This document shows, in pieces, positions 1 to 64,000 of a DNA stretch of 64,000 nucleotides (within the stretch, counting starts at the first letter, position 1; each line of letters opens with the position of its first letter). A program made the translations under genes and the position numbers. The notes beneath the pieces are model-generated. The model had not been told where the DNA came from, ran no database searches, and worked only from the letters and a program-made list of their open reading frames with translations. This stretch comes from Rhodothermales bacterium (GTDB taxonomy: Bacteria > Bacteroidota > Rhodothermia > Rhodothermales > Bin80), in contig OZ244626.1 of the NCBI GenBank assembly GCA_965218495.1, positions 1,030,469-1,094,468 on the forward strand, read 5' to 3'.

Positions 1-414
1 GTCGACATCATCGAAACGTACGGGAGCACCGGTGCCGGGAACATGGCACGTTTCTATGCGGCCGATGCGGCATTTAGGCTCAGTGAATTCGATCACTCGC
101 TGGAGTGGTTCAAGACGTTCCGGGGTAGGGGCGGCATGCTGGAGGCTAGCGCCCTTGACGGGCAGGCCGCCATTTACGAGATGCGCGAGCAGTACGAGGA
201 AGCTGGTGAGTACTACGAGCGCGCAGCTCGCGCTTACGAAAACGCGCTGCGATCCCCGGAATACCTGAAGAAGGCGGCCCGCGCCTACCAGAAGCAGGGC
301 GCGTACGAGAAGGCCGAGGCCACGCTCTTGCGAATCCGCGAAGACTACTCGGACTCGGAGGTCGCCCAAGATCTGGATTTTCACCTCGGCTTCGTGCGCG
401 CGAAACTGAAGTAG
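1..414 (+). CDS. TPR-like repeat protein, C-terminal part (5' end lies outside the window)
   Basis: Frame 1 is open from nt 1 (VDIIETYGSTGAGN precedes the first Met at 43). A/Y/E-rich helical repeats (AAIYEMREQYEEAGEYYERAARAYE, AARAYQKQGAYEKAE) look like TPR helices. Stop at 412-414. Confidence 0.55.
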   Translation, partial: VDIIETYGSTGAGNMARFYAADAAFRLSEFDHSLEWFKTFRGRGGMLEASALDGQAAIYEMREQYEEAGEYYERAARAYENALRSPEYLKKAARAYQKQGAYEKAEATLLRIREDYSDSEVAQDLDFHLGFVRAKLK

Positions 415-427
415 CCCTCACCACGTC

Positions 428-1819
428 ATGGCTACGCATTCCGTTCTCGTCGTAGATGACGAAGCGAGCATTCGCCGCACGTTGCGAGAGATCCTGGAGT
501 ACGAGGGTCTGGTCGTTGACGAAGCCCAAGATGGGGTAGAGGCTATCAGGAAGGTGCGCTCGCGGTCCTACGATGTCGCGCTACTCGACATAAAGATGCC
601 ACGCAAAGACGGCTTGGAGGCACTGGCCGAACTCGTGGAAAAGTGGCCGGAGCTGCCCGTCATCATGATCAGCGGGCACGCGGATGTGAAGACTGCCGTG
701 GAAGCCACGCACACAGGAGCGTTTCACTTCATTGAAAAGCCGCCCGATCTACACCACCTTCTGGTAACGGTCCGATCTGCGTTGAAGCGCGGTCGCCTTG
801 TCCTGGAAAACCGGCGCATGCGCCAGACCATTACCGAACAGCGTGAGAATGAGCTGACGCCCATCTTGGGGAACAGCCCCGCAATTGGACGCATTAAGGA
901 GATCATCAAGCGGGTGGCGCCAACGGAAGCCCGCGTACTGATTACCGGAGAGGCCGGCACGGGCAAAGAGCTTGCCGCGAAGTGGCTCCACCACCTCAGC
1001 CCGCGCAGAAAGGGGCCGCTGGTAGCCGTGAACTGCGCGGCAATCCCGGCGGAACTCATCGAGAGCGAGCTATTCGGGCACGAAAAGGGCTCCTTTACCG
1101 GTGCCATCAAGCAACGCATCGGCAAGTTTGAGCAGGCGCATCGGGGTACGCTGTTTCTGGATGAAGTCGGAGACATGAGCCTATCAGCCCAAGCCAAAGT
1201 GCTGCGGGCCCTGCAGGAGAACAAGGTCACGCGCGTGGGAGGCGACCGCGCCATCAAGGTGGATGTTCGTGTCGTGGCAGCTACGAACAAGGACCTTCGC
1301 CAATGTATCGAGGATGGATCGTTTCGTGAAGACCTGTACCATCGCCTCAGCGTTATTTTGGCTCACCTGCCACCTGTCAGAGAGCGTAGAGGGGATCTCC
1401 CGGTGCTGCTGAGTCACTTCCTGACACACCTGGCCCAGCGCAACGGGTTGCCGCCGAAAACGGTCGCGCCTGCGGCGATGCAACGGCTGGCAAGCCTGCC
1501 ATGGCGCGGCAACGTGCGCGAAATCCACAACGTGGCCGAGCGGCTGCTGATTTTGGGGCATCCGACCGAAATCACCGCCCTCGATGTCGAAAGCTATGTC
1601 CACGCCGGAGCCGGGCCCAGCGACACCCTAGCGGGCCTGATGCACCATTTCGACGATCTCAGTAAATTCCGCGACATGGCGGAAAAGCTATTCCTGACGC
1701 AGAAGCTAAGTGATAACGATTGGAACATCAGCCGCACTGCCGAGCGCATTGGCATACAGCGCTCCAACCTCTACTCCAGAATCCGGCGACTAGACATTCA
1801 GCGTGGCCATGGCCCCTGA
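428..1819 (+). CDS. Sigma-54-dependent response regulator (NtrC/Fis family enhancer-binding protein)
   Basis: N-terminal REC domain (VLVVDDE, DIKMP). AAA+ sigma-54 interaction core with Walker A GEAGTGKE, GSFTGA (GAFTGA-type loop) and Walker B LFLDEVGDM. C-terminal Fis-type HTH (ISRTAERIGIQRSNLYSRIRRL). Confidence 0.9.
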   Translation: MATHSVLVVDDEASIRRTLREILEYEGLVVDEAQDGVEAIRKVRSRSYDVALLDIKMPRKDGLEALAELVEKWPELPVIMISGHADVKTAVEATHTGAFHFIEKPPDLHHLLVTVRSALKRGRLVLENRRMRQTITEQRENELTPILGNSPAIGRIKEIIKRVAPTEARVLITGEAGTGKELAAKWLHHLSPRRKGPLVAVNCAAIPAELIESELFGHEKGSFTGAIKQRIGKFEQAHRGTLFLDEVGDMSLSAQAKVLRALQENKVTRVGGDRAIKVDVRVVAATNKDLRQCIEDGSFREDLYHRLSVILAHLPPVRERRGDLPVLLSHFLTHLAQRNGLPPKTVAPAAMQRLASLPWRGNVREIHNVAERLLILGHPTEITALDVESYVHAGAGPSDTLAGLMHHFDDLSKFRDMAEKLFLTQKLSDNDWNISRTAERIGIQRSNLYSRIRRLDIQRGHGP

Positions 1820-3092
1820 GGCGGCGCCAGATTTGCTGCCGTATGCACTGCGGCTCTGTCTGTCGGCTGTGCTCTTCTGCACAGGCGGCCTGTTCAGCGA
1901 GACCGTCGCGCTGGCCCAGAACGGGGCGCAGCGGCTGCAGGTCTTTCTGGATTGTGACGAGTGCGACGACGACCACATTCGAACAGAAATCACGTGGGTC
2001 GACTACGTACGGGATCAGGAACTTGCCGAAGTGCACATCTTCATCACCACGACCCGCACTGTGCTCAGCGGTGAGCAATACGAGTTCTCGTTTATCGGAC
2101 GCGGTGACTTTGGCGCGATGCAGTATACCTATACCCGGACGGTTGACCAGTCCGCGACCAATGATGAGGAGCGGGAGATCGTAAACGAGGCCATACGGGT
2201 CGGTCTGGTACCGTTCGTGACGCAGATGGACCCGGAAGCCTTTACCGTTCACTACGACCGGACGGACGCGCGCACCGCCGAGGAGTCGTCGGAGCGCGAC
2301 GCGTGGAGACACTGGACCTTTACGCTCTATGGCGGGGACTTGGAACTGGACTTGGAGTCGAATCGCGAGGTGTATGACTCACGCTGGGGATTCTTTGCGG
2401 ACCACCACAGCGAGGAATGGAAGATTCGTATAAGACCGTATTTCAACTATGACGTCTATATCGTGCGGCGCAAGGGCAAGGACGACATACGCAGCAGTAT
2501 TTCGCGGCATGGACTCGACACCTATGTGATCAAGAGCCTGGGTGCTCACTGGTCGGCCGCCGTATTCGGCACGTACATTTCGCGCAACGATCGAAACCTT
2601 CGGCACCAAGGAGAGCTCCTGCCTGGCGTGGAGTACAGCTTTTTGCCATATGCGGAGGCCACGCGCCGTACCATTACACTGTCCTATTTACTCGGAATGA
2701 CCTATTCGGACTACTATGAGCTAACAATCTATGACGTCACAGAGGAGTGGCTTCCACGCCATGAAATTGACTTCTCGGTGGCATTGCGAAGGCCTTGGGG
2801 AGACATATACGGAGGTGTTGAGGTATCGCAATACCTTCATGACACCTCCGTGCTGAGCGCCGAATTTGGAGGCGCGATCTCCGTACGCTTATTCGAAGGC
2901 TTTTCACTACAGGTTGAAGGAGAGTATGAGATGATTCGGGACCAGCTTACGCTGCCCAAGGGTGATGCCTCGCTTTCCGAAATCCTTCTCCAGCAGCGAG
3001 AGCTGGCAACGGACTACGCCTTCTCTTCCTCAATTGCCTTCACGTATACCTTCGGGTCCCGCTTCGCGAACGTCGTTAACACGCGCTTCTGA
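1803..3092 (+). CDS. Hypothetical secreted / outer-membrane beta-barrel-like protein
   Basis: 429-aa ORF with a hydrophobic N-terminal segment ending ALAQ. The C-terminal half has alternating strand-like sequence ending ...NVVNTRF (terminal aromatic, OM-barrel-like). Overlaps the upstream gene by 17 nt. No family recognised. Confidence 0.55.
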
Positions 3093-3094
3093 CT

Positions 3095-3796
3095 ATGGCC
3101 GAGCTCCTCTCTGCTGCAGCCATTGAGAAGAGTTATCCGACTGGCACGGGTGGGCGCTTGGATGTCCTGAAGGGCGCTTCGCTGACGGTACAATGCGGCG
3201 AGATCGTAGCGATAGTTGGTGAGAGTGGCACAGGCAAGAGTACTCTGCTCCACATCCTGGGCGCGTTGGACCGACCCGACGCAGGGCACGTCTCCTTTAG
3301 AGGTGCGGACATTTTTAAAAAAGGAGACCGCGCGCTGGCGCGTTTTCGCAACGAGTCGATAGGCTTTGTATTTCAATTCCATCACCTCTTGCCGGAGTTT
3401 AGTGCACTGGAAAACGTCGCCATGCCTGCACTGATCAGAGGACGCCGCATGGCCTCGGCTCGCACGCGCGCGCGCCAGCTTCTGGATCAGGTTGGGCTAG
3501 CGGACAGGGCCTCGCACCGGCCAAGTGAGCTCAGTGGTGGAGAGCAGCAGCGTGTCGCGGTGGCACGTGCGCTCATGAATGAGCCCGGGCTCATTCTGGC
3601 GGATGAGCCGACTGGAAACTTGGATGCCAAGAATGCAGCCGTGCTGCACGAGGCCATCATGGAACTGAGCCGTGTCCACGGACAGACCTTCGTGATTGTG
3701 ACGCACAACCCGGCCCTGGCCGCAATTTGTGGCCGCGTGCTGCACTTGGAAGAGGGCCAAATCGCAACAGGTGGAACAAAATCATTGCGCACATAA
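3095..3796 (+). CDS. lolD: ABC transporter ATP-binding protein, LolD/MacB-type (lipoprotein release)
   Basis: Walker [13 protein letters not shown] signature [15 protein letters not shown], Walker [13 protein letters not shown]. The [18 protein letters not shown] segment is typical of the LolD subfamily. Confidence 0.8.
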
Positions 3797-3820
3797 TTTG
3801 TTAGTGTTCCACTAGCCCGT

Positions 3821-4810
3821 GTGATTATGCAGCTTACCTTGCCACAAGTCGGGTTCGTGCAGGAATTCGTGGACCCCGCTTTGGATATCTATGCCGAGAT
3901 AGCGCGGCTGAAGCGAGAAAAGAATGCCGTCTTGCTGGCGCACTACTACCAGGAGCCTGCGATCCAGGACATCGCGGACTTTGTTGGAGACTCTTTGGGG
4001 CTTTCTCGTCAGGCGGCAGCAACGGATGCGGACATCATCCTCTTTGCCGGCGTGCACTTTATGGCAGAGACGGCCAAGATCCTGAATCCAGCCAAGAAAG
4101 TAATCCTGCCGGATCTCAATGCAGGATGTTCGCTGGCGGACTCGTGCCCGGCGGATGAATTCGCTGCATTTTGTGAGCGGCACGCAGATCACCTCGTGAT
4201 TTCGTACATCAACTGCACGGCCGGCGTAAAGGCGTTGAGCGACATCATCTGTACCTCGACCAATGCCGAGCACCTGGTGCGCCAGATTCCACAGGGTCAG
4301 CCGATACTGTTCGCGCCGGATCGCAACCTTGGCCGTTGGCTGATCCGCCAGACCGGGCGCGAGATGAAGGTGTGGGACGGCGCATGCATAGTCCACGAAA
4401 CGTTCAGCGAGCGGAAGCTGGTGGGTCTAAAGGTTCGGAATCCCGGAGCGCTGGTCTTGGCGCACCCTGAGTGCGAGGAGCCGGTCCTGCGCCATGCCGA
4501 CTTCATAGGGTCTACCAGTGGCATTCGTCGTCATGCGCGCGAGAGTGACGCAAAGCAGTTCATCGTGGCGACTGAGGAGGGCATCTTGCACCAGATGCGG
4601 AAGGATTGCCCGGACAAGGAATTCATCCCCGCGCCGCCTGAAAGCGGTTGCAACTGCAGTCAGTGTCCTCATATGCGCCTGAACACGCTGGAGAAGGTGT
4701 ACCTGTGCCTGAAACATGAGCAGCCTGAGATCATTCTCGAGGAGGAGCTGCGTGTGCGTGCACTCGCCCCGATCGAGCGGATGATGGAAATGAGCACAGG
4801 CGTCTCATAA
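3821..4810 (+). CDS. nadA: Quinolinate synthase A
   Basis: Full-length NadA-like sequence ([31 protein letters not shown]-terminal CNCSQCPHM cysteine cluster). Start is GTG 3821 or ATG 3827. Confidence 0.95.
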
Positions 4811-4812
4811 CC
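4537..4812 (+). repeat. Direct repeat copy 1 (functional nadA 3' end)
   Basis: This 276-nt stretch recurs without indels at 6591-6866 (offset 2054 nt). By eye roughly nine of ten positions are identical. Exact identity was not computed. Confidence 0.85.
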
Positions 4813-4868
4813 TGAACAGTGCTTCCTGTACCTTATCGCTTTGCGCTACTGCAACAGACGCAGACTCC

Positions 4869-5264
4869 ATGAAACGATGGACATACACCAGAGGCAGGAG
4901 CCTGTGGCTTTTGGAGCGTACCTATCGGCGGTACGACTGGTTTACCAAGAATATGCCTGTCATATGGTTAATATTTCTTGCTGGTAGCCTTGCAGCTATC
5001 GCAGCTATTGCGGCAGTACTGGTTTACCTGGGTCCGATGCGTGCCTTCACCTATCCTGTCATGTGTACAGTCGTGGTGTATGCCTGGCTTTTGCTGGTCC
5101 AGCTTCGCCCTGACCTTGCAGTCAGATTGACGTGGAAGCTAAACCCCAGGAAGCTGCACCCGTCCGTTGAGCAAGAATCCGAGGAGATGCTACGACGCGT
5201 GGCGTGGCTAGCCGGGAACGGTACGCCGCCGGAGGGGTGGCGGTCCATATTTGAGAAGGATTAG
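4869..5264 (+). CDS. Small two-TM membrane protein, paralogue A (unknown function)
   Basis: 131-aa ORF with two hydrophobic helices. Clear protein-level paralogue at 6026-6424 (MKRWTY...SLW..E..Y N-terminus; VVVYAWLLL.Q.RPDLAVRL.WKL.P.KLHPSVEQE..EMLRRVAWL.G.GTPPEGWRS C-terminus). Confidence 0.55.
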   Translation: MKRWTYTRGRSLWLLERTYRRYDWFTKNMPVIWLIFLAGSLAAIAAIAAVLVYLGPMRAFTYPVMCTVVVYAWLLLVQLRPDLAVRLTWKLNPRKLHPSVEQESEEMLRRVAWLAGNGTPPEGWRSIFEKD

Positions 5265-5567
5265 AACGCCCACCAACACCCGCGCGCATGTCAAGCGCGG
5301 CAATTCAGATTGAACGCAGCGCAGTGCCCGCCGGCTGTGAACAGGACCGAAGAAACTACTGCTATCTATGCGGTGGCCACGCTACGCGGATAGGGTAAAG
5401 CGCTACGTCGCTGACGTGGCCACTCGGTGGGGACTTCGAACGTTGGCCGTAGCCTCTCGTACGTGTGCGGGATAGGCGCACAAAAAGCACCCTGAGTGAT
5501 TAATCAAGTCAATTCTGAACTCCGCATCCGGTGGATTTGGAATGCCCAGACCGATTGAAGCTGAACA

Positions 5568-5598
5568 CCCTGGCAGCTGTAGCTCCGCGCTGCCAGGG
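5568..5598. other. Perfect 10-bp stem / 11-nt loop hairpin
   Basis: ccctggcagc (5568-5577), tgtagctccgc, gctgccaggg (5589-5598). Lies about 90 nt upstream of the IS21-like remnant in otherwise non-coding DNA. Confidence 0.4.
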
Positions 5599-5685
5599 AC
5601 TGAATCGGCCTAGTCTTTGCATCGCTGGAGTTTGGCCGCCACCCGGGATTATCATCAGACCTTCGTTCTCAAACGGAGACCCCGA

Positions 5686-5940
5686 TGCCCAAAAGACGCA
5701 CCATCTGTGCGAAGAGTCAGAGATATGCTTGGTCTGCAATATCTTGAATGATTCAGCAAGCGCAAGATCGCTCGCTGCCTGGACAATGCCGTCGGCGCGG
5801 TCACCGCGTATCTGTCCCGCGCTGAGCAAGCTGGCCTGGGAGAGAGGGATCTAGAACTGTGCCGGAAACTTGAGCATCCGGGAGATCGTTTTCGACCGGC
5901 GTGCTTCACCTTTGTGCTCTCGCGCCCATCGAAAGGATGA
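5686..5940 (+). mobile_element. IS21-family transposase (IstA) N-terminal HTH remnant, truncated and stop-interrupted
   Basis: One frame reads VRRVRDMLGLQYLE*FSKRKIARCLDNAVGAVTAYLSRAEQAGLGERDLEL. This resembles the IstA N-terminus pattern I..VLRL.....LS.R.IAR..GIS..TV..YL.RA.AAGLSWPL. In-frame TGA at 5749-5751. No DDE catalytic domain follows. Confidence 0.45.
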
Positions 5941-6025
5941 TGAAGCAAGGGCACCAGCGTATTATAGCCAGAGCGGCGCTGCCCGCGCATCATCGTTCCA
6001 AACAACTAGAGCAGACTCAGACATC

Positions 6026-6424
6026 ATGAAGCGCTGGACATACTCCAGAGACAAGAGCCTTTGGATCTTGGAGCAAATCTATAAGCGGTGCGAACGGCGC
6101 ATCAGATCCACGCGTGTCCTTTGGGCTGTCGTTGGATTTAGCACTCTTCTGTTTGTCATCTGTGAATCGGGGCTTGCTATTCTGGACGGATTTGACCCGA
6201 TGAGAATTCTGCGCGATGCTGCCCTAGTGGTCGTAGTGTACGCGTGGCTTTTGCTGGCCCAGTTCCGCCCAGACCTTGCAGTCAGGTTGGAGTGGAAGCT
6301 GTATCCCAAGAAGCTGCACCCATCTGTGGAGCAAGAGTGGAACGAAATGCTGCGACGCGTGGCTTGGCTGGTCGGGCACGGTACGCCACCAGAGGGGTGG
6401 CGGTCCAGGTCTGCAGAGGATTAG
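6026..6424 (+). CDS. Small two-TM membrane protein, paralogue B (unknown function)
   Basis: Internal ATG of ORF 5870-6424. The sequence from MKRWTYSRDKSLWILEQIYKR onward aligns end to end with 4869-5264. The upstream 52 codons of the track ORF have no counterpart. Confidence 0.5.
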   Translation: MKRWTYSRDKSLWILEQIYKRCERRIRSTRVLWAVVGFSTLLFVICESGLAILDGFDPMRILRDAALVVVVYAWLLLAQFRPDLAVRLEWKLYPKKLHPSVEQEWNEMLRRVAWLVGHGTPPEGWRSRSAED

Positions 6425-6563
6425 ACTGCCTGTCTTCATTAGCTTATACATGAATCGTGGCAGGGTACTCCACATGCGGCGCAAAGCCTGCCGATCGAAG
6501 GCAGAACGGAAGGACCTAGGGCCATCAGCGTGACGGCCTCACTACTCGCACTGGTGGAATGCG

Positions 6564-6917
6564 CTGCGGCACTGGCGGTGGTCACTATAGCGCGAAAGCT
6601 ACGCAAAGCAGTTCATCGTAGCTACTCAGGAGGACATCTTGCACCAGTGGCGGAAAGATTGACCGGACAAGGCATTCATCCCAGCGCCGCCCGAAAGCAG
6701 TTTCAACTGCAGTCAGTGTCCTCATGTGCGCGTGAATGCGCTGGAGAAGGTGTACCTGCGTCTGAAACACGAGCAGCCTGAGATCATTCTCGAGGAGGAG
6801 CTGCGCGTGCGTGTACTCGCCCCGATCGAGCGGATGATGGAAATGAGCACAGGCGTTTCGAAGCCAGCCTCGCCTTGCCCGCCGTTCGCAGGTACAAGAG
6901 GTGCTGCGAAGGGCTAA
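6564..6917 (+). pseudogene. nadA 3'-terminal fragment (pseudogene)
   Basis: In the nadA frame this reads [89 protein letters not shown]. In-frame stops at 6588-6590 and 6660-6662 (TGC Cys to TGA). A conserved Cys is changed (GCNC to SFNC). The nadA stop is replaced by AAG, so the frame runs on to 6915-6917. Confidence 0.8.
6591..6866 (+). repeat. Direct repeat copy 2 (decayed nadA 3' end)
   Basis: Co-linear, indel-free match to 4537-4812. Weaker similarity continues about 30-40 nt further upstream. Confidence 0.85.
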
Positions 6918-8275
6918 AACAGTAATCTAACGCCCGCAAAGGGCTCAAAGCGCCGCTGCACGAGATAGCGAGGCGCGTCCACGCGTGCGACCAGCTCGAA
7001 GGAATAGCGTGCCAGCACATGCAGATAAAACGGACCCAGAATACGGTAGTCCGTGCCAAACACAAGTGCGCTCTGGTCATCAAAGTCTTCGAAGATGCCC
7101 AGGAAGCCGGCGGTGCCCAGCTTATCTATTCCGACCTCAAAACGAAGCCTGCTTCCACTTTGCACAAAGAGCCGAAAGTGAAACTCGCTTAGCGCCTGAC
7201 TGCCAAAGTGGCGTCGATAGTAATACCACAATGAGAAGCTAGGCGCCACTTCCAGCTTAAATTCCGTGAGCAAGTCGTTCGCGCCGCGACTCTCCTGAAT
7301 TGGCACGCCGGCAACACCATTCCCTGAGGCCTTCAGTATGCGCGCATGGACGTTGTGCACGGAATACAGCGAACCCACATACCCTGGGATGAATTGCCTG
7401 CTGTTGTAGAATACGCCGATCCGAAGTCTGAAGGTGACGAGGTCCAGGAATTCTGCGGCATGCAGATCTGCGCCAAAGGCCAGCCCGTCGCCGTAGTCCG
7501 GATACCACGCGTAGCTTAGGTATGGCGCGAAGCCCACGCCTCCTGTAGCAAACAGCTCGACTTGCAGGTCTGCGCTGTACGCTTCAAGACGCGCGTTCGG
7601 GGCTCGGTCTATCACGTAGTTGACCCCAAGTTGAGTGGTGCGCGCCGACAGACCACGCGAAAAAAAGAGTGGGTGTGCGGTTACGCGCCCACCAGCTATG
7701 CCTCCCAAGAGCACATCCCCCGTGAAGGCGGCTATGGTCAGCGCCCGACCACCATAACTGAATTCGGCGCCAACCGTCCGGCGGTCCCACGCAACGGAGG
7801 TGCTGTAGAAATTCACTACGTGTCCGATGCCGAGCCGCATCCCATCCAACAGGCCCACGCGGAGATGAATGGGCCGCGACTGCGGCGCATTGTAGCGGGC
7901 GAAGTCCACGAGCCGAAGAATGTCGTAGGGCTCATCAACATCTGGAGCATAGCGTCCCAGCGGCCCCGCTCGTAGCGTGCCGATGAGGCGCATGGTAACC
8001 GGGCGCGTAACCAGCTCCAGCCGCGCACTAGCCGCTGCGCGCCACTGAGCACCAATGAGTGATAGGCCGCCCATGGCGAAGAGGGCTTTTTCACGACGCC
8101 ACCACTGGGGCTGCAGCTGTTCCCTGAGGTCACCCTCCGAGCCAAACGGTGTCGGCTGCGCCACAGCGGGAGGAGCGAGGAAGCAAATCACCAAAAGTAG
8201 CGCAGCATTTCGCGCAAACAGGACTGCAGGGCCGCGCAGCCGCGCCTTCGCGAAACACTTAAGCCAGGATCTCAT
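6914..8275 (-). CDS. Hypothetical outer-membrane beta-barrel protein
   Basis: Start chosen at the internal Met (MRSWLKCFAKARLRGPAVLFARNAALLLVICFLAPPAVAQ, signal-peptide-like). Strand-like sequence throughout, with terminal ...FEPFAGVRLLF. The 62-codon upstream extension in the track ORF would run into the divergent gene at 8287. Confidence 0.6.
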   Translation of the reverse strand: MRSWLKCFAKARLRGPAVLFARNAALLLVICFLAPPAVAQPTPFGSEGDLREQLQPQWWRREKALFAMGGLSLIGAQWRAAASARLELVTRPVTMRLIGTLRAGPLGRYAPDVDEPYDILRLVDFARYNAPQSRPIHLRVGLLDGMRLGIGHVVNFYSTSVAWDRRTVGAEFSYGGRALTIAAFTGDVLLGGIAGGRVTAHPLFFSRGLSARTTQLGVNYVIDRAPNARLEAYSADLQVELFATGGVGFAPYLSYAWYPDYGDGLAFGADLHAAEFLDLVTFRLRIGVFYNSRQFIPGYVGSLYSVHNVHARILKASGNGVAGVPIQESRGANDLLTEFKLEVAPSFSLWYYYRRHFGSQALSEFHFRLFVQSGSRLRFEVGIDKLGTAGFLGIFEDFDDQSALVFGTDYRILGPFYLHVLARYSFELVARVDAPRYLVQRRFEPFAGVRLLF

Positions 8276-8286
8276 TCGATCGTAGT

Positions 8287-8904
8287 ATGAGATTGCCCCT
8301 ATTCCCGCTAGGCGTCGTGCTTTATCCGTCTGAGCTGATGCCGCTGCATATATACGAATTGCGCTACCGAACCATGACCAAGCGGTGCCTCGATGAGGAC
8401 CAGCCCTTCGGGGTGCTATGCACGGATGACGGCAAGATGGCTGACGTGGGCTGTACCGCACGCATCGCGCGCGTCTTGCAGCGCTACAACGATGGCCGGC
8501 TGGACATACTCATTGCTGGAGAACAGCGCTTTGAGGTCCTTGCGCTCTACGACAACCGGGCGTACCTGACAGGCGACATCTGCTACCTGGAAGATGCACG
8601 CGAAGTTCCGCAGCGGAACGTCGTCGAACGTGTGATCGCGCAACATATGCGGCTGCTGGAAATTGCCGGACGCAAGATACGGCCTTCCGTGTACCGTGAG
8701 GCGGAAACGGTATCCTTTCTCATCGCGCGAAGTGCCGGGCTTACGCTGCAGCAAAAGCAGGAACTTCTGGAATTCCCCAACGAGCAGGCACGCATCGAAT
8801 TCCTCATCAAGCACTTTGAGGGCTTCATTCCGCGGATAGAAGAGACGCAGACGCTGCGAACGAAGATTCAGTCCAACGGCCACTTGGAACTCGGTGATCT
8901 GTGA
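8287..8904 (+). CDS. LON N-terminal (substrate-binding) domain protein
   Basis: MRLPLFPLGVVLYPSELMPLHIYELRYR... matches the Lon protease N-domain opening motif. 205 aa, with no AAA+ or protease domain. Confidence 0.8.
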   Translation: MRLPLFPLGVVLYPSELMPLHIYELRYRTMTKRCLDEDQPFGVLCTDDGKMADVGCTARIARVLQRYNDGRLDILIAGEQRFEVLALYDNRAYLTGDICYLEDAREVPQRNVVERVIAQHMRLLEIAGRKIRPSVYREAETVSFLIARSAGLTLQQKQELLEFPNEQARIEFLIKHFEGFIPRIEETQTLRTKIQSNGHLELGDL

Positions 8905-9761
8905 TGCCGCAAGTAGGGCCTTATACGCTCTATGCTATTGAGGCGGGCCGCTTCCGCCTGGATGGTGGAGCCATGTTCGGCGTGGTGCCCAAGACGGTTT
9001 GGGAGAGGCGCGTGGCAGCCGACAGCCGTAATCGGATACAGATTCAGATGCGCTGCCTGCTATTGGAGGGCGAAGGGCGGCTGATTCTGATCGACACCGG
9101 AGTGGGACACAAAGAAAACGCGTGGTTTAACGATGCCTTTGCCGTTGACTTCACGCGCTGCGACTTAGAGCGCAGCCTCCACGCCGCCGGCTTTACGCTT
9201 GCCGACATAACCGACGTCATCCTGACCCATCTCCACTTTGACCATGCGGGAGGGAGCACCAGGCGAGTAGGTGAACAAGTGGTGCCGACGTTTCCCAATG
9301 CTACCTACTACCTTCAGCAGGGCCAGTGGGAAACGGCCCTCGCCCCCAACGTGCGCGAAGCGGCCTCGTTTATCCGGCATAACTTCATGCCGCTGCGCGA
9401 GGCTGGGCAGCTTGTGCTGCTGCAAGGTGCGCAAAACCTCTTCCCAGGCATTGATGTCCTTGCGGTACACGGGCATACTCGGGCGCAGCAGTTGGTAAAG
9501 ATGACGGGTCCCGAGGGTTCGCTGGTATTCGTGGCTGACCTCTTTCCAATGTCCCACCACGTGCGGGCGCCTTGGGTAATGGCTTATGACGTTCAGCCGC
9601 TGCTCACGCTCGCGGAAAAGGAGCACTTCCTGCGAGAAGCGCACGAACAGGGCTACAACCTGTTTTTTGAGCACGATCCCGACACAACGATCGCCAACAT
9701 AGTGGAGGGTCCGCGTGGATACGCAGCAAGCAACAATCGTACTTTAAACGAGCTTTTCTAG
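8901..9761 (+). CDS. MBL-fold metallo-hydrolase
   Basis: THLHFDHAGG (HxHxDH) motif with later His/Asp ligands (VHGHT, FEHD). 4-nt overlap with the upstream gene. Confidence 0.85.
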   Translation: MMPQVGPYTLYAIEAGRFRLDGGAMFGVVPKTVWERRVAADSRNRIQIQMRCLLLEGEGRLILIDTGVGHKENAWFNDAFAVDFTRCDLERSLHAAGFTLADITDVILTHLHFDHAGGSTRRVGEQVVPTFPNATYYLQQGQWETALAPNVREAASFIRHNFMPLREAGQLVLLQGAQNLFPGIDVLAVHGHTRAQQLVKMTGPEGSLVFVADLFPMSHHVRAPWVMAYDVQPLLTLAEKEHFLREAHEQGYNLFFEHDPDTTIANIVEGPRGYAASNNRTLNELF

Positions 9762-9898
9762 AAACCTTTTGCGCGAACCGCAGTATCAGCGAGCTAGAGT
9801 CAACACGCACGCATATAGGCGCAACTGCTACCGAATACCCAGTTTGTCGCATTGCGGATGCCAGGCATCTGCCTAAGTACCACGAAATCGTAAGGCGC

Positions 9899-12800
9899 GT
9901 GCGTTTGCGTAAGGTCAGTATTGTCTTGCTGTTGGCAAGTGCGCTTGCTGCTATTGGGGCGCATGCTCAGCAAGTCCAATTCCGTCAGGTGGAGGCAGAG
10001 GACACCAGGGAGGTCTACGAGCTTCTCGCCTCATGGAGCAGCCCGCTGGTGCAGCAAAGCGAGCCCCTTGATGCCAACGGGCTGCGGATCCTTACGCAGG
10101 GCGGACTCTTCGAGCGTACCGCTACCCTGCATTTGGCCACGCTGGCCCAACCTGCGGTGCGTGTCCTGGCGGCCGACTTTGATGAGGTTGCAGCGACGGT
10201 GCAACCTGAAGTGGTGCACCCGATGGGTGGCCTCCCCGCGGAGGTCGTAGGGCTTGGCCTGCATCGAAAATCACCTGCAGCCACGCTGGTGGTTCGCACA
10301 GTGACATTTGACGGCACCGTGCTTAGGCGCTACCGCCGCCTGTTGGTTGAAGTCACCTGGGCTGGAGGGCCTGCCGTGCAGCCTGCAGGCAATAACCCGC
10401 ACCTCAGCGTGAGCGAGAGCGTGCTGGCTTCAGGTACGATATTCAAGATTCCAATTGTGCAGGAAGGCATCTACCAGATTGACCGGACCTTCTTGGCTGC
10501 GTTGCCAGGACTCGGCATGAGCCCGAACTCCATAGATCCACGGGACGTTAGGGTCTACGGCAACGGGGGAATGCCCGTGCCGGCCCTCAATAGCGATCCA
10601 AGACTGGCTGACCTGGTCGAAATCCAGGTCTTCGTACAAGGCGGCGGAGACGGCTCTTTTGACAACGGTGATGCAGTGTGGTTCTATGGGGCCGGCCCTT
10701 CGGGCTGGCGTAGTGTGCACCTTCGTGACAGCCGAAGTGAGCTGCGCTACGACACATCAGGCAGCCCCATTGTGGAGTGGCAGCACTATGTGCATCCCTA
10801 TTCAAATGAGAACTACTACTTCATCAAAATTGACGATCAGGACAACACCGAGTTCACGCAGGCATTGTATCCTGGTGTGGCGGGAGCGACTGAGCTCACG
10901 CAGGTCCTGGGGCGCCACTACGTGGACTTTGATGAGTTTCTCTGGGCTCGAAGCGGCGAGAGCGGCCATACGTGGGTCAGCAGACCAATTCAGGACAGGG
11001 GCACCCTGACTGTGCTTGACAACGTGCCACTGCCCGGTCTCCAAAGCGGGAAGATCGCCTATCATGCTCGGCCCGCGATCAAGAGCAACCCGGCTGCTTC
11101 GGTTTTTTTTCTCTCTGGGAGCACCACGCTGGCCAGCGTGAATTTTGGGGCTACTTTCGGCAGCAGCGCTACCACCCCCATTGCGCGCACGGGTGTGGCT
11201 GTCTTTGAACAAGATGTCAGCGCCAGCCAGCAGGTTTCCATGACTATGGAGATTGAGAATATCGCAGGCGGGCCGCAAGCTGCCCTGGACTGGCTACGCG
11301 CATACTACCCGATGGTACCGGCACGGTCCGAACCTCCCCTGCGCCTGCATACGCCGCTGAAGACGGCAGGCACGTTCACGTTGACACTCCAGGGGTTTGC
11401 CACAGAGCCCTTTGTGCTGGACATCACCACACCGGGCGCATACACCTGGCTGGGCACGGAGCGGGTCGGCAATGATTATCGCATTCAGGCTACGTCGGAC
11501 GAAATCCTTGCGCCCAGAGAGCTCATTGCCTTTGATGCCGGGCATGTCACGCCCCTGGTTGCCGCTGAATTGTGCCCTGCTGACATCGGATGCCGGGTTG
11601 CGCAACAAAACCTGCACGGCATCGCTGCCTACCCGGACTTTGTCATCATCACGCCGGCGGAATTTGCCAATCAGGCGGAGGAGCTTGCCACGATTCGTCG
11701 CAATGAAGGACTCACCGTCGAAGTCATTGACGTGCAGCAGATCTACAACGAGTTTTCCGGCGGGCTGCAGGATGTGCGCGGCATCCGTGATTATCTGAAA
11801 TTCCTCTACGACCGCGCGCCCAGCGAGGACGAGCTGCTCCGGTATGTTCTCTTTTTCGGCGATGGCCATTACAACTATCGCTCCATCAATGTGGACGAAA
11901 ACGTGCTGACCAACTGGATTCCGCCCTTCGAAACCGAGGAGTCCTTTGTCCCGGAGACGTCCTATACCACTGACGACTACTTCGGGCTATTGGATGACAA
12001 CGAAGGGCTGTGGCCGTTTGTGCGTCAGAGCTTTCGTGGGCCCAGTGCCTATCTGAACGAACGCGTGGACCTAGGCATCGGGCGCTTAACAGTTACGACA
12101 CAGCAGCAGGCGCAAACGGTGCTTGATAAGATTAAGCACTACGAGAGCCCACAGAACTTTGGCCCTTGGCGCAAACGCTACGTTTTTCTGGCTGACGATG
12201 GTCCCACGGGCGCCGCAGGCACGCAGGACGACAAGGACCTGCATACGCAGAATACGGATGTGGTTGCCGAGATGGTGGAAGAGGTGGCCCCGTATATCAA
12301 TCAAAAAAAGGTCTACGGCATATCGTACCCTCGGGAATTCTTAAATGGCTGGAGGATGCCGCGTGCTCGACAGGACGTCCTGACAGCGATCAATGATGGT
12401 GTATTGATGTTCAACTTCAGCGGCCATGGCAATGAGCATGGGCTGGCGCAGGAAGATCTATTCAACGCCGACGATGCGGTTTCGCTGACGAACTACGATG
12501 TCCTGCCCATCTTCATTACGGCGACATGCTCTTTTGGGCGGTGGGATCAGTCGGATACCCAGAGCGGGGCGGAGGTGCTCCTGCTCAGCAGTCAGGGTGG
12601 CGCCATCGCGCTGCTGACGACGGTGCGCACAGTGTACACTTCGGGTGATGCGTCAAGCCTTAACGTGGGCCTGAATGTCGCGCTGAACAAAGAGCTGTTT
12701 CAAAGAGGAGCGGACGGGCTCATGCCTCGTCTGGGCGATGCGCTTCTTTCGACAAAAAATGTGCGTGTTGGGTACGAGGGCAACAACCGGAAGTTCAACC

Positions 12801-13936
12801 TCTTGGGCGATCCGACACTGCGTGTCGGTGTACCTGCTCCACATGTCGTGGTGGAGTCCGTCAATGGCGTAGATGTGACACAAGGGACAACGGACATCAA
12901 AGCGCTTGAGCGCGTCACGCTGGAAGGTCGCATTGAAACGGTTGATCGGCAGTTTGATGCGTCATTTGACGGCACGGTAACCCTGACCGTCTTCGACGCA
13001 GAGCGACGTGTGGCGATTCCACCCGACATTCGGCGTCACATGCTCAATCCATACTATCGGGTACGCGAGGACCTTATCTGGGCCGGCCGCACCAAGGCGA
13101 AGGCAGGGCGCTTTGCGGCCACCTTCGTGGTGCCTAAGGACATTTCTTACAGTGACAAGCCGGGGCGTATCTCGGTCTATGCCGCCAGCGACCAGTCGCA
13201 CGCGCAGGGGTATACTGATAACATCATTGTAGGCGGAACGGCAGGCGAGTTCCCCGATGATGACCTGGGCCCCGTCATAGAACTATACCTGGGTGACGAA
13301 ACGTTTACTACGGGCGGCCTCACTACAAGCACGCCCGAAGTGCTCGCCAAAATCTTTGATGAAAGTGGTGTCAACACGGTCGGTGCGGGCGTGGGCCATG
13401 AGATGCTGCTGGTGCTGGATGAAAACGAAGAGGACGCGGTGAAGGTCGGTGCGCTCTACGAGAGCGAAGAAAATTCGTACCAACGTGGCACGGTGCAATA
13501 CAAATTCAACGAACCATTGACTCCGGGCATGCATACGCTGTCCATGCGCGCCTGGGATGTGCTAAACAACTCAGGTTCGAGCACGCTCGAGTTTGTGGTA
13601 GCCGATGAAGCACAGCTGGTGGTACGCAACGTCCTCAACTATCCCAATCCGACCACCGGGCCGACCCGGTTCGTGTTCGAGCATAACCAGGTGCCTGGCA
13701 CGCCCGTCAGCGTGCAAGTGCGCATCTATTCGCTAGCCGGGCGCCCTGTGCGCACGATAGAGACCGATGACGCGCTTCCCGGCGGTGCGATGCAGATCAT
13801 CTGGGATGGCACAGATGATGATTATGCCAGGCTGCCTCCCGGCGTGTACCTATACAAGGTACGCGTCGAGACGCTAGGTAGCGGAGGTGAGCGCCAGGTT
13901 TCTGAAATCATCGAGAGGCTAGCCATCATTCGCTAA
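9899..13936 (+). CDS. porU: T9SS sortase PorU (peptidase C25 family)
   Basis: GTG start and signal peptide. Gingipain-like core with FSGHGNEHG (His) and TATCSFGRWD (Cys). C-terminal T9SS CTD (NYPNPTTGPTRFVFE...RIYSLAGRPV...YLYKVRV). Followed by porV. Confidence 0.9.
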   Translation: MRLRKVSIVLLLASALAAIGAHAQQVQFRQVEAEDTREVYELLASWSSPLVQQSEPLDANGLRILTQGGLFERTATLHLATLAQPAVRVLAADFDEVAATVQPEVVHPMGGLPAEVVGLGLHRKSPAATLVVRTVTFDGTVLRRYRRLLVEVTWAGGPAVQPAGNNPHLSVSESVLASGTIFKIPIVQEGIYQIDRTFLAALPGLGMSPNSIDPRDVRVYGNGGMPVPALNSDPRLADLVEIQVFVQGGGDGSFDNGDAVWFYGAGPSGWRSVHLRDSRSELRYDTSGSPIVEWQHYVHPYSNENYYFIKIDDQDNTEFTQALYPGVAGATELTQVLGRHYVDFDEFLWARSGESGHTWVSRPIQDRGTLTVLDNVPLPGLQSGKIAYHARPAIKSNPAASVFFLSGSTTLASVNFGATFGSSATTPIARTGVAVFEQDVSASQQVSMTMEIENIAGGPQAALDWLRAYYPMVPARSEPPLRLHTPLKTAGTFTLTLQGFATEPFVLDITTPGAYTWLGTERVGNDYRIQATSDEILAPRELIAFDAGHVTPLVAAELCPADIGCRVAQQNLHGIAAYPDFVIITPAEFANQAEELATIRRNEGLTVEVIDVQQIYNEFSGGLQDVRGIRDYLKFLYDRAPSEDELLRYVLFFGDGHYNYRSINVDENVLTNWIPPFETEESFVPETSYTTDDYFGLLDDNEGLWPFVRQSFRGPSAYLNERVDLGIGRLTVTTQQQAQTVLDKIKHYESPQNFGPWRKRYVFLADDGPTGAAGTQDDKDLHTQNTDVVAEMVEEVAPYINQKKVYGISYPREFLNGWRMPRARQDVLTAINDGVLMFNFSGHGNEHGLAQEDLFNADDAVSLTNYDVLPIFITATCSFGRWDQSDTQSGAEVLLLSSQGGAIALLTTVRTVYTSGDASSLNVGLNVALNKELFQRGADGLMPRLGDALLSTKNVRVGYEGNNRKFNLLGDPTLRVGVPAPHVVVESVNGVDVTQGTTDIKALERVTLEGRIETVDRQFDASFDGTVTLTVFDAERRVAIPPDIRRHMLNPYYRVREDLIWAGRTKAKAGRFAATFVVPKDISYSDKPGRISVYAASDQSHAQGYTDNIIVGGTAGEFPDDDLGPVIELYLGDETFTTGGLTTSTPEVLAKIFDESGVNTVGAGVGHEMLLVLDENEEDAVKVGALYESEENSYQRGTVQYKFNEPLTPGMHTLSMRAWDVLNNSGSSTLEFVVADEAQLVVRNVLNYPNPTTGPTRFVFEHNQVPGTPVSVQVRIYSLAGRPVRTIETDDALPGGAMQIIWDGTDDDYARLPPGVYLYKVRVETLGSGGERQVSEIIERLAIIR

Positions 13937-13955
13937 CGTACATCAATCAATTTCT

Positions 13956-15158
13956 ATGGTAATGCACTCTTATTCTCTAGGCCGATTGCATGCGCAAACC
14001 CTTGTACTGCTGGCTGTGACGGCAGGTCTGCTGCCATTGGCACGGCCCCTGCAGGCCCAGATCGGAGGGGCTGCGGTTGTGTTCCTGATGATTGAGCCGG
14101 ACAGCCGTTCGGCCGGCATGGGCAATGCAGGTGTAGCGCTGGCAGACAACGCTAACGCGATATTCTGGAATCCTGCAGGTCTTGCAGACCAGCGTGGTAT
14201 GGAGATTGGCATCACGCACTCGAACTGGCTACCGGAATTCAACGCCGGTCTTTACTACGAATACTTAGTTGCTAAGCAACATTTTCAGGGATGGGGCACA
14301 TTTGGAGGCCACCTCACCTACCTGTACCTCGGTGAGCATGATCACCGCGATGCGCAGAACCAGGATTTGGGCACGTTTAGATCGTACGACCTTGCGGCTG
14401 GGCTTTCCTGGGGAGGCAAGGCTTTTAAGAACCTCTCCGTAGGTACCGGGGTACGCCTGATCTATTCCAGCCTAGCCAATGTGTCGGTAGGTGCCCAAAA
14501 GACCAACCCGGGTGTCTCCGTAGGCGTAGACGCTGCAGCACTGTACAAGGCACCTGAATTCTGGCTCGGGCTCACCACAATTAACTACAATGTGGGCTTT
14601 AACCTAGCCAACATGGGGCCGAAGATCCAGTACTCCGACAGCGAGCAGGGCGACCCCATTCCGACCTATCTGCGCTTTGGGCATGCGCTCACATTCAGGT
14701 TCGACGACTACAACAAGATCACTCTGGCCAACGATTTTTCGAAGATCCTCACGCGCCAGCGGGTGAGCGAAGTCTGCCTAGACCCCACCGACAGCGAAAC
14801 CTGTGACCTTGAATACGATGCAGACCCTTTCTACAAAGCCATCTTTTCGGCTTGGACGCCGATATCGGTAGCCCGTGGTGCGGCCGACGACGATGAGCAG
14901 AAGCTTGAGTCGCTATCCATAGTTGATCAGCTACTGATCTCTACCGGGTTTGAGTATTGGTATCACGATCTGTTTGCTGCGCGAGCGGGGTATTTCTACG
15001 AAAACCCCTACAACGGGGACCGCCAGTTTTTGACCTTCGGTACGGGCCTGCGGTGGAACATCGTGGGCGTAGACTTCTCGTATATATACGCACTGGAGGA
15101 GAACCACCCGCTAGCCAATACGATGCGTTTCTCGCTTTTACTCAATCTGGCCCGCTAG
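13956..15158 (+). CDS. porV: T9SS outer-membrane shuttle/channel protein PorV (LptO)
   Basis: Signal peptide followed by FLMIEPDSRSAGMGNAGVALADNANAIFWNPAGL, the hallmark N-terminal motif of the PorV family. 400-aa barrel-like protein 19 nt after porU. Confidence 0.9.
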   Translation: MVMHSYSLGRLHAQTLVLLAVTAGLLPLARPLQAQIGGAAVVFLMIEPDSRSAGMGNAGVALADNANAIFWNPAGLADQRGMEIGITHSNWLPEFNAGLYYEYLVAKQHFQGWGTFGGHLTYLYLGEHDHRDAQNQDLGTFRSYDLAAGLSWGGKAFKNLSVGTGVRLIYSSLANVSVGAQKTNPGVSVGVDAAALYKAPEFWLGLTTINYNVGFNLANMGPKIQYSDSEQGDPIPTYLRFGHALTFRFDDYNKITLANDFSKILTRQRVSEVCLDPTDSETCDLEYDADPFYKAIFSAWTPISVARGAADDDEQKLESLSIVDQLLISTGFEYWYHDLFAARAGYFYENPYNGDRQFLTFGTGLRWNIVGVDFSYIYALEENHPLANTMRFSLLLNLAR

Positions 15159-15172
15159 CACGGGGCGTGCAT

Positions 15173-18115
15173 ATGGGCGCCGGGACTCGTGCCCTGTGCA
15201 TAGTGTTTATGGCAGTTTGGGCGGCAGTGGGCGCCCGCGCCCAAGTGCATTCACACTACGATGTGGTTGCGCTCCGGGTGGAGTTTCAGCCGGACACCAC
15301 GCGCTTCACAACTGGAGACGGGACGCTTGATGGGTTGCGGTGGGGGAGCGGACTGGATCCCAAGGTCGATCCGCTTCCGCATGATTCCGGATACTTTCAG
15401 GCGCATCTCACTTTCCTGGAGGATTATGTCCGGAGCGTTTCAGGCGGGCGCACCACGCTGAATACCTACCTTGCGCCAGACGTTGTTCGCGTTGCGCATG
15501 AAATGGGAACCTACAGCCCCGTAGGTATGGGGGCGGACAGCGACACGGAGCGGATCAAGCTTGTGCGCCTGGTAGAGGAGGCCTGGTCACTGGCCAATGG
15601 CCCAAGCCAGCTCGACTTGTCTCGCCTAGATCCGGATCGGACCTTTTTTGTGCTATTCCACGCCGGGGTGGGGCGAGACGTGGAGTTGTTGGGCACGGTT
15701 CTCGAAAAGACTCCCTTGGATCTTCCATCACTCTACTTCAGTGAATCCGAGCTCTTGCGCCTGGGCGTCACGGGCCTTGCGTACAGTAACCTACCTGTCA
15801 CGAACAGCGCTATCGTGCCACGCACGGAGTCCCGCCTGGGGTACAACAGCATCACGCAGGATTCGCTGCTGCTGGAACTGTCCATCAACGGCCTTTTGGC
15901 ATCGAGCTTTTTCAGTTTCCTAGGTGTGCCGGATCTCTTCAACACTGCGACCGGGGAGTCGGCCATTGGTGGATTCGGACTCATGGACCCGCAGGGCATC
16001 TTTGCGTATGCGGGAATGATACCGCCGGCACCGACGGCATGGACCCGGCAGCGCCTCGGCTGGCTTGAGCCGCTGCAGCTCCAGGGGCCTGGGCCAATTC
16101 AGGTTACGCTGCCTACTGGCAGTGCCGCGCGCGCCAGTGTTTCGACGGCGGAGTACTTTCTCATCGAGAATCGCCAGCGTGATGCGGATGGGGACGGCCT
16201 GGTGCTGCGCGTGTGGCAAGACGGACACATTGTTGAGCAGCGAGTGGACGCCATCTCAGACACCTTTAGCCGCTTCAATGTAGATGCATTTGTAGGTGGC
16301 GTCGTAGTGGGCGCCGACGACTATGACTTTGCCTTGCCAGGCCGCGACGCCGACGGCATGGAGTACGCGGGCGGAATTCTAATCTGGCATGTGGACGAGC
16401 GGGTCATAGCGACAGGGCAGGTGAATGCAAACCCGGACTTCCGTGGGCTTGATCTGGAAGAAGCCGATGCGGCCCAGGACCTCGGGCATAACAATACCCC
16501 GGGTTCGCCGTTTGACTTTTTCTTTGAAGGCAACGATGTCCGGGCGGTCCTGCCGAGCGGACGCGAAATTCAGTTCTACGAGAATCGATTCGGGCCCACT
16601 ACCACGCCGTCGAGCATTGCGAATGATGGCGGGGAGAGTTTCATCACGCTGACGGACTTTTCTGCGCCGGGACCTGCGATGACGTTTACTTACCAGCAGA
16701 AGGCTGCGTATGGTATTCGCCCGGAAGAGGATGTCAGCCTTGGTGCAGCCGTAGGGAGAGGCAGCTCCGTGGGTGGGGGTGAAGGTTTCACGTTTGTGTT
16801 CCAGCAAGGAACACCCAACCGTGTCACGATCTTGATGGACGACTCATCGTTCAGCATGGTATCGCATGTGCGCCCCGTGGCCGTGAGGAACACGATCACT
16901 GTGCTGCAGGAGGGCGACGTAGCAGGTGGACAAGCACTAAAGACGATTGGCTTGCCCGACCAGGGGATCACGGAGGTGCGTCCACTGCCGGCGTCTCTGT
17001 TGGAATACGTCGCACAGGGCCCGCTGATTGCATCCGAAGACGGCGCCATACATGTGCTGCTTACCAACGAGGCGGAAACAGCCTTGCTGACAGCTCATGT
17101 TGGTGGGGCCATGGAGACGCAAAAGTTTCCGGCCGGTGGCATGGGTCTCGCATTGGCGCCGGATGGCACTGTGCTGGTCATCGGTCGAACGTACGTTGCG
17201 AGGGCCAGCGGCGCCATGCTGTGGACATTTGATGAGGGGGGCAAGGCGGCGTTTGCCGAAAGCCCCGACGGGCTCCTGGGCGCTATGACGGTGCCGGCGG
17301 CAAACGCCGTACGCATCCTGGCCACCAGGCACCATGCCATCACGATAGATGTTACAGCGTATGTGGGCGAGCCTGCAACGCTTTCAGACTACGTCACGCT
17401 GGCGGACCTTGACGCAGACGGCGCGCACGAGGTAGTGACAACGGCGGGCGAACACCTTTTGGCCTTTGAGCTTGGCGGCGCTATGGCGGCTGGATTTCCT
17501 GTTCGGCTGGGCGCCACGCTGATTGGGCAACCACTGGTAACGTCACGCACTGAGGGCGTTGCCTTGATGTTGGTCGCTTCAACCAATGGTCTGGTCTATG
17601 CTGTTGAAGGCGGCAGGCAGGTGCCTGGCTTTCCGCTGAGCGTGGGTGGAAGCATTCTGGCAACCCCTCGCCTGTCGGAAGGGCGCCTAGAAGTGGCTAC
17701 GTCCGAGGGCGTGCTGCGCACGTACTCCATGGCCGACACCGGGGTCCTGCTTTGGGGGGAGCAGCACCAAAACAGCGCCAACACGAACTTTGCTGCTCCA
17801 GCCACTCCAGCCACACCGCCTGCCGGGGCCAGACTACTCGTAGCCAGCGAAACCTACAACTGGCCCAACCCGGTGAGGAAGGGCGTAACATTTTTGCGCC
17901 TGATGACCTCGGTGGATGCGGCAGTGAGTGTCACCATCGTGGACATGGCGGGCACCGTAGTACATGAATCCGCCTTTGACGTGCGAAGCGGCAGCCCCGC
18001 GGAATACCGGTGGCAAGCCGCCATTGAGAGCGGGCTGTACTTTGCGCGCATAAGGGCCACAAGCTCTGATGGGCGCACCGATACACGCCTGGTCAGAATC
18101 GCTGTGATCCGGTGA
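15173..18115 (+). CDS. T9SS CTD-sorted protein with M6-like (immune-inhibitor-A-type) protease-fold domain lacking HExxH, plus FG-GAP/propeller-like region
   Basis: Start at the internal Met (MGAGTRALCIVFMAVWAAVGARAQ signal peptide). M6-like landmarks are VVALRVEFQPD, LFHAGVGRD, LGVPDLF, GGFGLMD, LGWLEP, ILIWHVDE and LEEADAAQDL. The position expected for HEFGH reads SSFFS. FG-GAP-like DLDADGAHEVV and repeated GFP motifs. CTD NWPNPVRKGVTFL...GLYFARIRA. Confidence 0.75.
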   Translation: MGAGTRALCIVFMAVWAAVGARAQVHSHYDVVALRVEFQPDTTRFTTGDGTLDGLRWGSGLDPKVDPLPHDSGYFQAHLTFLEDYVRSVSGGRTTLNTYLAPDVVRVAHEMGTYSPVGMGADSDTERIKLVRLVEEAWSLANGPSQLDLSRLDPDRTFFVLFHAGVGRDVELLGTVLEKTPLDLPSLYFSESELLRLGVTGLAYSNLPVTNSAIVPRTESRLGYNSITQDSLLLELSINGLLASSFFSFLGVPDLFNTATGESAIGGFGLMDPQGIFAYAGMIPPAPTAWTRQRLGWLEPLQLQGPGPIQVTLPTGSAARASVSTAEYFLIENRQRDADGDGLVLRVWQDGHIVEQRVDAISDTFSRFNVDAFVGGVVVGADDYDFALPGRDADGMEYAGGILIWHVDERVIATGQVNANPDFRGLDLEEADAAQDLGHNNTPGSPFDFFFEGNDVRAVLPSGREIQFYENRFGPTTTPSSIANDGGESFITLTDFSAPGPAMTFTYQQKAAYGIRPEEDVSLGAAVGRGSSVGGGEGFTFVFQQGTPNRVTILMDDSSFSMVSHVRPVAVRNTITVLQEGDVAGGQALKTIGLPDQGITEVRPLPASLLEYVAQGPLIASEDGAIHVLLTNEAETALLTAHVGGAMETQKFPAGGMGLALAPDGTVLVIGRTYVARASGAMLWTFDEGGKAAFAESPDGLLGAMTVPAANAVRILATRHHAITIDVTAYVGEPATLSDYVTLADLDADGAHEVVTTAGEHLLAFELGGAMAAGFPVRLGATLIGQPLVTSRTEGVALMLVASTNGLVYAVEGGRQVPGFPLSVGGSILATPRLSEGRLEVATSEGVLRTYSMADTGVLLWGEQHQNSANTNFAAPATPATPPAGARLLVASETYNWPNPVRKGVTFLRLMTSVDAAVSVTIVDMAGTVVHESAFDVRSGSPAEYRWQAAIESGLYFARIRATSSDGRTDTRLVRIAVIR

Positions 18116-21100
18116 GGGTGCTACATGCCATAGCGCTCGCGACGCTCGCCCTGTGGGCGCCCCCGGCTTGGGGGCAGGTGTCCGTGTCCCTCATGGAGTT
18201 TGCGCGACCGGGACTGCAGTGGCACGCGATTGAGACCGATCACTTCACCGTGCTTTACCACGCAGAGGGAACAGGGGGCAGCAGCGAGCGGTCGGCACGT
18301 GAGGTAGCCCGGATCGCCGAATCGGTCTACGGACCCATCACCGCGCTCTACGATCACAAGCCGTCCGGGAAGGTCCACATCATCCTCAAGGACTTCGAGG
18401 ACTACTCCAATGGCGCTGCGTACTTCTATGACAACAAGATAGAAATCTGGGCGCCGGCGCTGGACTCGCCGCTGCGTGGCGATCATGCGTGGCTACATAA
18501 CGTGGTGGCTCACGAATTCACGCATATCGTGCAGGTTCAAGTGGCCATGAAGATGCCGCGCGCGCTGCCCTTCGCCTACCTCCAGATACTCGACTACGAG
18601 AACGTTCGCCGCCCGGATGTCCTCTATGGCTATCCCAATGTCATTGTCAGCTATCCGATCGCCGGACTCAGCAACCCGGCTTGGCTGGCGGAAGGCACCG
18701 CGCAGTTCCAGCGCACCTTCATGAACTTTGACCGATGGGACACGCATCGCGACATGCTCTTGCGCACGCGCGTCCTGGCACGGCAGACGTTGTCGCTCGC
18801 CGAGATGGGGAGCTTCTACTCTAAGTCGAGCCTGATGCGGGAGGGTGTCTACAACCATGGTTATGCTTTTACCCGGTATCTGGCGCACAAATATGGGGAA
18901 CCTATACTCGCCGACCTCAGCCGTGCGCTCGCCCGTTGGCGCAACTGGAATGTGGAGAGAGCACTCAAGGAGGTCACCGGGCGCAGTGCCGATTCAGTCT
19001 ATGGGGACTGGATGGATGGGCTAGAAGCAGCATACGGCGTGGCTGCAGCACCCATGCGGGAGGCTATGGTTCAGGGCAGGCTGGTCGAAACACGCGGCCA
19101 CGCGAACTACCACCCGGCCTTTTCGCCTGACGGCACAACGGTGGCTTACGTTTCCAGCGGCGATCGCCACTATGGCCAGACAAGCTTGTATGTGCAAGAC
19201 TTGGCATCGGGAGAGCTGTCGGCTTTCGAACTGGGCACCCGCACGCCGGCCTATACCTGCGCGCTGGGTCATCGGCTCCGCCGCAATGTGGGCGGTAGCG
19301 TGACTTGGCGGCCGGACGGCAAGGCCATCGTGTATGCGCGACGGCGGACGACCCAAGCAGGATACTTGTATGGAGATCTGTACGAGATAACGTTGGAATC
19401 TGAGAAGGAAGTGCGGCTGACCCATGATGCCCGCGCTTCACATCCCGCATATGCGCCCAACGGGCGTCGCATTGCGTTCGTGAGCCAGCGTGATGGCAGC
19501 ACGAATGTGACGGTGCTGGAAACAGCGTCCGGCAACGCGCGAAGCGTGACCTCTTTTGTTGACGGCACGCAGGTCAGCGACCCGGCTTGGCAGGGCGAGT
19601 GGATATACTTCGCGCTACTGGAACCGGGCGCGCATGGTCGTGACCTCTGGCGGGTGCATGCCGATGGGACGGGTCTGGAAAGCGTGCTGGCTACGGCTGA
19701 CGACGAGCGCTCGCCGGCCATTCGGGGGGACGACCTCTACTACAGCGCAGATGCAACGGGCATCTACAACGTGTACCGCAAGACGGCGGATCATACAGAG
19801 CAACTCACGCAGGTTCTAGGCGGAGCCTTTATGCCCAACGTGAGAGCGGATGGCGCTATCATCTATGCCCACTACCAGTGGGACGGATATAAGATTGCGC
19901 TCCTGGAAGCGCCCGCTCCGATTGCTGCGCCGATTCACTACGAGGTGCCAGAGTTTCCTGGGAAGGTGGCACAGCCTGACGCCATGGCAGTCCTGAAGCC
20001 CAGCACTGCGGCCGGAATGGACAGCACGCGCCGCTATGCAGCGGACTTCACCGCGTTCAGCTTCTTTCCGGTACTGCGCTTGGACCAGTATGTCTCGCGT
20101 CGAGCAAACAACCTGGACCGCAGACTGCCCGAGCGCAGCCGCGCCGGCACGCTCTTCCGCAACACCAAGATGGGCTTTTATACCTCCAGCCGAGAAATGC
20201 TGGAGGGCATGAGCCTGTTCGCCGGCCTAATGGTTGGGCCAGGGTCCCGCCCGGTGGACTCGTTTGCCGACGCCATCTCCCCGTCCAACCTGCTGTCTTT
20301 GGAGCGCGACGCGTTCCTGATATTTGATTACAGACGAGGATTCCGCATCATCCCTGCGCGATGGTCACCACAGCTGTCTGTGGAGCTGTTCAACATCAGG
20401 CGCCACGTCGAAAACGGGCTGTCGATCGAGGAATTCCCGTGTACGGCATGCTTTCCTGACACAACGCTGACGGATCTGACCTATGCGCTCTGGGAGGGAA
20501 GCATATACGTCAGGAGCAAGGTCAGCCGGAATCTTGTGGTGGAGGGCGGATATCGGTACAGCCCCTATCGCGTAGTGACGGACCAATTCTTTTCCAGAGA
20601 GCTACTTCAGCCCATTCCCAAGTCTTCTTCCCGGTATTTCATCGGGCGAACGGGCCTTCTGAAAGTATACTTCGAGGCCCTCTCCTCGCACCGCGAAGCC
20701 GACCTCTTGCCTATTGGGCTCACGGTGGACTTGGCGTACGAGCGAGAGTCGGGGCACCTCATTGACCGCTTTGATATACGCAATGGTTTTCTGGTCCCGA
20801 TATATCGGCGCGACCAGTTTCATCGCCTCAGGCTGGGTGCACAGTGGGGCATGCGCCTGCCAGGCCGCGTGCGTGGCGCCACGCATGGCGCTTCGCTGCG
20901 CATGCATGGGTCCGCCATCTTGGGAAAGAGCCGCGACAACTTCTACGATGACTATGTGGGCGGACTGAGCGGGGCGCGTGGATACCCATTCTATGCGCTA
21001 GGCGGCAATAAAGCAATTTGGCTGCAGGCTTCGTATTCAGTGCCGGTTTTTCCAGACATCGGGCGACAGCTGTTCTTTACCTACCTGGACAAGATGTACC

Positions 21101-21357
21101 TGCGCCTGTATGCGGACGGTGCAGCGGTATGGCCAGGATCCGGGGCACTCCGGCGCGATGTAGGTACCGAGTTGCGCCTGAAGCTGGGCTCCTATTACCT
21201 GCTTCCTACGGCACTTTTTGCCAGCGCCACATATGGGCTGGACACCTTCGACTATGTGCTGGACGAAGACTTTGTGACGCCCACCGGTGCCCGGACCGTG
21301 CGTTACGGAAAGGAATGGCAATGGCACTTTGGCGTGCTGTTTGGGTTTGACCTGTAA
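18112..21357 (+). CDS. Zinc-metallopeptidase-motif (HExxH) / PD40 beta-propeller / C-terminal beta-barrel protein
   Basis: Signal peptide (ALATLALWAPPAWGQ). HEFTH at 18511-18525. TolB-like PD40 repeats (PAFSPDGTTVAYVS, WRPDGKAIVYA, PAYAPNGRRIAFVS). The last approx 400 aa are strand-rich and end ...WHFGVLFGFDL. 4-nt overlap with the upstream gene. Confidence 0.7.
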   Translation: MRVLHAIALATLALWAPPAWGQVSVSLMEFARPGLQWHAIETDHFTVLYHAEGTGGSSERSAREVARIAESVYGPITALYDHKPSGKVHIILKDFEDYSNGAAYFYDNKIEIWAPALDSPLRGDHAWLHNVVAHEFTHIVQVQVAMKMPRALPFAYLQILDYENVRRPDVLYGYPNVIVSYPIAGLSNPAWLAEGTAQFQRTFMNFDRWDTHRDMLLRTRVLARQTLSLAEMGSFYSKSSLMREGVYNHGYAFTRYLAHKYGEPILADLSRALARWRNWNVERALKEVTGRSADSVYGDWMDGLEAAYGVAAAPMREAMVQGRLVETRGHANYHPAFSPDGTTVAYVSSGDRHYGQTSLYVQDLASGELSAFELGTRTPAYTCALGHRLRRNVGGSVTWRPDGKAIVYARRRTTQAGYLYGDLYEITLESEKEVRLTHDARASHPAYAPNGRRIAFVSQRDGSTNVTVLETASGNARSVTSFVDGTQVSDPAWQGEWIYFALLEPGAHGRDLWRVHADGTGLESVLATADDERSPAIRGDDLYYSADATGIYNVYRKTADHTEQLTQVLGGAFMPNVRADGAIIYAHYQWDGYKIALLEAPAPIAAPIHYEVPEFPGKVAQPDAMAVLKPSTAAGMDSTRRYAADFTAFSFFPVLRLDQYVSRRANNLDRRLPERSRAGTLFRNTKMGFYTSSREMLEGMSLFAGLMVGPGSRPVDSFADAISPSNLLSLERDAFLIFDYRRGFRIIPARWSPQLSVELFNIRRHVENGLSIEEFPCTACFPDTTLTDLTYALWEGSIYVRSKVSRNLVVEGGYRYSPYRVVTDQFFSRELLQPIPKSSSRYFIGRTGLLKVYFEALSSHREADLLPIGLTVDLAYERESGHLIDRFDIRNGFLVPIYRRDQFHRLRLGAQWGMRLPGRVRGATHGASLRMHGSAILGKSRDNFYDDYVGGLSGARGYPFYALGGNKAIWLQASYSVPVFPDIGRQLFFTYLDKMYLRLYADGAAVWPGSGALRRDVGTELRLKLGSYYLLPTALFASATYGLDTFDYVLDEDFVTPTGARTVRYGKEWQWHFGVLFGFDL

Positions 21358-21374
21358 CGATTCGGTCGGGCGGT

Positions 21375-22010
21375 ATGAATATGATTGTCATCATGGTGGT
21401 TGCCGCATGCATGATTGTGGTAGGCATCGTCTTTCTCTGGCTGCTGCTACGAGGGAGCGACAGCCAGCAGCCGCGGGGCGGCATGGAGTGGGCGGGTACC
21501 GTAATGTCGGTGCTGCTTATTCTTTGTGCGGGTTTCTTGATGGCGCTGGCACTGGCACATACTGAGAAAGAGGTGATGACACAAAGCGGCGTTGACCAGC
21601 CGGCAAGCGACATCGCCTTCAAGCTGTTGTCCAGTGATGCCCCACAGCGTCTTTCGGACTTTGAGGGCAAAGTTGTACTGCTGAATTTTTGGGCCACCTG
21701 GTGCCAACCCTGTGTCACGGAGCTGCCGGAGCTCGACCGACTGCAGGCCGACTACGCAGACCAGGGTCTGACTGTGATCACGCTTTCGGACGAATCCCGG
21801 GAGGAGCTGAATATCTTCGCTGATCTGTGGCCAAAGCGCACCGTGTCGGGGTATTTCTTGCCGGAGGTGGCCCCGGAGCCTTACCGCAGCGAGCTCGAAC
21901 GGGGGCGCCCGGTAACCTACGTAATAGATCGCGACGGCTTTGTCCGCCAGTTCATCGTTGGTGCTGGCAACTACAACTCGTTTGAGCGGCACGTTCGCCC
22001 GTATATTTGA
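21375..22010 (+). CDS. Membrane-anchored thioredoxin-fold thiol:disulfide oxidoreductase (TlpA/redoxin family)
   Basis: Two N-terminal hydrophobic helices followed by FWATWCQPC (CxxC) in a thioredoxin-like domain. Confidence 0.8.
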   Translation: MNMIVIMVVAACMIVVGIVFLWLLLRGSDSQQPRGGMEWAGTVMSVLLILCAGFLMALALAHTEKEVMTQSGVDQPASDIAFKLLSSDAPQRLSDFEGKVVLLNFWATWCQPCVTELPELDRLQADYADQGLTVITLSDESREELNIFADLWPKRTVSGYFLPEVAPEPYRSELERGRPVTYVIDRDGFVRQFIVGAGNYNSFERHVRPYI

Positions 22011-23023
22011 CAGCGCAACTGACGGTTCGGACCTCCATTCGCGCGGCCTTGGCGGCCGGCCTTATGGCGCTGATCATCGTGCCGGGGGGCCAAGCGATGC
22101 AAGCTGAATCGCAGCCAAGCTACACCTCTGCCACGCTTCGTTCCACGTTGGCACACGGGCCCTTGTCTGCGGATGTGCCGGGCCTGCGCCGTTCCAGAAG
22201 CGTGCCACTGGCCTTTGGCCTGTCTGTGTTGGTGCCTGGCGCCGGACAGGTCTATAACCGTCACTGGATCAAGGCATCGGTCGCCGTCGCGGCAGAGCTC
22301 GGCACACTTTGGGCGTGGTCCTCATGGCGGTCGCAAGGCCAAAGTGGTCGCGACGGGTATCAGGCCACCGCCCACGCACATTGGAGCCCTGTGCAATATG
22401 CGCTGTGGCTCAATGACTTCACTTCATACCTTAACTCAATTCCGGGCGGAAGCGGGGTCCAAGCGGACCTCATCACAATTGAGGAGGTGCTCTTTCGTTT
22501 TGACCTTTCTCGTCCGAGTGCCTGGACCAGCAATCAGCAGCTGGCCGTCCGACGCCTGATCCTGGACATCCGCATGCTGGAATCGCTGGTATATCATCCC
22601 GAAACAGGCGCCCGTTTTTCGCACCAGCTGCCGTTCTTTGGAGAGCAGCAGTACTACGAACTCGTCGGCAAGTACTTTCAATTCGCGCCGGGCTGGGATG
22701 ACTACACTCTTCTGGTCAGAGATGGCGTTGCCACCTGGATTGATGAAGACGGCAACTTCATCGACTCCATTGATCCGGAAAAAACTGCACCAGATGGCAG
22801 CAAGCCCAATGTGTCTCGCCGCTTCTTTGCATATGCGGACCGCCACGCAGAGTCCAATGATTACCTTCGGCGCGCCTCAAGGGTAACGATCCTGTTCTTT
22901 GTCAACCACCTCTTGGCCGCCGTTGATGCAGCGGTTTCGGCCAAGCTCCAAAACAACCGGCTGCAGACGCGGCTAGGATTCTACCAGCGCGAGCCTATGC
23001 TGACGATGCAACTCAGCTTCTAG
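22007..23023 (+). CDS. DUF5683-like domain protein
   Basis: LSVLVPGAGQVYNRHWIKASV resembles the DUF5683 motif (PGLGQIYN..YWK). TTG start overlaps the upstream stop. Remainder unrecognised. Confidence 0.55.
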   Translation: MTAQLTVRTSIRAALAAGLMALIIVPGGQAMQAESQPSYTSATLRSTLAHGPLSADVPGLRRSRSVPLAFGLSVLVPGAGQVYNRHWIKASVAVAAELGTLWAWSSWRSQGQSGRDGYQATAHAHWSPVQYALWLNDFTSYLNSIPGGSGVQADLITIEEVLFRFDLSRPSAWTSNQQLAVRRLILDIRMLESLVYHPETGARFSHQLPFFGEQQYYELVGKYFQFAPGWDDYTLLVRDGVATWIDEDGNFIDSIDPEKTAPDGSKPNVSRRFFAYADRHAESNDYLRRASRVTILFFVNHLLAAVDAAVSAKLQNNRLQTRLGFYQREPMLTMQLSF

Positions 23024-23653
23024 TTGGCCGCCGAGCAAGCTAGAATTTGGGCTGGATTCACTCCGCCCCCGCACCACATCTTCGCGGCACTCCCTGCGCA
23101 GGCCTTTTTCGGATAGTCAGTTACAGCATCGCCCTCAGGTAGCCTACATGCTGCCGGCAGTTCACGGGAAAGCGGCATCCAAAAGACGGTGCAGCAGTGT
23201 TAAGCTGTCATCTGTGCGGCCAAGTTGCTCATTGCGCATACCGGTCATTGCCCTCCTCTCCAGCGATCGGCAAGAATGGGGGAAGCCCGATGCTCCAAGT
23301 GGTATGAATCTTGTGGACGCTGTAGTCCAGAAGGCTTTAATCGTGAGCACCTGCCGGGTTTCTCTGTCGTTAAGGCTACCATCCATTCCAACGCAACAAC
23401 GCGCGCAGTGCGACGTTCGGCCAATGGGGATCTTGAGTTTGGGGTTAGGCGAAACGTCGTGGCAGAGGTCGACGTCAGGGTTTGAGCAGAGCCAAATGGC
23501 CAGACAACAGACGCTCCCTGCGGCGATATCGAAGTGCTCGGATCCGTTCACGGCGAAGAGTCTCGCACTTCCCTCACCGTTTCCTTGCTGGCAGAGGTGC
23601 ACCGCTTAGATTAGAGATTGCTATTATGCGCACAATCAATCCCGCAATTCTTT

Positions 23654-24952
23654 ATGACTTGGCTTAAGAAGCTCCACAATCAGATCATCCTCGGGCTCAT
23701 TTTGGGCTTACTCTACGGTATCCTGTCAGCAGCAATGGGGTGGGGGGAGTTTACCAGCGACTGGATCGGGCCCTTTGGGACGATATTCCTGCGTTCGCTC
23801 TTTCTGATCGCCGTGCCGCTGGTCTTGGCCTCTATCATCACTGGCGTGGCGTCGCTTTCGGACACAAAAAAGCTCTCCCGAATCGGTGGCAAAACCATTG
23901 CCATCTACATTGGCACAACAGTGGCAGCGCTAATCATCGGGCTTGCCTTGGTGAATTTGCTGCGGCCCGGCGGATTCGTGCCGGACGACGTGAAAGAGCA
24001 GCTCACCGCAGAGTACAGTGAGATGGCCGAGACGCGCGCAGAAACCGCTACCGAAGCCATGGAGGACCGCGGACCCTTGCAGGCAGTTGTGGACATGGTG
24101 CCGGATAACATTTTTGGCTCCGCGTCCAGTAACCGTAACATGCTTCAGGTCGTCTTCGTGGCCATCCTGTTTGGCGTGGCACTGCTAATGCTGCCAGGCG
24201 AGAAGGCACGGCCGCTGCTCTCTTTCTTTGAAAGCCTCAACGAGATGGTGATCAAAATCGTTGAGCTCATCATGAAGATAGCACCGTTAGGAGTGTTCGC
24301 ACTTCTGGCGGATACCATCAATCAAGTTTCGCAGAACGACTTGAATGGGCTATGGTCCCTGCTCGGGGCGTTAGGGTTCTACATGATTGTGGTGGTGCTG
24401 GGGCTGATCATTCACGTTGGCGTCACCTACACGGCGATCCTGAAGTTCTTTACGCCGATGACGCTGAAGCGCTTCTTTGTGGGTTTGGCACCGGCACAGC
24501 TGGTAGCGTTTTCCACCTCATCCAGCGGGGCTACGCTTCCGGTTACGATGGAGATGACCGAAAAGAATCTCGGTGTTTCGGAAGAGGTCTCTTCCTTTGT
24601 TTTACCACTGGGTGCCACCATCAACATGGACGGAACGGCGCTCTACCAGGCAGTTGCAGCGGTATTTATTGCGCAGGCGCTGGGCATCGCACTTGGCCTT
24701 GGTGCGCAGCTGGAGATTGTCCTTCTTGCCCTCCTGGCGTCAATCGGGACTGCGGCGGTACCCAGCGCGGGCATCATCATGCTGGTCATCATCCTCCAGT
24801 CCGTGGGTGTGCCTGCTGCAGGGATTGCGCTCATCCTTGGGGTCGACCGCATCCTGGACATGTGCCGCACGGTATGCAACGTCACGGGCGACGCCACGGT
24901 AGCCACCCTCGTAGCCGCAACGGAGAACCAGATAGACGCTGCACCAGCGTAG
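23654..24952 (+). CDS. Dicarboxylate/amino acid:cation symporter (DAACS family, GltP-like)
   Basis: Multi-TM protein with family motifs SSSGATLPVT, INMDGTALYQ and DRILDMCRTVCNVTGD. ATG 23654 is preferred over TTG 23618. Confidence 0.85.
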   Translation: MTWLKKLHNQIILGLILGLLYGILSAAMGWGEFTSDWIGPFGTIFLRSLFLIAVPLVLASIITGVASLSDTKKLSRIGGKTIAIYIGTTVAALIIGLALVNLLRPGGFVPDDVKEQLTAEYSEMAETRAETATEAMEDRGPLQAVVDMVPDNIFGSASSNRNMLQVVFVAILFGVALLMLPGEKARPLLSFFESLNEMVIKIVELIMKIAPLGVFALLADTINQVSQNDLNGLWSLLGALGFYMIVVVLGLIIHVGVTYTAILKFFTPMTLKRFFVGLAPAQLVAFSTSSSGATLPVTMEMTEKNLGVSEEVSSFVLPLGATINMDGTALYQAVAAVFIAQALGIALGLGAQLEIVLLALLASIGTAAVPSAGIIMLVIILQSVGVPAAGIALILGVDRILDMCRTVCNVTGDATVATLVAATENQIDAAPA

Positions 24953-24961
24953 AGGGCGTAG

Positions 24962-25035
24962 TACGCCCGAGAGGATTCGAACCTCCGACCTTCTGCTCCG
25001 GAGGCAGACGCTCTATCCAGCTGAGCTACGGGCGC
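24962..25035 (-). tRNA. tRNA-Arg (anticodon CCG)
   Basis: The reverse complement GCGCCCGTAGCTCAGCTGGATAGAGCGTCTGCCTCCGGAGCAGAAGGTCGGAGGTTCGAATCCTCTCGGGCGTA folds as a cloverleaf. It has a 7-bp acceptor (G1-U72 wobble), D arm GCTC/GAGC, anticodon stem TCTGC/GCAGA with loop CTCCGGA, and T arm GGAGG-TTCGAAT-CCTCT. CCA is not encoded. Confidence 0.9.
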
Positions 25036-25097
25036 AGGTGCAAGGGGGAAACGGATTGAATCCCACTTAGATCCACCAGCCTGCAGGCAGTCCTGCC

Positions 25098-25988
25098 ATG
25101 GAAAACGGCTTTTTGGAAGACGGGCCGCTGGCGCAGTGGCATCCGGCGCTGGTAGCCTTCGCGGCGCTGTTAGCCGGATTCCTTGCGTACGTGGCGGTCG
25201 GGAGTGTAGCGCTCATTGCACTGCTGGTGGCTCGTGGCGCGTCGCCGCTGGAGGCCGCAATGGGCGGTGCCGAGCTTCTTGCCGAGCACGCTACGATCGT
25301 TTTTACCGGCAATGCCATAGGCTTGGCCTTGGGCTTGGGGCTGCTTGCCATTCTTGTTGCGCGCTTGCAGACTACGCGTCCGTGGTCGCTGTTGCGTGCG
25401 CGATCCTTGGACCTGCCCGCAACGTGGTTGGCGCTGCTGGGATTGCTGGCGATAATGCCCACCATCATGTGGCTCGGCGAGCTCAACGAAAGCGTGCCGC
25501 TTCCAGAGTTTATCAGGATCATGGAAGAAGAGCAGCTCGCGCTGCTGGAAATCGCACTCTCCGGGGAGGGAAGCCTTGCCCTGAACCTCATATTGGTGGC
25601 GCTGACGCCTGCATTGTTTGAAGAGGTATTCTTCAGGGGGCTGGTGCAGCGCAACTTTGAGCGCACGTGGGGTGCCGCGGTGGGCATTGCGGCGACGGGA
25701 GTCGTGTTTGCACTGTTTCATTTGCGTCTGACGCAGGCGCTGCCGCTGATGTTCGTGGGCATATACTTGGCCTACCTAGTCTGGCGCACAGGCAGCCTGT
25801 GGGTGCCCATCATTGTCCACTTTGCCAACAATGCCATTGCACTCATCTTCAGCGGGGCCGCCAAGAGCCGGATTAACATGGATCTGAACACGATGGAAGC
25901 GTCCGTAATACCTTGGTATGTCGTAGGTTTAGGCATAATCATCTTCGTTGGCGTCATTTTGCTGCTCCAGCGACGAGGGACTACTTGA
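25098..25988 (+). CDS. CPBP-family intramembrane glutamic endopeptidase (CAAX protease-like)
   Basis: Polytopic membrane protein with EEVFFRGL (EExxxR), FALFH and HFANN motifs. Confidence 0.8.
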   Translation: MENGFLEDGPLAQWHPALVAFAALLAGFLAYVAVGSVALIALLVARGASPLEAAMGGAELLAEHATIVFTGNAIGLALGLGLLAILVARLQTTRPWSLLRARSLDLPATWLALLGLLAIMPTIMWLGELNESVPLPEFIRIMEEEQLALLEIALSGEGSLALNLILVALTPALFEEVFFRGLVQRNFERTWGAAVGIAATGVVFALFHLRLTQALPLMFVGIYLAYLVWRTGSLWVPIIVHFANNAIALIFSGAAKSRINMDLNTMEASVIPWYVVGLGIIIFVGVILLLQRRGTT

Positions 25989-25992
25989 TTTC

Positions 25993-26259
25993 ATGAAGCG
26001 CCCAGGATGGAGCATTGTGTTTTCCTCTGGCACCGATTATGAATCGGAGCTCGTAAAGAGCCGCCTGGTGGACGCGGATATTCCCGTGGTACTGCTAAGC
26101 CAGCGGGATCACGCGTGGAACCTTTGCCATGGGTATTTAGCGAAGGTACGCGTGTTCGTTCCCGATGCGTTCCGAGAAGCTGCACAAGCTCTGCTGAGCG
26201 AGCCGCCTTTGAGTGAAGACGAACTTGAAGCGCTCGCATTGAGCGAGGGCTTGGCATAG
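25993..26259 (+). CDS. Small DUF2007-like (putative signal-transducing) protein
   Basis: Internal ATG of ORF 25948-26259, 4 nt after the upstream stop. The 88-aa sequence (SELVKSRLVDADIPVVLLSQRD...VFVP) fits the small alpha/beta DUF2007 pattern. Weak call. Confidence 0.4.
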   Translation: MKRPGWSIVFSSGTDYESELVKSRLVDADIPVVLLSQRDHAWNLCHGYLAKVRVFVPDAFREAAQALLSEPPLSEDELEALALSEGLA

Positions 26260-26300
26260 CCACGGTTGCTTCAATTTAGCGCTGGGCGCAACGCCCTGGC

Positions 26301-27107
26301 ATGAACTGGCTCGGATCCAATCTGCTTAGACGCACGATCACCGCTGCGATTGGCGCGGCGCTGCTGATTGGCAGTGCGTGGCTTGGCGGATGGTATTTTG
26401 GCGGGGTTGTGCTCCTGACTGCAATACTGGGTCAGTGGGAATGGTATGGCCTCCTGCGGCATGCGGGGCTGATTCCTTGGCGCTTCACGGGCCTGTCTAT
26501 TGGGATTCTGCTAGTCCTGCACCCCCTCCTGCCTGGTAGCGTCCGTTTGGCGATGGTACCTCTGGTGCTGCTCCTAGTGTGGATGCCGTTTTCGAAGCGT
26601 GACGCGGTGGTGCATGCTTTCTGTGCGACGATTTCGGGGGCGCTATATCCAGCGGCACTGTTGAGTTTTTTGCTGTACCTGCGCGCCATGAACGAGGGGT
26701 TCTTGCTGGTCGTCACCGTATTTGCGCTGGTCTGGGTTGGAGACATCTGCGCGTACGCGGCAGGCAGGCTATGGGGTCGGCGCAAGCTTGCGCCGTTAAC
26801 TTCACCCAACAAGACGTGGGAAGGCTATATCGCGGGTATTCTTGGGCCTCTTGTTGCGGGGGCGGCCATTTTCTATGTGTTTGCGGAGCCGCTGGGCCTT
26901 GTTCCGGTGCTGGTGTTAGCCATGATCTGCGGCGTTGCGAGTGCCTCGGGCGATCTCGCGGAGAGCCGATTTAAGCGCGCAGTCCAGCTAAGCGACTCCG
27001 GGAGCCTGCTTCCCGGACACGGGGGCGTCCTGGACCGCTTTGATGGCATGATTGTCGCAGCGCCTCTCGCCTATCTCTTCATGTGGGTCATAGCAGCGGG
27101 CGGTTAG
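26301..27107 (+). CDS. cdsA: Phosphatidate cytidylyltransferase
   Basis: Multi-TM protein with the signature SRFKRAVQLSDSGSLLPGHGGVLDRFDG (S..KR....KD...L.PGHGG..DR.D). Confidence 0.9.
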   Translation: MNWLGSNLLRRTITAAIGAALLIGSAWLGGWYFGGVVLLTAILGQWEWYGLLRHAGLIPWRFTGLSIGILLVLHPLLPGSVRLAMVPLVLLLVWMPFSKRDAVVHAFCATISGALYPAALLSFLLYLRAMNEGFLLVVTVFALVWVGDICAYAAGRLWGRRKLAPLTSPNKTWEGYIAGILGPLVAGAAIFYVFAEPLGLVPVLVLAMICGVASASGDLAESRFKRAVQLSDSGSLLPGHGGVLDRFDGMIVAAPLAYLFMWVIAAGG

Positions 27108-27112
27108 ATCCC

Positions 27113-27153
27113 CCGGCGGCCTTGGCCAATCGCGGCATGGCCTTGGCCGCCGG
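27113..27153 (+). terminator. GC-rich inverted repeat just after cdsA (possible terminator hairpin)
   Basis: ccggcggcc (27113-27121) pairs with ggccgccgg (27145-27153), with an internal ttggcca palindrome. No U-tract follows, so terminator function is uncertain. Confidence 0.25.
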
Positions 27154-27214
27154 CCTCCTTGAAGGTGGAACGAAACTCCGTGTGAAGGGTACTCCGCAGT
27201 GGAGGTAAAAGGCT

Positions 27215-27421
27215 ATGGCAATTTTTCAAAGCAGAAGAAAGGTCAAGCCGCGCGTCTATTCATACGAGCCGCGGTTCTACGATCCCTCACGTGATGAAAG
27301 CCTCAAGCGCCGAATGCGGATTCAGAGCCGTGCCCGACGCCGGCGCAGTCCGCTGGCGCTCATATATCTCGCAGCGCTGCTCTTTTTTGCCTTTTACATC
27401 TACAACGCGCTCGGAGGGTAG
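27215..27421 (+). CDS. Small basic membrane-anchored protein (hypothetical)
   Basis: 68-aa ORF in the cdsA-mutL gap. Arg/Lys-rich N-terminus and one C-terminal TM helix (LALIYLAALLFFAFYIY). Confidence 0.35.
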   Translation: MAIFQSRRKVKPRVYSYEPRFYDPSRDESLKRRMRIQSRARRRRSPLALIYLAALLFFAFYIYNALGG

Positions 27422-27445
27422 CGCAGGCCACCCGGAAAGCCCCTG

Positions 27446-29248
27446 GTGATGGCACACGAACGAGGCGAGAGCTCTCCGCGCATTCATGTGATGCCAACTT
27501 CGCTGGCCAACAAGATTGCGGCCGGCGAGGTTGTGGCACGCCCTGCTTCGGTTCTCAAGGAGCTTTTGGAAAATGCCGTTGATGCGGGCGCTAAGGGCGT
27601 CAGCGTTGAAGTCAAGCGGTCAGGAAGCCTCCAGATCTATGTACGTGACGACGGCACGGGCATGGGCCCTGAGGATGCGGTGCAGTGCTTTGCGCGCCAC
27701 GCTACAAGTAAGATTCGGTCAGCAGAGGAGCTGGATCAGATCTGGACTCTGGGATTCCGTGGAGAGGCGCTGGCCTCGATTGCTGCCGTTTCGCAGGTGA
27801 CGCTGAAGACGCGACGGCCGACGGACACCGAAGGGCACATGGTGCGAATTCACGGGGGTGAAGTACTGGCGTCGGAGCCGTGTGCGGCTACAGTCGGTAC
27901 CACCATTGACGTGCGCAACCTGTTTTACAATGTCCCTGCACGCCGCGCATTTCTGAAGTCGCCTGCTACGGAGTTTTCTCATATCAGCGACGTCTTTTTA
28001 GCGCAGGCCCTAGCTAACCCGCGCATGACGTTTTCGCTCAGCCATGCAAACGCTGAGATTTTTCGCCTACCCCCTTGTCCAGGAGATGACGAAACCGCCG
28101 TGCTGCGCGTGCGGATTGGCCAGGTCTTCGGTAGTGACTACGCCGAGCGACTCATCGTCGTCCGCGAAAGCACCAGCTACATCTCAGCCTGCGGCCTCCT
28201 TTGCAGCGCCGAACAGATGCGGCGCAGCAGGAACGAACGTTTTCTGTATGTCAATGGCCGCATCGTGCGTAGCCCCTCTCTGCAGCACGCGGTGATGTCA
28301 GCATACGAAGGGATGGTATCGACCAAGCGGTATCCATTCTATGTGCTCTTTCTATCACTGGACCCCAAACATGTGGACGTAAACGTCCATCCCGCCAAGA
28401 CAGAGGTGCGGTTTGATAGTGACCGAGATGTCTATGGGTTCATGCGAGCAGTGGTACGCAAGGCGCTGGGAAGCGCGGACCTCGTGCCCCAATTCAGTCC
28501 GTCCAAGCTGGCCACGCTAAGTCTGGGGAATGCGAGTAGCCAGGAGCGGTCCAAGACCATGCAGCAGGCATCGTCCGGTGAGCAGCGGTCTTACAGATCC
28601 GCCGAGCAGCTTTCCAACACGCTGTACGCACCCACTGATGCCGACAAGTCGACCGCAGCTGAAACTACAGAAACCGCCCCACAAGTCTGGCAGCTACACA
28701 ACCAGTACATCTGCACGGCATTGCGTACGGGGTTGATGATTCTCGACCAGAGGGCAGCCCATGAGCGCATCCTGTATGAGCGGGCGCTCACCAATATCAA
28801 GGACGGCTTGGGACTATCACAGCAGTTGCTGTTCACGGAGCCAATCGACCTTGATTCGCGGGACATGGCTCTTTTCGACGAGTTGATCCCGCTATTGGTG
28901 GCATCTGGCTTTAACGTCGACAAATACAGCGGGCGCACGGTCGTGGTTCGCGGCATTCCGCAGGGCCTGCACCCGGGTACGGAAAAGCATCTTTTGCGCG
29001 ATGTGATTGCAGAGTACAAGAACAATGCGGACCAGTTGCAAGTCGGCCCGCGTGACAACCTTGCCCGGAGCGTCGCGCGACGCGGGGCCATCAGAGCAGG
29101 GACGGTCATGAATCCTGAAGAGATGAGAGCGCTCATTGATGAGCTTTTTCAGTGCCAAGATCCGTATACGGCGCCCGGCGGACGCCCTGTCCTTCTCAGG
29201 ATTTCCAAAGATGAGCTTAAGCGCCGCTTTAGCAAGGCGCCTTCGTAG
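27446..29248 (+). CDS. mutL: DNA mismatch repair protein MutL
   Basis: GHKL ATPase N-terminus (IAAGEVVARPASVLKELLENAVDAGA, VRDDGTGM, LGFRGEAL) and a C-terminal dimerisation domain. Start is GTG 27446 or ATG 27449. Confidence 0.95.
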   Translation: MMAHERGESSPRIHVMPTSLANKIAAGEVVARPASVLKELLENAVDAGAKGVSVEVKRSGSLQIYVRDDGTGMGPEDAVQCFARHATSKIRSAEELDQIWTLGFRGEALASIAAVSQVTLKTRRPTDTEGHMVRIHGGEVLASEPCAATVGTTIDVRNLFYNVPARRAFLKSPATEFSHISDVFLAQALANPRMTFSLSHANAEIFRLPPCPGDDETAVLRVRIGQVFGSDYAERLIVVRESTSYISACGLLCSAEQMRRSRNERFLYVNGRIVRSPSLQHAVMSAYEGMVSTKRYPFYVLFLSLDPKHVDVNVHPAKTEVRFDSDRDVYGFMRAVVRKALGSADLVPQFSPSKLATLSLGNASSQERSKTMQQASSGEQRSYRSAEQLSNTLYAPTDADKSTAAETTETAPQVWQLHNQYICTALRTGLMILDQRAAHERILYERALTNIKDGLGLSQQLLFTEPIDLDSRDMALFDELIPLLVASGFNVDKYSGRTVVVRGIPQGLHPGTEKHLLRDVIAEYKNNADQLQVGPRDNLARSVARRGAIRAGTVMNPEEMRALIDELFQCQDPYTAPGGRPVLLRISKDELKRRFSKAPS

Positions 29249-30607
29249 GTGGCTGAGCCCATGTTCCTTCAGAGCGTCCAGCAGCAGATTATGAGCAGGG
29301 AGCTCATGCCGGCCGGCGGGGGGGTGCTGGTTGGAGTGAGCGGCGGCATGGATTCGACTGTGTTATTGGATGCACTATGCAAGCTTGGATTCGCGGTGGA
29401 GGTGGCGCACATCAACTTTGCCCTGCGTGGAGAAGACTCACAGATGGACGAGCATTTTGTGCGGAGTCTCTGCAGAGATCACGGCCTGCCCTGCCACGTT
29501 AAGCACATGGACGCGGCAAGCCATGCGCACCAATTTCGCATGTCGGTCCAGATGGCGGCGCGCGACTTGCGATACGAAGTGTTTGCCGAGTATGCCAAGC
29601 TCTTGCGGCTTGAGTTCGTAGCTGTGGGGCACCATGCCAATGATCAAGCGGAGACCGTTCTGCTTAACTTGTTGCGAGGCTCAGGCCCCGAAGGCCTCGC
29701 CGGGATGCCTATCGTACGCGCGCTGGGGAGTGCGACGCTGGTGCGCCCACTCCTGAATCAAAGCCGCACGGCCATCGCCAAGTATGCTCACGGCGCAGGT
29801 CTCTCATGGCGAGAGGACACGTCCAATACGGACCCGAAGTACCTGCGCGGAGCGCTTCGCCAGCGCCTGTGGCCTGCTCTGAAGGAGGTGGCTGGGCCCG
29901 GCGTAGGCAGCAGAATTGCCTACAGTGCTGACTTGATGCGCGAATACGTTGACGCGGCGTTGTTACCCACACTCAGGGAAACATTCAAACGCGCCGCGGG
30001 GGAGCGCCAACTCCACTTGGATGTGCTTACGGATTTGCCCCCGGTGTGGCAGCGTCGTGTTGTCTTGGAAGCTCTAAGGTGCTGGCTGCCGGGAGCTCCG
30101 GCCTCCATCGTTGACCACGTAATGTCGCTGGTGTCCTCGCAGCCAGGACGACGTGTCACTTGTGGCGCGGGAGCGGTTTGGCGTGGCCGCGAATCCCTGC
30201 TGTTCGAGCACCACCCGGCGCCCCGCACCAATGAAGCTGTAGCCTTGCATGCAGGAAAATGCGTAGCTATAGATGGAGGCAGGGTAGAGATAACGGTATC
30301 AGATCAGTACCCGCAGAGCCTAGAGGAAGAATCACCGAAGGTGGCGTATGTGGACGGCGACCGCTTGGAGTTTCCGCTGATGGTGCGCCGCTGGCAAGCG
30401 GGAGACCGCATGGTGCCGCTGGGCATGGCCCATACCAAGAAGGTCAGCGACGTGCTGACCGATGCCAAGGTCCGCGTTGACATGCGCACCAGGGCCCACG
30501 TAGTTTGCAGTGGCAAGGACATTGTATGGTTAGTAGGCGTCCGGCTCTCCGACCTTTTTCGGGTACGGAAAGGCACACTCCGGTTCGCCAGGTTTGCTCT
30601 GCTATAG
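29249..30607 (+). CDS. tilS: tRNA(Ile)-lysidine synthetase
   Basis: PP-loop VGVSGGMDS, GHHANDQAETVLLNLLRG, and a C-terminal TilS substrate-binding domain. GTG start abuts the mutL stop. Confidence 0.9.
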   Translation: MAEPMFLQSVQQQIMSRELMPAGGGVLVGVSGGMDSTVLLDALCKLGFAVEVAHINFALRGEDSQMDEHFVRSLCRDHGLPCHVKHMDAASHAHQFRMSVQMAARDLRYEVFAEYAKLLRLEFVAVGHHANDQAETVLLNLLRGSGPEGLAGMPIVRALGSATLVRPLLNQSRTAIAKYAHGAGLSWREDTSNTDPKYLRGALRQRLWPALKEVAGPGVGSRIAYSADLMREYVDAALLPTLRETFKRAAGERQLHLDVLTDLPPVWQRRVVLEALRCWLPGAPASIVDHVMSLVSSQPGRRVTCGAGAVWRGRESLLFEHHPAPRTNEAVALHAGKCVAIDGGRVEITVSDQYPQSLEEESPKVAYVDGDRLEFPLMVRRWQAGDRMVPLGMAHTKKVSDVLTDAKVRVDMRTRAHVVCSGKDIVWLVGVRLSDLFRVRKGTLRFARFALL

Positions 30608-30688
30608 ATACGCGGCAATTTGGCACTTGACTGGTAATGCGGGCACGAACTGCCGCCACCATTTGCCAATTATCCGGTCACCCTTCGC

Positions 30689-31213
30689 ATGACGTCCTCT
30701 CTTTCTGCTGGCCTTCGGCTATTCAAGAATCCTGATAGCATACAGGTGCGCATCCACGAACTCGGCAGGGAGTTGTCCGTCACGCACCAAGGTCGCAACC
30801 CGCTTATCATCGGCCTCCTTGATGGGGCTTTCGTGTTCTTGGCTGACCTGGTCCGCACCCTGGGATTTGATTGCGAGGTGGAATTTTGGCGCTTAAAGTC
30901 GTACGGAAACGGGACGAAGAGTAGCGGGCATGTAAAGGAGCTGTGGCCCCTGCTGGCGAGTGTCCAGGGCCGGCATATGGTGGTGGTGGAGGACATAATA
31001 GATAGTGGTAGGACCATTACACACGTTCGTGCGGAGCTTGTGCGCCGCCAGGCGGCTTCCGTCACGGTAGTTGCGCTCCTGAAGACGCATGGTTCTGCGG
31101 TACCAGTAGACCACGTAGGCTTTTGGTGTAGCCCGCAGTTTGTGGTTGGCTACGGGCTTGATTTAGGCGGCCAGCTACGCAACTTGCCTGCGCTGTACTA
31201 TCTTAAGGAGTGA
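30689..31213 (+). CDS. hpt: Hypoxanthine phosphoribosyltransferase
   Basis: 174 aa with PRPP-binding motif VVVVEDIIDSGRTI and C-terminal FVVGYGLD. Confidence 0.9.
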   Translation: MTSSLSAGLRLFKNPDSIQVRIHELGRELSVTHQGRNPLIIGLLDGAFVFLADLVRTLGFDCEVEFWRLKSYGNGTKSSGHVKELWPLLASVQGRHMVVVEDIIDSGRTITHVRAELVRRQAASVTVVALLKTHGSAVPVDHVGFWCSPQFVVGYGLDLGGQLRNLPALYYLKE

Positions 31214-31220
31214 ACTATCC

Positions 31221-32201
31221 TTGCCTAATGCCATGAGCACGCTACTACGTCCAGGTTATTCCCGCCGCCAGTTTCTTAAGGCTGCAGGCGCAGTCACTAC
31301 TACCGCCTTCCTGCCCTTAAGTAGTGCTCCACTGTTTGCCAAACGCCGCAAGGTGCTGATTGGGGCAATTTCGTACAGTTTTCGCCAGATTCCCAGTAGC
31401 GCCGAAGAGATTCTAGGCTACATGCAGAGGTTGGAATTACCATCCATTGAGCTCATGGGTGGCCCTGCCGAGGTGTTTGCCGGCGCACCTGCCGGGCCGA
31501 CGATGCCCAGGAACTTCCGCGACATGAGCCCGGAAGAACGCAGCGAGATGGCAGCGGCGCGTAGGGCGCATGGGGAGAAGATGAGGGAGTGGCGCCAGAG
31601 TGCATCCATGGATCGGTTTTCGGAGTTGGGCAAGATGTACCGGGACGGGGGCGTGGATATTGACATCTTGAAGTTGGGCCAGCCAGGCTGGATCGATGCA
31701 GAGATCGACTACGCGTTCAATGCTGCCAGGGCTGTTGGGGCACGGGGCATTTCTTTTGAGATCTCCAATGAGGCTGCGGAGCGCATGGGACCGTTCGCCA
31801 CCAAGCACAACTTACTGACGGGTATGCACAACCATATCCAGGTTGCCAACGAGGGATTCAGCTGGGACATACCCTTGTCATTTTCGCCGAACAACATGCT
31901 CAACCTGGACATAGGCCACTACGTGGCAGGCCTCGGCACTTCACCGGTACCAATCATCAGGAAGTACCATGACCGCATTACGCATCTGCATCTCAAAGAC
32001 CGCCGAAGCCCCGAGAATGGCCAGGACAACATGGCCTGGGGCTCCGGAGATACGCCGATAGAGGACGTGCTGCATCTCTTGCGCGACGAAGGCTACCCCA
32101 TTACCGCCATGATTGAGCTGGAATACGATATCCCTGCCAGCTCAACGGTCATGGAGGAGATGCAGAAGTGCGCGGATTTTTGCCGTGCCGCTCTCCATTG
32201 A
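31221..32201 (+). CDS. Tat-signal sugar phosphate isomerase/epimerase (xylose isomerase-like TIM barrel) family protein
   Basis: Twin-arginine-type leader SRRQFLKAAGAVTTTAF. Size and HLHLKD / IELEY segments fit AP-endonuclease-2/xylose-isomerase-like barrels. The start may be ATG 31233. Confidence 0.7.
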   Translation: MPNAMSTLLRPGYSRRQFLKAAGAVTTTAFLPLSSAPLFAKRRKVLIGAISYSFRQIPSSAEEILGYMQRLELPSIELMGGPAEVFAGAPAGPTMPRNFRDMSPEERSEMAAARRAHGEKMREWRQSASMDRFSELGKMYRDGGVDIDILKLGQPGWIDAEIDYAFNAARAVGARGISFEISNEAAERMGPFATKHNLLTGMHNHIQVANEGFSWDIPLSFSPNNMLNLDIGHYVAGLGTSPVPIIRKYHDRITHLHLKDRRSPENGQDNMAWGSGDTPIEDVLHLLRDEGYPITAMIELEYDIPASSTVMEEMQKCADFCRAALH

Positions 32202-32592
32202 GAGCAGCGAGCGGGAATGACCCCGATTTCGCTGCCGTTGGTGACGCGTCGGATCGGCTGGACTGTGGTGCTACGGTCGCGAGGTGGCGATGGATGCCAT
32301 TCGTGTAGGATAGGGCACGGACTTCCGGTTTCGTCGTTGCAGACTCGCTGCTGTTCTGATTGAAAGCACCGATAAGGTTCAAAATATTGGGCCAGTCGAA
32401 ACCGCATCACCACACTATTGGGCATGTGCCGCCTTCCACCGGCAAAATGGCACCAATACACGCCGGGTACACCCATTGTGAGCACGAGCTGCCAAGCGCG
32501 TGTACGTAGATCGATGAACCGATTCGTAGCCGACTGGCGTGCCGCAGCGACCCAGAAGTGCCAGTTTGCCCGCTGTGCAGCCAGATAGCGCA

Positions 32593-34713
32593 ATGAGCAA
32601 GAAGAGCCGACACCCCCAGTTAGCGTACGAGCAAGCAGAGCATCTGCTGCAGAAGGCGGTGGGAAATCCGGCCGCGCGTTTTCGTGACGGCCAATGGGAA
32701 GCCATCGATTTGCTGGTGAGCCATAAGCGCCGACTATTGGTTGTGGAACGGACGGGCTGGGGAAAGAGCATGGTCTACTTTCTGGCCACGCGCATGCTGC
32801 GTGATCGCGGGTACGGCCCGTCGCTCGTCATCTCGCCGCTGCTCGCACTCATGAGAAATCAGGTTGCAGCCGCAGAAAGAATCGGACTGCGGGCCGACAC
32901 CATCAACTCCGCCAACCCGGATGACTGGGAAGCAATTGAACGCCAAGTCCGAAGCGGGCGCATAGATATGCTGTGGATTTCACCGGAGCGCCTGTCGAAC
33001 CAGTCTTTTGTGCAGAATGTCCTTAGGTTGGTTGCAGAGAAGATCGGCTTGGTGGTGATCGACGAGGCGCATTGCATTTCCGACTGGGGCCACGATTTCC
33101 GGCCGGACTATCGGCGGATCGTCAATGTGCTGAAACAGATGCCACCCAACATGCCTGTACTTGGCACTACGGCAACGGCAAACGATCGGGTAGTAGACGA
33201 CATAGCGCAGCAGTTGGGCGACATTCACATTCAGCGAGGGGGGCTGACGCGTGACAGCCTGGAGCTCCAAGCGGTTGTACTTCCTGATCAAGCTTTTAGG
33301 CTAGCTTGGATGGCCGAGCACATTCCGAATCTTCCCGGCACAGGTATCGTGTACGTGCTCACGAAGCGGGACGCAGATACTGTTGCAGGCTGGCTCAACC
33401 GTTGCGGGATTAATGCACGGGCCTACTATTCGGGAGTACAGGCCGAAGACCTTTCAAACAGCAACGACTATCGGCTGCATTTGGAGGGCCTTCTGCTGGG
33501 CAATAAGATCAAGATTCTCGTCGCAACGACTGCGTTGGGGATGGGCTACGACAAGCCGGATGTTGGATTCGTCATCCACTATCAAGCACCAAGCTCTGTG
33601 GTGGCTTACTATCAGCAAGTCGGACGTGCCGGCCGTGCGGTGGATCGTGCTTCGGGTGTTCTCCTGTCAGGCCATGAGGATTCAGAGATAATCGAATACT
33701 TTCGCGTTAGTGCATTTCCGTCTGAGCAGGTAATCAATCAGGTACTCGCCCTTTTGGCACGGCACGATGGACTGTCCGTTAACGGCATCAGGGACACCTT
33801 GAATGTGCGGTACGGTCAAATCAAAGACGTGCTCAAGTTTCTTTCCGTGGAGCATCCATCCCCTGTCATCAAAGATGGGTCGAAGTGGCATCGTACGCCG
33901 GTTCGGTTCAGATTCGATAAGAACCGTATTCAGCGGCTCACGGAGCAGCGGGAAGTCGAGTGGCAGGAGATTCAAGCATACATCCATACGAAGCAGTGCC
34001 GAATGGCCTTCCTTCAGCGCGCTCTGAATGATCCTGACGTCAGCGAGTGCGGACGCTGCGACAACTGCCTTGGCAGGCCGCTGATCAGCTCAAGTGCCAA
34101 TCCGAGCTTGGTTGTCCGCGCCCAGCAGTTCCTGCGGAGGATGGATTTTCCGATCGCACCCAGGATGCAAATTCCCAGGGGTGCCTGGACTAAGTACGGC
34201 CTCAGTGGCAACCTGCCGCTGGCACTAAGGGCGTCCGAGGGAAGGGCACTATCAAGGTGGGGCGACGCGGGGTGGGGAATTATTGTAAAGGAGGCAAAGC
34301 AGTCCGGTAGATTCGGCGATGACCTCGTTGATGCAACCCTAGAAATGATTCAGCGGTGGCGGCCCACACCTTTTCCCAAATGGATAACCTGCATACCGTC
34401 GGCAAGGCGCCCAAACCTCGTGCATTCATTTGCGGAACGGCTCGGGCAAAGGCTAGGTCTGCCGTTTCGTAGCGTGCTTGCCACAGCTGGCACAAGTGAC
34501 CCACAGAAGGCGCAACAGAATTCCTTTCATCAATGTAAAAACCTAGACGGGGTGTTTGCCGTGCGCGGCCGCGTTCCCAGTGCGCCGGTGCTGTTGGTTG
34601 ACGATACCGTAGACTCGCGCTGGACCTTTACGATTGCGGCTGCCCTCTTGCGTGAAGCTGGCAGCGGGGAGGTGTTTCCCATTGCGCTGGCCTTGACAAC
34701 TACGTCAGGATGA
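32593..34713 (+). CDS. RecQ-family helicase fused to a C-terminal ComF-type phosphoribosyltransferase domain (PsyrT-like)
   Basis: Walker A TGWGKS (32752-32769), DEAHC (33061-33075), helicase C motifs (VATTALGMGYDKPDV, QQVGRAGR) and a RecQ Zn cluster (C..AFL...SECGRCDNC). The last approx 110 aa carry the PRTase PRPP loop VLLVDDTVDSRWT (34588-34626). Start at internal ATG 32593. Confidence 0.85.
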   Translation: MSKKSRHPQLAYEQAEHLLQKAVGNPAARFRDGQWEAIDLLVSHKRRLLVVERTGWGKSMVYFLATRMLRDRGYGPSLVISPLLALMRNQVAAAERIGLRADTINSANPDDWEAIERQVRSGRIDMLWISPERLSNQSFVQNVLRLVAEKIGLVVIDEAHCISDWGHDFRPDYRRIVNVLKQMPPNMPVLGTTATANDRVVDDIAQQLGDIHIQRGGLTRDSLELQAVVLPDQAFRLAWMAEHIPNLPGTGIVYVLTKRDADTVAGWLNRCGINARAYYSGVQAEDLSNSNDYRLHLEGLLLGNKIKILVATTALGMGYDKPDVGFVIHYQAPSSVVAYYQQVGRAGRAVDRASGVLLSGHEDSEIIEYFRVSAFPSEQVINQVLALLARHDGLSVNGIRDTLNVRYGQIKDVLKFLSVEHPSPVIKDGSKWHRTPVRFRFDKNRIQRLTEQREVEWQEIQAYIHTKQCRMAFLQRALNDPDVSECGRCDNCLGRPLISSSANPSLVVRAQQFLRRMDFPIAPRMQIPRGAWTKYGLSGNLPLALRASEGRALSRWGDAGWGIIVKEAKQSGRFGDDLVDATLEMIQRWRPTPFPKWITCIPSARRPNLVHSFAERLGQRLGLPFRSVLATAGTSDPQKAQQNSFHQCKNLDGVFAVRGRVPSAPVLLVDDTVDSRWTFTIAAALLREAGSGEVFPIALALTTTSG

Positions 34714-34956
34714 GCCAACTGACTCGCCGCCCTATTCGATGGTACCAACATGTTGCGCGGGAATCCTGCGCGCAGGAAGTTGCTGTTTCATTGGTGACGC
34801 TGAAGATACTGCGGGTCTAAATTGCGCGCCGTGGATGGGGTGGGGGAGAGTGCGTGTGCATGTCGCACAATCCATTAACCGGCATATGGGCTCATTCTCC
34901 GTATTTTGACATTGGCGCTGGTCGAATTCGGATCGATCTGGTTTTAAAGTACCGAC

Positions 34957-36945
34957 ATGGAAGCTTCCGCTAACACCCAGGCCATCCTGCTGCTGACGAC
35001 GGCGCTGACGCCACGCGACCGCAGCGCACTAAAGCCACTGACCCCAAAGGAGTGGAGGGCGGTATGGACATGGCTTGAAGAGCAGGAGCAGCTCCCAGAG
35101 AATCTCCTGTTGGGACGCCCAGCCAAAATATTGCGAAGTTGGACCGCACAGAGTCCGCAGGTTGAAAGGATCGATGCGCTGTTGGGGCGGGGCTTACAGC
35201 TCGCACTTGCCATGGAACGGTGGGAGGGTGCCGGACTTTGGGTCATGTCATATTTGGATGAAGACTATCCCGATATGCTAAAATCCAGGCTGCCGAGTAC
35301 ATTTCCGGCAGCATTCTTTGGGTGTGGGAACCGTATGCTACTTCGCTGCAGCGGCTTATCCCTGGTAGGATCGCGGAACGCGCCTGAGGCCGACTTGAAA
35401 TATGCTAGGGAATTTGGCAGCGCTGCAGCGCAAGAGGGTGTTGCAATAGTATCGGGTGGCGCCCGGGGCGTAGATGAACACGCAATGCGTGGAGCACTTG
35501 AGCGTGGGGGGGATGTCGTCGGAATACTGACTGACAGACTGTTAAAACGGTCAATCCAAAACACGCAGCGATTCTTGAATGGTAACAATCTGGCGCTCGT
35601 TTCGGTAACTGCTCCAGAGGTGAGCCTTTTTAGGGGTGCCTTTGTTGGCGCGGCAATGCAACGCAACGACTATATCTACGGCCTATCAAGTGCCGCGGTA
35701 GTTGTTCATTCCGGCGAGAAGGGCGGCACGTGGAGCGGTGCGACCAAGAATATCAAGAGGAATTGGGTGCCTCTCTGGGTAAAGCATACACGCGATGGGA
35801 TGGCAGGCAATGCCACACTTGTGCAACAAGGCGGCAGGTGGTTGCCCGACGATATGGACCCCCTTGGCCACGTTCATCTAATCTGCAAGTCTGCTCGTAC
35901 TTCACGGTCGGCCCGGATGCCTACTGGCACTCACGCTTCATTGAAAACGCAGATTACGCAGGCGGTATTGCTTCTGACTACGCGCCTCATTGATGACGTT
36001 GACAGACGAAACGCAGTGTCTCCTATGGACTTTCGCGAATGGGGATCATTCGCCAGCTGGCTCAAGGGCCAAGGTCGTACTCCGGCGGACCTAGCAAATG
36101 GGCCGTTGGATGAGCTCTTGCAAGGATGGGATCAATCAAGCGCGTCGATCGCAAGGATCAAGGAACTGCTGGATGGTAGTCGGAAGAACAGTCTTGCCCA
36201 AGAAGAGGACGCATGGCGCGAGGCTGGGCTTTGGGTTATGACGCGGGGAGACAAGGACTATCCCAAGGCTCTCAAGGACAAGCTCAAGAGTGACTGTCCT
36301 GCTGTCTTATTTGGTTTTGGCGACCGTACTTTGCTGAGTCGCAGAAAACTGGCGGCGGTAGGATCCAGGAGGGCTGCCAAAGTAGACTTAGACTACGCGT
36401 GGGGTTTTGGCGCGGACGCAGCAACAAAAGAAAGGGTTTTAGTTTCGACCGGTACACATCGTATCGGCGAAGAGGCCATCAGGGGATCGTTGGAGAATGG
36501 TGGGGTCGCAGTCGCCGTATTCGCCGGCAACCTGCTTCGTATGGCATCCAATGCCCCCTACAGGGGATTTATCGAAAAAGGAAAATTGGTGCTCTTGTCG
36601 GCCGTGCACCCGGAGGCTAAGGCCGAGCTTGCAAAGTCGAAATTCACAAGGCAGCTCTACGAAATCGTTTACTGCCTGTCTGATGCCGCGGTGATTATTC
36701 GTTCTGGCCTCAGCGACGTAGTAATGTCCAGTGCAAAAGCGAACCTAAAGAAGAATTGGACACAGTTGTGGGTCAGAATGACAACCGATGAGAAGGCAGG
36801 AAATGCAAAGATCGTCGAAATTGGAGGCAAATGGCTGCCGGAGGGCAAAGATCTGCTCAGCCACATGCAGGACGATTTCAGTGCCAATGGGCGTTCTCTC
36901 CGGCAGGAAAGGCTACAGATTGGCATGCAAGGCCGCCTCTTTTAG
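34957..36945 (+). CDS. Tandem double DprA/Smf-like domain protein (PsyrA/ShosA-like)
   Basis: Two homologous approx 330-aa modules. Module 1 has the DprA Rossmann signature LVGSRNA...AIVSGGARGVDEHAMRGAL (35452-35475 for SGGARGVD). Module 2 aligns throughout but reads AVGSRRA...VLVSTGTHRIGEEAIRGSL. Confidence 0.8.
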   Translation: MEASANTQAILLLTTALTPRDRSALKPLTPKEWRAVWTWLEEQEQLPENLLLGRPAKILRSWTAQSPQVERIDALLGRGLQLALAMERWEGAGLWVMSYLDEDYPDMLKSRLPSTFPAAFFGCGNRMLLRCSGLSLVGSRNAPEADLKYAREFGSAAAQEGVAIVSGGARGVDEHAMRGALERGGDVVGILTDRLLKRSIQNTQRFLNGNNLALVSVTAPEVSLFRGAFVGAAMQRNDYIYGLSSAAVVVHSGEKGGTWSGATKNIKRNWVPLWVKHTRDGMAGNATLVQQGGRWLPDDMDPLGHVHLICKSARTSRSARMPTGTHASLKTQITQAVLLLTTRLIDDVDRRNAVSPMDFREWGSFASWLKGQGRTPADLANGPLDELLQGWDQSSASIARIKELLDGSRKNSLAQEEDAWREAGLWVMTRGDKDYPKALKDKLKSDCPAVLFGFGDRTLLSRRKLAAVGSRRAAKVDLDYAWGFGADAATKERVLVSTGTHRIGEEAIRGSLENGGVAVAVFAGNLLRMASNAPYRGFIEKGKLVLLSAVHPEAKAELAKSKFTRQLYEIVYCLSDAAVIIRSGLSDVVMSSAKANLKKNWTQLWVRMTTDEKAGNAKIVEIGGKWLPEGKDLLSHMQDDFSANGRSLRQERLQIGMQGRLF

Positions 36946-37236
36946 TCTGGTTACGGTGGTTGATACTGCTGGGGGCCGTGTTCTATTCGGCTCCTTAGAG
37001 CGTTGCGCCTTTTCTGACCACTATGCCAGAATGCGGAAGTAGGACCAGGAAGCCGTTGAACATGCCTCGCACAAGGGTGTTTTTGCTCAAGCAGCGCCAG
37101 CCGACGACGGCGTTGCGGTCAATCCATGCAGCCTTGGGTTACACTGCTGTGCGGGGCCACGCACGCCCTTCGTGAGTTTGCTGCGGCTCATCACATAATG
37201 TCGCCCTACCGCCCATGGGGGCATGGCGTCGTCCCG

Positions 37237-38544
37237 CTAAACCGCCAAATCAATCTCTTTGGGGTAACAGACGTAGGACTTTTCGACGAAGTTGGTCAGT
37301 GCCTTTATAGCTGGAGTGTCTGCTATGTCCGAGAGCTCACATAGCTCTCCACGCTTGTTCACGATACGGATCGGCCCTTCCGAGCGCGCGTACGCTGCAT
37401 GACGCGCGCGGTCGGTCGTCAGGTAGTAGGTAGCGTCTTCAATGGCGCTTGGAGGAGTCGATAGACCCTGTGCACACAACACGTCCGCAACGCGTTCCTT
37501 CCATTCTTCTATTTTGTGCTCTGGCGGCGCGGCATCAAGAAATGTGCACCGAAACATGTTGCGCTGAAGAAAGCGCTGGGCGAGGTCGGCCAGAATCTTG
37601 TCCGGGCTGCCGACCCACGCCTTCAGACTGCCTAATACGTCTGTGTCGTCAAGACGAAGAAAGGCGTTCAGGACGCTCTTGTCAGCCAGATCAGATTCGT
37701 GTATGGCGCGCTCCAAAAAAAACCGCAGCGGCGGCATCATGCCAGCTACTGCATCGTCGTTTTCTTCCGCCAACCACTTGCGAGCTCGCCTGATAACGGA
37801 GTAGAGTAGCTGATCACCCGCGACCACGGCCTTGTGCAGGTAGACCTGCCAGTACATTAAGTGGCGAGCAATAAGCATGTTCTCGACGGCGTAGATGCCT
37901 TTCCACTCCACGGCGACATGCGAGCCCGAACCACCAGATGTCGGGTGCACACACATGGTGTGCAATATGCGCTCGAGACCGATACGGCCTTCAATCACGC
38001 CGGTGAGATGCGAATCACGACGCAGATAGTCCAGTCGATCCATATCCAGCTGACTAGTGATCAAGTCGTGGAAAAACGATCGCTCGTACGTACCGTTAAA
38101 CATACCCAGTGCCAAATCCAATGGCGGACCTACCTTATCTGCGATTGACTTGATAAGAATGCCACTTATGACCTCGTGCGGTGTTTTCTTGATCAACCGA
38201 AACTCAAGCGTGTGCGAAAACGGCGCATGCCCAATGTCGTGCAGAAGTGCTGCGGCCATCGCTGCTTGCCGCTCTTCCCTGGAGATTGGGGTACCTTTGC
38301 CCTTCAGGATGTCTAGCGCATCTTGCATGAGCGCCATGGCACCTGTGGCGTGCGTAAAACGCGAATGCTCTGCGCCGGGAAAGACCAGGAAGCCAACCCC
38401 CAGTTGCCGTATCCTTCGCAGCCGCTGCACGTGCGGAGTCTGCAGAAGCGGCAAGAGGACATCCCGCGGCACGCTGACAAAGCCGTGAACAGGATCAGAA
38501 AGATAGACGCTATCCGCAGCCCGCATCGTAGCTACGCTCGTCAA
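37237..38544 (-). CDS. HD-domain phosphohydrolase (COG1078 / dNTP triphosphohydrolase-like)
   Basis: HSRFTHATGA...AALLHDIGHAPFSH (H...HD...D metal site) and later RRDSHLTG. The approx 430-aa architecture resembles SAMHD1/EF1143-type HD proteins. Confidence 0.8.
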   Translation of the reverse strand: MTSVATMRAADSVYLSDPVHGFVSVPRDVLLPLLQTPHVQRLRRIRQLGVGFLVFPGAEHSRFTHATGAMALMQDALDILKGKGTPISREERQAAMAAALLHDIGHAPFSHTLEFRLIKKTPHEVISGILIKSIADKVGPPLDLALGMFNGTYERSFFHDLITSQLDMDRLDYLRRDSHLTGVIEGRIGLERILHTMCVHPTSGGSGSHVAVEWKGIYAVENMLIARHLMYWQVYLHKAVVAGDQLLYSVIRRARKWLAEENDDAVAGMMPPLRFFLERAIHESDLADKSVLNAFLRLDDTDVLGSLKAWVGSPDKILADLAQRFLQRNMFRCTFLDAAPPEHKIEEWKERVADVLCAQGLSTPPSAIEDATYYLTTDRARHAAYARSEGPIRIVNKRGELCELSDIADTPAIKALTNFVEKSYVCYPKEIDLAV

Positions 38545-38561
38545 ACCGACCCTGAATCACA

Positions 38562-39977
38562 ATGAGTATCCGATGCTGCATAGCGGTAGGTCTGAATTAT
38601 GCACCTAAGGTAACGTACGCCTTGCGCATGCTTCTGTTGCCCCTAGGCATTGATCCTGTCTGGGTGGCCGACGGCGAACTGCGTGACGGAGACCTTTACT
38701 ACGGTCCGCAAGACAAATCGCTAAGAAAGGGAGTGCTGTCCCTATCTTTTTCGCAGCAGGCAGAGGCCTATTTCGCCGCAGGCATCCCGTACCGTGCGGG
38801 AGACTCCTGCATACGCACTTGGGATGGCGAGTCTTGGCCTGTCCTGTTTTCCGGAGAGGAGCCAGGCAGCGATGACCTGGTGGCGTCCACCTTCTTTTGG
38901 CTCTCTGGCTGGCAGGAGCATGTAGTGCCGTTTCGGGACATCCATGCGCGCTTTTCGCATGGGGAGTCGCTTCAGCGCACCCTCGGCGTAACCGCTAGAC
39001 CGGTGGTAGACGCCTACCGCTCACGCCTTGCGTCACAGCTCCAGCGACATGGTGTACCAACCAATCTTCGCAGATGGGGTGGAGCAACCTGGGCCCTGTG
39101 CCCTACATTTGATGTCGACTACCTGGTGAAGTGGCGCAAGGGCATGATCTACCGCGAGGTGGTGGAATACCTCTTGCGCAACCTGCGATCTGAGTACCTG
39201 AGCGCGCGCGTTCGGCGATTTGGGCAGGTTCTGCGTGATACGTTGCGACAAGGCGATGTCTACCAAACCGCGCTCATGCGAATCCACCAAACGATCAAGC
39301 ACCACGGCACTGGAACGTTTTTTTTTAAGGCGGCAGCGCATGGACCACGGGACGTACACTACAGTCTGCAGCACCCATTCCTGCGGAAGTTCGTAGCGAC
39401 TCTAGCAGAGGATGGATTCGAGCTGGGTGTTCATCCGAGCTATCACGCGCACACGCACTTCGAGTACATGTTGGCCGAGCGGGAGGCTGTAGCGAAACTG
39501 GCAGGACGTCCACCGCTTAGTGTCCGGCAACACTTCCTGCGCTACGAAGCGCCCATTACGCCAAGGCTTCAAGAACGGTTGGGCTACAAAATCGACTCAA
39601 CCTTGGGCTTTGCCGAACATGAAGGATTTCGCAATGGCACCTGTATGCCCTTTCTGCGATTTGACACCTCGGCCAACGCAGTTACCGGTGTGTGGGAAAT
39701 GCCGCTTGCCGTCATGGAGTCTGCACTCTTCAATCGTCGTGGGCTGGACTTGGCGGCCGCCAAGCAAGCTACCCGTGACATCCTGGCCCAATGCCGCCGA
39801 TTCGGCGGTGCCGCGGTAATACTCTGGCACACCGTACTCTGGGATGAGATGGACCACCCAGGCTGGGGTGAACATTTCCTCGAGACGTTAGCATGTGCGG
39901 CAGAGCAAATGGCGCAGGTGGCTTCACTTCAAGAGGCACTTTCTGCTTGGCTGGGCGGAACCGTCGCTGCTACTTAA
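38562..39977 (+). CDS. Hypothetical protein, possible polysaccharide-deacetylase-like (CE4-type) C-terminal domain
   Basis: 471-aa ORF. The segment TFDVDY...GTFFFKA...GFELGVHPSYHAH...VRQHFLRY resembles a deacetylase beta/alpha barrel with Asp/His motifs. The N-terminal half is unrecognised. Confidence 0.45.
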   Translation: MSIRCCIAVGLNYAPKVTYALRMLLLPLGIDPVWVADGELRDGDLYYGPQDKSLRKGVLSLSFSQQAEAYFAAGIPYRAGDSCIRTWDGESWPVLFSGEEPGSDDLVASTFFWLSGWQEHVVPFRDIHARFSHGESLQRTLGVTARPVVDAYRSRLASQLQRHGVPTNLRRWGGATWALCPTFDVDYLVKWRKGMIYREVVEYLLRNLRSEYLSARVRRFGQVLRDTLRQGDVYQTALMRIHQTIKHHGTGTFFFKAAAHGPRDVHYSLQHPFLRKFVATLAEDGFELGVHPSYHAHTHFEYMLAEREAVAKLAGRPPLSVRQHFLRYEAPITPRLQERLGYKIDSTLGFAEHEGFRNGTCMPFLRFDTSANAVTGVWEMPLAVMESALFNRRGLDLAAAKQATRDILAQCRRFGGAAVILWHTVLWDEMDHPGWGEHFLETLACAAEQMAQVASLQEALSAWLGGTVAAT

Positions 39978-40088
39978 GGTGGGAATGAAAGATTAGAGAC
40001 CATTCGCCAGTGGCCGAACACTATCGGTGCCATGCGTTAATATACCGAGCCAACAAGTAGTCAACAGGCTGCTCCCAAGACCATCACT

Positions 40089-42719
40089 ATGCCGTCCACG
40101 AGCATCCAGCGGGGCGAAACCCCGCTAATGAGACAATACTACCGACTCAAGTCGCAATATCCGGACCGGTTGCTACTGTTTCGGATGGGAGACTTCTACG
40201 AGACTTTCTCAGAAGATGCGCTCACGGCGAGCAGCGTATTGGGCATCGTCCTTTCCAAGCGTGCCAACGGCCGAGCCAACTCGGTGCCTTTAGCTGGATT
40301 CCCGCATCACGCAATCGACAAACACCTGCCGAAGCTAGTCCGGGCAGGCCTTCGCGTAGCCATCTGCGAACAGCTTGAGGACCCCAAGAAGACGCGCAAA
40401 CTCGTCAAGCGGGGCGTAGTCGAGGTTGTTTCACCGGGGGTTTCGTTGCACGACAACCTGCTTAGTCCCAAGCAGGTCAATTACCTTGCTGCGGTGCACT
40501 GGGCACAGGTAGGGCGGCAGTCCACTATTGTCGGCGTGGCCTATGTGGACGTTTCCACCGGAGAATTCGTGGTGACTGAATCTGAACCCGCGCAGCTTGA
40601 GAGCCTTCTCTATTCCATTGCTCCGAGCGAGATCTTAGTCGACAAGCGCCTGAAGAGCCGCTTGGAGGCTGTCCGCTTCACAGACTACATCACAACACCG
40701 CAGGAGGACTGGGTTTTCACGCGTGACTATTCCCGCGATGTGTTGCTACGCCACTTCGGTACGCACTCGCTGAAGGGCTTTGGCGTGGAATCGCTCCGCC
40801 ACGGCCTGGTTGCTGCAGGTGCAGTGCTGCATTACTTGGGCGAAGCGCAGCAAGGCCACCTGTCGCATATCAGGCGGATTGCGCCGCGCCCGGATAGTGG
40901 AAGCATGCGCCTTGATCCCCAGACCAAGGCAAACCTTTCGCTGGTGTCCTCCACGCAGGAGGGCAGGCAGGATGGTCCGTTAGTCCAGCTAATGGACCAA
41001 ACATGTACGGCCATGGGCGCCCGACTTCTTCGGCACTGGCTCGGAGCGCCGCTCTGCGAGGTCGATGCGATTCAAAAACGCCTGGATACCGTTGAGGCGC
41101 TGTTTGGCGATATACCTCTTCGAGAAAAGGTGATGGAGAGACTGCAGCCCATCTGCGATATGGAGCGGGTAGTGGCGCGCGTATGCACCGGCCGTGCGTC
41201 GCCACGCGATCTTGGAGCGTTGGCGCACTCTCTGGCGGGACTGCCAGGACTTAAAGTAATACTTAAAGAAGGTACCTCTAACATACTACGTACATTAGGC
41301 TCAGACCTTGATCCTTGTAGTAATACATGTAGATTGATAAAGCGCGCGCTAGTAGGAATCCCACCGACCTCCTTGAGGGAGGGTAACGTCTTCCGCGACG
41401 GGTACAATAAAAAGCTTGATCACCTGCGATCGCTTGCGCGTTCGGGCAAAGACTTTGTGGCCAAGATGCAGAAGGCCGAGATCGAGCGCACGGGCATCCC
41501 GTCACTGAAAGTGGGTTACAACAGGGTCTTCGGGTACTACCTCGAAATCACCAACGCCCACAAGGACAAGGTCCCGTCCAACTACATCCGCAAGCAGACG
41601 CTGGTCAATGCCGAACGGTACATCACCCCTGAGCTGAAGGAGTATGAGGACCAGATCCTGAACGCTGAAGACAAGCTGATCGATCTGGAGCGCGAGCTCT
41701 TTATGGAGCTGAGGGCCGATGTGGCACGCGATGCTACGGCACTGCAGAGCGCTGCGGCAATACTTGCGACACTTGATTGCTACTGTGCCTTCGCCGAGGC
41801 GGCCAGCAATCATGACTTTCGCCGACCCCTGATTGATGACTCACTGCGCCTGCATATCGAGGATGGACGCCACCCGGTGGTGGAACAGACCGTGGAAGTG
41901 TTCATCCCAAACACGGTAGAGCTGAACCCGGCGCAAGGCCAGATCTACGTGATCACCGGCCCCAACATGGCCGGCAAGAGCGTTGTGCTTCGCCAGACCG
42001 GTCTCATCGTGCTTCTAGCTCAGGCGGGTTCGTTTGTGCCGGCGCGAAGTGCGCATGTCGGCGTAGTGGACCGCATCTTCACGCGGGTAGGCGCTTCTGA
42101 CAATCTGGTAGCAGGGGAGAGCACATTTCTGGTGGAGATGAATGAGACCGCCAACATCTTGCACAACGCGACGCCACGGTCCCTAATCCTGCTTGACGAG
42201 GTAGGGCGCGGCACAAGCACCTTTGATGGGCTATCCATCGCGTGGGCTCTAGTTGAGCACCTTCACGAGGAGTCACGTGTGGCGGCGCGTACGCTTTTTG
42301 CTACGCACTTTCACGAGCTCAATGAGCTTGCGGAGCGTTTTTCCCGCGTGCGCAACTACCGGGTGCAGGTGCAGGAGCACGAAGGCAAGGTGGTGTTTCT
42401 TAGAAAACTGGTGCCCGGTGGAGCGGATCATTCCTACGGACTTGAGGTCGCACGCATGGCGGGCCTGCCAGGCTCGCTGTTGAAAAGGGCCAAGGAAATC
42501 CTGGTGCAGTTGGAACAGCAGCCGGCGCAGGAAGCGGTGGTGTCTGCGCCAAAGCCACAGGAGGATAAGGAGGCCAAAGGGATTCAGATGACGTTGTTTT
42601 CCTGGGATGCGGACAGCCAAGTGGCGGAAAGAGTGCGTGCGCTCGATCCGAACAACATGACGCCCATGCAGGCACTGGTAGCATTGGTAGAGCTGAAGGA
42701 GCTGGCGGAAAACGAGTAG
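40089..42719 (+). CDS. mutS: DNA mismatch repair protein MutS
   Basis: TPLMRQYYRLKSQYPDRLLLFRMGDFYETF mismatch-binding N-terminus. Walker A GPNMAGKS, LLDEVGRGTSTFDG and FATHFHEL. Confidence 0.95.
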   Translation: MPSTSIQRGETPLMRQYYRLKSQYPDRLLLFRMGDFYETFSEDALTASSVLGIVLSKRANGRANSVPLAGFPHHAIDKHLPKLVRAGLRVAICEQLEDPKKTRKLVKRGVVEVVSPGVSLHDNLLSPKQVNYLAAVHWAQVGRQSTIVGVAYVDVSTGEFVVTESEPAQLESLLYSIAPSEILVDKRLKSRLEAVRFTDYITTPQEDWVFTRDYSRDVLLRHFGTHSLKGFGVESLRHGLVAAGAVLHYLGEAQQGHLSHIRRIAPRPDSGSMRLDPQTKANLSLVSSTQEGRQDGPLVQLMDQTCTAMGARLLRHWLGAPLCEVDAIQKRLDTVEALFGDIPLREKVMERLQPICDMERVVARVCTGRASPRDLGALAHSLAGLPGLKVILKEGTSNILRTLGSDLDPCSNTCRLIKRALVGIPPTSLREGNVFRDGYNKKLDHLRSLARSGKDFVAKMQKAEIERTGIPSLKVGYNRVFGYYLEITNAHKDKVPSNYIRKQTLVNAERYITPELKEYEDQILNAEDKLIDLERELFMELRADVARDATALQSAAAILATLDCYCAFAEAASNHDFRRPLIDDSLRLHIEDGRHPVVEQTVEVFIPNTVELNPAQGQIYVITGPNMAGKSVVLRQTGLIVLLAQAGSFVPARSAHVGVVDRIFTRVGASDNLVAGESTFLVEMNETANILHNATPRSLILLDEVGRGTSTFDGLSIAWALVEHLHEESRVAARTLFATHFHELNELAERFSRVRNYRVQVQEHEGKVVFLRKLVPGGADHSYGLEVARMAGLPGSLLKRAKEILVQLEQQPAQEAVVSAPKPQEDKEAKGIQMTLFSWDADSQVAERVRALDPNNMTPMQALVALVELKELAENE

Positions 42720-43092
42720 CGACCCGGATCCACTGGCAATGAGTCAAGCTGGAGCGACCTCTGTGACTCTCGGTGGCGTGTTCCGTGGCACGTGCGCCAG
42801 CATTAAATCGCAAGTGAAAACAACTGCTGCTGGCGGCGACTGATGCCATTAGCGTACGTTGACTCAAGGGCCCGCCGATCGTGCTACGCGCTGAATTACC
42901 CACATGCAGTTGAGCAAATCGGACCCCCCGGCAACAAGGCGAGGCGTTTTGCAATCGGGTAGTATTGTACCTTGCAGCGTCGCCATATTGTGCACCTCGG
43001 TGGTTCTGTGGCGAGACTACCCTACGATCGGCCTATGCGTGGACGTATCGTTTGCCTGAGTGTTTGCAATAATTGATTCCAGAATGTGAGTC

Positions 43093-44370
43093 ATGCGGAT
43101 TTTGGTCGTAGGCAGCGGTGGGCGTGAGCACGCCTTCGGGTGGGCTCTAATGCGCGGCGGGTCTACGCTATACTTTGCTCCAGGCAATGCAGGCACGGCT
43201 GCAATTGGGCACAACGTACCGATCGGTGCTGGCGAAATTGAGGCATCAGTCGCATTCGCACGCGAAGAATCAATTGACCTTACCGTGGTGGGGCCAGAGG
43301 TGCCACTAGTAGACGGGATCGCCGATGCCTTTGAATCCGCGCGCCTGCGGGTAGTGGGTCCTTCGGCTGTTGCCGCCGAGATTGAGGGCAGCAAAGCGTT
43401 CGCCAAGAAATTCATGGCTCGGCGAGGGATTCCAACCGCGGCATTCAGGGTGTTTCCTGCGGACCAGCATGAGGAAGCTTGGGCATACGTGCAGGCTCAG
43501 GGTATGCCCATTGTTATAAAGGCAAGCGGACTGGCCGCAGGCAAGGGCGCGATGGTTTGCAGCACCCTGGACGAATCCAGAATCGCACTGGACCGGATGA
43601 TGAAGTCGCTGGATTTTGGCGACGCTGGGGCTGAAGTCGTCATAGAGGAGTGCATGGTGGGCGAAGAAGCGAGTGTATTCGCATTTACCGACGGGGATGA
43701 CTACGTATGCCTGTCGCCTGCACAGGATCACAAGCGTATTGGGGAGGGCGATACCGGTCCCAATACCGGCGGGATGGGAGCCTATGCACCTGCTCCGCTG
43801 GTGGACCATGCACTGCTAGCTCGCGTGCGTGCGGAAATCATAGAGCCGACTCTCGAAGGCTTGGCCAGCGAAGGGCGCGTGTACAGAGGCTGCCTGTATG
43901 CAGGAATCATGGTGACGGATTCAGGGCCGAAGGTCGTTGAGTTTAACTGCCGCCTTGGTGACCCGGAAGCGCAGGTCGTGCTGCCGCTCCTTGATGTCGA
44001 TGTCAAGGAATTGATGCTGTCGATTGCAGAGTGCAGGCTGAGCCGCCTGCGGGTCGCACTGTCCGCTGGTGCCGCGGCGTGCGTGGTGCTGGCCTCGAAA
44101 GGGTATCCTTCCAGTTACAAGAAAGGCTATACGATTGCCGGACTGGAAAGAGCAGGGGAGGAGGCTCTGGTGTTTCATGCGGGCACGCGCATGGATGACG
44201 CAGGGAGCGCCGTAACTGCTGGCGGACGCGTCTTGGGCGTAACGGGCCTCAGCAGCGATCTGCAGGGCGCCTTGGACCAGGCGTATTCTGCAGCGGACCA
44301 CATTCATTTTGAAGGCCTAACAATGCGACGCGACATCGGCCAGAAAGGCATTGCGCGCTTGGCGCTATGA
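43093..44370 (+). CDS. purD: Phosphoribosylamine-glycine ligase
   Basis: MRILVVGSGGREHA opening, an ATP-grasp core, and a C-terminal GGRVLGVT motif. Confidence 0.95.
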   Translation: MRILVVGSGGREHAFGWALMRGGSTLYFAPGNAGTAAIGHNVPIGAGEIEASVAFAREESIDLTVVGPEVPLVDGIADAFESARLRVVGPSAVAAEIEGSKAFAKKFMARRGIPTAAFRVFPADQHEEAWAYVQAQGMPIVIKASGLAAGKGAMVCSTLDESRIALDRMMKSLDFGDAGAEVVIEECMVGEEASVFAFTDGDDYVCLSPAQDHKRIGEGDTGPNTGGMGAYAPAPLVDHALLARVRAEIIEPTLEGLASEGRVYRGCLYAGIMVTDSGPKVVEFNCRLGDPEAQVVLPLLDVDVKELMLSIAECRLSRLRVALSAGAAACVVLASKGYPSSYKKGYTIAGLERAGEEALVFHAGTRMDDAGSAVTAGGRVLGVTGLSSDLQGALDQAYSAADHIHFEGLTMRRDIGQKGIARLAL

Positions 44371-45266
44371 GGTATCTCTTAGCCCCGCTAGTGATGCTCC
44401 TGGTGCCGACGGCGCAGGCACAGGACGGTGTAGTAACACTTGTGGACTACGAGGCGCTTGCGACCTTTACCGAGGCGTGTCGATTGGCAATTGACGCTCG
44501 CAACCGCTTGTATGTGGTGGATAAGGGCCGAGAGGTCGTGGTGCAGCTGGACGTTGAAGGTCAAGAGCTGGCACGATTGGGTGGACCGGGAGGTCGCGAC
44601 GGCGAGTTTGACGAGCCGCTGGACTTTGACCCGGGAGCCGGGCTCACCTGGCTGGTGGCCGACGCCGGCAATGGACGACTACAGCGGTTTTCCCAGACGT
44701 TCCTGCATCTGGAGACGCTGGCCGTGCCGCGCAAAGCGCACTTCGAGCCTGGCACTCCTGGCCGACTGGAGCCCCGAGATGACGTGCTGCAAAGTGGCTG
44801 GCCCGTGGCGGTAGCGCAGAGTCCAACCGGAGAAACATTCGCAATAGAGGCATACCAAAGCGTGGTGCTCAAGTGGGATAAGAGTCGGCGCCTGGAGCGC
44901 GCCATTGGAGGGTTTGGCTTGGGAGAAGCAACGCTTGAAGAGCCTGTAGCACTTGCCGTGAACACCGAACTGCTCTATGTGGCAGATCGAGGATCGCGCT
45001 CCATACTGGTATACGACCTATTTGGCGGCTACGTCCGTACGATGGCGCGCGGACTGGCAGAAGATGTACGCGCCTTAGTCCTCGACAGCAGCATGCTCTG
45101 GATCGTTCTGCCTTCACGCCTTTTGGTGATGGATGCCACAGGCCGGAAACTGTATGACATTCAGGTCCGCGAAGACCTGGACTTGGTCGATGCCGTGCCG
45201 CACGGCGGGGACATCTTCCTGCTGACGCCAACGCAACTCTTGCGCGTACGTAGCGAAGGCCGCTAA
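44367..45266 (+). CDS. Secreted NHL-repeat beta-propeller-like protein
   Basis: Signal peptide (LVMLLVPTAQAQ). Repeats of the type G..G.FD.P......LWVADAGNGRLQRF and LYVADRGSRSILVYD. Confidence 0.6.
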   Translation: MRYLLAPLVMLLVPTAQAQDGVVTLVDYEALATFTEACRLAIDARNRLYVVDKGREVVVQLDVEGQELARLGGPGGRDGEFDEPLDFDPGAGLTWLVADAGNGRLQRFSQTFLHLETLAVPRKAHFEPGTPGRLEPRDDVLQSGWPVAVAQSPTGETFAIEAYQSVVLKWDKSRRLERAIGGFGLGEATLEEPVALAVNTELLYVADRGSRSILVYDLFGGYVRTMARGLAEDVRALVLDSSMLWIVLPSRLLVMDATGRKLYDIQVREDLDLVDAVPHGGDIFLLTPTQLLRVRSEGR

Positions 45267-46199
45267 GCAGACTTGCGGCAGAGCGGTGGCCTGAACTGGC
45301 TATTGGTAGATGCTGTGCGCAACGCTTTCCAGGATCTTTGGCATCGCGAACCCGCTTGCCATGGGTGAAGCGATGTCGTGAGTACCTGCAGCAAGAATGG
45401 GACAGGGGCGGAGTATTCATGCGCTGCCAAGCTTTGGCGGGGCTGACGCGGCGCCAAAGGCTGGCTGCGCGCCCGGCTGGCATCCATATTGAATATACCT
45501 GGTCGCATGTTACTGCCGGCTCGTCCCTGTGTATCGGCTATGCAGTTGCAATCCGCACCTTGGCCGACGGGTTGTACGAGCACCCTTAATCAGGCCGAGT
45601 GGCTGGACAGCGTGTTGACACGCAGCACCCCAGGCTTCAACCCAGGCGGCCAACTCTGGGAGGCAGCGAAAGCAAGATGACCAGCGCCTCGCCGTCACTC
45701 CCAGTCATCCAGGCTGGAGGTCGCACGCTGGAGCTGATTCGAGATTGCTTCAATGCGGGAATGCGCTCGTGCCTCCTGTTTCATGGCCTGCGGCGGCTCC
45801 TGTGCACCCGGCAGTACGCATAAATAACGAAGTGCATATGTACAAGCCCGTCCGCGATACCTGTTTCGTGGTGACCTGCTGCTCCATTCTTCCGAATTTG
45901 GAGACTGGAAGCATTTTTGATGTCCCATGAGCCAAGAACATCTGCCTAGAATTGGCGTTTGCCCTACCGAACGTGCGTAGCAACACCGTAGCGTGTTGGT
46001 AACTGTCGCAGAATTCCGCATATTTGCGGCTCATTCCATTCGGATATGATGCAGCGAGAGATAGGCGAAATGGTTTTCCAGCGCGCGCCCGTGGGCGCGC
46101 CGAGGCGCCGACCCCTCCGCCCTCAGCGTCGACCTACTCCTTCTAATCTTCGGGTAATCGCCCCTGGTCGATCCTGACGCACATCGCAGACGCTGAGCG

Positions 46200-46215
46200 T
46201 GGCACGGGGTTGGCC
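46200..46215 (+). promoter_or_regulatory. Candidate sigma-54 (-24/-12) promoter upstream of ilvB
   Basis: TGGCACGGGGTTGGCC has GG and GC at the canonical 10-nt spacing (consensus TGGCACG-N4-TTGCW) with one mismatch in the -12 element. It lies about 143 nt upstream of the ilvB ATG. Confidence 0.2.
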
Positions 46216-46356
46216 AGACCTCGCGCCAATGCAGCTACCTACCTATACTTCAATCAGGTCCCAGCGTCATGGTACAGCGTTGCTTGCCACCACACTCTTG
46301 CCCAAGTCCGTGTGTCGGCGGTCATGACTCTCCACAAGCGCTAACCTCCGCTTCTT

Positions 46357-48159
46357 ATGCAATACGATTCACATACCAAGCTGCAAGCGGCCGAGACCGC
46401 CGGTGATGCCCTCCCGGAATCCGGACCGCATGTCGTAGCTGCGCAGCAGGACATATCTGGCGCTGAGATTCTTCTTCGATCACTGCAGGCTGAAGGCGTC
46501 AAAGTTGTTTTCGGATATCCAGGGGGCGCGGTCATCAAGATCTATGACGAGATGGCCCGGACCAACCCGGATTTCCAGCACATCCTGGTCCGTCACGAGC
46601 AGGGAGGAGCTCATGCGGCCGAAGGTTATGCGAAGGCAACCGGCAAGGTCGGAACGGTACTGGTAACGAGTGGGCCCGGGGCGACAAATACCGTGACCGG
46701 CATCGCGGATGCCTTCATGGACTCTGTACCGATTGTCGTCTTTACAGGTCAGGTACCGACAGGCCTTATTGGCAACGATGCATTCCAGGAATGTGATGCA
46801 GTTGGCATAACACGTTCCATCACCAAGCACAGCTATTTGGTTCGCGACGTCAAGGACCTTGCACGCACGGTCAAGGAAGCCTACCACATCGCTCGTACCG
46901 GGCGCCCCGGTCCTGTGCTCGTAGACCTCCCTAAGGATGTACTGCTGGCCACCGCACCGTTTTATTACCCGGACACCGTCAACATTCGCGGCTATGTAGT
47001 GCCTGGAGCCGGGCGGCCGGAGAAAATCGTCCGTGCAGCACACATGATTGCGGAGTCTCAGCGGCCAATATTCTACGTTGGTGGCGGGGCAGTCAATTCG
47101 GGCGCCTCAGAAAAGCTGCGCGCGATTGCCAGACGAACACGCATTCCCGTTACAACAACGCTGCACGGCCTGGGGGCATTCCCTGAAGACGATCCCCTCG
47201 CCCTCAATATGCTGGGCATGCACGGCACGTGGTGGGCCAACCAGGCGATTCAGCACTGCGACCTCATTATCGCAGTGGGGGCGCGCTTTGATGACCGGGT
47301 TACCGGAAAGCTCGAATCATGGGCACCGCACGCCAGCGTGATTCATATCGAAATCGACCAGTCCTGCATTTCCAAGAACATTTTCGCAGACTGCGCCATC
47401 CTTGGAGACGTCAATTTGGTTCTGGACCAGCTGGATCCGCTCTTGAAGCGCAAGGACACTGAAGCGTGGCTGAAAGAGATCGATGTCTGGCGCCAGGAAT
47501 GCCCGCTCGAGTATGAAATGGATGATAATCTGCGCGCCCAGTACGTCATCGAGTGCTTGCGCAACAAGACCCAAGGCAATGCCGTGGTGCTTACCGATGT
47601 AGGACAACACCAGATGTGGACTGCGCAGTATTTCCGGTTTATGTATCCTCGCACTCATATCACGTCGGGCGGTCTGGGAACGATGGGCTTTGGGATGCCC
47701 GCATCCATGGGGGCAGCCTTCGGGTTGCGAGAGATGGGCAGTGACATGCCCGTCGTATGCATCAGCGGGGACGGCGGATTCGTGATGAATGCGCAGGAGC
47801 TCAGCGTGGCGGCAGCCCACAAGCTTCCGATCAAGATTGCGGTCATAAACAACCGGTTCCTTGGCATGGTACGGCAGTGGCAAGAGCTCTTTCATGCCGA
47901 ACGCTACAGCCACACCGACCTGTCCGATACCAACCCTGACTTTGTGAAGCTGGCCGAAGCCTATAACTGTGTGGGGCTACGGGCCGCAACCAACCAGGAA
48001 GCCGTCGACATCATAGACGAAGCTTGGACTATCCATGACCAGCCAACCCTGATGGAGTTTCAGGTGGCCAAAGAGGAAATGGTCTTCCCCATGGTTCCGG
48101 CCGGCGCCGCCACGGGTGACATGATTACCAAGCGCATCGTCCCCAATTCATTCGTGTGA
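46357..48159 (+). CDS. ilvB: Acetolactate synthase large subunit
   Basis: ThDP-enzyme motifs FGYPGGA, VTSGPGATN, GLGTMGFGMPA and ISGDGGFVMN. Followed by the small subunit. Confidence 0.9.
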   Translation: MQYDSHTKLQAAETAGDALPESGPHVVAAQQDISGAEILLRSLQAEGVKVVFGYPGGAVIKIYDEMARTNPDFQHILVRHEQGGAHAAEGYAKATGKVGTVLVTSGPGATNTVTGIADAFMDSVPIVVFTGQVPTGLIGNDAFQECDAVGITRSITKHSYLVRDVKDLARTVKEAYHIARTGRPGPVLVDLPKDVLLATAPFYYPDTVNIRGYVVPGAGRPEKIVRAAHMIAESQRPIFYVGGGAVNSGASEKLRAIARRTRIPVTTTLHGLGAFPEDDPLALNMLGMHGTWWANQAIQHCDLIIAVGARFDDRVTGKLESWAPHASVIHIEIDQSCISKNIFADCAILGDVNLVLDQLDPLLKRKDTEAWLKEIDVWRQECPLEYEMDDNLRAQYVIECLRNKTQGNAVVLTDVGQHQMWTAQYFRFMYPRTHITSGGLGTMGFGMPASMGAAFGLREMGSDMPVVCISGDGGFVMNAQELSVAAAHKLPIKIAVINNRFLGMVRQWQELFHAERYSHTDLSDTNPDFVKLAEAYNCVGLRAATNQEAVDIIDEAWTIHDQPTLMEFQVAKEEMVFPMVPAGAATGDMITKRIVPNSFV

Positions 48160-48160
48160 G

Positions 48161-48742
48161 GTGGAAATGTCCGAATCACTTATTCTGACGCCGCAGCAGA
48201 TCAAGCGCAAGAAGGCTGCCGGGGAGCCGATAGAGCCAGGTGAAGACGAGCTGATCCATCGGCATACGATCATGGTTCTGGCAGAAAACTCCATTGGATC
48301 CCTGATCCGAGTGGTCAACATGTTCGCGGCGCGTGGCTTCCACATTGACAGCATCACCGTGGGTGCTACGGATGATAGGTCGATCAGCCGCATGCACGTA
48401 GTCACTACGGGCAATGAGCGCATCATCGCGCAAATTCTGCGGCAGCTAAGCCGCCTGGTGGACACGATTGAGGTGTGCGACCTGACTGAGACCAACTACG
48501 TGGAGCGCGAACTCTGCCTGCTTAAGGTGCGCTATACGCCTCAGTCACGCGCCGAGATCATGGACGTGAATACTGTGTTTCGTGGCAAGGTCGTGGACAT
48601 CACGCCGAATGCTTTCACGTTTGAGCTCACCGGGCCTACGCCCAAAGTTGACGCCTTCATCGACATGATGCGTCCACACAAAATTGTAGAGGTAGCAAGG
48701 AGCGGTCGTGTCGCCATGCAACGCAACCACGTACTATCATAG
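48161..48742 (+). CDS. ilvN: Acetolactate synthase small (regulatory) subunit
   Basis: ACT domain ([34 protein letters not shown]) plus a C-terminal ALS_ss_C-like domain. Start is GTG 48161 or ATG 48167. Confidence 0.9.
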
Positions 48743-48753
48743 TTAGCCCCTTT

Positions 48754-49743
48754 ATGCAAATACACTACAGCGCCAACCCGGCGGCGATACGCAGCAAGAA
48801 GGTGGCCGTCATCGGTTACGGCAGTCAGGGCCATGCGCATGCGCTCAACTTGGCCGACAACGGCGTCACCGTTGTAGTGGGCCTGCGAGACGGATCCTCT
48901 TCGGCGCCTGCAGCCTCAAAAAAAGGCTTGCAAGTCATGGACGTCGGAGCGGCCTCAGCCTGGGGCGATGTCATCATGCTTCTTATCCCGGACCAGCACC
49001 AAAAGGCGGTATATGAGGCAGCAATCGCCGCCCACATGACACCCGGCAAGGCACTGGGGTTTGGGCATGGCTTCAACATCCATTACAACCAGATCCTGCC
49101 GCCGGCCGGCATCGATGTATTCATGGTGGCCCCCAAGTCGCCGGGGCATCTTGTGCGCAGAACATTCGAAGAGGGCAAGGGGACGCCCTGCCTGGTCGCA
49201 GTGGCACAAAATGCCAGCGGATGTGCGCTCGAGCTTGCCATCAGCTATGCCGATGCCATCGGAGGAACGCGCGCCGGTGTTATAGAAACCAACTTCAAAG
49301 ACGAAACGGAGACAGACCTGTTTGGAGAGCAGGCCGTGCTCTGTGGCGGGTCCCAGGCGCTTATACAGGCTGGCTTTGAAACCCTTGTTGAGGCAGGGTA
49401 CCCGGAGGAGCTCGCCTACTTCGAAGTGCTGCATGAGCTCAAACTTATCGTGGATCTGTACTACGAAGGCGGGCTCTCGTATATGAATTATTCGATCAGC
49501 GATACTGCCGAGTATGGCAACTATTCGCGCGGTCCACGTGTGATTGACGCGACTGTAAAGCAACGCATGCAGACGGTCCTCAGTGAGATACAGTCCGGTG
49601 CCTTTGCAAAAGAATGGATTGCAGAGTGTGAATCTGGAGGTGCAACATTCAAGGCGCAGCGCGAGGCCGTCGCTACACACCCGATTGAATCGGTTGGGAC
49701 GCGGCTACGCAAGATGATGAGCTGGCTCAGGTCGAACAAGTAA
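48754..49743 (+). CDS. ilvC: Ketol-acid reductoisomerase
   Basis: [21 protein letters not shown]-binding motif and class I length (329 aa). Confidence 0.95.
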
Positions 49744-49762
49744 GCGTGCGCAGCGCAGGCTC

Positions 49763-50851
49763 GTGAGAAATTCTTACAAGGTAGCGGTCTTGCCCGGGGA
49801 TGGGATTGGCCCCGAAGTGACGCGCGAAGCACTCCAGGTGCTACGAGCGGCGGCAGAGTCGCACGGCTTTGGGCTTCAGACGTCGTCTCACGCAGTCGGG
49901 GGCAGTGCACTGGACAGTTACGACGAGCCGCTACCGGCCACCACCATTGCAGCCTGTCAAGCTGCGGACGCGGTGCTCCTTGGCGCCATCGGTGGTCCGA
50001 AGTGGGACCATGAAACCGGACCTCGCCGCTGCGAAGCCGCGCTCCTTGGCGTGCGCAAGCTCTTGGGAGTCTACGCCAACTTGCGACCGGTAGTGGTGCT
50101 TGAGGGCTTGACATCACGGTCGCCGCTGGGCGCTGAGCGCGTCGCCGGCACGGACATCCTCATCGTAAGAGAACTGACAGGGGGCGTGTACTTTGGCACG
50201 CCGCGCGGGCTTAAGTGCTCCGGCGGTCAGCGTATTGGCGTAAACACGATGGTCTATACCGAGGACGAAATTTCTCGCATTGCCCGCGTCGCCTTCACAT
50301 GGGCGCGCCGTCGAACAGGGCACGTCACATCCGTGGACAAAGCCAACGTGCTGGAAGCCTCGCAGCTCTGGCGCACGGTGGTTCGTGAGGTGCATGGACA
50401 AGAGTTTCCGGATGTATCTCTGAATCATCTGTACGTCGATAACGCAGCAATGCAGTTGGTGCTAGACCCCGGGTCGTTTGACGTAATTCTCACGGGAAAC
50501 CTTTTTGGAGACATCCTTTCAGACTTGGCCGCCACACTGCCCGGTTCGATTGGCCTTTTGCCATCAGCCAGCGTGGGCGCTGCCATCGGGCTATTTGAGC
50601 CGGTGCATGGAAGCGCCCCGAATATTGCAGGACAGGGGAGGGCGAACCCCGTGGGTGCGATACTCAGTGCCGCGATGATGCTGGAATCCCTAGGCGAAGA
50701 GGCGGCAGCAACACGTATCCGAAGTGGCGTTGCGGACACCCTGCAGTCTGGCGTGTTTACAGCCGACTTGGGGGGCACGGCATCAACGACAGCGGTTGGA
50801 GAGGCTATCTGCGAATTCGCCTTCGGAATGGAATCAGCTAACACATTTTAG
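49763..50851 (+). CDS. leuB: 3-isopropylmalate dehydrogenase
   Basis: VLPGDGIGPEV and NLFGDILSDLAA motifs. GTG start. Confidence 0.95.
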   Translation: MRNSYKVAVLPGDGIGPEVTREALQVLRAAAESHGFGLQTSSHAVGGSALDSYDEPLPATTIAACQAADAVLLGAIGGPKWDHETGPRRCEAALLGVRKLLGVYANLRPVVVLEGLTSRSPLGAERVAGTDILIVRELTGGVYFGTPRGLKCSGGQRIGVNTMVYTEDEISRIARVAFTWARRRTGHVTSVDKANVLEASQLWRTVVREVHGQEFPDVSLNHLYVDNAAMQLVLDPGSFDVILTGNLFGDILSDLAATLPGSIGLLPSASVGAAIGLFEPVHGSAPNIAGQGRANPVGAILSAAMMLESLGEEAAATRIRSGVADTLQSGVFTADLGGTASTTAVGEAICEFAFGMESANTF

Positions 50852-50859
50852 GCAGACTA

Positions 50860-52476
50860 ATGTCATTTGATCACGTAAGGATCTTTGATACCACGCTGCG
50901 CGACGGCGAACAAGCGCCGGGTGCAGCGATGACCATCAACGAAAAGCTGCGAATTGCGCAGCAGCTTGCACGGCTCAACGTTGACGTTATTGAGGCCGGC
51001 TTTCCCATCTCTTCACCGGCGCAGTTTGAAGCCGTTCAGCGCATCGCAGGAGAGATTCGCGGTCCTGTGATTTGTGCCTTGGCGCGGACGGTTCCGGCAG
51101 ACATTGAGGCTGCGGGTGAGGCCTTGCTCACGGGCAACAATGGGCGGATTCACACCTTTATTGCCACGAGTGAAATCCACCTCATGGCCAAGTTCGGCGA
51201 CGCGCGTTACGGAATTTCGTTAGCGGAGAAGCGGCAGACGATCCTGCGCATGGCCACCGAAGCTGTGACCCAGGCGCGTGCAATGACCAGCGACGTGGAG
51301 TTCAGCGCTGAGGATGCAGGGCGTACCGACACGGGTTACCTGGTCGAGGTCATAAGCGCGGCCGTTGAGGCCGGCGCCACCACCATCAACATTCCCGACA
51401 CGACCGGGTACTGCGTGCCCCATGAATATGCCCAGCTGTTTCACCTGGTGAAGGAGCGGTGTAACCTGAATGGTCAGGTGACCCTTTCCACGCATTGTCA
51501 CGACGATCTGGGGCTGGCCGTAGCAAACTCGCTGGCTGGCGTGCTGGCCGGCGCCCGTCAGGTAGAGTGTACCATCAACGGTATTGGCGAGCGTGCAGGC
51601 AATGCCTCGCTGGAAGAGGTCGTGATGGCGCTGAAGGTCCGGCGTAGCAACTTTGGGGCAGAAACCGCGATCCGGACACACTTGCTGACGCCTACGAGTC
51701 GCCTCGTGTCGATTGCCACGGGCTTTGCGGTGCCGCCTAACAAGGCGGTAGTAGGAGGCAATGCCTTCAGCCATGAGGCCGGAATTCATCAGCATGGCGT
51801 GCTCAAGAGTCGCGAAACGTACGAGATCATGCGAGCCGCGGATGTCGGCCAGAACGCTGAGGCGATCCGGTTGGGACGGCATTCGGGGCGCCATGGCCTC
51901 TTCAGCCGTCTCAGCACCATGGGCATCGTCGTTGCGGAAGAGCACCACGAGGAGTTGTACCAGCAGTTCGTAGAGCTCGCTGACAAGAAAAAGGAGATCC
52001 ACGATGAGGACCTGGAGGAGCTGGTCCTACGCACGACTGGGCGACCGACATCGGATCCCTACCGTCTGGACCAGATCCACGTATCGACAGGAACTGGGCG
52101 CCACCCTACTGCCGAGGTTCTGGTGCACCACCTTGCTTCCGGCACTTTCCGCCGCGAAACCGCCGACGGCGACGGACCGGTAGCCGCCATATATAAGGCC
52201 ATCGACCAGGCCACGGGGAGCCATCATGACCTGGTCAGCTATGCGATTCGATCCGTGGGAGAAGGGGCGGATGCGATGGGTGAGGTAACCGTCCTCATTG
52301 GAGATAGCGGCGCGTTCTTTCGGGGCGTTTCCCGCAGCACGGATGTGCTGAAAGCCTCGGCCGACAGCTACATCAGGGCACTCAATCAACTGGCAAAATT
52401 CCGCACCGAAGAAAAGAACGTTGAGTTCGTTGGCGATAGTATTATGCAGTCCTTTGAAAGCGGCACGCCGCAGTAG
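50860..52476 (+). CDS. leuA: 2-isopropylmalate synthase
   Basis: [33 protein letters not shown] and a C-terminal LeuA regulatory domain. Confidence 0.9.
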
Positions 52477-52479
52477 CCG

Positions 52480-53775
52480 ATGATGACGATTACCGAGAAA
52501 ATCCTTGCAAGCCATGCGCAACGCGAGCGCGTGGCACCCGGCGAGAGCATCTGGGTAGATGTTGACATCCTGATGACACACGATGTCTGCGGGCCACCGA
52601 CGGTGGACATCTTCAAGCGCGAGTTTGGGGAGGACGCCCGCGTATGGGACCCCGACAAGCTGGTTGTCCTGCCGGACCACTATATCTTTACCGCAAATCA
52701 TCATGCGAACCGCAACGTGAGGCTCTTGCGCGAATTTGCGCAAGAGCAAGACCTGCCGCACTTCTACGATGTGGGTACGCCCCGCTACAAAGGCGTATGC
52801 CACGTGGCCCTGGCGGAGGAAGGCTTTAACCGGCCCGGATCACTACTTATCGGGACTGACAGCCATACCTGCACCTCGGGCGCATTCGGGATGTTTTCCA
52901 CCGGCGTAGGCAACACGGATGCGGCACTGATCATGGGAACAGGCAAGATCTGGCTGCGCGTACCTGAAACCATGCGCTTCATCTTCGAAGGCGAGATGCC
53001 GCCATACCTTATGGCCAAGGATCTCATCCTAGCCGTAATCGGAGACATTGGCTGTGACGGGGCCACCTACCGCGCAATGGAGTTTGACGGCGAAGCGGTC
53101 TATGCGTTGTCCATGCAGGAACGTATGACGCTCACGAACATGGCGATTGAAGCCGGTGGCAAGAATGGCGTAATTGCGCCGGACGAGGTGACGCTTGACT
53201 ACGTTCGCAAGCGTACTGATGCGCCGTTTAATGTGGTATACAGCGATGTAGATGCGCGGTACCAGTCCGAATACCGCTACGATGTAACGACGATGGAGCC
53301 CGTGGTGGCCAAGCCACATCGGCCGGACAACAAGGCCAGTGTAGGAGAGGTAGCCGGCACGCGCCTGGATCGGGCCTATGTGGGAAGCTGTACGGGTGGA
53401 AAACTCGAAGACTTCCTCGCCGCGGCTTCCGTGCTCAAGGGACAGGGGGTGGTGATTGATACCTATATCGTGCCTGCTACCACCGAGATTGGCCAGGCAC
53501 TGCACACCACGAATTTGGCCGGCGTATCCTTGCATGAGATCTTCGAAAACGCGGGCTGCCTGATGGGACAGGCGAGCTGCGGCGCATGCCTGGGCGGCCC
53601 GCAGGACACCTTCGGGCGCAACGTGTCCCGTGAAGTAGTAATTTCCACGACAAACAGAAATTTTCCGGGTCGGATGGGATCCAAGAAGGCCTCAGTGTAC
53701 CTGGCCTCTCCGTTGACCGTAGCCGCTTCTGCACTTGCCGGGGTGATCACCGACCCGCGCGAGGTATTGGTATAG
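52480..53775 (+). CDS. leuC: 3-isopropylmalate dehydratase large subunit
   Basis: Aconitase-family motifs (GTDSHTCT, GSCTGG, SCGACLG). 431-aa short-type LeuC. Confidence 0.9.
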   Translation: MMTITEKILASHAQRERVAPGESIWVDVDILMTHDVCGPPTVDIFKREFGEDARVWDPDKLVVLPDHYIFTANHHANRNVRLLREFAQEQDLPHFYDVGTPRYKGVCHVALAEEGFNRPGSLLIGTDSHTCTSGAFGMFSTGVGNTDAALIMGTGKIWLRVPETMRFIFEGEMPPYLMAKDLILAVIGDIGCDGATYRAMEFDGEAVYALSMQERMTLTNMAIEAGGKNGVIAPDEVTLDYVRKRTDAPFNVVYSDVDARYQSEYRYDVTTMEPVVAKPHRPDNKASVGEVAGTRLDRAYVGSCTGGKLEDFLAAASVLKGQGVVIDTYIVPATTEIGQALHTTNLAGVSLHEIFENAGCLMGQASCGACLGGPQDTFGRNVSREVVISTTNRNFPGRMGSKKASVYLASPLTVAASALAGVITDPREVLV

Positions 53776-53788
53776 AATTAGACAAGGC

Positions 53789-54358
53789 ATGGAACGCAAT
53801 ATTCGAGGCTTGGCCTACGTGGTAGGAAACGCCATTGATACTGACCAGATCATCCCTGCGGAGCATCTGGTCTACAGCCTGAGAAGAACGGACGAGCGCC
53901 GCATGTACGGGCGCTTTGCTTTGAGCGGAATACCGGTGGCTGGGCAGGGACTGCCATTTGGCAACATTCCGTTTACTGCGCCCGACGAATACAGGAGCAA
54001 GTTCACGTTTGTGGTAGGTGGCTCAAACTTCGGCTGCGGCTCCTCGCGCGAGCATGCACCGTTTGCACTTACAGAAGCTGGTGCCCGGGTCGTGATTGCA
54101 GAAAGCTATGCGCGGATATTCTTCCGCAACACGGTTGATGGCGGCTTCGTCATTCCGTTTGAGTCGGAGGAGCGGCTGGTAGACCGTATCAGGACAGGGG
54201 ACGACCTGGAGCTCGATACCAAGCGGGCGCACCTGACGAATCATACCACCAATCAGGCATTTCTATTGCGTCCGCTGGGAGATGTCGCCGAGATTCTACA
54301 TGCCGGCAACGTGTTTGCCTATGCACGGCAGGCAGGACTAATCCCGGCTGCGCCATGA
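53789..54358 (+). CDS. leuD: 3-isopropylmalate dehydratase small subunit
   Basis: Swivel-domain protein (GGSNFGCGSSREHA) directly after leuC. Confidence 0.9.
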   Translation: MERNIRGLAYVVGNAIDTDQIIPAEHLVYSLRRTDERRMYGRFALSGIPVAGQGLPFGNIPFTAPDEYRSKFTFVVGGSNFGCGSSREHAPFALTEAGARVVIAESYARIFFRNTVDGGFVIPFESEERLVDRIRTGDDLELDTKRAHLTNHTTNQAFLLRPLGDVAEILHAGNVFAYARQAGLIPAAP

Positions 54359-55974
54359 AACGCACCTCGATTGAGCTATTCGACACCACCCTGCGGGACG
54401 GCTCACAAGCCGAGCATGTGACGCTTTCCGTTTCGGACAAGATGCGCATTGCACATCGGCTGGACGCGTTCGGAATTCATGTGATTGAGGGCGGCTGGCC
54501 CGGGTCGAATCCCAAGGATCAAGAGTTCTTCCAGGGGGCCTCGGCTGCCACATGGAAGCAGGCGCAAATCTGCGCTTTTGGCTCTACGCGGCGAGCAGGA
54601 AACGCGCCCGAAGAGGATCCAAGCCTGCAAGCGATGCTGGCATCGGGCACCAGTGTGGTGTCCATATTCGGCAAGAGCTGGACGCTGCACGTGGAGCGGG
54701 CGCTCGCCGTAAGCCGCGAGGAAAACCTGGACATGATCGCCTCTTCCGTCAGCTATCTGACAAGCCAGGGAAAGCGCGTGATCTATGACGCGGAGCATTT
54801 TTTTGACGGCTACAAGGACGACCCTTCGTACGCACTGAAGACTTTGGAAGCGGCGACTCGGGCTGGTGCCGACGTCCTGGTGCTTTGTGACACCAACGGA
54901 GGGACGCTTCCCAGCGAGGTCGGACGCATCGTACGTGCGGTAGATGAGCGGTTTGACAGCATTGGAATTCATCCGCACAACGATAGCGGATGCGGGGTAG
55001 CCAATGCCTTGGCCGCGGTGGAGGCCGGCGCACGCCACGTGCAGGGGACCATCAACGGCATTGGAGAGCGGGTCGGCAATGCAGACCTGTGCACGATCAT
55101 TGCATGCCTCCAAGCCAAGATGGGATATCACTGCGTGCCGCCGCAATGTCTGGCCGGCCTGGCAGACCTTTCCCACTTTGTGGACGAGGTCGCAAACCTT
55201 TTGCCGCTAGACCGTGCGCCGTTTGTGGGGCGGAGTGCGTTTGCGCACAAGGGCGGAATCCATGTCTCTGCGGTGATGAAGGAGCCCCGCGCATATGAGC
55301 ATATGGATCCGGAAGTGGTGGGCAACAAGCGGCGGGTGCTTGTGTCCGACCTGTCTGGACAGTCTAACGTGCGCTACAAGGCCAAAGAGCTCGGCATTGA
55401 GCTGAACGGGCAGCGTGAAACGCGCGAAGCAGTCAAGCGCATCAAGACGTTAGAGCACCTTGGGTATGAGTTTCAGGGAGCGGAGGCATCATTTGAGCTT
55501 CTGCTGCGAAGCATCCGCGGGGAACAGACAAAGATGTTCACGCTTGACCGGTTCCGTGTACATACGGCGAGGGGCCAGCAGGGTGTGCAGTGGTCCGAGG
55601 CTACCGTGGCAGTATTTGTCCGCGGGAAGCGGGAGTTGGCCGTGGCCGAGGGATTGGGGCCGGTAGACGCACTCTCCAATGCGCTCCACAAAGCGTTGTG
55701 TGTCTCGTACCCACGTTTGGGGGCCGTTCGCCTGGCCGACTACAAAGTTCGGGTGCTAGGCTCCGAGAGTGCTACCGAGGCTACGGTTCGCGTGCTGATT
55801 GAGCATCACGAGGCTGGCGGCGACCGGCGCTGGCACACCGTAGGGGTTTCAAAAAATATCCTTGATGCAAGTTGGCAGGCTCTGACCGACGGCATTTGCT
55901 ATTACCTGTTCCACACCGAATCAAGCCAGCTGTCGGTAGCCGGGCTCAAACCGGCCCAGGCTGTCGCTGCATAG
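54355..55974 (+). CDS. cimA: Citramalate synthase (LeuA-family paralogue)
   Basis: [11 protein letters not shown] and [16 protein letters not shown] are typical of the CimA clade rather than Leu[18 protein letters not shown]. 4-nt overlap with leuD. Confidence 0.8.
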
Positions 55975-55995
55975 CGGAGCCAGCGCTTGCCTGAC

Positions 55996-57072
55996 TCAGG
56001 CGCGCAAACGCGAGTTGTAGTACTCCTTGATGATCCGCTGGTATGCACGGGCGGCACGTGAGATTTCCGCTGCAGCGACATGCTCCTCTGCTGTGTGCGA
56101 TAGCTCACTTTTGCCAGGGCCTATCTTTACTACGGGAACGTCATGGAGATGTGTCCAGTCGCTGGCGGTGGGAGACCCCGCTACCACTGCGCCGGGTAGG
56201 GCCCGAAGGCAACTCTGAACGATGTGAGCCGTGGCAGGGGTTGAAACGGGGATAATGCGCCCACTGTGGACGTCGATTTCCGAAGCCAGCAGCGCGTCCA
56301 AGTCGCGGGCGATCTGGTCATGCGAGTACGCTGGCGTGGAGCGGACATCCACATAGAACGTGCAACGATCCGGCACAACGTTCCGCGCGGTCCCTCCTTC
56401 GATAGCCGAAACACACAATGTAGGCGCCCCCAGTAGCGGGTCCGCATGGGCAAATGAATAGCGATTCAACACGCTGATGTCTGCTGCGGCCTTTGTTATG
56501 GCGTTTTCACCTAGGTAGGCACGAGCTGCATGTGCGCTTTTTCCGCGTGCAGTAACCCTTAGGATCAGCAGTCCCTTTTGCGCAATGATGGGCTGCAGCG
56601 AAGTCGGCTCGCCCACGAGCGCTGCATGAAGCGGCGGCAGATGTGGCCTAAGTGCAAGAAGACCGTTGTCGTCCGTACCGATTTCTTCGCACGCGGTCAG
56701 GGCAACGATCACCTGGCCGCCTGCGGGATTCCAGCCTTCCTGGGCAAGGGACAATAGGGCCGTGGTCATGGCTGCGCCGCTGCCCTTGGCGTCTGCCGTT
56801 CCCCGCCCGTAGATGAGGCCGCCAACCTCGACCGCTTCGTAAGGATCATAGGGATGACCGGTGGAGGGCGGCACCACATCCAGGTGTGAGTTCAGGAGCA
56901 GCCGGTGCTCCCCGTCACCAACCCAGAAGTACACGTTATTGCCCAGGCGCCGAACCTGCACGCCGCATTGCTGAACGTAGGCTTCTAAGAATGAAGCGAT
57001 CGCGTCTTCCTTGTGGCTCAGTGACGGAAATCGCACGAGTGCCTTCAGAAGATCCGGTGCCGAGCGTATCAT
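55996..57072 (-). CDS. argE: M20-family acyl-ornithine deacylase (ArgE-like)
   Basis: M20 motifs LNSHLDVVPP and GRGTADAKG. Last gene of the arg cluster. Confidence 0.7.
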   Translation of the reverse strand: MIRSAPDLLKALVRFPSLSHKEDAIASFLEAYVQQCGVQVRRLGNNVYFWVGDGEHRLLLNSHLDVVPPSTGHPYDPYEAVEVGGLIYGRGTADAKGSGAAMTTALLSLAQEGWNPAGGQVIVALTACEEIGTDDNGLLALRPHLPPLHAALVGEPTSLQPIIAQKGLLILRVTARGKSAHAARAYLGENAITKAAADISVLNRYSFAHADPLLGAPTLCVSAIEGGTARNVVPDRCTFYVDVRSTPAYSHDQIARDLDALLASEIDVHSGRIIPVSTPATAHIVQSCLRALPGAVVAGSPTASDWTHLHDVPVVKIGPGKSELSHTAEEHVAAAEISRAARAYQRIIKEYYNSRLRA

Positions 57073-57873
57073 CTACAGAATAATTTGCGTTGCGTGCGAC
57101 CTCTTGATGAGATCGCCAGGACCGGTGACATAAACTTGGCGAACGCCCTTCCTCAAGGCCTCCACAGCGACATGTCCCTTGACCTGCATGCCGCCGGCAA
57201 CCCATCCCTGCGCCTGTCCTTCATCGAAGGTGCGCGCACTGAGAGATCGCACCAGCGTCGCGGGATCATGCGCATGGCGGCGAATGCCGCCGGTTTCCGT
57301 CACTAATATCAGCGCCTCTGCTGCCAGGCCTACCGCAAGAGCGCTGGCAACGGTGTCGGCATTCACGTTGTAGCGACGCCCTTGGACGTCCACCCCGATA
57401 GGCGCAACGATGGGAAGGTATCCTTCGCCCATGAGCACCGTGAGGATCCGAGGATGCACGGACTCGATTTCTCCCACCCACCCAAAGTCCACCTCCTCAC
57501 CGTCTACCATCCATGGCTCGCGTCGGGTGACCATCAGCAGACCGCCATCTGCGCCGCAGAGGCCCACGCCGCACAAGCCATGGGTCAGGGCCTGACCCAC
57601 CAGGGACACGTTGATCGCGCCCCGCATGGTCCACTCCACGATTCGAAGGTCCAGCGTCGTCGTGACACGGCGGCCCCGGATGATGCGCGGCCGGTGCCCA
57701 AGTTTTCCAGCGAGCGCGCTGGCCTCACTGCCGCCACCGTGCACAATGGTGACAGGGTTCATTCTGGACAGCATCTCTAGTTGCGGCCAAAAGGCTTCCA
57801 GGTCCTTTAGCACCGCGCCGCCGACCTTTACCACGATAGGCGCACGTCCGGTGCGCTCGCGCATACGCTCCAT
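57073..57873 (-). CDS. argB: Acetylglutamate kinase
   Basis: Amino-acid kinase fold: VVKVGGAVL, IVHGGG, NVNADT. Confidence 0.9.
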   Translation of the reverse strand: MERMRERTGRAPIVVKVGGAVLKDLEAFWPQLEMLSRMNPVTIVHGGGSEASALAGKLGHRPRIIRGRRVTTTLDLRIVEWTMRGAINVSLVGQALTHGLCGVGLCGADGGLLMVTRREPWMVDGEEVDFGWVGEIESVHPRILTVLMGEGYLPIVAPIGVDVQGRRYNVNADTVASALAVGLAAEALILVTETGGIRRHAHDPATLVRSLSARTFDEGQAQGWVAGGMQVKGHVAVEALRKGVRQVYVTGPGDLIKRSHATQIIL

Positions 57874-58913
57874 CAGCTAAGTGCCTGTGCCAGGATAGCC
57901 ACCTGCGCATGCAGCCTGAATTCCGCCTGCAGCAGGTGGATTGCCTGGGGGCTGTCGATCACGGCATCAGAAACAACCACGTTGCGCCGGACGGGAAGGC
58001 AATGCATGAAAGCACCCTGGTTGGTTCTTGCCATCAGCGCCTGGGTAACGCGCCAGTACTTATGGCGTCCCCGAATTACCGCTTCTTTTTCGGAGTTCTG
58101 GTACCGCAGTGCGCTTCCCCAGGCCTTGGCGTAGATCACGTCTGCACCTGTAGCTGCGGCCTCCAGGTTTGCAGTCTCGGTAACAGCCTGGCCATGTGCG
58201 GCTGCATACTGATGCGCCTTCGCCATCACGCCTGGGTCCAATTCATACCCTTCGGGGCGTGCTACCGTGACATCCATGCCCAGGCGGGCCGCCATCAGCA
58301 CGGCCGAGTTGGGTACAGCCATGGGAAGTGCCTTGGGATGGTAGGCCCACGCCAGTACAAACCGCTTGCCGCGCGTCGCGCCGCCAAACCGGTGGTGCAG
58401 CGTTCCGGCATCGGCCAGAGCCTGGCACGGGTGGTAGAAGGCTGATTCAAGGTTGATGACAGGAACGGTGGCCGCGTCCAATATCATTCGGAAGCGTTCT
58501 TCGTCCCGGTCCGCCGCGTAGTCGGTACCGGAGGCAAAAGCCCGCACTCCCAGCACGGAGAAGTAGCGCGAGAGGACTCCGATAGCTTCGTGGATGTGCT
58601 CAGGGCGTTCACCATCCATCACTTCGCCTTCGCGCCATTCGAAGGCCCAGGTGCCCTGGCCCGGGACTATTGTGCAGGGATGCAGATGCAGGCGTGCCGC
58701 GGCTACCTCCATAGAGGTGCGTGTGCGCAGCGATGGATTGAAAAAGACCAGCCCGATGCTGCGCGTCACTGGCGACGGCGGGCGCTGCTTGCCATGGTAT
58801 TCCTCTACGGCACCAAGCACCATGCGGTCCCAGGCCTGGTCGCTTCGCTCGTGCCAAGCCAGAAGGTGTTTGCCGCGCAGGGCAGCCTCGTCCCAAACGT
58901 GCATGCTACTCAA
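57873..58913 (-). CDS. argF': N-acyl-ornithine carbamoyltransferase (ArgF' type; acetyl versus succinyl specificity not resolvable here)
   Basis: FFNPSLRTRTS, HPCQALAD and HCLP motifs with the extended N-terminus typical of the AOTC/SOTC clade. Confidence 0.8.
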   Translation of the reverse strand: MSSMHVWDEAALRGKHLLAWHERSDQAWDRMVLGAVEEYHGKQRPPSPVTRSIGLVFFNPSLRTRTSMEVAAARLHLHPCTIVPGQGTWAFEWREGEVMDGERPEHIHEAIGVLSRYFSVLGVRAFASGTDYAADRDEERFRMILDAATVPVINLESAFYHPCQALADAGTLHHRFGGATRGKRFVLAWAYHPKALPMAVPNSAVLMAARLGMDVTVARPEGYELDPGVMAKAHQYAAAHGQAVTETANLEAAATGADVIYAKAWGSALRYQNSEKEAVIRGRHKYWRVTQALMARTNQGAFMHCLPVRRNVVVSDAVIDSPQAIHLLQAEFRLHAQVAILAQALS

Positions 58914-60078
58914 GGCTCATGAGTGCCATCTCGAATCCGTCGGCAAAGCACTCGAGCTCCGCATCGGAGGTGATAAGCGGGGGCATCAGACGCATGACAT
59001 GGGGATCTTCCGAGCCGCCGGAAAGCACGCCGTGCTCGCGCAGAGCGGTAACCACAGGCGCGCACGGGCGCCCGAAATCCAGGCCCACCAGGCATCCACG
59101 TCCCCGCACCGACTCTACATACGGTTTGGCGACATCCTGCACACCGCTGAATACGTCAGCTGCGCGTCCCATCAGGTTGCCGTCCAAGATCGTCTGCACG
59201 GTTGCTTCCACTGCAGCCATTGCGAGCATGCCACCGCCAAACGTGGAACCCTGATCCCCGTACTCAACGCCTGCTGAAAGCGCGTCGCTTGCCATCGTGG
59301 CACCTACGGGAACACCCGAGCCCAGGCCCTTGGCCAGCGTTATGAGGTCCGGTGTTATGCCGTACTGCTCCGCAATAGAAAACGTGCCCGTCCGGCCGAT
59401 CCCGGTCTGGACCTCGTCAAAGATGAGCAGCGTCCCTGTGGCGTCGCACAGCTCACGAAGGCCCCGATAGTATGACGCAGGAGCCTGCACCATTCCGGCG
59501 ATGCTCTGAATGGGCTCGAGGAATACCGCAGCGACATCCCCGGACGCTTCCAACGCGTGCTGCACTGCGCCCACATCGCCCAAGGGCACAAAGTGCGTAC
59601 GCGGCAGGACGCGCTGGTAGGGCGCGCGATACGTGCTGTTCCACGTTGTTGCCAGGCTTCCCAGCGTGCGGCCATGAAAGTCACCTTCCATGGCTATCAT
59701 CTCGCTGCGCCCGGTGGCCTTGCGGGCAATCTTGAGCGCCGTTTCCACGGCCTCCGTGCCTGAGTTGCAAAAGAAGACATTTCCCAGGCCCGCTGGGGCG
59801 GCGCGTGCCAGCAGAGCGGCCGCACGGGCGCGCACGTCGCTATAGACTACGTTGGAGTAGAACAGCAGGGTGGAGGCTTGCCGGCGCACGGCTTCGACTA
59901 CACGCGGAGGGCAATGACCCAAAAGCGTCACGCAATGGCCACCGTAGAAGTCGAGGTAACGCTTGCCATCCGCATCCCAAACGTAGGCACCCTCCCCACG
60001 TACGAGCGCGATGGGAAGTTTCCGATATGTGGGGACGAGGAAGGAGTCCTCAGCGCGTACGATTTCGGCGGTGGTCAT
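58906..60078 (-). CDS. argD: Acetylornithine aminotransferase
   Basis: Class III aminotransferase: FCNSGTEA, DEVQTGIGRTG, TLAKGLGSG (PLP Lys). Confidence 0.9.
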   Translation of the reverse strand: MTTAEIVRAEDSFLVPTYRKLPIALVRGEGAYVWDADGKRYLDFYGGHCVTLLGHCPPRVVEAVRRQASTLLFYSNVVYSDVRARAAALLARAAPAGLGNVFFCNSGTEAVETALKIARKATGRSEMIAMEGDFHGRTLGSLATTWNSTYRAPYQRVLPRTHFVPLGDVGAVQHALEASGDVAAVFLEPIQSIAGMVQAPASYYRGLRELCDATGTLLIFDEVQTGIGRTGTFSIAEQYGITPDLITLAKGLGSGVPVGATMASDALSAGVEYGDQGSTFGGGMLAMAAVEATVQTILDGNLMGRAADVFSGVQDVAKPYVESVRGRGCLVGLDFGRPCAPVVTALREHGVLSGGSEDPHVMRLMPPLITSDAELECFADGFEMALMSLE

Positions 60079-60084
60079 GGCTAT

Positions 60085-61098
60085 TCAGGGTAGCAGTCCC
60101 GCAGCCGGGCCCATCCCGAGGACCTCGTTTAGGTTCTGGATGGCCTGCGAGGCAGCGCCCTTTAGGAGGTTATCCAGCGCAAAGCCAATAATCAGGCACT
60201 CTCCTTGCTCCACCCAGCCTATGTCGCAGAAAGGCGTGCCCACCGCATATCGGAGTTCCGGCAGCATTCCTGGCCACAACCGCACCAGTGGCTTATCGCC
60301 ATAGTAGGCCTCGTATAGCTCGCCTATGGCCGCACTCGGATCAGGCGCCATGGCGCTGATATGGACACTTCCCCAGATCCCTCGCGACCAAGGGCCTGAC
60401 GCAGGCACCAGCGATACGCTCGCACCTGGGTGCAGCAGTTGCATCACTTCGGGCAGGTGTTGGTGTCGCAGCACCTTGTATGCGCGGATGTTGCCGTCCC
60501 TGGTAGGGTAGTGGGTGGCAGCTTTCGGGCGCGTTCCGGACCCCGAGGCGCCCGTGATCGCCGTGATCGATGCATGATATGACGACAGTTTTTCCTGCAA
60601 GGGACGCAGTGCAAGGGCCACGCCCGTTGCGAAGCAGCCCGGGTTAGCTACCCTGTTGGTATGGTAGGGGGCGGTGAGTTCCGTCATGCCATATACAAAC
60701 TGGGGCAACAAGTCCGGTGCGGGATGTTCAAACCCATACCAGCGCTCATAGTCGGCGGGGTCGTTCAGCCTGAAGTCGGCGCTAAGGTCGACGATAGCAC
60801 CATCAAATCTGCGGCTCAAGAGGTCCATTACGACCTGCACGGCCTTGCCATGCTCTGCGGCAATCAGCACGCCGTCCAGACCGGCGGCGTCCAGGTCCGA
60901 CGGGTCGGTAAAGGCCATGCCTGTTGCTCCCCGCAGGTCAGGGTGTGCCTGGTGAATCGGCTTGTCGGCAAAGGTGCGACTGGTGATGGCAGCCAGGGCC
61001 ACATGGGGGTGTCCAAGCAGGATACGGATGAGCTCGCGGCCCGCGTATCCAGCGCCGTGCAGCACCGCGACGGTCTTCTTTGCAGAGTCGTTCCTCAT
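60085..61098 (-). CDS. argC: N-acetyl-gamma-glutamyl-phosphate reductase
   Basis: Start at the internal Met (MRNDSAKKTVAVLHGAGYAGRELIRIL Rossmann motif). Catalytic ANPGCFAT. The 59-codon upstream extension overlaps argG. Confidence 0.9.
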   Translation of the reverse strand: MRNDSAKKTVAVLHGAGYAGRELIRILLGHPHVALAAITSRTFADKPIHQAHPDLRGATGMAFTDPSDLDAAGLDGVLIAAEHGKAVQVVMDLLSRRFDGAIVDLSADFRLNDPADYERWYGFEHPAPDLLPQFVYGMTELTAPYHTNRVANPGCFATGVALALRPLQEKLSSYHASITAITGASGSGTRPKAATHYPTRDGNIRAYKVLRHQHLPEVMQLLHPGASVSLVPASGPWSRGIWGSVHISAMAPDPSAAIGELYEAYYGDKPLVRLWPGMLPELRYAVGTPFCDIGWVEQGECLIIGFALDNLLKGAASQAIQNLNEVLGMGPAAGLLP

Positions 61099-61124
61099 TG
61101 GCTGCCGCAGCTGACTGGAAGGCG

Positions 61125-62324
61125 TTAGCTGCTGTTGGTTCGCGCCTTGTGGGCCAGGTATGCTTGCATGCCCGCGATGCGGCAGAATCCTCGCGCATCG
61201 TCTCCGTTCCAATACGCCGTTTCTTCGCCGTATGTAGCGACGCCGGTGTTGAACATTGAGTATGGGCTCTCGCATCCCTGAACGGATACCTTGCCACCGG
61301 CGAGACGTACGAACACATCGCCGATGACGACCTGTTGGGAGCTCACCAGAAACGCTTCAATGTCACGCATCACAGGATCGAAGTGCTGACCTTCATGAAG
61401 TAGCATGCCATAGAAGTCCGCCAAGTGGTCTTTCTGGTAGCGTTGCCACTTGGTGAGAACAATCTTTTCCAGCTCCCGATGGGCGGCCACCAGTATGATT
61501 GGCGCCGGTGCCTCAAACGCCACTCTCCCCTTTACGCCCAGGATCGTGTCTCCCACGTGCATGTCGCGTCCGACGCCAAAGGGCAGTCCCAGCGAGTTCA
61601 GCCATTCAATGAGCGGAACCGGATCCATAGGCGTTCCATCGATCGCCACCGGCACGCCTTTGTCAAAGGTCAGTTTGATGTCCTGGTACGCGCGGGAATT
61701 CTGCGCGACCAACGTTGCGCCGGGGTAAGCCTCCTCGGGCAGCGGGTCACGAGTCCCCAGTGTTTCTGCGCCGCCAATAGTGGTCCCCCAGAGTCCTGAA
61801 TTTATGGAGTACCGGGTAGTTGAGGTAGGAACGCTGAAGCCGCGTTTCTTCAGAAACGCTGTCGTATGCTGCCGAGTGAAGTGGTTATCGCGGATGGGCG
61901 TGATGATTTCGAGGTCGTCAGCCAGAAGCTGCAGTGCTACATCAAAGCGCACCTGATCATTGCCGGCGCCGGTCGAGCCATGCGCGATAGCGCGGGCACC
62001 CAGTTCCCGCGCGACGGCCACGGTCATACGCGCCTGAACTACCCGCTCCGAACCCACGCACAACGGGTAAACGCCACCGCGCAGCACGTTGCCCATGACG
62101 AGGAAGCGCAGATGGTCATCGAACAGCAGATGGCGACCGTCTATCAGGTAGTGTCCGGCTGCGCCCAACTCCAACGACCGGGCTTGAAGCCCTGCCTGAT
62201 CCGCATCCGTGATGGCGCCTGTATTCACCGTGACGGTGAATACCGGCTCGTTAAGGGTTTCGCGCAAATAGGGTACGCAGAATGACGTATCCAGGCCACC
62301 ACTAAAGGCTAGGACGATGAGCAT
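61125..62324 (-). CDS. argG: Argininosuccinate synthase
   Basis: AFSGGLDTS PP-loop and GSTGAGNDQVRF. Confidence 0.95.
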   Translation of the reverse strand: MLIVLAFSGGLDTSFCVPYLRETLNEPVFTVTVNTGAITDADQAGLQARSLELGAAGHYLIDGRHLLFDDHLRFLVMGNVLRGGVYPLCVGSERVVQARMTVAVARELGARAIAHGSTGAGNDQVRFDVALQLLADDLEIITPIRDNHFTRQHTTAFLKKRGFSVPTSTTRYSINSGLWGTTIGGAETLGTRDPLPEEAYPGATLVAQNSRAYQDIKLTFDKGVPVAIDGTPMDPVPLIEWLNSLGLPFGVGRDMHVGDTILGVKGRVAFEAPAPIILVAAHRELEKIVLTKWQRYQKDHLADFYGMLLHEGQHFDPVMRDIEAFLVSSQQVVIGDVFVRLAGGKVSVQGCESPYSMFNTGVATYGEETAYWNGDDARGFCRIAGMQAYLAHKARTNSS

Positions 62325-62531
62325 CTACGCGTGGTTTGCTTTCCATAAGAAAGGCGCTGATTCGTGGCAATCAGCGCCATCGACTGCTTGCGGTACCTAT
62401 AGGGGTGCCCAAACCGCTATGTTACGCGCCATGCAACCAAAGGATCACGGCTCGATCGCGCGCGGCATCAAAGCAGGCGGGTACATTTACTGTTTTCTGG
62501 GGTTATAGGAAGCGTACAGGCCACGTGCACC

Positions 62532-63629
62532 ATGATTCACGAGCTCAAGCTGCTCTCCGAGTCAGACGGTCCTCGCACTTCGCGCAGTGCTGCCAGCGCG
62601 GTGCCGAATGGATTTGGTCTGGCCTACAACCCGAACTACTCCCGGGACCAAGTCCTTGCGGATGGCTTTGGCCGGCTGCACACGTACCTCAGGATCTCGC
62701 TGGTTGAGCATTGCAACCTTCGGTGCCGATACTGCATGCCCGAGGATGGATTGGACTGGACACCAGCTGCCGGTATTCTCACGCAGGGCGAGGTCATCCG
62801 CCTGGCACGGCTATTCGTCCAGCAAGGCGTGAACAAGATCCGCCTGACTGGCGGAGAGCCGCTTTTGAGGCAGGGCATAGAGGAGATCGCGGAAGCCATT
62901 GGATGTCTTCCCGGACTGCGCACCTTGGCTATCACGACCAATGGCCTTTTGCTGCCGAAAAAGCTCGGGCGACTTAAGGCGGCAGGAGTGAACCTTCTTA
63001 ACATCAGCCTTGACACGCTGTGTGCGGATCGATTCGAAGAGATCACGCGTCGGCGCGGGCTGAATTTGGTACTGCGCGCCGTTGACGAAGCCGTGCGCCA
63101 AGGCTACGTGCCGGTCAAGGTGAACTGCGTGGTGATGCGCGGGCTCAATGAGGACGAGCTGATAGACTTTGTCGAGTGGACCCGGGAGATGCCTATTGAG
63201 GTGCGGTTTATTGAGTTCATGCCGTTCGATGGCAACCGCTGGGATGTTGGCCGGCTGTTTTCGTATCAGGAGATGCTTGAAGTTCTCCAGCGATCCTTTC
63301 CGCTGGAACGGCTGATAGATGGGCCGAATGATGTGTCCAAGACATACCGGGTACCAGGCTTTGTGGGTAGGATAGGCTTCATCACTTCCATGACGGAAAA
63401 CTTTTGCGAGGGTTGCAACCGGCTGCGCATCACTGCGGACGGAAATCTCAAGGTATGCCTATTCGGCCGCACCGAGCTGAGCTTGGGCGACGCGATGCGC
63501 AGCGGCGCCTCAGATGCCGAGCTCTTAGACGTAATCAGCGCCGCGATCGGGCGCAAGCGAGCACGGCACGCCGGCATGCATAACCTGGCGACGATGACCA
63601 ATCGCCCCATGATTACCATTGGGGGGTAG
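62532..63629 (+). CDS. moaA: GTP 3',8-cyclase (molybdenum cofactor biosynthesis protein A)
   Basis: Radical-SAM CNLRCRYC, LTGGEPLL and a C-terminal second cluster (CEGCNRLRITADG). About 45-aa N-terminal extension, so the true start may be later. Confidence 0.9.
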   Translation: MIHELKLLSESDGPRTSRSAASAVPNGFGLAYNPNYSRDQVLADGFGRLHTYLRISLVEHCNLRCRYCMPEDGLDWTPAAGILTQGEVIRLARLFVQQGVNKIRLTGGEPLLRQGIEEIAEAIGCLPGLRTLAITTNGLLLPKKLGRLKAAGVNLLNISLDTLCADRFEEITRRRGLNLVLRAVDEAVRQGYVPVKVNCVVMRGLNEDELIDFVEWTREMPIEVRFIEFMPFDGNRWDVGRLFSYQEMLEVLQRSFPLERLIDGPNDVSKTYRVPGFVGRIGFITSMTENFCEGCNRLRITADGNLKVCLFGRTELSLGDAMRSGASDAELLDVISAAIGRKRARHAGMHNLATMTNRPMITIGG

Positions 63630-63652
63630 CGACAACACGTTTTGGTGAAAGT

Positions 63653-64000
63653 ATGGTAGCCTTCCTGATGTCTCTAGCGGCATGGGCCAGCCTGCAAAGC
63701 GCGGCGGACACCACCTCGTTCGACGTCATGACCTTCAACGTGCGCTATGACAACCCCACCGATGGAGAGCACGCTTGGGACCACCGGAAGGAGCGAGTGG
63801 CGGCTATCATGCAGCGGGCCGACATCATCGGTGTCCAGGAGGCCCTTGCAGGGCAGGTGAATGACTTACAGTCGATGCTGCCCGGGTATGCCTGGTTTGG
63901 CGTGGGGCGTGATGACGGGATGCAGGCCGGGGAGTTTTCGCCGGTATTCTACCGTCAGGATAAGTTCCAACTTATAGACCGGGGTACTTTTTGGCTCTCG
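63653..64000 (+). CDS. Secreted endonuclease/exonuclease/phosphatase (EEP) family protein, 5' part (runs off the window)
   Basis: Not in the ORF track because no stop lies within the window. ATG 63653 gives MVAFLMSLAAWASLQSAADTTSFDVMTFNVRYDNP...IIGVQEA...GEFSPVFYRQDKF. That is a signal peptide plus the N-terminal EEP motifs (N..., QE). Confidence 0.7.
   Translation, partial: MVAFLMSLAAWASLQSAADTTSFDVMTFNVRYDNPTDGEHAWDHRKERVAAIMQRADIIGVQEALAGQVNDLQSMLPGYAWFGVGRDDGMQAGEFSPVFYRQDKFQLIDRGTFWLS

Follow-up and report, generated by a model that had tools for sequence, protein, structure and literature searches.

Within the window (the whole 64,000-nt stretch of Rhodothermales DNA that was analysed), an intact nadA gene is followed by inserted DNA and by two further copies of its own 3' end, the last of which lies against a convergent gene here called OMP. 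The features are listed below; percentages are nucleotide identities to the sister-species assembly L082 unless stated otherwise.

3821 to 4810, forward strand: nadA (quinolinate synthase), intact (Pfam NadA, E 2.5e-120; dN/dS 0.11 against the sister species)
4537 to 4812, forward strand: copy 1 (c1), the live nadA tail and proximal repeat arm, ending in GTC TCA TAA where the ancestral end is GTT TCG TAG
4813 to 4868, forward strand: IG1, which separates nadA from X1 and is homologous to IG2 (93% to L082)
4869 to 5264, forward strand: X1, a gene for a small orphan-family protein (131 aa), all-helical and probably membrane-bound (dN/dS 0.94)
5265 to 5694, no strand: spacer A, no recognisable coding remnant (84%, with an 11-nt indel; no Pfam match)
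5695 to 5890, forward strand: putative remnant of the N-terminal helix-turn-helix of an IS21-family istA, continuing into c2 (in-frame stop at 5749-5751)
5857 to 5965, forward strand: copy 2 (c2), a short, frame-shifted nadA tail comprising the last ~110 nt (65-73% identical to c1, c3 and the tails of relatives)
5966 to 6025, forward strand: IG2, the spacer between c2 and X2, homologous to IG1
6026 to 6424, forward strand: X2, a paralogue of X1 of 132 aa under purifying selection (dN/dS 0.17)
6425 to 6571, no strand: spacer C, the distal end of the insert, with nothing recognisable in it (87%; no Pfam match)
6572 to 6866, forward strand: copy 3 (c3), the displaced original nadA tail, a pseudogene with stops, a lost Cys and a changed stop codon (85%)
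6867 to 6913, no strand: native nadA-OMP intergenic stretch, its spacing fitting the empty sites of relatives (~4-55 nt)
6914 to 8461, reverse strand: OMP, a convergent conserved gene with a product terminating in Phe; it is what natively follows nadA (synteny in L002-L004, L165, L172 and L179)

Searches of the 6914-8461 gene against Pfam and NCBIfam returned no family match. The database call for this gene has 453 aa, and that for nadA starts at 3827 (327 aa).

By blastn, positions 4537-4806 align with 6590-6859 over 270 nt without gaps and at 90.4% identity (E 7e-104), and detectable homology between c1 and c3 extends to about 4812/6865, slightly beyond the stop codon. A preliminary description of the stretch had reported that 4537-4812 recurs at 6591-6866 without indels; the repeat is indeed gapless, but the distal coordinates were one base off, as the offset between the arms is 2053 (4538 pairs with 6591). 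Weaker similarity had also been said to continue upstream, and it does so for at most ~18 nt (4519-4536, with one indel), a match that is not significant alone, but not beyond. A third copy of the nadA tail, c2, was overlooked in that description. It is ~70% identical to 4703-4812, and its homology carries on through the intergenic stretch into X2, mirroring the passage from the nadA tail into X1, so that 4703-4936 (from c1 through IG1 to the start of X1) aligns with 5857-6093 (from c2 through IG2 to the start of X2) at 70%. The previously proposed order A-B...B'-A' misses this copy and has to be replaced by A-B ... a-B' ... A', that is, tail-X1 ... tail'-X2 ... tail''-OMP, with three tails and two X genes.

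The two small genes of the insert are paralogous, as had been proposed, with 54-55% amino-acid identity by tblastn. Differences between X1 and its counterpart in the sister species are concentrated at 5005-5103; in X2, third codon positions account for 24 of 38 differences. Gene conversion from X2 to X1 was considered as the source of the variable patch in X1 and was ruled out, the derived states being split across both lineages. An AlphaFold model of the X protein is all helical, at low confidence (pLDDT 67). The family is small, with 3 clusters in a search of 5.8 billion proteins and 8 matches in an exhaustive profile search, and comparison of X with Pfam, NCBIfam, PHROG and PADLOC gave no match. 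X paralogues elsewhere (L176, L177 and L178) sit in IS-rich regions without an adjoining nadA tail. The IS21-type remnant of the preliminary description was re-examined with a peptide from about 5695-5890, in which one stop was bridged: tblastn matched it weakly to annotated istA N-termini (40-49%, E 1e-4 to 2e-2), and Pfam and NCBIfam gave nothing significant. The likeness to IS21-family elements is thus confined to an IstA-type N-terminal helix-turn-helix in roughly 45-57 residues, interrupted by the in-frame stop, and in contrast to such elements no DDE domain, istB or terminal ends are present. This fragment is a secondary passenger and not the origin of the repeat.

No remnants of integrase, recombinase, phage or conjugation genes were detected in the 1.8-kb insert by Pfam searches that included its stop-free spacer segments, and spacer C shows no similarity to the upstream part of nadA. 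Comparison of the insert with phage, plasmid and viral-contig collections gave no similarity; likewise, scans of IMG/VR with the X alignment, the nadA C-terminus and the serine recombinase of L170 (see below) gave no matches, and Rfam, promoter and terminator scans of the region found nothing.

The distal copy c3 carries the damage ascribed to it earlier: in-frame stops at 6588-6590 (TAG) and at 6660-6662 (TGA, where nadA reads TGC), a change of GCNC to SFNC (Cys to Phe) borne out by the alignment, and AAG in place of the TAA of nadA, so that the frame extends as far as 6917 and into the stop of the convergent gene. In L082 the terminal codons of c3 are GTT TCG TAG, as in nadA of the nearest relatives L165, L169 and L170, and in the window the ancestral TAG has mutated to AAG. 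The TGA is common to the window and L082, c3 differs between them at ~15% of sites, and L082 has an additional 1-nt indel that shifts the frame, so the view that the distal copy is decaying is upheld. That it is the displaced original also agrees with its position, because in relatives intact nadA directly abuts the convergent OMP gene. In the ancestral layout lolD-nadA converges on OMP-LON-MBL-PorU with a nadA-OMP gap of ~4-55 nt (L002, L003, L004 and L171/L172), and c3, 47 nt and OMP reproduce this layout in the window.

The junction is empty in L002-L004 and L171/L172, whereas the nearest outgroups, L165, L170 and L179, hold other, unrelated inserts. L170 has a gene for a 556-aa large serine recombinase and a PDC-S01-like ATPase (candidate defence) immediately after nadA, L179 has a PDC-M55A-like ATPase (candidate defence gene), and the L165-type junction contains 430 nt unrelated to the window insert or to nadA. 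A 1-kb insert is present at the junction in L001. Judged from these genomes, the nadA/OMP junction of this Rhodothermales clade is a variable site and apparently an insertion hotspot. In 80 other species, tblastn (E <= 1e-3) of the nadA loci with fetched flanks of up to 10 kb on each side, where the contig allowed, detected no second nadA fragment, and thus nadA is not a recurrent target of this kind. A scan of JGI metagenomes with nadA gave no relative above 75%, an intact element of this type was not seen in any genome, and searching the literature for use of nadA as an attachment site returned nothing.

In L174, assembled independently from the same species, 10.8 kb match at 99.96%, and the sister-species assemblies L081/L082 are ~91.5% identical and colinear with the same layout; L083 carries tail-X1. 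The two copies moreover differ at 10% of sites. A mis-joined or collapsed repeat is refuted by these assemblies, which derive from other samples, and its probability is practically negligible. The insert is present in all three assemblies of the species and its sister, and on this comparison the arrangement is old and fixed and would predate the split of the two known sister species. Against L082, c3 is 85% and the spacers are 84-87% identical, in comparison with 90-96% for coding genes, so that c3 and the spacers show the fastest change, at what looks like a neutral rate. The c2 segment is conserved at 95% (P = 6e-4 against a 15% background). The insert, earlier described as a decayed element, is not decaying throughout, as the low dN/dS of X2 shows.

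The 3' end of the live gene differs from the ancestral state. In all three lineages c1 ends in GTC TCA TAA and runs straight into IG1-X1, and its last 7 nt contain 3 differences from the ancestral state at synonymous or stop positions. Our binomial estimate for 3 c1-derived changes in 9 nt, against a background of roughly 3 in 188 nt upstream, is P ~3e-4. As a non-ancestral end passes directly into the insert, the incoming DNA would have brought its own nadA end. Elsewhere in c1 the distance to relatives is no greater than for the remaining nadA sequence, and only the last 7 nt look foreign; the donor would therefore have been closely related, or the crossover would have taken place near the right end. 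These last 7 nt and IG1 are non-ancestral and could fit the idea that the proximal copy is element-borne; the remaining c1 is as native-like as the 5' part of nadA and does not come from a distant donor.

In the comparison of c1 and c3 from the window and L082, 15 sites in 4523-4706 group by copy and 6 sites in 4734-4798 group by genome; between 4707 and 4803 there are no by-copy sites, and a crossed pattern occurs at 0 sites in the two genomes. Within 4707-4803, c1 and c3 are 96% identical in the window and 91% in L082, as compared with 87-88% across genomes. From these site patterns, the last ~100 nt of c1 and c3 is homogenised by gene conversion, apparently independently in both lineages. 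Gene conversion has erased any crossover core and blurs the origin of 4707-4803.

Sequence flow between c1 and c3 could also mean that c3 still serves a function, such as that of a silent cassette donating sequence to nadA or of a transcript segment, and the dS of the live nadA tail, 0.32 as compared with 0.14 for the rest of nadA (about twofold), fits an import of changes from c3. However, c3 diverges at the same highest rate as the spacers (85%), the TGA is shared with the sister species, the frame is shifted in L082 and the stop is lost in the window, and Rfam gave no match. In L173, of the same species, IS insertions at positions corresponding to 6005-6009 and 6522 of the window and a loss of synteny beyond 6522 also speak against it, if this low-coverage (2x) assembly is accurate. 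We regard a retained function of c3 as highly improbable.

Direct repeats are the hallmark of duplication, and both tails are native-like over most of their length. A local duplication of the nadA tail might therefore have come first, with unrelated DNA entering later between the tails and the tail-X unit being duplicated again, and no incoming nadA end would be needed. Such a history, however, requires at least three events and an insertion precisely at the duplication joint, and it leaves unexplained both the 3 changes in the last 7 nt of c1 while c3 is ancestral and the matching tail-spacer-X junction at c2. What follows c3 is native intergenic DNA and OMP, with no IG-X and no second copy of a downstream segment, and there are three tails for two X genes where equal numbers would be expected; n+1 tails for n units, the last tail being without X, are predicted by integration or amplification and not by tandem duplication. 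The conclusion of the preliminary description that this is not a simple tandem duplication stands, and the multistep version is unlikely.

Taken together, the locus is probably the fixed scar left when a Campbell-type insertion entered nadA at its 3' end and brought a replacement end. That DNA, about 2 kb in all, entered the nadA 3' end, as first described, is supported. As c2-IG2-X2 parallels c1-IG1-X1, the incoming module would have consisted of a nadA tail, a spacer and an X gene. On the favoured reading, a circular DNA made up of a nadA tail, a short spacer and the small membrane-protein gene X would have recombined with the chromosomal nadA tail, so that the live nadA kept its own 5' part and gained the incoming end, stop codon, spacer and X. 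This would have left c3, the original tail, 2 kb downstream against the native OMP neighbour, where it decays. The c2-X2 unit may stem from a separate insertion there of a related module, older or more diverged, or may have been amplified by unequal crossing-over between flanking tails. An IS21-family element may then have entered the insert and later been mostly deleted, probably with removal of the left part of c2. Any recombinase would have been lost before the two known sister species split, and selection would keep at least X2.

The more specific claim that an integrative element targeted nadA is consistent with the insertion and the displaced tail, but the insert yielded neither traces of an integrase or recombinase nor matches to phages, plasmids or viral contigs. 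The same topology could arise without a mobile element, if a circularised fragment from a close relative, taken up for example by transformation, underwent a RecA-dependent single crossover within the 276-nt homology. The absence of recombinase remnants and of phage, plasmid or viral similarity agrees with this, as do the closeness of the c1 tail to relatives, the long, imperfect homology (276-295 nt), which suits homologous rather than site-specific recombination, and the recombinogenic nature of the tails shown by gene conversion between c1 and c3. On the other hand, there is no known genome with X natively after nadA, two related modules at one site fit a site-preferring element more easily, and L170 has a recombinase-bearing element at the same junction. 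We consider crossover of a relative's fragment possible, though doubtful. A further reading, which seems very unlikely to us, takes 'nadA tail + spacer + X' as a recombinase-less module that spreads among related Rhodothermales by Campbell-type insertion, with the nadA 3' end as homology arm and the X promoter inside the tail. If it were true, it would explain two diverged modules in series, the 95% conservation of c2 and the purifying selection on X2, and the relic tails would be functional parts of a homology-guided gene cassette system and not debris.

In tandem accretion, known from tRNA- and tmRNA-targeting islands and from composite SCC elements at the 3' end of rlmH, islands accumulate at one att site. 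Such arrays resemble the nadA locus in that n elements are accompanied by n+1 direct repeats of the target 3' end, related units lie side by side and the target stays intact. Such arrays, however, encode recombinases and have short repeat cores (15-50 nt), whereas the nadA repeats are 110-276 nt of diverged coding sequence without a recombinase. Serine recombinases neither need nor create long repeats. The L170 element lies at the same junction, immediately after the stop codon of a nadA that is 87% identical, but has no sequence in common with the window insert (no similarity by tblastx) and no nadA-tail duplicate within the 8 kb examined.

The closest likeness in form is to e14, which, like phage 21, integrates in the 3' end of icd in E. 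coli K-12 and leaves the icdC pseudogene (Hill et al., 1989, as summarised in PMC6379469 and PMC13626634). In both cases DNA has entered a housekeeping enzyme gene within its 3' end, a new end is provided (at nadA probably by the incoming DNA), a 5'-truncated original tail remains at the far side as a pseudogene (~160 nt for e14, ~276 nt here) and both tails stay recombinogenic. At nadA the tail repeat flanks the insert, the proximal gene is intact, the distal tail is truncated against the native flank and relatives have empty sites, but a recombinase gene or remnant is lacking within the insert. The e14 element still carries an integrase and some 15 kb of prophage genes and remains able to excise, whereas the nadA insert, at 1.8 kb, contains two small membrane-protein genes, a scrap of an IS and nothing mobile. 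Also, the nadA locus has three tails, not two, and is fixed across species.

The nadA locus is a familiar kind of genomic scar and not a new system, and it leaves the current understanding of integration mechanisms unchanged. It documents, outside the enterobacterial models, a case in which incoming DNA replaces a protein-coding 3' end and the original persists as a pseudogene; its presence in two sister species means that such a scar survives speciation, while the dead tail still exchanges sequence with nadA, a live gene of an essential pathway. For annotation, 6572-6866 is to be labelled as a nadA pseudogene fragment, and the short open reading frames there should not be called genes.

The preliminary description had reported a gapless repeat of the 3' end of nadA, and such a repeat was found at 4537-4806 and 6590-6859 (270 nt, 90.4% identity, blastn E 7e-104), although its distal coordinates had to be corrected, the true offset being 2053 and the earlier value one base larger. 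Homology between the tail of the live gene (c1) and the distal tail (c3) reaches from about 4519, with one indel, to a few bases past the stop codon, and no significant similarity was detected upstream of about 4519. The lesions described for c3 were all present, namely an in-frame TAG (6588-6590), a TGA for a Cys codon (6660-6662), the change of GCNC to SFNC, and a missing stop codon, with a frame extending to 6917 and overlapping the stop of the convergent gene. Self-comparison of the window revealed a third tail copy overlooked before, c2 (5857-5965), which is about 70% identical to 4703-4812 and whose homology extends across the intergenic stretch into the small gene X2 (4703-4936 matching 5857-6093, and 5070-5265 matching 6230-6425). 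The order A-B...B'-A' proposed earlier does not hold; the actual one is c1-IG1-X1 ... c2-IG2-X2 ... c3-OMP, with the three tails and the pair of X genes all directly oriented, IG1 and IG2 being the spacers between tail and X gene.

Features of the nadA region
3821-4810, nadA, intact (Pfam NadA, E 2.5e-120), ending in tail c1
4869-5264, X1, small gene
5857-5965, c2, short third tail
6026-6424, X2, small gene paralogous to X1
6572-6866, c3, distal tail
6914-8461, minus strand, OMP, convergent native downstream neighbour of nadA

The nearest relatives of this nadA are all from Rhodothermales MAGs, the source organism is uncultured, and PorU/PorV type IX secretion genes are present in the same region. 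An assembly artefact was excluded by the independent same-species assembly L174, which matches over 10.8 kb at 99.96%. Colinearity with the sister species (L081/L082, 4.25-Mb contig) extends over 16 kb at 91.5%, and all three tails, both X genes and the IS scrap recur there; tail-X1 is also present in L083, a 755-nt contig of that lineage. Interspecies identity is 90-96% for coding genes, 83-87% for spacers and 85% for c3. As the TGA and the Cys-to-Phe change are common to both, c3 had already been inactivated before they split. Decay of the distal copy, as suggested earlier, is further borne out by a 1-nt indel in L082 and by the stop loss, which is found in the window and not in the sister species.

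The order lolD-nadA, convergent OMP, LON-domain, MBL and PorU is conserved across Rhodothermales, with only about 4-55 nt between the nadA and OMP stops in L002, L003, L004 and L171/L172. The tail found at such a distance from the OMP stop in the window (47 nt) is c3 and not the live one. At its extreme 3' end c3 has GTT TCG TAG in the sister species, as does nadA in the nearest outgroups (L165, L169, L170); in the window it reads GTT TCG AAG. The live nadA ends with GTC TCA TAA, followed by IG1-X1, in all three insert-bearing lineages, and c1-derived changes number 3 in the last 7 nt versus very few in the 188 nt upstream. This contrast in terminal codons indicates that the present end of nadA came with incoming DNA and that c3, at ancestral spacing and with ancestral terminal codons, is the displaced original; nadA as the insertion target, and the distal copy as its native tail, are both upheld. 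Over its remaining length c1 has nothing exotic about it and matches relatives as well as does the 5' portion of nadA (82% vs 79% to L165), so that the donor must have been closely related or the crossover must have fallen close to the right end. Regarding the OMP-like gene itself, its 515-aa ORF shares 175 nt with the LON-domain gene (8287-8904); as databases call a 453-aa product, it probably starts near 8275, not 8461.

Site patterns were compared among c1 and c3 from each of the two species. In 4523-4706, 15 sites group by copy, whereas in 4734-4798 six group by genome and no by-copy site occurs from 4707 to 4803; one extra by-genome site lies at 4627, and none of the sites in this four-sequence comparison shows the crossed pattern. 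Polarised by outgroups, derived states are common to c1 and c3 within each lineage, and therefore conversion occurred after the split, in both lineages. Over 4707-4803, c1-c3 identity is 96% within the window and 91% within L082 vs 87-88% across genomes. Synonymous divergence is roughly double in the live tail compared with the remainder of nadA (0.32 vs 0.14), which hints that some changes passed from the pseudogene into live nadA.

These observations suggest that a circular DNA carrying nadA tail-spacer-X entered the nadA 3' end in a Campbell-type manner, because there are n+1 tails per n units, the last tail stands in the native position and without X, and the live-gene end appears foreign. 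A plain tandem duplication is disfavoured, as it requires more events plus an insertion placed precisely at the duplication joint, and leaves the terminal-codon asymmetry without explanation. Under Campbell-type entry, the second unit could be a separate insertion of a diverged related module, which is favoured by the low identity of X1 to X2 (only about 55%) and of c2 to c1 (about 70%) and by the slow evolution of c2 and X2, or, less probably, the flanking tails amplified it through unequal exchange, given that gene conversion makes c1-c3 seem younger than they are. Any crossover core that could have separated site-specific from homologous integration has been erased by conversion. The label of integrative element is not supported, as the insert spacers hold no recombinase remnant and the insert matched no phages, plasmids or viral contigs.

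The closest known case is that of e14 and phage 21 in E. coli icd. There the last ~160 nt of icd are provided by the element, the icdC pseudogene is left at its far end, and excision involves recombination between the two icd tails (PMC6379469; PMC13626634, citing Hill et al. 1989). This topology recurs in the window in a different gene and a different phylum, but unlike e14 the window's insert is without any mobility genes, doubled and fixed across species, and its dead tail is in concerted evolution with live nadA. The original observation is confirmed and its interpretation supported in part (target, displaced original, decay); the nadA scar is a further case of an already known type of insertion and of modest importance.

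X2 is a maintained gene, with a dN/dS of 0.17 between window and sister species; in L082 a TGG-to-TGA change (10373-10375) cuts off the 8 C-terminal residues of its product, the gene being otherwise under purifying selection. For X1 dN/dS is 0.94, and 21 of 28 interspecies differences, mostly at first and second codon positions, fall in 5005-5103, which encodes a hydrophobic, predicted-helical segment. The flanks of this patch are about 98% identical, and the rest of X1 with IG1 (about 93-98%) is tighter than synonymous sites of neighbouring housekeeping genes. A single conversion from X2 was rejected as the source of the patch because derived states are split between both lineages. The X genes form a tiny orphan family with members in IS-rich regions without nadA tails. 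c2 is conserved between the species at 103 of 108 positions (95%, P = 6e-4 vs 15% background; flanking non-coding DNA 83-87%) and may harbour the promoter or 5' leader of X2; a simple scan found no sigma-70-like promoter. Between X1 and c2, a short peptide-coding scrap, translated by bridging one stop, is 40-49% identical (E 1e-4 to 2e-2) to the N-terminal helix-turn-helix of annotated IS21-family istA, with no significant match in Pfam or NCBIfam. As it extends into the left edge of c2, c2 may have been trimmed by IS insertion and then deletion. In L173, a 2x contig from a strain-level variant of the same species, an IS630-like element (8184-9327; DDE_3, 332 aa) lies just upstream of X2, inserted at window 6005-6009 with CTAG duplication, and from 9846 onward a Tn5/IS4-like transposase (756 aa) ends synteny at window 6522, followed by an NADH-dehydrogenase gene, a rearrangement to be taken as provisional given the low coverage.

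Within this clade the nadA/OMP junction is variable. L165-type genomes have 430 nt of unrelated non-coding DNA there, and L001 a 1-kb insert with two small ORFs. In L179 (11276-14104), whose OMP is the nearest outgroup sequence found (tblastn 67%, protein search 74%), nadA is absent up to the contig end and a PDC-M55A-like AAA_15 ATPase (E 1e-76), a candidate defence gene, occupies its expected place. In L170 (nadA 87% identical), a 556-aa large serine recombinase (Resolvase, Recombinase and Zn-ribbon domains) begins 270 nt past the nadA stop and, with a small HTH protein, a PDC-S01-like DUF4143 ATPase and a 1401-aa DUF8371 protein, replaces OMP in the visible 8 kb (8985-16984); protein search found no OMP homologue from its 1.05-Mb contig. 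This recombinase element shows that mobile DNA uses the spot, and it has nothing in common with the window insert. A second nadA fragment at the nadA locus was found in none of 80 other species (fetched flanks up to 10 kb), and a literature search turned up no report of nadA serving as an attachment site. A second variable spot of the syntenic block was seen in the empty-site relative L171/L172, where about 4.7 kb between the LON-domain and MBL genes (10967-15692) hold fragmented Mrr_cat and ResIII genes and small ORFs.

Follow-up and report, generated by a model that had tools for sequence, protein, structure and literature searches.

The PsyrTA (RqlHI) family, represented by psyrTA of P. syringae and rqlH-rqlI of E. 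coli F11, is a validated toxin–antitoxin system that defends against phage (preprint 10.1101/2022.05.11.491447). Its toxin, RqlH or PsyrT, always bears a PRTase domain, which is the toxic part of the protein; rqlH lies upstream of rqlI in all rqlHI pairs, and RqlH and RqlI bind each other physically (PMC4670107). A typical PsyrA/RqlI antitoxin has 400–450 residues in one module, with an acidic linker and an HTH, and the toxin and antitoxin genes overlap or are separated by a short spacer. In most Gram-positives RqlH is found with no RqlI (PMC4670107), and the stand-alone RqlH of the Mycobacterium smegmatis type joins a RecQ-like helicase to a C-terminal PRTase domain. ShosTA pairs ShosT, a PRTase-fold toxin that has no helicase, with ShosA, a DprA-like (SAM plus Rossmann) antitoxin of 328 residues in a single module; ShosA does not bind ShosT, and its homodimer is essential to its function (PMC12961424). 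The ComFA–ComFC–DprA set brings together a helicase, a PRTase-fold protein and DprA, and the analogy to this set was already made by Iyer et al. 2017 (PMC5512222).

Within a 64,000-nucleotide stretch of a Rhodothermales bacterium genome (the window), two plus-strand genes form a cassette that belongs to the PsyrTA family and carries a doubled antitoxin (Table 1). The initial annotation had described two genes with a 243-nt spacer and flanks of about 390 and 290 nt, lying between an isomerase-like gene and a convergent HD gene, and both the coordinates in the ORF list and the domains of the neighbours agree: the upstream gene encodes a TAT-signal xylose-isomerase-like TIM-barrel protein (PF01261), and the convergent downstream gene encodes an HD/HD_assoc_2 protein. 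A GTG at 32539, upstream of the ATG, is a possible alternative psyrT start, with nothing to support it.

Table 1 Features of the psyrT–psyrA cassette (window coordinates)
Feature	Position	Strand	Description
Upstream non-coding stretch	32202..32592		391 nt
psyrT (rqlH-like) toxin gene, gene A	32593..34713	+	706 aa counted from ATG; RecQ-family SF2 helicase fused to C-terminal PRTase-fold domain
Helicase core	32686..33639	+	Pfam DEAD (aa 32–203), Helicase_C (aa 249–349)
RecQ zinc-binding region	33943..34071	+	aa 451–493; RecQ_Zn_bind 26.7 bits, cut-off 25
PRTase-fold (ComFC-like) domain, predicted toxic part	34063..34710	+	AlphaFold, Foldseek and homologues
psyrT–psyrA spacer	34714..34956	+	243 nt
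psyrA (rqlI-like) antitoxin gene, gene B	34957..36945	+	662 aa; two tandem modules, no C-terminal HTH
PsyrA module 1	34957..35898	+	aa 1–314; SAM-like helical domain and canonical DprA/SLOG Rossmann domain
PsyrA module 2	35950..36852	+	aa 332–632; second SAM and Rossmann unit, pocket motifs degenerate
Disordered C-terminal tail	36853..36942	+	pLDDT <50 for aa 639–662
Downstream non-coding stretch	36946..37236		291 nt

Profile searches place both proteins in this family. The PADLOC PsyrT profile (PDLC03928) matched gene A over its full length, with residues 12–704 aligned to positions 5–686 of 689 (972 bits, E 4.5e-293), and the PsyrA profile (PDLC03927) matched gene B in two stretches (631 bits, E 1.5e-190); other families scored far lower. 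The original proposal of a PsyrTA-type toxin–antitoxin/anti-phage pair is thus upheld. The idea that the locus is a hybrid of PsyrTA and ShosTA logic is not, because a helicase–PRTase–DprA combination is the normal PsyrTA architecture (PMC4670107). As in described PsyrTA/RqlHI pairs, the genes are adjacent on one strand with the toxin upstream, the toxin comprises a RecQ-like helicase, a zinc-binding region and a C-terminal PRTase domain, and the antitoxin has a SAM domain and a DprA/SLOG core.

Other identities fare worse. Although ShosTA also joins a PRTase-fold toxin to a DprA-like antitoxin, the ShosA profile scored just 91 bits against gene B, the best profile for the toxin is PsyrT, and ShosT, which has no helicase, matches the C-terminal domain weakly. 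The ComFA–ComFC–DprA set shares the same three kinds of protein, and ComF is the top fold match of the PRTase domain, but ComFA is a DEAD-box helicase and a separate protein, whereas PsyrT is a RecQ-family helicase in a fusion, and there is no competence context here. Canonical DprA and RecQ were rejected at the equivalog level (TIGR00732, 133.6 bits for PsyrA against a cut-off of 191.15; TIGR01389, 284.3 bits for PsyrT against 640.2, with no HRDC among the Pfam matches). DpdF was rejected as well: NF041063 reached 144.8 bits where 550 are required, the neighborhood contains no dpd genes, and the best-scoring PADLOC DpdF matches cover mainly the helicase core, with the PsyrT profile far higher. 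Stand-alone RqlH has no adjacent RqlI/PsyrA, whereas the partner here is present and co-conserved.

The helicase half of PsyrT passes the NCBIfam recQ_fam model (252.7 bits, cut-off 219.8), and its closest PDB sequence match is RecQ 4q47 (E 3e-53); PDB sequence searches found no structure of PsyrT or PsyrA themselves. The helicase motifs GWGKS (aa 55–59), DEAH (aa 157–160) and QQVGRAGR (aa 341–348) are intact, and CGRC occupies residues 486–489 of the zinc-binding region. A RecQ helicase with a C-terminal PRTase domain had been proposed; the DEAD, Helicase_C and RecQ_Zn_bind matches settle the first part, and the second is supported by fold and homologues but not by the Pfam profile. Pribosyltran (PF00156) gave no match in PsyrT, and searching the C-terminal domain by itself at E<10 did not change this. 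Failure to detect a PRTase by profile had been named beforehand as evidence against the proposal; formally the Pfam search does fail, and fold and family evidence overrule it. The AlphaFold model of the domain (pLDDT 87.4, pTM 0.85) retrieved PRTase-fold proteins as all 50 matches listed in a Foldseek search of the PDB, the best being H. pylori ComF (7p0h, E 3.8e-4) and ShosT (8zvb) scoring E 2.6e-3; full-length homologues with 60–63% identity (P0144 and P0192) do pass PF00156. The PRPP-loop-like motif VLLVDDTVDSRWT (aa 666–678, nt 34588–34626) conserves the DD..D loop and matches the PRPP-loop aspartates of described family members (RqlH D663 in DIVD), apart from a Gly-to-Arg change. Together, the loop, the fold search and the homologues support a predicted PRTase fold for the PsyrT C terminus.

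That substitution gives DSRWT in place of the DSGWT found in most of the family, leaving the catalytic competence of PsyrT uncertain. One could therefore view the cassette as a decaying remnant, its toxin disarmed by the G-to-R change and its antitoxin drifting, a view with which the failing Pfam PRTase model and the decay seen in relatives would accord. We consider it highly improbable: both ORFs are intact and evolve with dN/dS values of 0.26–0.39 (psyrT, 0.26), the remaining invariant residues of the C-terminal domain are all retained, and DSRWT is conserved throughout a PsyrT clade in which the partner PsyrAs, single or double, are intact. DSRWT does not track the double antitoxin, as P0140 (DSGWT) pairs with a 638-residue double and P0137 (DSRWT) with a 450-residue single PsyrA.

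The antitoxin sets this locus apart from typical PsyrTA. The initial annotation had recognized a DprA-like partner of atypical architecture; Pfam matched DNA_processg_A twice in gene B, together with SLOG LDcluster4, and the 39% identity of the two halves (E 2e-67), the module profiles, the module tree and the motif loss described below bear out the second point. The order is SAM–DprA–SAM–DprA, with the last unit degenerate. The best PADLOC stretch aligns residues 1–318 with profile positions 1–315 of 398, and positions 316–398 lie beyond it; an HTH tail profile found no C-terminal HTH in this PsyrA (P0001). RqlI can function without its HTH, so the absence here is no bar to PsyrTA membership. 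An exact-protein look-up of this PsyrA gave no record. AlphaFold predicts that both modules fold as SAM plus Rossmann, and Foldseek matched the model to DprA (3uqz, E 1.6e-14) and ShosA (8zva, E 5.4e-13). With a pLDDT of 84.5 but a pTM of only 0.51 for the full-length protein, how the two modules pack against each other is not confidently predicted.

Module 1 retains GSR (aa 138–140), GGARGVD (aa 167–173), QRN (aa 235–237) and KGGTWSG (aa 255–261), scores 390.8 bits against a single-PsyrA profile and has a dN/dS of 0.28. Module 2 keeps GSR but carries TGTHRIG for GGARGVD, QL for RN and SDVVMSS for KGGTWSG, and scores 287.2 bits. It is nevertheless under purifying selection (dN/dS 0.39) and is predicted to fold, with a pLDDT mostly between 84 and 95. 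The possibility that module 2 is an acidic DNA mimic is ruled out by its charge in this protein, +10 as against +2 for module 1; being basic, it may still bind nucleic acid. In a tree of modules, every N module falls in one clade and every C module in a second, and the two clades mirror each other in branching, which traces the double PsyrA to a single old tandem duplication. Motif loss is clade-wide in the C modules: single PsyrAs and module 1 share 95 conserved columns, of which the C modules retain only 40. Double PsyrAs with the HTH still attached exist as intermediates, and the C-terminal HTH was probably lost later, after the duplication. The double form makes up ~1.5% of PsyrA-like cluster representatives, and at seven loci (L053, L055, L056, L058, L059, L061 and L062) PsyrT and a double PsyrA are adjacent. 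The literature searched contained nothing on tandem DprA-like antitoxins or on a clamp motif in RqlI/PsyrA.

Because DprA and ShosA are obligate homodimers, the most economical reading of the fused PsyrA, in which module 1 retains the canonical pocket and the residues for ssDNA binding and module 2 retains only the fold, is a covalent, asymmetric pseudo-dimer with one working DNA/ligand site. This is our leading idea. A less favored but possible alternative is a division of labor, with module 1 acting as a DprA-like unit on ssDNA/RecA and module 2 as a PsyrT-binding clamp or infection sensor; dimerization via both modules would also be possible in this arrangement. The physical interaction of RqlH with RqlI, the selection on module 2, its nine clade-specific conserved residues (including a His that replaces the RN arginine) and the low full-length pTM, which gives no confident intramolecular packing, are all consistent with such specialization. 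However, the DprA-type dimer-surface segment GNAxIVxxGGxWLP is present in both modules and fits N–C pairing equally well.

The spacer is also longer than the overlaps or short gaps of typical PsyrTA/RqlHI pairs. Its nucleotide identity to the sister strain is 0.86, compared with 0.75 and 0.69 in the outer spacers, and its first ~100 nt are nearly invariant in an alignment of four related sequences. A 14-bp palindrome, TCCTGCGCGCAGGA, lies in this conserved part (34764–34777). The spacer could possibly serve as a terminator/operator with a separate psyrA promoter; scans for sigma-70 promoters and intrinsic terminators, which may not suit the phylum, gave counts at the level of shuffled sequence. 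No Rfam match was found in the 243 nt at E≤1, the predicted RNA fold has a z of 0.03, and there was no covariation, with just one of the 77 predicted pairs compensatory. A small gene in the spacer was rejected: the stop codon of an overlapping small ORF is not conserved, so that the product would have 36 aa in this genome and 65 aa in that of the sister strain.

The cassette is accessory yet not recent. Lower GC had been proposed from spot counts of three 60-nt lines, which we recounted as 31, 29 and 31 of 60, confirming the values with the first two in swapped order. The computed GC profile agrees: GC averages 0.585 in the window (SD 0.014 across equal-size windows) and 0.562 in the cassette, ~1.6 SD lower and within the bottom 6% of windows, a genuine but small dip. 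GC3 values are 0.634 (psyrT), 0.581 (psyrA) and 0.62–0.69 (neighbors). Comparison of the isomerase/HD junction among relatives, as the initial annotation had suggested, found that a sister strain has an intact cassette in the same position, that IS elements have wrecked it between intact flanks in two other close relatives, and that more distant Rhodothermales lack it there. This patchy presence and IS-mediated decay, together with the 60–63% identity of PsyrT to full-length gammaproteobacterial copies, establish its accessory status. The claim of horizontal acquisition stands in a long-term sense only. Recent arrival is contradicted by the small GC deviation, by flank-like divergence from the sister strain (nucleotide identity 0.86–0.91 for the cassette and 0.90 for the flanks) and by another genome that, with just 65% identity in the flanking genes, has a PsyrTA beside the same HD gene. 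Scans for flanking repeats, att sites and other mobile-element borders gave only short chance-level matches.

The surroundings are housekeeping genes (mutL, tilS, hpt and mutS) rather than a defense island, which we counted against a defense-module reading. The location between mutL and mutS raises the alternative that the pair is a chromosomal DNA-repair or recombination helicase assisted by a DprA-like accessory factor, akin to mycobacterial stand-alone RqlH and not primarily devoted to defense or addiction. The Gram-positive RqlHs without RqlI, the PsyrTA kept beside the HD gene in the divergent genome mentioned above and an orphan double PsyrA beside SSB and MazG (L060) would fit such a role. 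We nonetheless regard it as decidedly unlikely, given the patchy presence among Rhodothermales, the IS destruction in two close relatives, the published anti-phage activity of PsyrTA and the company of other copies: the one at L059 adjoins toxin–antitoxin and defense genes, and another, carried by an E. coli plasmid, is embedded in a type I R-M operon.

We think it likely that the pair is a PsyrTA toxin–antitoxin/abortive-infection accessory cassette, whose double PsyrA would be a covalent pseudo-dimer. PsyrT is a RecQ-like 3'-5' helicase, and its C-terminal PRTase-fold domain would be the toxic part. By analogy with E. coli RqlH, its toxicity would need the PRPP-loop aspartates, and unchecked PsyrT might cause DNA damage, SOS induction and filamentation. 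The DprA-like PsyrA, through its SAM and Rossmann/SLOG domains, would hold PsyrT harmless by direct binding, by an ssDNA/recombination-mediator activity or by both, and phage infection would presumably upset the PsyrT–PsyrA balance.

What is new here is the doubled antitoxin, in an otherwise ordinary locus of a known defense family. The PsyrA tail ends in QGRLF (aa 658–662, nt 36928–36942), and of 23 doubles, 11 carry a C-terminal Q-x-x-L-F / Q-x-x-L-x-L motif, as do 108 of 196 singles, compared with ~7 of 196 shuffled tails. Far more tentatively, and with considerable doubt, we suggest that the double PsyrA marks an undescribed PsyrTA sub-type, in which an active DprA is fused to a re-purposed pseudo-DprA as a covalent asymmetric pseudo-dimer and the tail, which could act as a β-sliding-clamp-binding motif or a degron, provides family-wide tethering or timing. 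Clamp binding by the tail would tie toxin control to the replication fork. More broadly, the double antitoxin offers a natural experiment in infection sensing and toxin restraint by PsyrTA: one half of the presumed dimer no longer has to bind ssDNA or ligand, yet selection persists, separating the structural role of the DprA fold from the functional role of its pocket. A single-chain PsyrA may also suit structural work on the PsyrT–PsyrA complex.

The PADLOC profiles identify the two genes of the cassette unambiguously, at the level of sequence, as psyrT and psyrA, and thus place it within PsyrTA, the system named RqlHI in work on E. coli F11 (PsyrT is RqlH and PsyrA is RqlI). The psyrT product matches the PsyrT profile nearly end to end (E 4.5e-293), and the psyrA product matches the PsyrA profile in two stretches (E 1.5e-190), with ShosA, the antitoxin of the related ShosTA system, a distant second (E 2.2e-26); the PsyrTA-type pairing proposed in the initial annotation therefore holds, as do its coordinates for two co-oriented genes with non-coding stretches of 391, 243 and 291 nt around and between them. 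For psyrT, we prefer the ATG to an upstream GTG because the PADLOC PsyrT alignment begins at residue 12 and the sister-strain call is also 706 aa. All sequence-level features of PsyrTA are present except the antitoxin HTH. Tested as members of ShosTA, canonical DprA, canonical RecQ or DpdF, the genes fell outside each.

Features of the PsyrTA cassette and its convergent neighbour
Feature	Position (nt)	Product or extent	Orientation or context	Source
psyrT start, alternative GTG	32539		upstream of the ATG	
psyrT (gene A)	32593-34713	706 aa from ATG	co-oriented with psyrA	six-frame ORF list
Conserved spacer start	34714-34815	first ~100 nt past psyrT stop		
Spacer palindrome TCCTGCGCGCAGGA	34764-34777	14 bp	inside conserved spacer start	
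psyrA (gene B)	34957-36945	662 aa	co-oriented with psyrT	six-frame ORF list
PsyrA terminus QGRLF	36928-36942	aa 658-662	inside disordered tail	
HD/HD_assoc_2 gene	37237-38544		- strand	

PsyrT is a RecQ-type helicase, as first proposed: Pfam DEAD, Helicase_C and RecQ_Zn_bind domains are present, the motifs GWGKS, DEAH and QQVGRAGR are retained, and the protein scores above the cut-off of an NCBIfam RecQ-family subfamily model and below that of the RecQ equivalog. The PRTase domain also assigned to it was not recovered by Pfam Pribosyltran (PF00156), even when the C-terminal domain was scanned alone at E<10, but stands on other evidence. First, gammaproteobacterial PsyrTs that share 60–63% identity with it from end to end do pass PF00156. 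Second, it carries a PRPP-loop-like motif, VLLVDDTVDSRWT, whose aspartates are invariant across 33 homologues. Finally, an AlphaFold model of residues 491–706 (pLDDT 87, pTM 0.85) finds PRTase-fold proteins throughout the 50 PDB matches listed, with H. pylori ComF the best and ShosT, the ShosTA toxin, among them. Homologues, motif and modelled structure together show that the domain has a PRTase fold. The loop reads DSRWT, versus the family-majority DSGWT; because DSRWT is conserved throughout one PsyrT clade, the variant is no private lesion.

The antitoxin is where the cassette departs from the ordinary form, and here too the earlier suggestion of a DprA-like partner with atypical architecture was borne out. 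The window PsyrA consists of two SAM + DprA units, each half containing a whole SAM-like helical domain and a DprA/SLOG Rossmann domain, and the halves are 39% identical to one another (E 2e-67). Its AlphaFold model (pLDDT 84.5) best matches DprA (3uqz) and ShosA (8zva) in the PDB, followed by MoCo-carrier and LOG proteins. An ordinary PsyrA of 412–452 aa has one SAM + DprA unit, an acidic linker and an HTH-like tail of ~70 aa; no such tail is found in the window PsyrA. In RqlI, experiments found the HTH to be dispensable and the N-terminal and DprA regions to be required (PMC4670107). Across 5.8 billion proteins searched, double PsyrAs were limited to ~20 clusters. In a library of 50%-identity representatives, they account for 14–15 entries versus 943 PsyrA-like matches at E≤1e-30, and are set apart from singles by a break in the scores between 338 and 298 bits. 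The searchable literature yielded no account of a DprA-like antitoxin in tandem form, and the cassette is thus apparently an undescribed, uncommon architectural variant of a known system.

In a neighbour-joining tree of separated PsyrA modules, every second module groups in one clade and every first module in another, adjoining the single PsyrAs, and the two subtrees mirror each other in topology. These separate, mirrored clades imply a single ancient duplication followed by co-divergence. Because two longer relatives (P0256 and P0352) retain an HTH behind module 1 and a partial module 2, the second unit was probably inserted ahead of the HTH, which was lost afterwards. Elsewhere in the family, two single PsyrAs (P0344 and P0289) carry two or three copies of the HTH tail, a further modular duplication.

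Sequence comparison also indicates that module 2 is systematically the more divergent. It scores below module 1 against a single-PsyrA profile in 16/16 doubles examined, mean pairwise identity is 0.41 among second modules versus 0.51 among first modules, and of 95 alignment columns that singles and first modules both conserve, only 40 survive in second modules. The losses hit hallmark pocket motifs, namely GGARGVD, the RN of the DprA ‘RNR’ segment and KGGTWSG; in DprA/ShosA, the GSR and RN arginines bind ssDNA and are required for antitoxin function (PMC12961424). Module 2 nevertheless does not look like junk: it is predicted by AlphaFold to fold, has nine residues conserved specifically in its own clade, and shows a dN/dS against the sister strain of 0.39 (module 1, 0.28; PsyrT, 0.26; HD gene, 0.20).

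What might such an antitoxin do? In E. coli F11, RqlH on its own triggers the SOS response, filamentation and mutagenesis, its toxicity depends on the PRTase domain and on the aspartate of that domain's PRPP loop, and RqlI neutralises and co-precipitates with it (PMC4670107). PsyrTA gives anti-phage protection, and deletion of psyrA did not succeed (preprint 10.1101/2022.05.11.491447). ShosA, an obligate homodimer, must bind ssDNA and RecA to act against its toxin (PMC12961424, PMC11961720). We propose that tandem PsyrA may be a covalent pseudo-dimer, a counterpart of the DprA-type dimer in which one canonical binding pocket would remain. Both modules retain a GNAxIVxxGGxWLP segment, which we take to correspond to the dimer surface of S. 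pneumoniae DprA, and this is compatible with the proposal. As the full-length model (pTM 0.51) gives no confident inter-module geometry, we infer the pseudo-dimer rather than read it from the structure; module 2 might instead have become a PsyrT-binding or sensing unit, a rival reading that is no less testable.

Two further elements may bear on regulation. The window PsyrA ends in QGRLF, and a C-terminal Q-x-x-L-F or Q-x-x-L-x-L occurs in 108/196 singles (55%) and 11/23 doubles (48%), versus ~7/196 shuffled tails (~4%). Motifs that bind the beta clamp include QLxLF and QLxLxL, and we regard the resemblance as a lead. Just as well, the tail might be a degron, comparable to the C-terminal end of ShosA, whose instability frees the toxin once phage halt host translation (PMC12961424, PMC11961720). 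We found no description of the motif in the RqlHI paper or the wider literature searched, and it is absent from the C-terminus of the PsyrA on an E. coli plasmid (L064). In the spacer, the first ~100 nt are near-invariant in four related sequences, conserved above coding DNA, and contain a palindrome; a second conserved block, containing TATTTTGACA, precedes the psyrA ATG by ~45 nt. The spacer gave no Rfam match, fold signal or covariation.

The cassette lies between the gene for a xylose-isomerase-like TIM-barrel protein with a TAT signal and a convergent gene for an HD/HD_assoc_2 protein, with mutL-tilS-hpt further upstream and DUF7033-mutS downstream. The HD gene, which assigns the organism to Rhodothermales, is probably a core rather than a defence gene, because it stays with DUF7033 and mutS throughout Rhodothermales and has counterparts of 34–43% identity in other Bacteroidota-type genomes. 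It has a weak PADLOC dGTPase match (E 3e-4, short stretch).

Comparison of the isomerase/HD junction in relatives, as the initial annotation had suggested, separates several states. A metagenomic sister strain (L053 and L054) has the same order, mutL-tilS-hpt-isomerase-PsyrT-PsyrA-HD-DUF7033-mutS, with both cassette genes intact; nucleotide identity to the window is 0.91 and 0.86 in the cassette and 0.90 in the flanks, and the cassette is therefore older than the split of these strains. In two close relatives, it is undergoing destruction. In L002 (chromosome OZ253559.1, 11305-19260), psyrT is cut after residue 450, followed by ~6 kb of IS transposases and the last 44 psyrA codons; in L001 (5900-12000), transposases have taken the place of psyrT except for its last 50 codons, and psyrA is frameshifted. 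Among more distant Rhodothermales, HD adjoins hpt-tilS-mutL in L004, with isomerase and cassette both absent; in L003, the HD flank holds an IS21 element together with an ATPase, and in L005 and L006 it holds unrelated genes. Elsewhere on the L003 contig (L055, 3093-10154, a Rhodothermales MAG), PsyrT lies between two double-PsyrA genes, and L056 (GCA_012271185.1, 119-6169) has PsyrT followed by two at the same HD flank, with flanking genes only 65% identical. Both arrangements give four DprA-like modules per toxin.

From these states, the cassette is an accessory, loss-prone element, and its family clearly moves between phyla. The proposed horizontal acquisition stands to that extent, but not as a recent arrival, and its GC argument is weak. 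A recount of three 60-nt cassette lines upheld the spot values (31, 29 and 31), and the dip is real but small (0.562 versus 0.585 for the window, SD 0.014 among equal-sized windows, lowest 6%); GC3 in psyrA (0.58) and psyrT (0.63) compares with 0.62–0.69 in nearby genes. Neither att-like repeats nor Rfam elements were found at the borders.

Other genomes hold further arrangements. For example, metagenomic L057 (1-9098) encodes a 1220-aa PsyrA-like/PsyrT fusion (DprA-SLOG-DEAD-Helicase_C-PRTase), a separate PsyrT and then a 1018-aa PsyrA whose ~490 C-terminal residues have no assigned domain. L060 (4449-7998, 3.7-Mb genome) has an orphan double PsyrA of 665 aa, with no PsyrT nearby, adjoining MazG-like and SSB genes. 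On the conjugative IncF plasmid NZ_OX030731.1 (L064, 36050-43994), single-module PsyrTA sits within a type I restriction-modification operon (hsdM-hsdS-psyrT-psyrA-hsdR). In L059 (2176-3799, 11801-14094), double-PsyrA PsyrTA lies amid the TA/defence-like genes Peptidase_M78 + DUF4411, DUF3800 and HipA, whereas the window copy lies beside housekeeping genes.

By analogy, the best reading is that the cassette would act as a PsyrTA abortive-infection/TA module. Its likeness, as a helicase, PRTase and DprA set, to the ComFA/ComFC/DprA transformation proteins was already drawn by Iyer et al. 2017 (PMC5512222). The identification itself is routine. Although the system is of a familiar kind, an antitoxin that is doubled and half degenerate offers useful access to a mechanism not yet solved.

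Follow-up and report, generated by a model that had tools for sequence, protein, structure and literature searches.

A PsyrA-type protein with one canonical and one degenerate DprA-like module beside PsyrT in a Rhodothermales genome

The psyrT-psyrA locus

The window analysed here, a 64,000-nucleotide stretch of the genome of a Rhodothermales bacterium, carries a two-gene locus whose features, with positions counted within the window, are the following:

32539..34713, + strand: psyrT (toxin of the rqlH type), listed as a 724-aa ORF; a RecQ-like helicase whose C-terminal domain is a PRTase.
34714..34956, + strand: spacer from psyrT to the doubled psyrA, 243 bp.
34957..36945, + strand: doubled psyrA (rqlI-type antitoxin), 662 aa, with two SAM-like plus DprA/SLOG Rossmann modules and without a C-terminal HTH.
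34957..35943, + strand: module 1 (M1), aa 1-329, canonical.
35944..36942, + strand: module 2 (M2), aa 330-662, degenerate and under selection.

The upstream gene had previously been taken for a RecQ-PRTase fusion, and Pfam, PADLOC and our reading of its motifs all gave a full-length PsyrT. Specifically, the protein matched PADLOC profile PDLC03928 (E = 4.6e-293, profile positions 5-686 of 689) and the Pfam domains DEAD, Helicase_C and RecQ_Zn_bind, and its Walker A motif (GWGKS, aa 73), its DEAH motif (at aa 175) and its acidic loop of PRPP type (aa 685-696, LLVDDTVDSRWT) are all intact. The ATG at codon 19 of this ORF is probably the true psyrT start.

The doubled psyrA lies directly downstream of psyrT on the same strand, the placement that characterises PsyrA/RqlI, and judged by sequence the two genes are a PsyrTA (RqlHI) toxin-antitoxin and anti-phage pair, a known system in a rare architecture, in which the doubled PsyrA would presumably act as the antitoxin. 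The PsyrTA/RqlHI system is covered in Sberro 2013, Russell and Mulvey 2015 (PMC4670107) and Millman 2022. Phage protection by PsyrTA has been shown for single-module systems only (Millman 2022 preprint).

The 243-bp spacer has ~88% nucleotide identity to that of the relative L089. A promoter and terminator scan of the locus gave no signal exceeding shuffle expectation, and the composition profile had no clear island signature (GC 54-57% at the locus vs 57-60% in the flanks). A syntenic Rhodothermales MAG (JAAXGV010000145.1) has an HD-domain neighbour in common with the locus, at 65% aa identity.

The duplication and its distribution

The doubled ORF runs over its 662 aa with no internal stop or frameshift. 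An earlier note on this DNA had read it as an internal tandem duplication, quoting five pairs of matching sequence blocks and suggesting a self-alignment and a comparison with PF02481. All five pairs were found in the protein and both comparisons were significant: aligned with each other by BLASTP, aa 1-329 and aa 330-662 were identical at 128 of 331 positions (39%, E = 2e-67) and co-linear from end to end, and PF02481 matched the whole protein in two stretches (186.1 bits), with each half above the gathering threshold of 29.6 bits (114.8 bits for M1; 74.7 bits, E 7.6e-21, for M2). The PADLOC PsyrA profile PDLC03927 also matched in two stretches (E = 1.5e-190 for the whole protein), and each half matched it separately (4e-109 for M1 and 8.6e-82 for M2, profile positions 1-315 of 398). 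Since blastn between the DNA of the halves found almost no similarity left (best E = 0.01), the duplication is old. The unit copied within the gene was the SAM-like plus DprA/SLOG Rossmann region in its entirety.

About 20 homologues have the two-module architecture, at 37-46% identity, among them those of 13 species-representative genomes, 11 from Rhodothermales and 2 from Flavobacteriaceae, with an apparent transfer from the former group to the latter. Because the two-module ORF recurs in these independent and divergent proteins and genomes, the error that the note had raised as a danger, two neighbouring genes fused in sequencing or assembly, is excluded. Doubled partners are rare: of 943 clusters at 50% identity ~15 have them, and of 356 loci from species-representative genomes 13 do, which puts them at roughly 1.6-3.7% of the family. 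We found no description of a doubled PsyrA in the searchable literature, and searches of the PDB and the literature turned up no DprA whose Rossmann module is repeated in tandem. The doubled PsyrA is an apparently undescribed, rare and lineage-restricted variant of a known system, and not a new kind of system.

The doubled form has a single origin, in one ancient duplication. A neighbour-joining module tree, built on simple corrected distances and with numerical warnings from a few saturated pairs, separated M2 (99/100 bootstraps), M1 (91/100) and the sampled single forms (98/100) as clades, and the branching orders within M1 and within M2 were congruent. The PsyrT proteins paired with doubled forms grouped together as well (31/50). 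Of the 13 doubled species-representative loci, 8 have a full PsyrT upstream, as do three further metagenome loci. Individual loci differ: L020 retains, next to the doubled psyrA, a PsyrT remnant consisting of the PRTase only, the doubled gene is duplicated again adjoining psyrT in L005 and L002, and in L089, the closest relative, M2 is frameshifted and psyrT has been destroyed by IS elements. Four to five genomes, among them L010, L013, L014 and L019, carry an intact doubled psyrA without psyrT, which hints at either a toxin-independent role or a recent loss of the toxin.

Two neighbouring genes were considered as replacements for PsyrT and rejected. MazG, a candidate partner in L001 and L010, is a mere flanking gene, since L020 (85% aa identity) has both MazG and the PsyrT remnant. 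The 860-aa helicase upstream of L013 and L014, a candidate alternative toxin, is a Type III restriction enzyme.

One canonical and one degenerate module

The motifs on which the comparison of the modules turns are these:

35368..35376, + strand: M1 G138-S-R140 motif, invariant in M1 and single-module PsyrA.
35452..35475, + strand: M1 glycine loop S166-G-G-A-R-G-V-D173, invariant in M1 and single forms.
35662..35667, + strand: M1 R236-N237, invariant.
35722..35742, + strand: M1 G256-G-T-W-S-G-A262 motif, invariant in M1 and single forms.
36445..36468, + strand: M2 degenerate glycine loop S497-T-G-T-H-R-I-G504.
36655..36657, + strand: M2 L567, aligned with the invariant ssDNA-binding Arg, R236 of M1.

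In M1 an N-terminal helical domain (aa 1-92) is followed by a Rossmann domain (aa 93-300), after which come a helix (aa 302-320) and a short hinge (aa 321-324), and the module carries every family-invariant pocket motif. Its glycine loop aligns to SGLAKGID of SpDprA. Mapped via the 9VZO alignment, R140 is the equivalent of ShosA R139 and HpDprA R52, and R236 of ShosA R234, all residues that bind ssDNA (PMC12961424).

In M2 the N-terminal domain spans aa 330-422 and a Rossmann-like domain aa 423-631, and the module ends in a helix predicted with low confidence (aa 633-659). The note had called the glycine loop intact in M1 and altered in M2, and both readings stand (AIVSGGARGVDEHA at aa 163-176 vs VLVSTGTHRIGEEA at aa 494-507); the degeneracy goes well past this loop and holds clade-wide. 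The loop is varied and non-canonical in 19/19 M2 sequences, and the Rossmann motifs lost in M2 (GSR, SGGAxGxD, AMxRN and GGTWxGA) are invariant in ~60 single-module and M1 sequences. M2 of the window protein still has GSR (aa 469-471), so that of GSR, SGxAxGxD and RN all are present in M1 (aa 138-140, 166-173 and 236-237) and only GSR in M2. The equivalents of the ssDNA-binding arginines are lost across the M2 clade; the window protein keeps R471 and has L567 in place of the other. Conserved columns were retained very unequally along M2, at 24/25 in the N-terminal domain and 13/43 in the Rossmann part (Fisher p = 4e-8). M2 also has a few conserved residues of its own, namely D349, G524, a His at the R236 column (17/19 M2 sequences; 88% of the 16 full-length ones) and a Cys at the N265 column, and the window protein departs from the last two with L567 and N596.

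Purifying selection acts on both modules, M2 included. The dN/dS of M2 was 0.17-0.43, three close pairs gave 0.08-0.13 for M1 and 0.18-0.21 for M2, and all pairs stayed <0.45. The description of M2 as a probably inactive half is too strong for a module that is under purifying selection, whose N-terminal domain is conserved like that of M1 and whose Rossmann part has a charge of +12 vs +4 in M1. Since it is the more positive of the two, this part may still bind nucleic acid. What M2 has lost is the canonical pocket, and seemingly not its function.

The window protein resembles PsyrA/RqlI in its match to PDLC03927, in the 53% identity of M1 to single-module PsyrA, in the invariant M1 motifs and in its position downstream of PsyrT. 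However, ordinary PsyrA/RqlI is a 400-480 aa protein in which an acidic linker connects a single module to an HTH at the C-terminus, as also seen in the single forms here (PMC4670107), whereas the window protein has two modules, the second without the pocket motifs, and no HTH, and so departs from the canonical architecture of one DprA-like module followed by an HTH. The doubled form has lost this tail, which the earlier note overlooked; the HTH of RqlI is reported to be dispensable for antitoxin activity (PMC4670107). That the single forms might instead be truncated doubles, with tails homologous to M2, was rejected, since none of 99 tails had a BLAST hit in the protein; these tails combine an acidic linker with a segment resembling an HTH.

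ShosA, of the ShosTA system (PDB 8ZVA, 9VZO; PMC11961720, PMC12961424), also joins a SAM-like N-domain to a DprA Rossmann domain (profile E = 1.5e-17), shares its ssDNA-binding arginines with M1 and has a partner toxin with a PRTase domain. In contrast to the window protein it has one module and forms a homodimer, its PRTase/PPase toxin lacks a helicase, and its interface residues are not conserved here. The PADLOC ShosA profiles matched the window protein at 2e-26 and 5e-06, far more weakly than PsyrA at 1.5e-190, and with a helicase-bearing PsyrT as partner the pair falls outside ShosTA.

DprA/Smf is a recombination mediator and RecA loader that forms an obligate homodimer. Both modules pass its family profile (PF02481; structures 3UQZ, 4LJR, 3MAJ) and M1 has the GSR, SGxAxGxD and RN motifs, but the window protein is doubled, stands in the context of a toxin-antitoxin pair and not of competence, and is no DprA equivalog (TIGR00732 133.6 vs a cutoff of 191.15; NF008007 87.3 vs 495).

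What the two modules may do together

AlphaFold2 (AF2) predicted both modules as DprA-like (mean pLDDT 91.3 for the full length) but left their mutual geometry unfixed, with a pTM of 0.62 for the whole protein vs 0.89 for M1 alone (pLDDT 91.2). In this model the modules are joined by the confident helix at aa 302-320 and a ~4-residue hinge that is predicted to be disordered. The best structural match in Foldseek was SpDprA 3UQZ (TM 0.80, target-normalised), with ShosA 8ZVA at 0.68. M1 and M2 may nevertheless pack against each other within the chain in a dimer-like manner. A point against this is the C-terminal element GNxxIVxxGxWLP, which corresponds to the SpDprA dimer contacts H260/L269: M2 and the single forms keep it better than does M1 of doubled proteins, which has insertions there. 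Carrying over the ShosA dimer interface was uninformative: the equivalents of L181/F182 are polar in PsyrA (E182/R183 in M1, E513/N514 in M2), so that this interface is not simply transferable.

ShosA is a homodimer whose antitoxin activity needs both dimerisation and ssDNA binding, and in an AF3 model, a prediction and not an experiment, RecA contacts only one of its protomers (PMC12961424). Since DprA and ShosA are obligate homodimers, with RecA on a single ShosA protomer in that model, the fused protein would act as an asymmetric 'dimer', and the best reading of the doubled PsyrA, which we hold to be moderately probable, is a single-chain pseudo-heterodimer antitoxin of PsyrTA with this asymmetry built in. 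The modules would then divide the labour: M1 would supply the ssDNA- or ligand-binding site, possibly engaging RecA, M2 would be the permanently attached partner protomer or scaffold, and the two combined would hold the genotoxic PRTase domain of PsyrT in check for as long as neither infection nor DNA stress upset the balance. The role of the dimer in DprA-like antitoxins has been addressed only recently, in the sister system ShosTA, and a natural single chain in which one protomer has the ssDNA-binding pocket and the other lacks it but is under selection is a ready-made asymmetric construct for asking how many functional sites an antitoxin dimer needs and which antitoxin surface holds the PRTase domain of the toxin.

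We give a smaller but appreciable chance to an arrangement without any pseudo-dimer, in which M2 is a dedicated PsyrT-binding or trigger-sensing module and M1 does the DNA and RecA work, the two following each other like beads on a string; two such chains may still pair up, giving an assembly of four modules. The N-terminal domain kept almost whole in M2, the conserved residues peculiar to M2 and the intermediate pTM, which fits flexible modules, all agree with it, as does the renewed duplication in L005 and L002, expected of a specificity or sensor component. However, with only ~4 disordered linker residues after a confident helix independent movement would be limited, and the positions specific to M2 are few, two of them being absent from the window protein itself.

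We regard it as unlikely that M2 is a pseudo-DprA regulatory or sensor partner built into an obligate asymmetric single-chain dimer, through which PsyrT would be released, and that the module has a toxin-independent role besides. The trigger acting via M2 might be a phage protein, for example, or ssDNA competing for RecA. Such a combination would explain the psyrT-less loci (L010, L013, L014, L019), the re-duplicated ones (L005, L002) and the remnant in L020.

Slightly more doubtful again is that both modules are equivalent antitoxin units, each chain offering two PsyrT-neutralising sites, so that doubling would raise dose or avidity and the motif loss in M2 would be irrelevant to antitoxin function. 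Both modules do match the PsyrA profile strongly and are under purifying selection, and the Rossmann part of M2 is still basic, but the motifs that M2 has lost are invariant in the single-module and M1 sequences, contain residues whose counterparts ShosA needs for its antitoxin activity (PMC12961424), and are missing consistently in the M2 clade across deep divergence.

That M2 is a remnant in decay, or that annotation or assembly joined two adjacent genes into the long ORF, is highly improbable and already refuted by conservation and dN/dS: although M2 is frameshifted and psyrT broken by IS elements in L089, decay or sequencing error is to be expected in that 6x-coverage contig with its toxin already gone, whereas the window ORF is uninterrupted, the architecture is kept in ~20 proteins down to 37% identity, and M2 has a dN/dS of ~0.2 and a fold predicted at pLDDT >90.

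For annotation, profile-based defence finders call this protein PsyrA and miss its doubled, HTH-less architecture. The Rhodothermales loci display several stages of toxin loss with retention of the antitoxin.

The duplicated antitoxin and its locus

The antitoxin gene of this locus encodes a protein built of two homologous modules, M1 (aa 1-329) and M2 (aa 330-662), and lies behind a complete toxin gene:

32539-34713, + strand: psyrT (RqlH), directly upstream of the doubled psyrA; PADLOC PsyrT E = 4.6e-293 over the whole profile
Between both genes: spacer of 243 bp
34957-36945, + strand: doubled psyrA, uninterrupted ORF of 662 aa

The two halves aligned co-linearly in BLASTP over 331 columns with 39% identity (E = 2e-67), bearing out the internal tandem duplication proposed in the earlier note, whose contrast between the glycine loops of M1 and M2 also proved exact. 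Each half separately passed the threshold of PF02481 (Pfam DNA_processg_A; 4e-33 for M1, 7.6e-21 for M2) and matched profile positions 1-315 of 398 in the PADLOC PsyrA model (4e-109 and 9e-82, respectively). Since similarity between the halves is nearly absent at the DNA level (blastn, best E = 0.01), the duplication is old. The junction region 35860-36000 holds no in-frame stop. An in-frame ATG (window 35917-35919, codon M321) precedes the conserved M2 start by 13 codons, so M2 could in principle be translated separately; this Met is not kept in most doubled homologues.

PsyrT carries the Pfam domains DEAD, Helicase_C and RecQ_Zn_bind and retains an intact Walker A motif (GWGKS), DEAH box and, at its C-terminal end, PRPP-type loop (LLVDDTVDSRWT), confirming the predicted RecQ-PRTase neighbour. 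A complete toxin with intact motifs in this position marks the pair, as judged from sequence, as a PsyrTA (RqlHI) toxin-antitoxin/anti-phage locus. Pattern scans of the spacer gave nothing exceeding chance. The locus, slightly lower in GC than its flanks, is surrounded by housekeeping genes, with mutL, tilS and a TAT-signal TIM-barrel protein upstream, and an HD-domain protein, a DUF7033/VimE-like protein and mutS downstream. Its position between the mismatch-repair genes mutL (then tilS) and mutS (window 27446-30607 and 40089-42719) is probably coincidental. The HD + HD_assoc_2 protein (435 aa, window 37237-38544, - strand) gave only faint dGTPase-like matches. Its gene is a conserved neighbour, with 89% amino-acid identity at the doubled locus L089 and 65% at L005, a doubled locus syntenic with the window in the Rhodothermales MAG JAAXGV010000145.1. 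Judging from this synteny, the window is probably part of a Rhodothermales chromosome.

Distribution of the doubled form

A word-indexed search returned 1435 relatives of the 662-aa protein. About 19 proteins (545-717 aa, 37-46% identity), plus one identical protein, covered the full query and share the two-module layout in their sequences; the remaining matches listed, of 400-480 aa, covered just about half of it. In an exhaustive search of 50%-identity representatives (E < 1e-30), about 15 of 943 clusters were doubled, and among the best 80 of the 356 loci encoding a relative in a species-representative genome collection, 13 were doubled (11 in Rhodothermales MAGs and 2 in Flavobacteriaceae MAGs), the rest of those 80 all being single-module. 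At roughly 1.6-3.7% of the family, doubled proteins are rare and lineage-restricted, not the common form that the earlier note had allowed they might be. With some 19 two-module proteins and 13 species-representative loci, an assembly artefact as the source of the doubling is excluded.

Single-module PsyrA proteins differ in carrying an acidic linker and, C-terminally, a conserved stretch of about 60 aa. This stretch has a weak HTH_29 match and is the counterpart of the HTH reported in RqlI, which was dispensable there for antitoxin activity (PMC4670107); no trace of it was found in the doubled proteins. Only single-module PsyrA, RqlI, ShosA and DprA proteins, and no doubled, tandem or pseudo-dimer ones, were found in the literature, where the suspicion that such a partner was undescribed thus holds, although absence is no proof because coverage comprised open-access papers and preprints. 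Neither the survey of RqlHI distribution nor the Millman preprint mentions the doubled form. The locus is a known PsyrTA system in which the architecture of one component is new and conserved.

Module 2 and the reading of the doubled protein

We compared the modules over the 68 alignment columns in which M1 and single forms share one residue, conserved to 89% or more in both. M2 keeps 24 of 25 such columns within its first ~130 residues (a helical SAM-like domain with YP and FGxG elements), but just 13 of 43 across the Rossmann part (Fisher p = 4e-8). The losses coincide precisely with the pocket motifs of the family: G-S-R140, S166-GGAxGxD173, M177, G189, A233-MxRN237 and G256-GTWxGA262 (M1 numbering). 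Alignment to ShosA 9VZO equates M1 R140 and R236 with ShosA R139 and R234, both required for ssDNA binding and antitoxin activity (PMC12961424, PMC11961720). The first of these arginines is kept in 3 of 19 M2 sequences, including the window protein (R471), while the R236 column holds His in 17 of 19 and Leu567 in the window protein.

The claim of one canonical and one degenerate module therefore stands, in that M2 has lost the canonical pocket, but 'inactive' is too strong, since M2 shows dN/dS of 0.17-0.23 in 5 of 7 pairs (0.41-0.43 in the other 2; M1, 0.08-0.13 in closest pairs), is predicted by AF2 as a confident DprA-like fold, and has a Rossmann part more basic than that of M1 (net charge +12 vs +4 in the window protein; clade means +6.8 vs +4.1).

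RqlH/PsyrT toxicity is seated in the PRTase domain and induces SOS, and RqlI binds this domain and counteracts toxicity (PMC4670107). PsyrTA is phage-protective, and ΔpsyrA was not transformable, probably owing to toxicity (Millman preprint). ShosA needs dimerisation and ssDNA binding and also binds RecA, which touches just one of the two protomers in a predicted AF3 model (PMC12961424). In the light of these findings the most parsimonious reading, which we somewhat favour, is a single-chain pseudo-heterodimer, in which M1 would be the working protomer and M2 a permanently attached partner retaining fold, N-terminal domain and basic surface.

In the main rival, itself rather unlikely, the modules would divide the labour but not pack like a dimer, M2 holding the toxin or sensing the trigger. 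Interface evidence, which is indirect, is mixed on M1-M2 packing: the SpDprA dimer residues H260/L269 map onto a GNxxIVxxGxWLP block that is well kept in M2 and single forms and drifting, with insertions, in doubled-clade M1, and the ShosA interface residues are polar at the equivalent PsyrA positions. AF2 of the full-length protein (79-sequence alignment) gave a mean pLDDT of 91.3 and pTM of 0.62, with a confident helix (aa 302-320) after the first Rossmann domain, a low-confidence 4-residue hinge (aa 321-324) and poorly defined last 30 residues. Since pTM falls to this value from 0.89 for M1 alone (pLDDT 91.2), how the modules lie relative to each other is not predicted with confidence. Foldseek matched SpDprA 3UQZ (TM 0.80, target-normalised), R. 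palustris DprA, ShosA 8ZVA and HpDprA, and after these further Rossmann proteins of the SLOG/LOG type. Equivalent dual sites are improbable for modules differing so in their pocket motifs, and decay of M2, which is under selection and predicted to fold, or artefact is very improbable.

Origin and later history of the doubling

In a neighbour-joining tree of modules cut from 19 doubled proteins together with 25 single-module PsyrA, all M2 sequences formed one clade (99/100 bootstraps), all M1 sequences another (91/100) and the 25 sampled single forms a third (98/100). With congruent branching inside the M1 and M2 clades, the tree shows the pattern of one ancestral duplication followed by co-divergence. 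The PsyrT partners of doubled antitoxins cluster (31/50 bootstraps; L021 borderline), consistent with co-inheritance of the pair.

A full psyrT is present at 8 of the 13 doubled species-representative loci and absent at 4 (L010, L013, L014 and L019), where the doubled gene is intact; at L020 only the final 300 aa of PsyrT remain, with the Zn-binding and PRTase parts. This L020 ORF (6984-7886; RecQ Zn-binding + PRTase) lies upstream of an intact doubled psyrA, a layout that is either ShosTA-like or a decay intermediate, and in L010, 85% identical to L020, the remnant is entirely gone. At L013 and L014 the intact psyrA adjoins a Type III restriction enzyme and is either an orphan antitoxin or has a toxin-independent function; L017, 94% identical to them, has kept psyrT. 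At L089, the closest relative of the window (88% nucleotide identity across window 34559-39986), psyrT is replaced by two DDE transposases, with only its last 51 codons left, and psyrA is frameshifted within M2, which may be a sequencing error because contig coverage is 6x.

Two genomes (L005/L009 and L002) carry two doubled genes beside one psyrT. At L005/L009 (2153-6169), psyrT is followed by two tandem doubled psyrA genes of 670 and 664 aa (64% amino-acid identity, dN/dS ~0.4), giving four consecutive DprA-like modules and then the window's HD gene. At L002 (1093-8154; L016 is the same place), psyrT has a doubled gene on either side, a DprA-like one of 677 aa upstream (E = 9e-116 against the PsyrA profile) and another of 717 aa downstream. 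Other PsyrA fusions comprise P0215 (712 aa, a single module with a Type IIG REase/MTase-like C-terminus), P0212 (707 aa, a PDC-M42C-like N-terminus plus PsyrA) and P0015 (1018 aa, M1, a truncated M2 and an unrelated ~450-aa segment).
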